A stretch of 20,849 nucleotides of DNA from Bdellovibrionota bacterium (GCA_044356455.1 JBIKWF010000076.1:1-20849), one strand, 5' to 3'. Positions 1 through 20,849 are shown, numbered from the stretch's first letter. Notes: generated from the sequence alone by a model not told the origin. Made by a program: numbers and translations.

Positions 1-197
1 AGGCGGTACCCTAGGTCTATTAATTCGCAGTCATAGAGCACCGGAAGCATGACCTCTTTGGCAACCTTGATGCTCTGCTTTTGGAGCTCGCGGAATAGGC
101 ATGCCTTGTAGACCTGCTCGAAGAGGCCTGGTCCTAGAAGTGAGTGCACCTTGATAGCCGCACCTATAATTTTTTCGGTAATCTGGTTGATTTCCAT
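1..197 (-). CDS. GxxExxY family protein (putative PD-(D/E)XK nuclease superfamily), 5' part only; runs off the window edge
   Basis: My translation of the minus strand from ATG at 197 gives MEINQITEKIIGAAIKVHSLLGPGLFEQVYKACLFRELQKQSIKVAKEVMLPVLYDCELIDLGYR with no stop. It contains the GPGLFEQVY (GxxExxY) signature and the typical IIGAAIxVH N-terminus. Not in the ORF track because there is no stop in the window. Confidence 0.92.
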   Translation of the reverse strand, partial: MEINQITEKIIGAAIKVHSLLGPGLFEQVYKACLFRELQKQSIKVAKEVMLPVLYDCELIDLGYR

Positions 198-229
198 CTC
201 CGCGGTCTCCGTGTCTCCGTGTCTCCGCG
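198..229 (-). repeat. Tandem 8-nt repeat arm (CGCGGAGA-CACGGAGA-CACGGAGAC-CGCGGAG) directly abutting the GxxExxY start codon
   Basis: + strand ctccgcggtctccgtgtctccgtgtctccgcg; related arms at 533-556 (inverted) and 677-698. Confidence 0.9.
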
Positions 230-233
230 ACCA

Positions 234-346
234 AGGAGTGTGTCCCGTAGAAACATAAATCTTCATTTTGGACACAATCCGTAGGTGGGCTGTCCCGTTG
301 CCACCACAACATGTAGTGGTCGGAACTTTCTACGGGACAGACTCCT
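234..346. mobile_element. 113-bp MITE-like element, copy 1
   Basis: 20-bp terminal inverted repeats (AGGAGTGTGTCCCGTAGAAA / TTTCTACGGGACAGACTCCT, 1 mismatch); 7 differences in 113 bp from the copy at 11965-12077; too short to encode a transposase. Confidence 0.85.
272..319. promoter_or_regulatory. Tandem NrdR-box-like motifs inside MITE copy 1
   Basis: CCACAACATGTAGTGG (304-319) fits the NrdR box consensus acaCwAtATaTwGtgt; weaker ACACAATCCGTAGGTG (272-287) starts 32 bp earlier. Confidence 0.45.
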
Positions 347-532
347 AGCCCTTCTATCCCTAATCGACAAATCGGTAGAAAAGTTGCTTAGAAACCATAC
401 CAAAGTTAGAAATACGGAGGAGAACAGATTGAGCAAGCGGATGCTCCCTGCGGTCGCACCGCTGCTCATAGCCGCTCTCTGCCTACTAGAATGTTCGAGG
501 GAACTCTCTAGATGGGGTTAAGAAGGGATTAG

Positions 533-698
533 CGCGGAGACACAAAGACCGCGGAGGGGAGATAGAATCGAGATTTTGCTCAGCTCTGTGCCTTAGCATA
601 ATTGCTAGTCATCCTGAACATTCGCAAACAAAATCCTGGTAACACCTAGAAAGTTACAAATTTGCGGGCGAACACGCCGCGGTCTCCGTGTCTCCGCG
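533..698. repeat. Inverted pair of 8-nt-unit repeat arms (533-556 and 677-698) bracketing about 120 bp of non-coding DNA
   Basis: cgcggagacacaaagaccgcggag ... ccgcggtctccgtgtctccgcg; same family as 198-229. Confidence 0.8.
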
Positions 699-727
699 GC
701 CTATCTCAAGCCGAGTTACGACGCCAG

Positions 728-2011
728 TTACACCCGCGCTTTCAAGGCAGGTGTCCCGAATGCAATATCGTGAAGCTCCTTGAACTTGAGTAGCACGTCA
801 TCTGGAATCCTTGTCCCGCCGCTACCCGTAAAGCCAAGAGTCACGACCTCGCGATACTTCATGAATGCCTTCTTTGCGGTTTCTGATGCCGGCACTTCGC
901 GCACACTTTGCTCAAGAAACATCTCCGGAAGCTCGACCACAAAAAAGAAGGGCAACTCGCTATAAGCAAGACCAAGCAGGTATAGGGCATATCCGCGCTC
1001 ACCCGTGGTAATGGTCGACTTGCCTTCAAGAAGCGTGTGCAAAAGAGCCGTGGCGCGCAAAAGCTCCACTGTTCCGATGCGTGCGCTGAGCGGGTCCGCG
1101 CCGCCTACCGCTTGCCGTATAAGATTTTCTGCTCTCTGAAGAGCAGGGATATCAATCGCGGTGCTCTCACTTTTCCACCTACGCAGGGACACGATCCACG
1201 ACTGGATTTCCTCGCGATCGTAAGACCTCATTGAGGTCTTTGAGAGCATACGCGTTAACTCCGTAAGCGCTTCGTCGGGATTTGGCTTTACGCGAGTAAA
1301 CACCAGAAGCCAGTTACGGAGCGCATCCATTCTCTGCGCTTCGCCTTGCGGGTCGAGAACCGCGGTCCGAAAGGCATCTTTAGCTCTCTGGAATTGGCGT
1401 GTCGCAAGGAAAAACTCTCCACGCTCGACGGTACCAAGCTCGTCTAGCTTTACGGACTCATCAGAAAATTCGAGGGGGACTTCATGCCGCGTATGGCAAG
1501 AGACGCAGTGGCTTGCCGCAGATTTAAGTCTCCAAAGGGCGTACCCCGATTTCCCTTCGTCAAAACGCTGCTTCGCGTCGCTTAGCATGTCATTTAACGC
1601 GGTAAGCGTAGAGGCAAACCCAGGCTCAGAAGATATAGCGATGGGTGTCCCCTCAACTTTATGGAAGGAATCCTTGAGAGTACCCATGAGAGCGCTAATC
1701 TCTTTGGTGTTCTCGGGATCCTGAAAGCGCTGGCGGGAGACCATAAATTTCTGCAAGTCGCGAAAAGCGGCGTAGGCTACGTGCATAGTAGGCCGGACTG
1801 CACTTGAGTCTTGGGAAGGAGCCTCCTTTACCACTGGGGAGGGCGCTCCACTCTCCGCAAGCGCCGATGAGTAGGGAGCAAAAGAGCCACCCAAGCTGAC
1901 GGCAGCAATTACTAAGAGAGTTCTAGGCCGCGGAGTCAAAACTTGGACCACTGCCCGCAAGGAGACTGCCCGCAAGTAAGAAGACGGCGAGCGAAGAAAT
2001 TGACGGTGCAT
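728..2011 (-). CDS. Secreted mono-haem c-type cytochrome / TPR-like helical protein (start uncertain: 2053, 2011, 1951 or 1939)
   Basis: Long ORF; signal-peptide-like segment LLVIAAVSLGGSFAPYSSALA; single CxxCH (CVSCH, 1493-1507) ending a helical region; TPR-like helices after it (RGEFFLATRQFQRAKDAF, YALYLLGLAY). Confidence 0.75.
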   Translation of the reverse strand: MHRQFLRSPSSYLRAVSLRAVVQVLTPRPRTLLVIAAVSLGGSFAPYSSALAESGAPSPVVKEAPSQDSSAVRPTMHVAYAAFRDLQKFMVSRQRFQDPENTKEISALMGTLKDSFHKVEGTPIAISSEPGFASTLTALNDMLSDAKQRFDEGKSGYALWRLKSAASHCVSCHTRHEVPLEFSDESVKLDELGTVERGEFFLATRQFQRAKDAFRTAVLDPQGEAQRMDALRNWLLVFTRVKPNPDEALTELTRMLSKTSMRSYDREEIQSWIVSLRRWKSESTAIDIPALQRAENLIRQAVGGADPLSARIGTVELLRATALLHTLLEGKSTITTGERGYALYLLGLAYSELPFFFVVELPEMFLEQSVREVPASETAKKAFMKYREVVTLGFTGSGGTRIPDDVLLKFKELHDIAFGTPALKARV

Positions 2012-2151
2012 AATCAAAACTCCATGAAAGTGGCGCGCCTTGCCATTCAGCACACTGCCACAAAGCGCCTCAACACGTTATCGCCCGCTATGCGGGTCCC
2101 CGCAACGCTCGAACAGCCCGAATCGTGGGAGCTCAGTAAATCATCTCTTCC

Positions 2152-2187
2152 CTTAGTGTTCTTAGTGGTTGTTTTCTGAACCTCTAA
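2152..2187 (-). repeat. Solo arm of the 9-nt repeat family (AACCACTAAG-AACACTAAG) beside a degenerate TIR-like end
   Basis: + strand cttagtgttcttagtggtt followed by gttttctgaacctctaa, which resembles the GTTTTTCAGAGGTTCC shell end. Confidence 0.45.
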
Positions 2188-2291
2188 GACGTGCCTTCCT
2201 CCTCTCCCCCTTACGGTAGCAGCCACAAGAAAGAACTCAAGGCGATTCTTGGAGCTCGGCTCTCGTTCTGCTATCGTCATTTAGCACTTAG

Positions 2292-2506
2292 GGAGCCTCT
2301 GAAAAACTAGCCTCCGCGTACCCTGCGTCCCCGGCTCCGCGTTATTAAACACTTTTCAAGTAACGCGGAGCCGTCTACGCCTTACGGCTGCGCCGAGCCA
2401 GGCTTAAGTGCGGCCGCGGCGCAGCTTTGGCGGAGCCGGGGACGCTGAGTACGCGGAGGGAAAGCCGCTCACCGAAAAGTCAATTTCGGGGTTTTTCAGA
2501 GGTTCC
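2292..2506. mobile_element. Nested MITE-like element A: IS5-like shell, palindromic 9-nt-unit core and a 56-bp inner insert
   Basis: 16-bp TIRs GGAGCCTCTGAAAAAC / GTTTTTCAGAGGTTCC (1 mismatch) flanked by TTAG direct repeats (2288-2291, 2507-2510); inner palindrome 2311-2459; insert 2374-2429 flanked by GCGGAGCCG direct repeats. Confidence 0.85.
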
Positions 2507-2522
2507 TTAGCTGCATATTTAT

Positions 2523-3722
2523 ATGACCTTTATGAACGATTCTAGCCACCACGACCCCTTCTCCCACACCGAACTTACCCGCTCGGGCTCAAAGACCCGC
2601 GGCGCCTTTGGGATTATAGTGAGTGGGGGTCCGGCACCGGGTATCAATTCAGTGATAAGCTCAGCCACCATCGAAGCCCGCAATCGCGGGTTTACTGTGA
2701 AGGGCTTCAAAGAGGGATTCCAGGGTATTGCGCTTCGGGAACCAGATAGCGTGACCGAGCTTACGATAGAGCAAGTATCTTCCATTGCCTCTACCGGTGG
2801 ATCCTTACTTGGAACCTCACGTTTTAATCCCTTCCGGAGTGCAGGCACGAAAGAGCAGTTTCTGCGTGGACTTCACGAGAACAACATCGACAAGCTTATC
2901 GTCATTGGCGGTGAAGGCAGTGCCTACCTAAGCCACCAACTCGCGAGGGAGAATCATGGTATCCAAGTTATCCATGTACCAAAGACGATAGATAACGATC
3001 TTATCCTTCCAAACCATTACCCAAGCTTCGGGTTTGAAACCGCAAGGTACGCCGGCACTAAAATCCTCGATACGCTTCGGGTCGATGCACGCACCACCAA
3101 ACGTTGGTTCCTGGTTACAACCATGGGTCGCAAGGCTGGCTTTCTAGCGCTCGGCCTTGGTATCGCCTCAGGGGCGACACTCACGCTCGTTCCTGAGGAA
3201 TTCCGCCAAGGGACCACCCCTCAAGAGGTAGCTCAAGTTATATTTGGAAGTCTGCAGAGGCGCTTTTTAAGCGGCCGAGACTGGGGAGTTATCGTTATTG
3301 CCGAGGGAGTTCTCGACCTTCTCAGCCCAGAATCTTCTAAGGAGCTCAGAGAGTGCCCGCGCGATGAACTAGGTAGAATTAAATACTCACAAATTGAACT
3401 TGGGGATGTCATTAAGCCAGAGCTACAGAGACTTTGTGACAGCGTGGGCCACCCCCTTCGGCTCAACACTAAGAACATCGGCTATGAATTGCGCTGTCAC
3501 CCACCGGTATCGTTCGACGTAGAATACACTAAATTCCTCGGCTTCGGGGCGGTGCGCCATCTTCTTGAGGGTAAAACCGATGGTATGGTTACCAGAACTC
3601 ACGATGCCCTTGGCTTTCAGCCCCTTTCCGAACTTGTTCTTCCGGATGGATCCATACGCTCAAGAACCATTGATCTTGATTCGGATCTTTACCGCGTTGC
3701 GCGGAGTTTTATGATTCGTTAG
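2523..3722 (+). CDS. pfkA: Phosphofructokinase (PfkA superfamily; resembles the 'short' PPi-PFK clade; phosphoryl donor uncertain)
   Basis: Motifs GGPAPGIN, GGSLLGTSR, GGEGS, PKTIDNDL, MGRKAG, AEG, GYELRC. Confidence 0.93.
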   Translation: MTFMNDSSHHDPFSHTELTRSGSKTRGAFGIIVSGGPAPGINSVISSATIEARNRGFTVKGFKEGFQGIALREPDSVTELTIEQVSSIASTGGSLLGTSRFNPFRSAGTKEQFLRGLHENNIDKLIVIGGEGSAYLSHQLARENHGIQVIHVPKTIDNDLILPNHYPSFGFETARYAGTKILDTLRVDARTTKRWFLVTTMGRKAGFLALGLGIASGATLTLVPEEFRQGTTPQEVAQVIFGSLQRRFLSGRDWGVIVIAEGVLDLLSPESSKELRECPRDELGRIKYSQIELGDVIKPELQRLCDSVGHPLRLNTKNIGYELRCHPPVSFDVEYTKFLGFGAVRHLLEGKTDGMVTRTHDALGFQPLSELVLPDGSIRSRTIDLDSDLYRVARSFMIR

Positions 3723-3792
3723 GAGTGTGGGTTATTTGCAAAAGGCGCACTTTGATCTTGCAGCCAGTGTCTGAGGCTGTATGAGCTACTGA

Positions 3793-3869
3793 TTTAACGC
3801 GAAGGGCGCGATGGACACGGAGGTACTTAATTCTCTTCCCTTCGTGTCCATCGCGCCCTTCGTGTTAAA
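3793..3869. repeat. 31-bp-stem palindrome of the 9-nt-unit family between convergent genes; possible terminator role
   Basis: tttaacgcgaagggcgcgatggacacggagg (3793-3823) pairs with ccttcgtgtccatcgcgcccttcgtgttaaa (3839-3869): 29/31 Watson-Crick, the other two G-T on the + strand. Confidence 0.9.
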
Positions 3870-3878
3870 GCTTTCGCT

Positions 3879-3926
3879 TTCGAAGTGCCTGTAATTCGAA
3901 GTGTCTGTAATTCGAAGTGTCTGTAA
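3879..3926. repeat. Three tandem copies of the 16-mer TTCGAAGTGYCTGTAA
   Basis: Units at 3879-3894, 3895-3910 and 3911-3926; one mismatch overall. Confidence 0.92.
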
Positions 3927-3960
3927 ATTGTCTGAAGGATCAAATCTGAATTTTTACAGC

Positions 3961-4389
3961 TTATTCCGTGCCATCTGGAATATCGACATTCCGCACGGAG
4001 ACTCCGCCGCGAACGGCGTCTACTTCCATCTCAAGCACAAGCCTTGCATCAACAAGCTTAGCAACTTGCACAATTGAACTTGCAGGCCTGACGATCTCAA
4101 ACGCCTCTCGGTGAGCGCGGGCGTACTCCTCCCATTTCCCTAAATTGGTAACTGAGAGCCGAGTTCTGACCACATCATGAATAGTGAAACCAGCGGCAGC
4201 GAGAACTTTGCGAATACGCCCAATCACAAATCTAGTTTGCTGATAGGCATCGCCTGGCGCCACTACTTCACCTGAACTTAGCGTTGCAGTCGTGCCCGAT
4301 ATAAAAAGTTGGTCGCCGATTTGAACGGCCCTCGAGTACCCACGAAGTGGCTCAAAGGGCGATTTCGTCGCGAAATTTATTCTTTCCAT
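3961..4389 (-). CDS. RidA/YjgF/YER057c/UK114 family protein
   Basis: Motifs GYSRAV, ISGTTA, DVVRTR, RPASS, VLEMEVDA. Confidence 0.92.
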   Translation of the reverse strand: MERINFATKSPFEPLRGYSRAVQIGDQLFISGTTATLSSGEVVAPGDAYQQTRFVIGRIRKVLAAAGFTIHDVVRTRLSVTNLGKWEEYARAHREAFEIVRPASSIVQVAKLVDARLVLEMEVDAVRGGVSVRNVDIPDGTE

Positions 4390-4419
4390 ACTGTAATTTC
4401 TACTCGAAAACGGCCGGCG

Positions 4420-4827
4420 CTAAGAGGGCTTCTTCCGCGTAAGTGCATTGGCTATCTTGTCTGCCAAAACCTGAGCGGTAAATGGCTTAGAAACATACTC
4501 TGTCACACCAGATTTAGCTGCTTCAAAGACATTCTCTTTATAAGCTTCTGCAGTGAGCATGAGAAAGGGGATTGATTTTAGCTTTTCGTCTACTCGCATG
4601 GCTCTTAAAACTTCTATGCCTGACATAAGAGGCATATTCCAATCACAGATCACCAGATCTATGGTCTCGGAGTTCATGCGCTCGAGAGCTTTCTTCCCAT
4701 CTTCAACCGCAATGACGTTCTGGAACCCCAGCTGCTTCAATATAGAACGAATCATGTCCCGAGTAAGGGCGTAGTCGTCTGCCACAAGAATGGTAATGCC
4801 CTTATTCACTAAATCGAGACCTGGCAT
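4420..4827 (-). CDS. cheY: CheY-like single-domain response regulator
   Basis: ILVADD, CDWNMPLMSG, FLMLTAEA, YVSKPFT. Confidence 0.88.
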   Translation of the reverse strand: MPGLDLVNKGITILVADDYALTRDMIRSILKQLGFQNVIAVEDGKKALERMNSETIDLVICDWNMPLMSGIEVLRAMRVDEKLKSIPFLMLTAEAYKENVFEAAKSGVTEYVSKPFTAQVLADKIANALTRKKPS

Positions 4828-4873
4828 GGAGTTCCTATGGTTACTCTAATAACGCCTGAAATATCTTTGGCGC

Positions 4874-5284
4874 CTAAACATCGTATACAAAGCCGACTTC
4901 GGCTTCTAGTAAGGGATTAAGCGACTGGCTTACAGGGCACGTTTTTGCAATGCGTTCAAATTTTGCCCGCAGCTCTGGCGATAGGGATTTGGGCATATGT
5001 ATTACTACGGGAAGCGCTCCAATTCTGCGCGGCTGATCAGCCATCTGCTTGGTAACTTCCACGGTCATTCCCGCTAGATTAACCCCATCCCGCTCAGCCA
5101 CGATTGACATGACTGTCAGCATACAGGCTCCAAGACCAGCAGCAACAAGATCGGTTGGTGAAAAAGTGGTCCCCTCCCCGTGATTGTCCTTGGGGGCGTC
5201 GGTTATAATTGTTGAGCCAGTCGGCCCATGCTTGAGCTCTATGCGCTTATTTCCAACATAGCGACCTGTAATGTGAACTGACAT
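4874..5284 (-). CDS. OsmC/Ohr family protein
   Basis: TDAPKDNHG, FSPTDL, GACM...CPVSQSL; ATG at 5284 is preceded by a GGAGGG Shine-Dalgarno, so preferred over 5338. Confidence 0.92.
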   Translation of the reverse strand: MSVHITGRYVGNKRIELKHGPTGSTIITDAPKDNHGEGTTFSPTDLVAAGLGACMLTVMSIVAERDGVNLAGMTVEVTKQMADQPRRIGALPVVIHMPKSLSPELRAKFERIAKTCPVSQSLNPLLEAEVGFVYDV

Positions 5285-5521
5285 AACCCTCCGACAACAC
5301 ACGCACGCAAGAGCCGTGAAGCTGCTCCACGAGCCCAATCATAGCCCTAAATCCTTTGCAAGAAACAGTCTGTGATCTTTCACCGCGACCAACGTGGCAA
5401 ATGCGGGAGAAGCCCCAGGTTATCCCACATTCAATCTTGGAACTTGCCCACAAAATGCTAGTATTTACCGAAACTTCCCATGGCTATCGAGAAATCAGGT
5501 GCCTTCTCGGGTTTTGCTATT

Positions 5522-6073
5522 ATGAACAAACTTACTGGACTTCTTGGCATAACCCTCCTGCTCCTCCTGCATGCTCCACTCGCAGCCCAAGGTCAATCAT
5601 TTCGCTATATGGATGAAGCTGGCCAGCTCCATTGGGTAGACAGCATTCAGGAAGTGCCGCGGCGTTACTTGAACCAAGTCTTGGCCCCCACGCCTGTTCC
5701 CACGTGGAAGAACGGACGCCCTCCCAAGCAACCTAAACCCGTGAAGACTAAGAAGCCTAAGCCAACTCCTAAGCCTCGCAAGCGGCCACCCGAGAAGGCG
5801 CCAAAGATTGAACGAGCAACTTTTGCACCAGAAGCTGCCCCGACAGTCCAGATTCCAGTGCCGGGAATATTCCCCCCTGGGCTAGCGCCCGCGCAGCCTG
5901 TTCCAGTGCCTCAGCCGGAGGCACAGGCTTTGACTTCGCAAGCCCCAGGAGGGGCAAATCCTGCAGTCGCAGCGCCAGGACCAGCTGTCCCTAGCAGTGT
6001 TTCAGTGCAGAATGAAGTGGCATTTGAGGGTGCGAAAGCTGAAGCGTCTCTTGCTATTGTCGCGCAGCCATAA
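5522..6073 (+). CDS. Secreted protein with DUF4124-like N-terminal motif and Pro/Lys- then Pro/Ala-rich tail (alternative start 5480)
   Basis: Signal peptide MNKLTGLLGITLLLLLHAPLAA; FRYMDEAGQLHWVDSIQEVPRRY motif; low-complexity tail. Confidence 0.75.
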   Translation: MNKLTGLLGITLLLLLHAPLAAQGQSFRYMDEAGQLHWVDSIQEVPRRYLNQVLAPTPVPTWKNGRPPKQPKPVKTKKPKPTPKPRKRPPEKAPKIERATFAPEAAPTVQIPVPGIFPPGLAPAQPVPVPQPEAQALTSQAPGGANPAVAAPGPAVPSSVSVQNEVAFEGAKAEASLAIVAQP

Positions 6074-6134
6074 CTTGATAGACGGCGCCCCTCCTCCATC
6101 CGCAAAGATAGAGTTTTGATGTAGTGCTACCTGA

Positions 6135-6345
6135 GGAGCCTCTGAAAAACTCCCCCTCCGCGTACTCAGCGTCCCCGGCTCCGCCAAAGCTGCGCCGCGG
6201 CCGCACTGAAGTCTGGCTCGGCGCAGCCGTAAGGCGTAGACGGCTCCGCGTTACTTGAAAACTATTGAATAACGCGGAGGACGCAGAGTATGCGGAGGAA
6301 AAACGGGACAGAAGAAGCGCGATTTTTAGGTTCTTCAGAGGTTCC
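6135..6345. mobile_element. Nested MITE-like element B: same shell orientation as A, core inverted
   Basis: GGAGCCTCTGAAAAAC ... GTTCTTCAGAGGTTCC flanked by CTGA/CTAA; core 6155-6298 closely matches the reverse complement of 2311-2459; insert 6185-6240 flanked by CGGCTCCGC repeats. Confidence 0.85.
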
Positions 6346-6360
6346 CTAAGTATCCAACAA

Positions 6361-7974
6361 CTAAGGCAGCTGAATGTAAAACTTCTGCGCCGCATTATCG
6401 CCGACGTCGTTGCTGAATTGCAGATCAATTCCCAGCTTCTCTCCGCTGTCCCAGCTCTCACTGAGACACGAAGAAAGATCAACAGTGAAAGTAATCTGGT
6501 TTGCCGAGGGGTTCGAAGTGTCAGTGTCTTGATCTACACGAGAATCTTTCAGCGCCTCTCCTTCAAGTGAAAGATTTGAATCTGTTTCCGAATAGGAACT
6601 AAGACTACAGCGGCTTGTATTCTGTCCAGAACAACCCCCGCCACCAGATGCTACGCAAGGATTATTGGGGAGGTCTATCGAAATTTTTGAATTTCCAATG
6701 TCGACAAGGGCCCCCTCTCCCGCCGCAGAGATCCCAGGACGCTGCGGCCGGTAGGCGACCAACGTCAATCGCTTATCCCAACTTCCGGGAGCGACAAATG
6801 GGTTGTTCGCGCTTCCCTGCATGCCCTCTGTGGCCGGATATACTGGTGCTACGGTTGTTGACCCCATCGTTAGAGATGCCACCTCAGGCGTGGCATTAAA
6901 GATAAAATTAAGCATAACTGGCACCGAGGTTGTCGTACCGTCCCCATTGTCGACCTCTTCAACGAGGATATCGCCAGCGCCGATCGAGGACTTTGAAGCG
7001 CCCGTCGTCAACTGAAAATCACCTGTGCTACCTGGCGTGATAGTGCCCTTGCCATCGGCATCGCTATCAAAATTCGCTGGAAACGGCTGGCCTAAATTGG
7101 TGCCAGTGCCGCCAAGAGAGCAGTATCCTAGCGAGCCGCAGTCGAGCTCGGTGGCAAGCGAACTTCCCCCGGCTACTTGAATTGCAAGATTTGAATGTGA
7201 GACCAACGTATCGATACGCTCATCCGTAACCGTCTCGGTATACGCATTCAAGCTTGATTGAATCTCAGGCTTAATGTTTGAGAACAGTTTAATGGTTGAA
7301 GGAACCACGCCTGGGCTTGGCGCGGCAAAACTTGTATCGGGATCGTATGAGTCGAGAATGCCGTCATCGTCATCGTCGCTATCAACCACATTCGCAAGCC
7401 CATCACTGTCCGCATCCATTCCCTCAGCGTTAAGTGAGATCCCCCTTCTTATTTTCGCCCGCCGCGAAGCCTCCGTTCCATAGCCAAGGGTACGAGCGGT
7501 AGCGGTTGGCTCACAGCGCGCGTTAATCGTGCCCACTGCAGACTTATCAAGCTCTGCCTTGGTAAGAGCGGCAGTCACGTAGCCCCATCCCGATTTTAGT
7601 TTTATGGAGCCGACGTTGACTACCGAACCTTTCACGTTAAATCCATACACCGCTCGTGCACTTCCGCCGCAACGCTTCTGCGCCTTTGCTTGCTGCCAAG
7701 TGTAATAGGTAGAGCCTTTTTTCACCGCGAGGATGACATTTGCGCCAAGCTCCCCGCTTTCTGAGTTCACAAGATACAGGCGGCCCTTGGACCCATCTGA
7801 GACAGACGTTCGGACAACCCCGCTCGAGGCGCTACGCGCGACAGAGCCATCAGATGCTGCCAGCACCATTAAGGTGTGTCCCGCAGGTACCTTTGCCTTT
7901 ACGGTCTTAGTAGCGGCCTGAGCCTCAGTTAACAAAGCGATACACACCGCAAGACCGAGCAGCACGTTTCTCAT
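6361..7974 (-). CDS. Secreted hypothetical protein with acidic Ca-binding-like (thrombospondin type 3-like) motif
   Basis: 537-aa ORF with GGAG upstream; signal peptide ending AQA; DADSDGLANVVDSDDDDDGILDSYDPD and DSDADGKG motifs; paired cysteines. Confidence 0.85.
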   Translation of the reverse strand: MRNVLLGLAVCIALLTEAQAATKTVKAKVPAGHTLMVLAASDGSVARSASSGVVRTSVSDGSKGRLYLVNSESGELGANVILAVKKGSTYYTWQQAKAQKRCGGSARAVYGFNVKGSVVNVGSIKLKSGWGYVTAALTKAELDKSAVGTINARCEPTATARTLGYGTEASRRAKIRRGISLNAEGMDADSDGLANVVDSDDDDDGILDSYDPDTSFAAPSPGVVPSTIKLFSNIKPEIQSSLNAYTETVTDERIDTLVSHSNLAIQVAGGSSLATELDCGSLGYCSLGGTGTNLGQPFPANFDSDADGKGTITPGSTGDFQLTTGASKSSIGAGDILVEEVDNGDGTTTSVPVMLNFIFNATPEVASLTMGSTTVAPVYPATEGMQGSANNPFVAPGSWDKRLTLVAYRPQRPGISAAGEGALVDIGNSKISIDLPNNPCVASGGGGCSGQNTSRCSLSSYSETDSNLSLEGEALKDSRVDQDTDTSNPSANQITFTVDLSSCLSESWDSGEKLGIDLQFSNDVGDNAAQKFYIQLP

Positions 7975-8183
7975 AATTCTGATCTCCCTGGGTTAAACCA
8001 CCTATGAGATGCGAAGGCTTGCCCAGAGGATCTTGAGATATCTATTCATATTTCTTTGGGCCAAACACAGTTAGAGAGTTTCTCGCGTAATAAGGATTTA
8101 GCTCTTCTCTGTACTGTCTTACTCCGCGCAACCTGCCTTCAGAGGGGGGGAGGGCACTTATATGCCTCCAAGTCGGGAGCGTT

Positions 8184-8876
8184 CTATAAATTATCTATCC
8201 CAAAGCTGTATTCAACCAGCTTCCCGCCATAGAAGTAATAGCGGGCGTAATAGGAAAGTGCATCGTAGTGCTTGAGAAAATCAGAGGTCAAGTTCGTCTC
8301 AATAGAATAAATGATCACCGTGTATGGTCCTTGCGTGTCCACCTTGAATTGGTTCCCAAAGTAAGAAGTTACCTCACTCAGAGACATGCCAAGCTTAATC
8401 CCACGGAAAGAAATGAATTGTTCTAGCGGGAGGACACAGGGCTCAGGCAATTTTGTCTGCTCGCTTGAACTGCCTGTTGGAGAAGGGCCCGGTGAAGAAT
8501 AGTCCGCCTCGAGGGAGGCCTCCAAGGCTTTTCGCCTCTCCTGCCCCACGACGCTAAATTGCTGAAAGCTATTCTTCCAGCGCCCTGTATAGTGAATAAG
8601 CTCAAGCAACTCTTTTTTGTCACTACTAGTACACCTGAGCAACTCTCGCCGATTCCCTGCCGGACGAAGCACCAGCTGACTCCCAAGCACATCTTCGGCG
8701 CTTTGCCGGTAACTCAGGAGGATGCCACTTACCCCAAGATCCACATTCTTGGGATATGAGTTAGGGGGAGACTGGGCCTCTACTACGCAGGGGCCAATTG
8801 CCTCGCAATAGGAGCAAAGCAAGCAGGCCCCAAGAAGTTGAAAGATTCTCCGCACCGTGAAGACATGTAATTGCAT
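8184..8876 (-). CDS. Hypothetical, probably exported protein
   Basis: 230-aa ORF filling the gap; hydrophobic Cys-containing N-terminus; C-terminal GIKLGMSLSEVTSYFG motif like BamE/BLIP-type small domains; start uncertain. Confidence 0.65.
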   Translation of the reverse strand: MQLHVFTVRRIFQLLGACLLCSYCEAIGPCVVEAQSPPNSYPKNVDLGVSGILLSYRQSAEDVLGSQLVLRPAGNRRELLRCTSSDKKELLELIHYTGRWKNSFQQFSVVGQERRKALEASLEADYSSPGPSPTGSSSEQTKLPEPCVLPLEQFISFRGIKLGMSLSEVTSYFGNQFKVDTQGPYTVIIYSIETNLTSDFLKHYDALSYYARYYFYGGKLVEYSFGIDNL

Positions 8877-9092
8877 GGTTGAAGTATAAAGCTCCGCTTA
8901 GTGAGCGCCAGACCGAATTAGAGCCTTTAATCGAGAGGAATGAATGGAAATTTCGCATGAAAGGCGACACGCAGTACCTTTGGCTCTAGTAGTGGACTCG
9001 AGTTTGGGTCAAATTCAGCTTAAGGGCGACCAGCAGACGTATGAAGAATTCCATTCCCGAATTTCGATTCCGGGATTTATGAGGAGGACAGC

Positions 9093-9482
9093 ATGACCAT
9101 TTACATGTGGATAGCAACCGTCGCGTGGCTTTGCCTCATCAGCGGCTACCTTGCCCGAAAGAAGCGCTCCCTACACGTGACGCTGATGCGCACGGGCATT
9201 TTTCTTGATATTGGCCTCGTCCTATATCTGCAGTTTACAAGGGGAGCAATTCAAACAGCACTTAGCTTCGAGCTCGCGCTCCTAAAGCAACTGCATATCG
9301 CAGCCTCAACAATTGCTTTGTTGCTTTACTTTCCTATTCTTTATCTTGGCTTCCAACTTCTCAAGGGAAGAGGCACCGCGGAAACGAGGGCCCTGCATAT
9401 TAAGGTAGGAACCACCGCGCTTTTCTTTAGAACTCTTGGATTCTTGCTGATGTTCTCGATGTGGAAAAGCGGTGTTCCGTAG
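9093..9482 (+). CDS. Four-TM membrane protein, DUF420-like
   Basis: GAGGAGG Shine-Dalgarno; four hydrophobic segments with His residues (SLHVTLM, QLHIAAS, ALHIKVG). Confidence 0.8.
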   Translation: MTIYMWIATVAWLCLISGYLARKKRSLHVTLMRTGIFLDIGLVLYLQFTRGAIQTALSFELALLKQLHIAASTIALLLYFPILYLGFQLLKGRGTAETRALHIKVGTTALFFRTLGFLLMFSMWKSGVP

Positions 9483-9521
9483 CAATCTGGCCCCAGAGAA
9501 TCTCTGCCATATCTTACCTAG

Positions 9522-9651
9522 GGCCTCTCTGAGAAACCTTCCTCTGTGTACCTCCGTGTCCTCCGTGGTGAAATTTTCATGAAAAAATTCACCTCAGAGG
9601 GCACGGACGTGCACTGAGGTGTCTTATGAATAAAGGTCTTTCAGGGATTCC
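9522..9651. mobile_element. Diverged element C: degenerate shell plus palindromic 9-nt-unit core, without the 56-bp insert
   Basis: Ends GGCCTCTCTGAGAAAC / GTCTTTCAGGGATTCC flanked by CTAG/CCAG; core cctctgtgtacctccgtgtcctccgtggtgaa...ttcacctcagagggcacggacgtgcactgagg. Confidence 0.7.
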
Positions 9652-9679
9652 CCAGAGGCACGAAACAGATTGACTGAAG

Positions 9680-10129
9680 TCACTTCGACTCGAGTGCCGT
9701 TTTGGATTCCTGGTCAGGGGCAGAAGATTGGGAGGAGGCTTGAATGCCCAACTCAAGCACCGTGCTCAGCAGCTTCTTTAAATCTAGTGGCTTTACCACA
9801 TACGCTTCACAGCCGGCCTTAAAGGCTCCTAAGACGGAAGCCGGGTCATCCAAGGCCGTAGTCATTACAACCTTTACGCCGTCGAGTCCTCCGATCCCAC
9901 GACTTTCTTCAAGTTCGCGAATCTTTTTAAGGGCTTCGAGACCTGAAAGCTGAGGCATGTTAATGTCGAGGCAAATCAAATCATAGGGCTCCTGAGAAGC
10001 GAGCGCTGTTGCGAAAGCTTCGACCGCTTCCTTGCCATCAACGGCAAAATCGCATTCGCCATGTGCCTTAAGGAGCTGGTGAAGAATCTTTCGACTTACG
10101 AAATCGTCCTCAGCGACAAGCACTTTCAT
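9680..10129 (-). CDS. Single-domain response regulator (receiver); alternative start 10135
   Basis: VLVAEDD, LDINMPQLSG, VMTTA, YVVKP. Confidence 0.92.
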   Translation of the reverse strand: MKVLVAEDDFVSRKILHQLLKAHGECDFAVDGKEAVEAFATALASQEPYDLICLDINMPQLSGLEALKKIRELEESRGIGGLDGVKVVMTTALDDPASVLGAFKAGCEAYVVKPLDLKKLLSTVLELGIQASSQSSAPDQESKTALESK

Positions 10130-10341
10130 AATCATCCAATCATAGTAGTCGTATAGATACCGTCGGAGTTTCTAGTTCGAAGCTAAAGGGAAGCATGCAC
10201 AGGATTCAACCCCTAGGGTTCTGCCAGCGGGCAGAGAGCTCATGAGTAGGTAAACTTCCTAGGTGTCTGCCATGGAGGACGGCAAACAGCTCTATCTCAT
10301 GACATCCCTTTGAGCCGATTCGCAGCCCAGGCCGGGTTGTT

Positions 10342-11937
10342 TCACAAGACGTTGCACTTCTCGAGCCAGACCCTAATTTTTTTGTCGCCCTCTGTGAGGC
10401 CAAAGAGCTGCTGCGGCTTGCAGCCTCCCTCAAATGCGCTGAGTCCCAGCTTCCCTGGGTCGATGCCTTGCTCACGAAGTTTAGCCAGGACATCGTCTGG
10501 AATAAGCTCCTCCAGGCGTTCCACGCTCGTTCCTGGCAAAGTCACTCGCGCCTTCTGCTCTCCACGTTCTTCGACAAGTATCTGAAGCTGAGTTTCACTG
10601 GACATTTCTCGAGCGGCCAGGCTGAGATCTGCTGCGCCACCCATACTCTCAGCAGGTACGACAGATCGATTTGAAGCCGCTGAAAGGCCAAGCTTCTCAA
10701 GTTCAGCGCTCCAATCGAGACTCACACCAAGTGCTCCAAGCTGATGGAGAAGACCGGAGAACGAACGAATGAAAAAGGTCAAAGAAGCGGGGCCTGCCAT
10801 CCTAAAATTCCATCTATCTGACCCGAGAATGGCCTCGAGCTGCTCGCTTAGTTTCCACTCTCGTACGTCAAATTTTCCCGCTGACGAAAAGGGCAGAAGC
10901 AGCAGTTCTAGAATATCAGGCAACTTTGCTTGAAAGGAGGTTAAAAGAGCTGCTTTGAAGCCCATCGCTTTGAAGAAAGCGAATGCCTCCTTAGGCTGAA
11001 TATTGCCAATTCTTGAGCAAAGCTCGCGCAATGCGAAAAGCTCTTCAGGGGAAAGATGGTACCTACAGCCAAAGTCTAAAATTCCCACCTGCATCTCTGA
11101 AGCTTCGACCTGAAATCTATAGTTCCCCGCGTGTGGATCTGCATGGAGCTCTCCCCACACAAGCCAGCTGCGCAGGAACCAGCGCAGGAGAATCTGTCCC
11201 ACTCGCTCACGGCGCGCACCATCGATGTGTAGAATTTCCTCTAAGCGCTGCCCATCAATCCATGACATGGTGAGCACAGAAGGAGAACACAGCGCTGAGA
11301 TGGGCTTCGGGACTACGATTCCATCAATCTCTGCGGTACGCGAAACAGCGCGCTCGAGAGCCCTACGTTCGCTTTCATAATCGAGTTCTGCGGCAATTCC
11401 GGCTCCAAGAGTAGCGCGGTACTCTTTCATATCCAGATCGTGTCCGCTCTTTCCTTTTGCCGCAACAGACAGAGGCGCAAGGAGAAGGCCGAGAGCAGAG
11501 AGGTCTACCGCTAACGCCTCGGCGATGCCTGGATACTGAGCTTTAACAGCGACTTGCTCACCTGTTTTCAGTTCGGCCCTGTGGACCTGACCAATCGAAG
11601 CAGCAAATCCCCTGCCTTCAAAGGAGTTGAACTGGTTGTATTTTTCTTGGCCTAACCTATCACGAACCCACCCACAGAACTCAGCGACGGGAGCCGCCTG
11701 CCCCTCCTCGGTGAGCGGCGAAAAGACACCTGTCTTGCCCTCCTCATCAGGATCAACATCACGAAGGCTCAGCAATTGCCCTATTTTCTGGGGAAGTCCT
11801 CGCAGGGATCCCATGCGAGAGGCCAAGGCTTGAGAGGCTTCCCGGCGGTCAGACGCCTGTCCAGAACGTACGCGGAGGAACTCCGCTCCGAGAAGGGCGA
11901 GATCGACTCCACGTGAAATCTTGTTTCGAATTGCCAT
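10342..11937 (-). CDS. ABC1/UbiB (AarF) family atypical kinase with C-terminal extension
   Basis: KIGQLLS, AASIGQVHRA, VAVKAQYPG, ELDYESE, HADPHAGNY, ILDFG; ATG 11937 preferred because the track start (12006) lies inside the MITE. Confidence 0.9.
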   Translation of the reverse strand: MAIRNKISRGVDLALLGAEFLRVRSGQASDRREASQALASRMGSLRGLPQKIGQLLSLRDVDPDEEGKTGVFSPLTEEGQAAPVAEFCGWVRDRLGQEKYNQFNSFEGRGFAASIGQVHRAELKTGEQVAVKAQYPGIAEALAVDLSALGLLLAPLSVAAKGKSGHDLDMKEYRATLGAGIAAELDYESERRALERAVSRTAEIDGIVVPKPISALCSPSVLTMSWIDGQRLEEILHIDGARRERVGQILLRWFLRSWLVWGELHADPHAGNYRFQVEASEMQVGILDFGCRYHLSPEELFALRELCSRIGNIQPKEAFAFFKAMGFKAALLTSFQAKLPDILELLLLPFSSAGKFDVREWKLSEQLEAILGSDRWNFRMAGPASLTFFIRSFSGLLHQLGALGVSLDWSAELEKLGLSAASNRSVVPAESMGGAADLSLAAREMSSETQLQILVEERGEQKARVTLPGTSVERLEELIPDDVLAKLREQGIDPGKLGLSAFEGGCKPQQLFGLTEGDKKIRVWLEKCNVL

Positions 11938-11964
11938 GGCGACTCTCTTCCCGTGTCTCGAACT

Positions 11965-12077
11965 AGGAGTGTGTCCCGTAGAAACATAAATCTTCATTTC
12001 GGACACAATCCGTAGGTGGGCTGTCCCGCTGCCACCACAACATGTAGTGGTGAGAGTTTTCTACGGGGCAGACTCCT
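11965..12077. mobile_element. 113-bp MITE-like element, copy 2
   Basis: 20-bp TIRs (2 mismatches); CTAG at both ends (11963-11966, 12076-12079); about 94% identical to 234-346. Confidence 0.85.
12003..12050. promoter_or_regulatory. Tandem NrdR-box-like motifs inside MITE copy 2
   Basis: ACACAATCCGTAGGTG (12003-12018) and CCACAACATGTAGTGG (12035-12050); both identical to copy 1. Confidence 0.45.
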
Positions 12078-12230
12078 AGGCGAACCGGCTCCTCCGGCTG
12101 CATATATGATGTGATGAGCGAGGGGAACGGTGATAAAACACCCGGATGCCAGGGCATTAATTTTTTACGTGACCATTTTACCGATACTCTGCATCGTAGT
12201 AAGGGTACTCAAGGACAATAGCAGCACGCC

Positions 12231-12611
12231 ATGGAAATTCCTGAAGAGATTAAGCTATTTCTGCTCGAGAGCTACGAAAACCTCGACAAGGTTGAGCAGG
12301 ACTTGCTTGCCCTTGAAAAAGATCCTTCAAATGCCGGCCTGCTCAATAGTGTTTTTCGCTGCATTCACACGATTAAGGGCAATAGTGGCTTTTTGGGGCT
12401 CTCGACCCTAGAGGTCGTCTGTCATAAGGGCGAAGCTGTCCTTGATCGCCTTCGCTCCGGTGCTCTTCAATTCAGTGAGGGACTTAACTCTGACCTCTTG
12501 GGTTTCATTGATTTTGTCCGCCTTGAGCTTCAGGGAGTTGAATCCTCGGGGGAAGATCCAAACTTAGCTTCAGAACCCACTCTTCATCGCCTCTCAAAAT
12601 ACCTGAACTAA
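12231..12611 (+). CDS. Stand-alone Hpt (CheA P1-like) protein
   Basis: FLLESYENLD...FRCIHTIKGNSGFLGL...CHKGEAVLDRLRSG; stops at 126 aa. Confidence 0.9.
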   Translation: MEIPEEIKLFLLESYENLDKVEQDLLALEKDPSNAGLLNSVFRCIHTIKGNSGFLGLSTLEVVCHKGEAVLDRLRSGALQFSEGLNSDLLGFIDFVRLELQGVESSGEDPNLASEPTLHRLSKYLN

Positions 12612-12660
12612 TTCTTCAAGATTGCTTCCTGGAAAACAGTTCTTTACGCCGAGATCCCGC

Positions 12661-12688
12661 TAAAGAATTCGCTGCCCCTATTCGATAG
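12661..12688 (+). promoter_or_regulatory. Candidate sigma-28 (FliA/SigD) promoter upstream of cheA
   Basis: TAAAG...TTCGATAG with TAAA-N16 spacing, compared with consensus TAAA-N15/16-GCCGATAA; context fits. Confidence 0.35.
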
Positions 12689-12874
12689 CGACTATATACG
12701 ACGGGAACCGAGTGCAGATCGTTCTGCATCGTAGAACTGATACGAGCGGAAACTCCAGCGGATCACCGCGACCATAGAAATTCGAGAGCCCCCGCTAGCA
12801 CTCTCCCATTTCTTAGGTTGCCCTCTGGCCTCCGCGGCAATCAGGTTGCTCCAACTAAGAGGTAGAGGAAGAGT

Positions 12875-15544
12875 ATGGACGAGCATCAACAGATTGTTGA
12901 CGAATTTCTTGTTGAAGCTACAGAAACGCTCGACAATCTTGACCAAGACCTTGTTGCGCTCGAGTCCGACCCCTCGAATAAATCGACGATTAATAAAATT
13001 TTCCGCGCCGTCCATACGCTTAAGGGCACCTGCGGATTTCTTGCCTTCACCAAATTAGAGTCCATCACTCATGTAGGGGAAAACCTACTCGACTCTGCTC
13101 GTGCCGGGCGGCTTCAAATAACTCAGGAAGTCACCACTGGCCTTCTAAAACTCATCGACGCAACTCGAAAAATCTTGGCAAATATAGAAGCCACGCGAAC
13201 TGAAGGCGAGGAGGACTATAGCGAGCTTCGTAACTTACTCGTGCACCTCGCAAGTCAGGCGACTGCAAAATCGGTTCCCATTGAGCTAACTCAAGTGGTT
13301 GAAAGCTCAGAACTTGCTCACGCGGCGGCAGTTCCGCTTGAAACTCCCCCCGCGATTGAGTCCCCGCCCCCAGCCCAAGAGCCGGAGTTTCTCGCCTCAG
13401 TCCTTGCGGAAGCCACGCCTTCAACTTCCGTGAATGTCGAAAAGCCGGCTGACGCAAAGCCAGCTCCAGGTCTCGTGAGTTCAAGTGAAGTTGACGAACT
13501 AGAAAGAATATTCTGGGCGGCCAAGGAGGAAGTCGAGGCGGCAAAGCCCCCCGCATCTGCCTTGCCAGCTACTACCTTGCCAGCCACTGAGTTGCCAGCC
13601 ACTGCCTTGCTAACCACTGCCTTGCTAACCACTGGCGAGGCTCCGGAAGCATGCGCTGCGAAACCGCAGCTTCCCTCGGAAGAGTTCAGTAGCCTCACAG
13701 CCACTACTCCTGCAGCTATTTCCAGTCCCGTACCGACAGCTACCGCGGTGATCCCATGTGAAGCAACACGAGGGATGACAGCAAAAACCACCACGCCTCC
13801 ACCAGCGGAGAAATCTATGACACCCACAAAAGAGAGCCCGGGCGTAGAAGAGGATAAAAAGAGTGCCCTTTCAGACTCATCCCTAAGAGTTGATGTCGCG
13901 CTCCTTGACCAACTGATGAATCTTGTTGGCGAACTCGTGCTTGCACGGAATCAAATACTTCAGTTCACCAAGACACAGACCAACTCGGAATTTGTAAGCA
14001 CTTCTCAACGTCTTAATTTGATTACTTCTGAGTTGCAAGAGCAGGTCATGAAGACTCGCATGCAGCCTATTGCAAATGTCTGGAACAAGTTCCCGCGCGT
14101 GGTACGTGACGTTGCACACCAGTGCGGAAAACAAGTTCGCATAGAAATGGAGGGAAAGGAAACTGACCTCGACAAAACAATCATCGAGGCCATTAAGGAC
14201 CCCCTCACCCACATCGTAAGAAACTCGGTCGATCACGGTATTGAGAAGCCAGACGTTCGAATCGCCAACGGAAAAGAAGCAGAGGGACGACTGCTACTCC
14301 GCGCCTTTCATGAAGGTGGGCACGTAATCATAGAAATCGCTGACGATGGCGCAGGCCTCAACACGGATCGCATTAAGTCGAAGGCGATTGAACGCGGCCT
14401 CATTACTGCCGAGAAAGCGGCGAAGATGAGTGAAAAGGAACTCAACTCTCTCATCTTTTTACCCGGCTTCTCGACCGCAGAACAAGTGACGAATCTTTCA
14501 GGCCGCGGTGTCGGCATGGACGTAGTGCGTTCAAATATTGAGCGTATCGGAGGGAGCACAGACTTGAGTAGCACGTTCGGCAAAGGAACTACTCTGCGAA
14601 TAAAAATACCTCTTACCCTCGCCATTGTGCCCGCGCTTATCGTCTCCTGTGGAGGTGAGCGTTTCGCTATCCCACAAGTGAGTCTTGTCGAACTGATGCG
14701 CGTTGAGGGCAGCAACATTGCAAAGCAAGTGGAATCGATTCATGGATCCAAGTTTTACCGACTTCGCGGCAACTTACTACCGTTGGTGTATCTCTCGGAG
14801 GAGCTCCGTCTGAAACATGACAACTCTGCGAATCTCGAAAAACTGAATATAGTAGTAGTAAAGGCCGAAGAGCGCTCATTCGGGCTTGTGGTAGAGGTTG
14901 TTCATGACACAGAAGAGATCGTAGTCAAACCTCTCGGTAAGCAACTCAAGCAACTAAGTGTGTTCGCTGGGGCCACCATCATGGGAGATGGCCGTATCGC
15001 TCTCATTCTGGATGTGCTTGGCCTTGCTCGTAAAGCTCGGGTAGTAGGCGAAGCGGCAAAGCGCGCGGCTGAGCAAAAGAAGGAAGTGGTCGACACCTCC
15101 GCCGCAAGCAACAGACAAACGTTACTCATTGTCCAGACGGGAAAGGGCACCCGAGCCGCAGTCCCCTTAGCCGCGGTGCATAGGCTTGAGGAGTTCCCGA
15201 TTTCCTCAATCGAACGCGCAAGTGGGACTGAGGTAGTTCAATATCGAGGCGGCATCCTGCCCCTTGTCGATCTTCCGCTTCTCCTTACGGGCTCAGCAAG
15301 TATTGCAAGTGGAGACGGAGACCAGCGGCAGGTGGTGGTCTATTCCACCGGTCGCGGTGTCTGCGGATTCGTAGTGGATCGCATCCTCGATATCGTAGAG
15401 GACCATGTCAATGTGCAAGTAGGGTCCGCGCGGCCAGGAGTGAAAGGCTCAGCTATAATTCAGAAACAAGTAACTGACATGCTCGACCTTGATAAGATTA
15501 TCGAGTCAATGCCGGGCTTCACCTCTTCTTCAACGGTTTCGTAA
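12875..15544 (+). CDS. cheA: Chemotaxis histidine kinase CheA (Hpt, long linker, dimerisation, HATPase, two CheW-like domains)
   Basis: HTLKGTCGFL, LMNLVGELVLARN, HIVRNSVDHGIE, DDGAG, GFST...SGRGVGMDVV, IPLTLAI. Confidence 0.97.
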   Translation: MDEHQQIVDEFLVEATETLDNLDQDLVALESDPSNKSTINKIFRAVHTLKGTCGFLAFTKLESITHVGENLLDSARAGRLQITQEVTTGLLKLIDATRKILANIEATRTEGEEDYSELRNLLVHLASQATAKSVPIELTQVVESSELAHAAAVPLETPPAIESPPPAQEPEFLASVLAEATPSTSVNVEKPADAKPAPGLVSSSEVDELERIFWAAKEEVEAAKPPASALPATTLPATELPATALLTTALLTTGEAPEACAAKPQLPSEEFSSLTATTPAAISSPVPTATAVIPCEATRGMTAKTTTPPPAEKSMTPTKESPGVEEDKKSALSDSSLRVDVALLDQLMNLVGELVLARNQILQFTKTQTNSEFVSTSQRLNLITSELQEQVMKTRMQPIANVWNKFPRVVRDVAHQCGKQVRIEMEGKETDLDKTIIEAIKDPLTHIVRNSVDHGIEKPDVRIANGKEAEGRLLLRAFHEGGHVIIEIADDGAGLNTDRIKSKAIERGLITAEKAAKMSEKELNSLIFLPGFSTAEQVTNLSGRGVGMDVVRSNIERIGGSTDLSSTFGKGTTLRIKIPLTLAIVPALIVSCGGERFAIPQVSLVELMRVEGSNIAKQVESIHGSKFYRLRGNLLPLVYLSEELRLKHDNSANLEKLNIVVVKAEERSFGLVVEVVHDTEEIVVKPLGKQLKQLSVFAGATIMGDGRIALILDVLGLARKARVVGEAAKRAAEQKKEVVDTSAASNRQTLLIVQTGKGTRAAVPLAAVHRLEEFPISSIERASGTEVVQYRGGILPLVDLPLLLTGSASIASGDGDQRQVVVYSTGRGVCGFVVDRILDIVEDHVNVQVGSARPGVKGSAIIQKQVTDMLDLDKIIESMPGFTSSSTVS
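13556..13630 (+). repeat. Five in-frame 15-bp tandem repeats in the CheA linker
   Basis: tctgccttgccagct / actaccttgccagcc / actgagttgccagcc / actgccttgctaacc / actgccttgctaacc. Confidence 0.9.
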
Positions 15545-15552
15545 GGAAACAT

Positions 15553-16017
15553 ATGAGCAGCGATACTACTTCGGCGAGGAGCAGTCAGGAACGCACACAG
15601 TTTGCGACCTTTTTCATCGACAGCATGATGTTCGGCATCAACGTCACGATGGTTCAGGAAGTCATTCGCCTCCAACGCATGACACCTGTTCCGCTTGCTC
15701 CAGATACGGTCGAAGGACTCATTAATCTTCGGGGGCAAATTATTACCGCCTTGGACCTGCGTACGCGGCTCGGCCTTCCTAAACGAAGCGACGAAAAGCC
15801 CCCCATGAACGTCGTCGTAACTACAAACGAGGCCGTAGTAAGCCTACTTGTCGACCGCATTGGGGACGTCGTCGAGGTCGGGCGAGAGCAGTATGAGGAC
15901 ACGCCAGACACGCTCGCCCCCGTTGCCCATTCACTTGTCACAGGTGTTTACAAGCTCAAGGACCAACTCCTGCTTGTGCTCAATGCCGAGAGAGCGGTGG
16001 AGGTACAGACTCATTAA
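15553..16017 (+). CDS. cheW: Chemotaxis adaptor CheW
   Basis: VQEVI, TPVPLAP, GLINLRGQIITALDLR, LLVDRIGDV. Confidence 0.96.
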   Translation: MSSDTTSARSSQERTQFATFFIDSMMFGINVTMVQEVIRLQRMTPVPLAPDTVEGLINLRGQIITALDLRTRLGLPKRSDEKPPMNVVVTTNEAVVSLLVDRIGDVVEVGREQYEDTPDTLAPVAHSLVTGVYKLKDQLLLVLNAERAVEVQTH

Positions 16018-16044
16018 CTCTCTTACGAAAGAGGAACAGAAACT

Positions 16045-18249
16045 ATGGGACGAGAGACACTATTAGTTAATGCGGATGAACCACTCTTTGACCGCCTTGG
16101 GGGAACTCCTGCGGTAAAAGCCACGGTCGACGAATTCTACAAGCGCGTGCTGGCTGATCCGATGCTCAAGGACTTCTTTAAGTCCACGAACCTTAAATGG
16201 CTCAAGCAGCAACAAACCGATTTCTTCACTCAAGCACTTGGTGGCCCGGCAATCTACGATGGAGCGGATATGCGCTCCGCGCATGAAGGGATGGCGATAG
16301 AGTCCAAACATTTTGGGCAAGTCGCAAAACATCTTGCGGGAGCCCTCCGTAGTCTTGGAGTTGCGGAAGAACTTGTTGAGGAGGTTCTCGGGCTCGTAGG
16401 CCCCCTCGCGAGCGTCATTGTTAACACACAGTCAGAAGAGTCAAAGGAAACTATTCAAGGGAAAAGTGAGGGAACTATGAGACCAGGAAGCGAAAACGTG
16501 AATGGAACATCAGGGCACGTTGAACAATCAGATACACAGGTTAGGCAGGATGCTTATCGGCTTGTTGAGAACGCACCGACAAACATTATGTACGCGGACA
16601 AAGACCTCAATATTGTCTATATAAATCCGGCTTCTCGAGCAACACTAGAGAGTCTCGCGCAATACCTCCCAGTGGAAATTGACCAGGTTGTGGGATCTAG
16701 CGTGGATATCTTTCATAAGAACCCAAAGCACCAAAGAAAGATTCTCAGTAATCCCAAGAATCTTCCTGCCAAGGCTATGATCCAAATCGGACCAGAGACG
16801 GCAGACCTGCTCGTAAGCCCGATGTATGATGACTCAGGCAGATACACGGGTCCCATGGTGACCTGGAGCGTGGTTACCGAGAAGATTAAGCTAGAAGCTG
16901 AGCAAGCTCGCATCCAGTCTATGGTGGAGAATGTCCCGATCAACATTATGATGGCTGACCGCGATTTGAACATTCTTTACATGAATCCGGCCTCTACGAA
17001 CACGCTACAAAAGCTCGCGCAGTATCTGCCCGTGCCGGTAGCGAAAGTAGTTGGGTCCTCCATCGATATCTTCCACAAGAATCCTGCACATCAGCGTAAA
17101 ATCCTTGCGGAGCCAAGAAACCTCCCCATAAAGACTACCATTCAGCTTGGACCCGAAACCGCGGAGCTCTTGGTAAGCGCAATCCTTGATAACCAGGGTC
17201 GATACGTAGGGCCAATGGTTACGTGGGAAGTTATCACGGAGAAGCTCCGTCTCATTAAAGAGAACGAAGATCGTCAAGCAAGGGAACGCTCCTCTGCTGA
17301 AGAGCTGCGCACCAAGGTTGATAGCATGCTACAAGTCGTTCAAGCCGCCTCTCAAGGTGACCTCACCAAGCAGGTAACCGTCTCCGGAGACGATGCAATC
17401 GGGAAGATGGGCGAAGGGTTGTCTAAATTCTTGGGAGATCTGAGAAAGATCATCGCTCAGATTGCCGAGAATGCGCACAACCTTGCCGCGTCCTCAGAGG
17501 AGCTCACCGCAGTAGGTACTCAGATGGCAGTTAATGCTGACGAGACTGCGCAGCAATCGAATGTCGTCTCTGCCGCCTCTGAAGAGGTGAGCAAGAATGT
17601 GCAGACGGTGGCTACCGGAACCGAAGAGATGAGCGCAAGCATTCGCGAGATTGCTTCGAACTCGAATGAGGCCGCAAAGGTCGCTACTCAAGCAGTAACG
17701 GTTGCCAAAACAACTAACGAGATAATCTCCAAGCTCGGCGTAAGTAGCGCCGAAATTGGTAAGGTAATCAAAGTTATTACTTCTATTGCGGAACAAACGA
17801 ACTTGCTCGCACTGAATGCGACGATTGAAGCCGCACGAGCAGGAGAGGCCGGAAAGGGCTTCGCCGTCGTAGCCAATGAAGTAAAAGAGCTCGCAAAGGA
17901 AACGGCTAAAGCCACCGAAGAGATCGGTCAAAAGATTGGAGCAATTCAATCTGACACCGGGAGCGCGGTTAAAGCCATTGGCGAGATCGGGGATATCATT
18001 AACAAGATTAATGACATCTCGAATACCATTGCGAGCGCGGTCGAAGAGCAGACGGCAACTACTAACGAAATGACGAGAAACGTCTCTGAAGCTGCACGAG
18101 GCAGCAACGAGATCGCAGAGAACATTTCGAGTGTGGCTAAGGCTGCGCAGAGTACCACCGAGGGAGCTAACAACTCCAAGCAAGCGTCAGCAGAGCTTGC
18201 GAAGATGGCGGCAGCGCTTCAGAAGTTGGTAGGGCAGTTCCAGTACTAA
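16045..18249 (+). CDS. Soluble methyl-accepting chemotaxis protein: group I truncated haemoglobin + 2 Aer2-type PAS + HAMP + signalling domain
   Basis: LFDRLGG...EFYKRVLAD...[10 protein letters not shown]...SAH (2/2 globin); two PAS repeats with DIFHKNPxHQR and terminal [35 protein letters not shown]; no TM segment. Confidence 0.95.
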
Positions 18250-18267
18250 AAAAGTTCTGAAGGAACC

Positions 18268-18346
18268 CTCTCTGTGAACTCTGTGTCCTCTGTGGTTTGT
18301 ATCTCATATTAAAATTAACCACAGAGGGCACAGAGAGCACGGAGAG
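18268..18346. repeat. Palindrome D of the 9-nt-unit family inside the che cluster
   Basis: ctctgtgaa-ctctgtgtc-ctctgtggtt, AT-rich spacer, aaccacagag-ggcacagag-agcacggag. Confidence 0.88.
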
Positions 18347-18481
18347 TACCACGGGGAAGGGTTAATTTTCTGGGCTCGTTAGACATTCTCAGACCAAGGT
18401 ACACGGAAAGGTTCCCCTTGCTCTGACTGCCGCCTGCGACTAAGCAGGCTCGCGAAGGTCAATTTCAGGAGCAAATAGCAT

Positions 18482-18862
18482 ATGGCACCGAAAGCACTTA
18501 TTGTCGATGACTCGACCGCAACAAGATTTATTCTAGCTAAGATGCTCCGTGAGATCGGCTTTGAGTCAGTTCAAGCTGAGGATGGCCAGAAGGCACTCGA
18601 CGTACTTAGAGCAAATAAAGAGGTAACCCTCGCCCTTGTCGACTGGAATATGCCCGTCATGAATGGCTTGGACTTCATTATTGAACTTCGCAAGAACAGC
18701 GACTACTCAAATATGAAAGTGGTAATGGTGACCACCGAAACAGAGATGATGCAGGTCGTGCGCGCCATAGAGGCGGGGGCGAACGAGTATCTCATGAAGC
18801 CATTTACCAAAGACATGGTCCTCGACAAGATGAAGCTCATGGGGCTTGGCACCGATTCGTAA
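18482..18862 (+). CDS. cheY: Chemotaxis response regulator CheY
   Basis: LIVDDS, VDWNMPVMNG, MVTTE, YLMKPFT; AGGAG Shine-Dalgarno; operon context. Confidence 0.93.
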   Translation: MAPKALIVDDSTATRFILAKMLREIGFESVQAEDGQKALDVLRANKEVTLALVDWNMPVMNGLDFIIELRKNSDYSNMKVVMVTTETEMMQVVRAIEAGANEYLMKPFTKDMVLDKMKLMGLGTDS

Positions 18863-18883
18863 CTTTTCTATGCGGGAGAATGT

Positions 18884-19993
18884 GTGGCCAAGATTCGCGT
18901 ACTCATCGTCGATGATGCAGTGGTGATAAGAAAGATCCTATCGGATACCCTTGCCCAAGATCCGGATATTGAAATTGTGGGTCTCGCGGCCAATGGCAAG
19001 ATTGCGGTACAGAAGATTACGCAGTGCAATCCCGATATCATTACTCTCGATGTTGAAATGCCAGAAATGAATGGCATAGAAACAGTCAAAAAAATTCGAG
19101 AAACTCATCCCAAGCTTCCCATCATCATGTTCAGCACTCTCACCGAACGCGGAGCGGAGGTAACTCTTGAGGCCCTAAGTGCGGGGGCAAGTGACTATGT
19201 CACCAAGCCAGCAAACGTTGGAAGCGTCGCAAATGCAAAGGAAATGGTTAAGAGCGAGATGCTTGCAAAGATTAAAAGCCTCACACGCCATTCGCCCCAG
19301 ATGCTGCTTGCAGAGGCTGGTGCGCCGACACCGCCCAGACCATCGAAGCCACAAGCCGCTCTTTCACCCAGGGCTCACTCATCAATCAGAGTTCCCCTTG
19401 AAATGGTATGTATCGGTGTCTCAACCGGCGGACCTAATGCACTTGCGGCTTTGCTACCCACGCTCCCTGCCACTTTTCCACTACCGATTGTAATTGTTCA
19501 GCACATGCCTCCTCTCTTTACTAAAATGCTCGCTCAGCGACTCGACGCGCAGTGCAACCTGCGGGTGCATGAAGGGACTGAGGGAATGAAAGTCATGCCC
19601 GGGAATATTTATATTGCCCCTGGCAACTTCCACATGGAACTGCGGCGAAGTGATTTTCTCTACCTGACGCTTCATCAGGGCCCCCAGGAGAATTCATGTC
19701 GTCCTGCGGTGGATCCCCTTTTTAGATCAGTAGTGAGCCTCTTTGGTGCAGGCACGCTCGGCATTATTCTTACGGGGATGGGGCAGGACGGCCTTAATGG
19801 CTGCGCTCATATCCGTGAAATCGGTGGGCAGATAATCGCTCAGGACGAAGCGTCAAGCGTGGTTTGGGGAATGCCTGGCTACGTCGCAAACGCAGGACTT
19901 GCGGATGTCGTCCTGCCGCTTGACAAGATCGGAGCTGAAATAGTCGCCCGCGTTGTTAAACGCGGTGCGTCACTTCACGCGGCGCGAATTTAA
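18884..19993 (+). CDS. cheB: Chemotaxis methylesterase CheB (receiver + esterase domains)
   Basis: TLDVEMP, GVSTGGP, VQHMP, RPAVD, LTGMGQDG. Confidence 0.97.
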   Translation: MAKIRVLIVDDAVVIRKILSDTLAQDPDIEIVGLAANGKIAVQKITQCNPDIITLDVEMPEMNGIETVKKIRETHPKLPIIMFSTLTERGAEVTLEALSAGASDYVTKPANVGSVANAKEMVKSEMLAKIKSLTRHSPQMLLAEAGAPTPPRPSKPQAALSPRAHSSIRVPLEMVCIGVSTGGPNALAALLPTLPATFPLPIVIVQHMPPLFTKMLAQRLDAQCNLRVHEGTEGMKVMPGNIYIAPGNFHMELRRSDFLYLTLHQGPQENSCRPAVDPLFRSVVSLFGAGTLGIILTGMGQDGLNGCAHIREIGGQIIAQDEASSVVWGMPGYVANAGLADVVLPLDKIGAEIVARVVKRGASLHAARI

Positions 19994-20011
19994 TTTTTAA
20001 GATGGGGCCCT

Positions 20012-20833
20012 ATGGGAATTAGTGGAAATGATTTTGAGTATCTGACTTCAATCATTCGCCAGGATTCGGCCATTGTGCTTGAGAAGGGCAAAGAATACCT
20101 CATCGAGTCGCGCCTTGCTCCCGTGGTAAAGGAACACGGATTGGAGTCGCTTGAGCAATTAGTCGCGAAGCTTAAGAATCCAGGTTCAACTTTTTTACGC
20201 GCGGAGGTAGTTGAAGCACTTACCACGAATGAAACTTCCTTCTTTAGAGACATAGAGCCGTTCGAGGTGCTTAAGAGCACCCTCATCCCCGAGCTGATAC
20301 AAAAGCGCAAAGACAAGAAGCAACTCTCTCTTTGGTGCGCTGCAAGCTCAACTGGGCAAGAACCATATACCGTGGCGATGTTGATACGTGAACATTTTCC
20401 TCAACTTAACGATTGGAAGATTACTTTCATCGCAACCGATCTCTCAAAGGAGGTTCTAGAAAAGGCGCGCTCCGGCGTGTTTTCTCAAATGGAAGTGAAT
20501 CGCGGCCTTCCCGTCACCTATTTGGTCAAATATTTCGAGAAGATTGGATCTGACTTCAGAATCAAGGAAAGCATCCGAAAAATGGTGCGATTTGAGGAGC
20601 TCAATCTCATTAAGCCCTTTACTATCATTCCTGAAGTAGATCTCGTGATGATACGAAACGTCCTGATCTATTTCGATGTGCAGGTAAAGAGAGAGATTCT
20701 TGGCAAAATTAGAAAGGTTCTTCGCTCAGATGGCTATTTGATTTTGGGGGCTGCTGAGACTACTCTGAACTTAGACGAGAAATTTGAACGGCGTGCAGTA
20801 GGGAAATCCAGCTGCTATCATCAGAAGGGATGA
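20012..20833 (+). CDS. cheR: Chemotaxis methyltransferase CheR
   Basis: TTNETSFFRD, WCAASSTGQEPY, ATDLS, RNVLIYF, LILGAAET. Confidence 0.97.
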   Translation: MGISGNDFEYLTSIIRQDSAIVLEKGKEYLIESRLAPVVKEHGLESLEQLVAKLKNPGSTFLRAEVVEALTTNETSFFRDIEPFEVLKSTLIPELIQKRKDKKQLSLWCAASSTGQEPYTVAMLIREHFPQLNDWKITFIATDLSKEVLEKARSGVFSQMEVNRGLPVTYLVKYFEKIGSDFRIKESIRKMVRFEELNLIKPFTIIPEVDLVMIRNVLIYFDVQVKREILGKIRKVLRSDGYLILGAAETTLNLDEKFERRAVGKSSCYHQKG

Positions 20834-20849
20834 TGGAACGTGAGATTGT
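20830..20849 (+). CDS. Probable start of the next gene in the cluster (MMEREI..., truncated by the window)
   Basis: ATGATG overlaps the cheR TGA (translational-coupling pattern); too short to identify. Confidence 0.35.

Follow-up and report, generated by a model that had tools for sequence, protein, structure and literature searches.

The closest described systems pair an enzyme gene, located between inverted repeats, with gene-less dimers of the same repeats dispersed over the genome. Work on TIRtrons/TIRYT (Di Nocera et al. 2013, PMC3733652) and REPIN-RAYT (PMC3337134, PMC6006769) describes several gene-repeat pairs per genome, both dimer orientations and variable spacers. In these systems, the enzyme is an HUH/Y1 tyrosine transposase, and the REP forms a short hairpin whose 5' foot reads GTAG/GTGG. 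We analysed a 20,849-nucleotide stretch of DNA from a Bdellovibrionota bacterium (the window), which carries a comparable unit at its left edge. The unit works like a TIRtron or REPIN-RAYT pair but is no member of these systems: its enzyme is a GxxExxY protein with a PD-(D/E)XK domain and not an HUH protein, and its arms are tandem arrays of 8-9-bp units without a foot and not REP hairpins. Unlike those systems, the GxxExxY unit spreads between phyla, here apparently riding integrons and IS5 elements.

Integron gene cassettes are the second point of reference. PMC8876359, PMC8946536, PMC3053210 and PMC7923331 describe a G|TT crossover, R''/R' complementarity and an extra base in the L box, all of which recur at this locus, as do attI-like and secondary-site insertion, tandem copies and an own promoter (here a promoter-like motif). 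The attC, attI and cassette features are used as defined in PMC7923331, PMC8946536 and PMC3053210. Compared with the usual cassettes of these sources, the cargo differs, being a reversed arm-wrapped nuclease gene or a non-coding core between like arms, and so does the distribution, with about two dozen scattered copies, several of them behind integrase-less attI copies. The GxxExxY family is common; PMC3424549 tabulates its function as 'Unknown', with many transfers, and one paper mentions a GxxExxY protein as the neighbour of a reverse transcriptase. A search of the open-access literature found no link of GxxExxY to flanking repeats or integrons, and a text search for the arm sequences returned only unrelated animal papers. 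What this locus adds is the cassette form and the separation of the movers.

Because the window is an entire contig (C36 of assembly G000), its GxxExxY gene is truncated by the assembly: the minus-strand ORF starts with the ATG at 197-195 and continues for 65 codons up to the contig end. A sequence-only reading had proposed this gene, and it proved real, with a PF13366 match at E 1.8e-16 (61 bits, cut-off 22). Furthermore, the 65 amino acids are 100% identical to the N-terminal 65 of an intact 138-aa copy on contig C216, which scores 140 bits with TIGR04256 (cut-off 35). The same assembly holds a frameshifted copy on C138 and two paralogs with about 50% identity on C1 and C211; we refer to window, C216 and C138 as type A, to C1 as type B and to C211 as type C. 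All four copies outside the window have an inverted arm at the 3' end, with a separate arm sequence for each paralog type. In C216 this downstream arm overlaps the final 8 codons, therefore the stop lies just beyond the arm and not before it.

The missing end of the window gene is probably found on contig C18, which synteny with the relatives G001 and G002 identifies as the left neighbour of the window; the join rests on this synteny. C18 starts with the final codons of the gene, followed by the inverted arm and the tail, and 141 nt of the gene fall into the gap. The inverted arm expected downstream of the gene is present in C216, C138 and C18. In G002 the genes flanking the insertion are only about 20 bp apart, therefore all sequence between them was inserted in G000; G001 has an unrelated gene at that place. 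Contig depth in four sequencing runs suggests three to four copies of the type-A gene. The frameshift of the C138 copy (C138:29627-30042; L186:10777) is missing from the collapsed contigs of the four runs, which have a depth of about 3-3.6 times single copy.

The left arm was confirmed exactly as quoted in the sequence-only reading, with four 8-bp units, the final one ending on the base that precedes the ATG (Table 1); C216 and C138 have three units instead. Both related arms nearby were also found, although the second one starts at 675 and not at 677. Five of six further proposed loci bear arms (2311-2459, 3798-3864, 6155-6297, 9542-9616 and 18270-18344), all of types that differ from the window gene's own, whereas the sixth turned out to be a copy of an arm-less 111-bp element. 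The unit consensus is C(A/G)C(A/G)(A/G)AG, with a spacing of mostly 9 bp, but also 8 and 10 bp. Genome-wide, generic arms occur 857 times in G000 and 7 times in the reversed sequence, the strict three-unit pattern 413 times and not once, respectively, and the 22-bp type-A arm exactly 34 times. The arms are not REPs: taken alone, an arm has only a weak fold (-4.6 kcal/mol, z -1.4), and it is built as a tandem array instead of a hairpin and lacks a GTAG foot. In the listed flanks of the three Y1 matches of G000, no generic arm was present.

Table 1. Features of the window, with positions counted from its first nucleotide.
Feature	Position	Strand	Basis or remark
GxxExxY gene, 5' half, type A, codons 1-65	1..197	-	PF13366; identity to C216; remainder on C18 and in 141-nt gap
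Left arm of four 8-bp units, the last with a GGAG and directly next to the ATG	198..229	-	sequence; arm scan
111-bp miniature inverted-repeat element between promoter-like motif and arm	235..345	.	missing at this place in C216
Promoter-like motif RGCAACTT-N14-CGATT	362..388	-	recurrence upstream of GxxExxY genes
attC-like site closing the gene-bearing cassette	419..480	+	pairing in 5 copies; R'' 419-425; crossover 474/475
Tail (start) of second, gene-less tandem cassette copy	475..532	+	tail also after right arm in C216, C138 and C18
Right arm of gene-less cassette copy	533..556	+	sequence; arm scan
118-bp non-coding core in place of the gene	557..674	.	recurs between like arms and flanks on other contigs
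Left arm of gene-less copy	675..698	-	cassette cut off here, without promoter and attC
IS5-type MITE shell with type-D arm pair, TTAG duplicated	2292..2506	.	elsewhere, such ends adjoin IS5 transposases
Gene-less type-C palindrome, cognate to the C211 GxxExxY gene	3798..3864	.	17-bp spacer resembles 3' end of the C211 gene
IS5-type MITE shell with type-D arm pair	6135..6345	.	
Degenerate IS5-type MITE shell, back-to-back CACAGAG-type arm pair	9522..9651	.	
111-bp element, second copy in the window, arm-less	11966-12076		
Back-to-back CACAGAG-type arm pair, related to arms of the C1 type-B gene	18270..18344	.	

The 111-bp element next to the gene is separate from the arm system. It is flanked by TA on one side and by a mutated copy of TA on the other, and its end motif has 194 matches in G000 but none in the reversed sequence. 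It also holds an inner GTAG-footed hairpin, and a form of 235-250 bp carries an additional insert. Gene and core each exist with and without this element; such mosaic copies suggest exchange at the arm or may reflect misassembly, and due to the latter possibility we give the pattern no weight. The 118-bp core was found with like arms and flanks on C21, C55, C127, C130, C169 and C177. An origin of the core from the gene was considered and rejected: its best match to 109 GxxExxY genes scores 14.0, with a 95th percentile of 13.5 for shuffled sequence.

The motif upstream of the gene is present in front of 14 of the 24 GxxExxY genes of the order, in 13 cases 43-60 nt from the model start, and has 34 exact sites in G000 (the one in the window and 33 others) compared with 2 in the reversed sequence. 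The motif is a likely promoter. GCAACTT-N14-CGAT also precedes a Y1 transposase-like gene in G000 as well as genes that we take to be ORF6N-like and toxin-antitoxin-like, and it resembles an ECF-sigma promoter used by small selfish genes. A sigma-54 reading was dropped because the GG-N10-GC spacing is kept in only one of the three paralog types.

We then compared the flanks of 109 distinct full-length GxxExxY genes, which came from relatives, from 79 loci in many phyla and from 2 viral contigs; five genes were left out due to short flanks. An inverted-repeat score of at least 14 between the two flanks was obtained for 69 of the 104 remaining genes, but for only 3 of 277 neighbouring ORFs, which bears out the expected enrichment at the flanks; 35 of the 104 genes scored below 14. 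For flank pairs combined across loci, the score was reached in 46 of 1040 cases, therefore the arms of one gene are more alike than the arms of different genes. In a second gene set, 12 of 14 genes had inverted arms. Arm likeness rises only weakly with protein identity (Mantel rho 0.22 over 41 loci; 0 of 2000 permutations), and co-inheritance alone would give such a rise. Mismatches between paired arms at 55 loci had no G-U-type strand bias (52 vs 56), and thus DNA is favoured over RNA. Altogether, gene and arms form one conserved unit in many phyla, with an arm variant specific to each paralog. Homing by integration into a solo palindrome was also considered; it is not a general model, since bracketing by direct repeats is found in a minority of 9 of 99 loci. 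One locus (L054:1492-3284) carries two arm-flanked GxxExxY genes 1.4 kb apart, whose neighbours are presumably histidine-operon genes.

On the plus strand, the type-A unit is organised as G|TT, tail, arm, gene (backwards), arm, promoter-like motif and attC-like site. In the latter, R'' carries AAC and R' carries GTT, and at the L box the left arm is longer by one base; the window's own copy is degenerate, with GCT in place of GTT at R', and core bases 4-7 deviate from GTTRRRY. In 5 copies 92% of the cells pair, compared with at most 55% when slid, and there is no double-sided change. In twelve of the 13 attC copies the terminal G|TT is followed by sequence that differs from copy to copy, and the thirteenth is the tandem junction of the window. 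Using a purpose-built heuristic instead of a curated model (a stricter first version missed the family-A site), we detected attC-like sites upstream of 9 of the 37 GxxExxY genes of the phylum, compared with 4 of 591 control ORFs and 3 of 82 GxxExxY genes of other phyla. The extra L-box base was on the left arm, read against the gene, in all nine sites (6 C, 3 G); the top-strand C found in six of these nine is a further likeness to published cassettes. The R'' 7-mer is repeated at the far end in 5 of 9 sites, in four different sequences, whereas swapped controls gave 6 of 170.

An integron integrase with a cassette array was identified on contig C92 of G000 (TIGR02249 above cut-off). Its attI has four integrase-less copies in the assembly, each followed by G|TT and a type-A cassette. 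Among 24 cassette starts in G000, 8 are at attI-like sites, a further 3 come directly after the attC of the cassette itself as tandem copies, and the remaining 13 are elsewhere; the C18 junction was likened to the relatives' attI crossover by eye only. No GxxExxY gene was found in 20 loci around integrase genes. In view of these ends and junctions, the arm-gene-arm unit most likely lies backwards in an integron gene cassette, and we are fairly confident that this cassette is mobilised by IntI.

The integrase-less attI copies are located at C40:106-308, C99:210-416, C173:143-350 and C196:299-422, compared with C92:1589-1796. In three of them the likeness begins at or adjoining a GTT some 208 bp ahead of the crossover, which would fit joint travel of the attI region and the cassette in one circle. 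On C18, C4 and C177 the cassettes are preceded by attI-like sequence of a second type. At C180:9016-9112, C44:20187-20242, C54:18764-18860 and C118:11843-11747, a sequence that we take to resemble the 5' end of a group IIC intron starts directly behind the TTGT of attC-like hairpins, two of which are the gene cassette's own attC. Neither Rfam nor a reverse-transcriptase search gave support for such a putative group II intron. PMC7923331 gives TTGT/T in R'' as the target of IIC-attC introns.

Most gene-less arms of G000 have a different vehicle. Back-to-back arms are the dominant class with 245 pairs, of which 163 have both and 71 have one common shell end. There are 267 IS5-type shells in the assembly, and 231 of these carry arms under the strict pattern. 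YTAR, the target of the IS5 group, is present at the left end of 211 and at the right end of 211 of the 267 shells, with an identical 4-bp duplication in 132 shells. These shells hold 535 of the 857 arms and at least four arm types, but none of the 45 type-A arms. Ends shared with IS5 transposase elements and 4-bp YTAR duplications are also features of IS5-family MITEs. In metagenomes the shell end borders IS5 transposases: 7 of 8 tested ORFs, picked by eye out of 21, pass the NF033581 cut-off, and an IS5 remnant bearing the shell end is present on C113 of G000. Taken together, the junctions make it very probable that most of the gene-less arm pairs in G000 owe their copy number to an IS5 transposase. 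An IS4-type transposase on C213 was rejected as the mover, since its ends differ from those of the MITE shells. Nearly all IS5 shells of G000 carry arm palindromes, in contrast to short-shell matches in other metagenomes, where 0 of 50 fit the arm pattern and one element is arm-like by eye. In other organisms the IS5 shell has many other palindromic cargos (metagenome loci L193-L272). A search of plasmids with the 33-bp shell end gave no match, and three viral matches were not informative.

In a second genome, G057, 191 arms lie within a different transposon shell, which has duplications of 9-10 bp; a GxxExxY gene was not detected in this genome at E <= 1. About 95 near-identical arm palindromes share one shell there (L142-L161), which we take to be ISAs1-like; a similar shell holds type-E arms in G000. 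Since IS5 shells hold most arms of G000 and the arms of G057 multiplied without a gene, a high copy number needs no nuclease, and it gives no evidence for the nuclease as a mover.

Among relatives, the abundance of repeats follows the gene as expected: 12 of 16 genomes with the gene contain the strict three-unit pattern, compared with 10 of 45 genomes without it (Fisher p 5e-4; related genomes are not independent, and the genomes are incomplete), and four of the 16 gene-positive genomes had zero matches. We ranked the arms of 123 genes against dispersed arms, sampling 10 loci per genome. In G009 the resident gene's arms came first for 5 of 5 dispersed variants and in G004 for 5 of 6, while in G041 they took first or second place for 10 of 11. 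In G013 they came first for only 1 of 10 variants and in G019 for 0 of 14 (ranks 2-9). No shell is common to the palindromes of G009 or to those of G041, and each of the listed copies has its own spacer and flanks; variable spacers are also reported for REPINs in PMC3337134. For the commonest arm types of G000 (B1, B2, D, E and F) no exactly cognate intact gene is present in the assembly, and G031 has type-A arms but no GxxExxY gene at E <= 1. The idea that gene-less palindromes are derivatives or targets of the gene is supported in part, with arms matching the resident gene in G009, G004 and G041 and with internally deleted genes between arms. The shell-less cognate palindromes of the two relatives G009 and G041 are compatible with a role of the nuclease.

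Turning to the protein, the catalytic residues D67, E77 and K79 do not vary among the 100 intact genes compared. The G24-E27-Y30 motif is present, but the conservation of G24, E27, Y30 and Y95 is partly imposed by the search patterns. Of 52 close pairs, 20 have a finite dS, and their dN/dS of 0.03-0.26 indicates purifying selection. The predicted model (pLDDT 94.6) is nearest in fold to the Cas4/AddAB/lambda exonuclease group (TM about 0.5), and the protein carries D-ExK and QxxxY motifs: Cas4, AddA and lambda exonuclease were in the top rows of Foldseek, none at E <= 0.001, and in a structure comparison with a best Z of 8.2, Cas4 (Z 6.8-7.9) was among ties. A sequence search of the PDB gave only RelE rows at E >= 0.2. 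Unlike the Cas4 group, the protein is a 128-aa stand-alone domain without iron-sulfur cysteines, and fold likeness shows no function. No four-helix-bundle gene was found in G000. The GxxExxY protein is most likely an active nuclease, with the arms as candidate substrate.

Based on these data we propose the following mechanism, which we consider about as probable as its failure when taken as a whole. A small PD-(D/E)XK gene is enclosed by inverted arms of its own, made up of 8-9-bp units, and this arm-gene-arm unit most likely lies backwards in an integron cassette, behind a likely promoter of its own. IntI would insert this unit at attI-like and secondary GTT sites in this phylum, and in G000 the IS5 transposase would amplify arm pairs once these lie between IS5 ends, as the junctions suggest. 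The nuclease, a minimal Cas4/RecB-like domain, would bind the unit arrays and nick the stem or cruciform formed by two paired inverted arms, after which host repair may copy or delete the interior between the arms. The outcome would be that both arms of a copy are kept alike, that gene and core are swapped, and that shell-less palindromes are seeded in relatives. For the step at the centre of this mechanism, action of the nuclease on its cognate arms, we lean slightly towards yes. The arm-gene-arm design across phyla, together with a genome full of gene-less arms, makes the arms a likely and directly testable target; they give each GxxExxY protein a named candidate substrate, and the three protein-arm pairs of G000 can be used for cross-specificity. 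If the nuclease does act on the arms, this would be a second route, beside RAYT, to enzyme-made dispersed palindromes. A wider generalisation, in which GxxExxY proteins are the enzymes of phylum-spanning selfish repeats that cut 8-9-bp arrays, home into or spawn palindromes without transposase chemistry, and whose arms and genes ride integron cassettes and the shells of several transposon families, is put forward only tentatively.

The arms could instead serve only to control a harmful small nuclease, either as operators through which it represses itself or as an RNA stem whose 3' arm masks the ribosome-binding site in the 5' arm, with the gene as an addiction or defence passenger and the palindromes as debris that other elements spread and that is kept as terminators. 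The position of the left arm fits this explanation, as it ends 0-15 nt ahead of an ATG in 27 of 47 loci and carries GGAG here, and the promoter-like motif is common to other small genes, which we take to be toxin-antitoxin-like and other selfish genes. In addition, most G000 arms were very probably amplified by IS5. PMC8876359 describes promoters within cassettes and toxin-antitoxin cassettes. However, a sense-strand RNA stem should favour G-U mismatches, and the paired arms lack such a bias. Searches with the PADLOC defence models gave no match save weak Cas4 matches for one of three proteins, and both the shell-less palindromes that match the resident gene and an abundance that tracks the gene would be left unexplained. 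We therefore regard the control explanation as rather doubtful.

The sequence-only reading had favoured an autonomous element, i.e. a GxxExxY gene that moves its own unit and the gene-less palindromes by itself, with integron and IS5 shells as late and incidental captures. Several observations are in agreement with such a gene: other phyla mostly lack the attC-like site (3 of 82) yet keep the arms, the plain arm-gene-arm layout occurs in 45 of 99 loci, and the cognate palindromes of G009 and G041 are shell-less with differing spacers and flanks. Moreover, C143 and C42 carry internally deleted GxxExxY genes between arms, and in-frame stops, which are frequent in selfish genes, occur in 9 of 109 genes. 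At this locus the claim is not supported, however: the unit is bounded by the ends of an integron cassette, and its insertion sites are attI-like or GTT; the ends that moved in this genome are those of integrons and IS5, and G057 multiplied its arms in another shell without a detectable gene. The 128-aa domain is without a recombinase or transferase motif, and we know of no strand-joining chemistry of a PD-(D/E)XK domain. When contigs of the four runs were compared with the C138 copy, no joint skipping the whole cassette, and thus no excised or empty allele, was among the 15 of 37 joints listed; contigs drop rare variants. Autonomous movement is therefore unlikely, and the locus illustrates how a unit can spread without moving itself, via integron and IS5 machinery. 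A further alternative is that RNase III cuts the paired arms out of the transcript, as happens with intervening sequences of rRNA, so that insertions do no harm, while the nuclease drives homing at the DNA level. It would suit arms that pair over 24-45 bp and several copies between same-strand genes, but it is very improbable given that the gene has its own promoter-like motif and sits between convergent genes, that the mismatches have no RNA strand bias and that no Rfam family exceeds its threshold in the window.

Apart from the cassette-borne unit and the IS5 shells, the window contains an ordinary-looking chemotaxis cluster at 12231-20833, with ORFs that we take to encode Hpt, CheA, CheW, a receptor, CheY, CheB and CheR. 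Tandem repeats of 15 bp are located within the linker of the CheA-like gene (13550-13634), and three tandem 16-bp repeats adjoin the type-C palindrome (3879-3926). Another short repeat family at 8842-8920 has many matches in G004 and some in G001.
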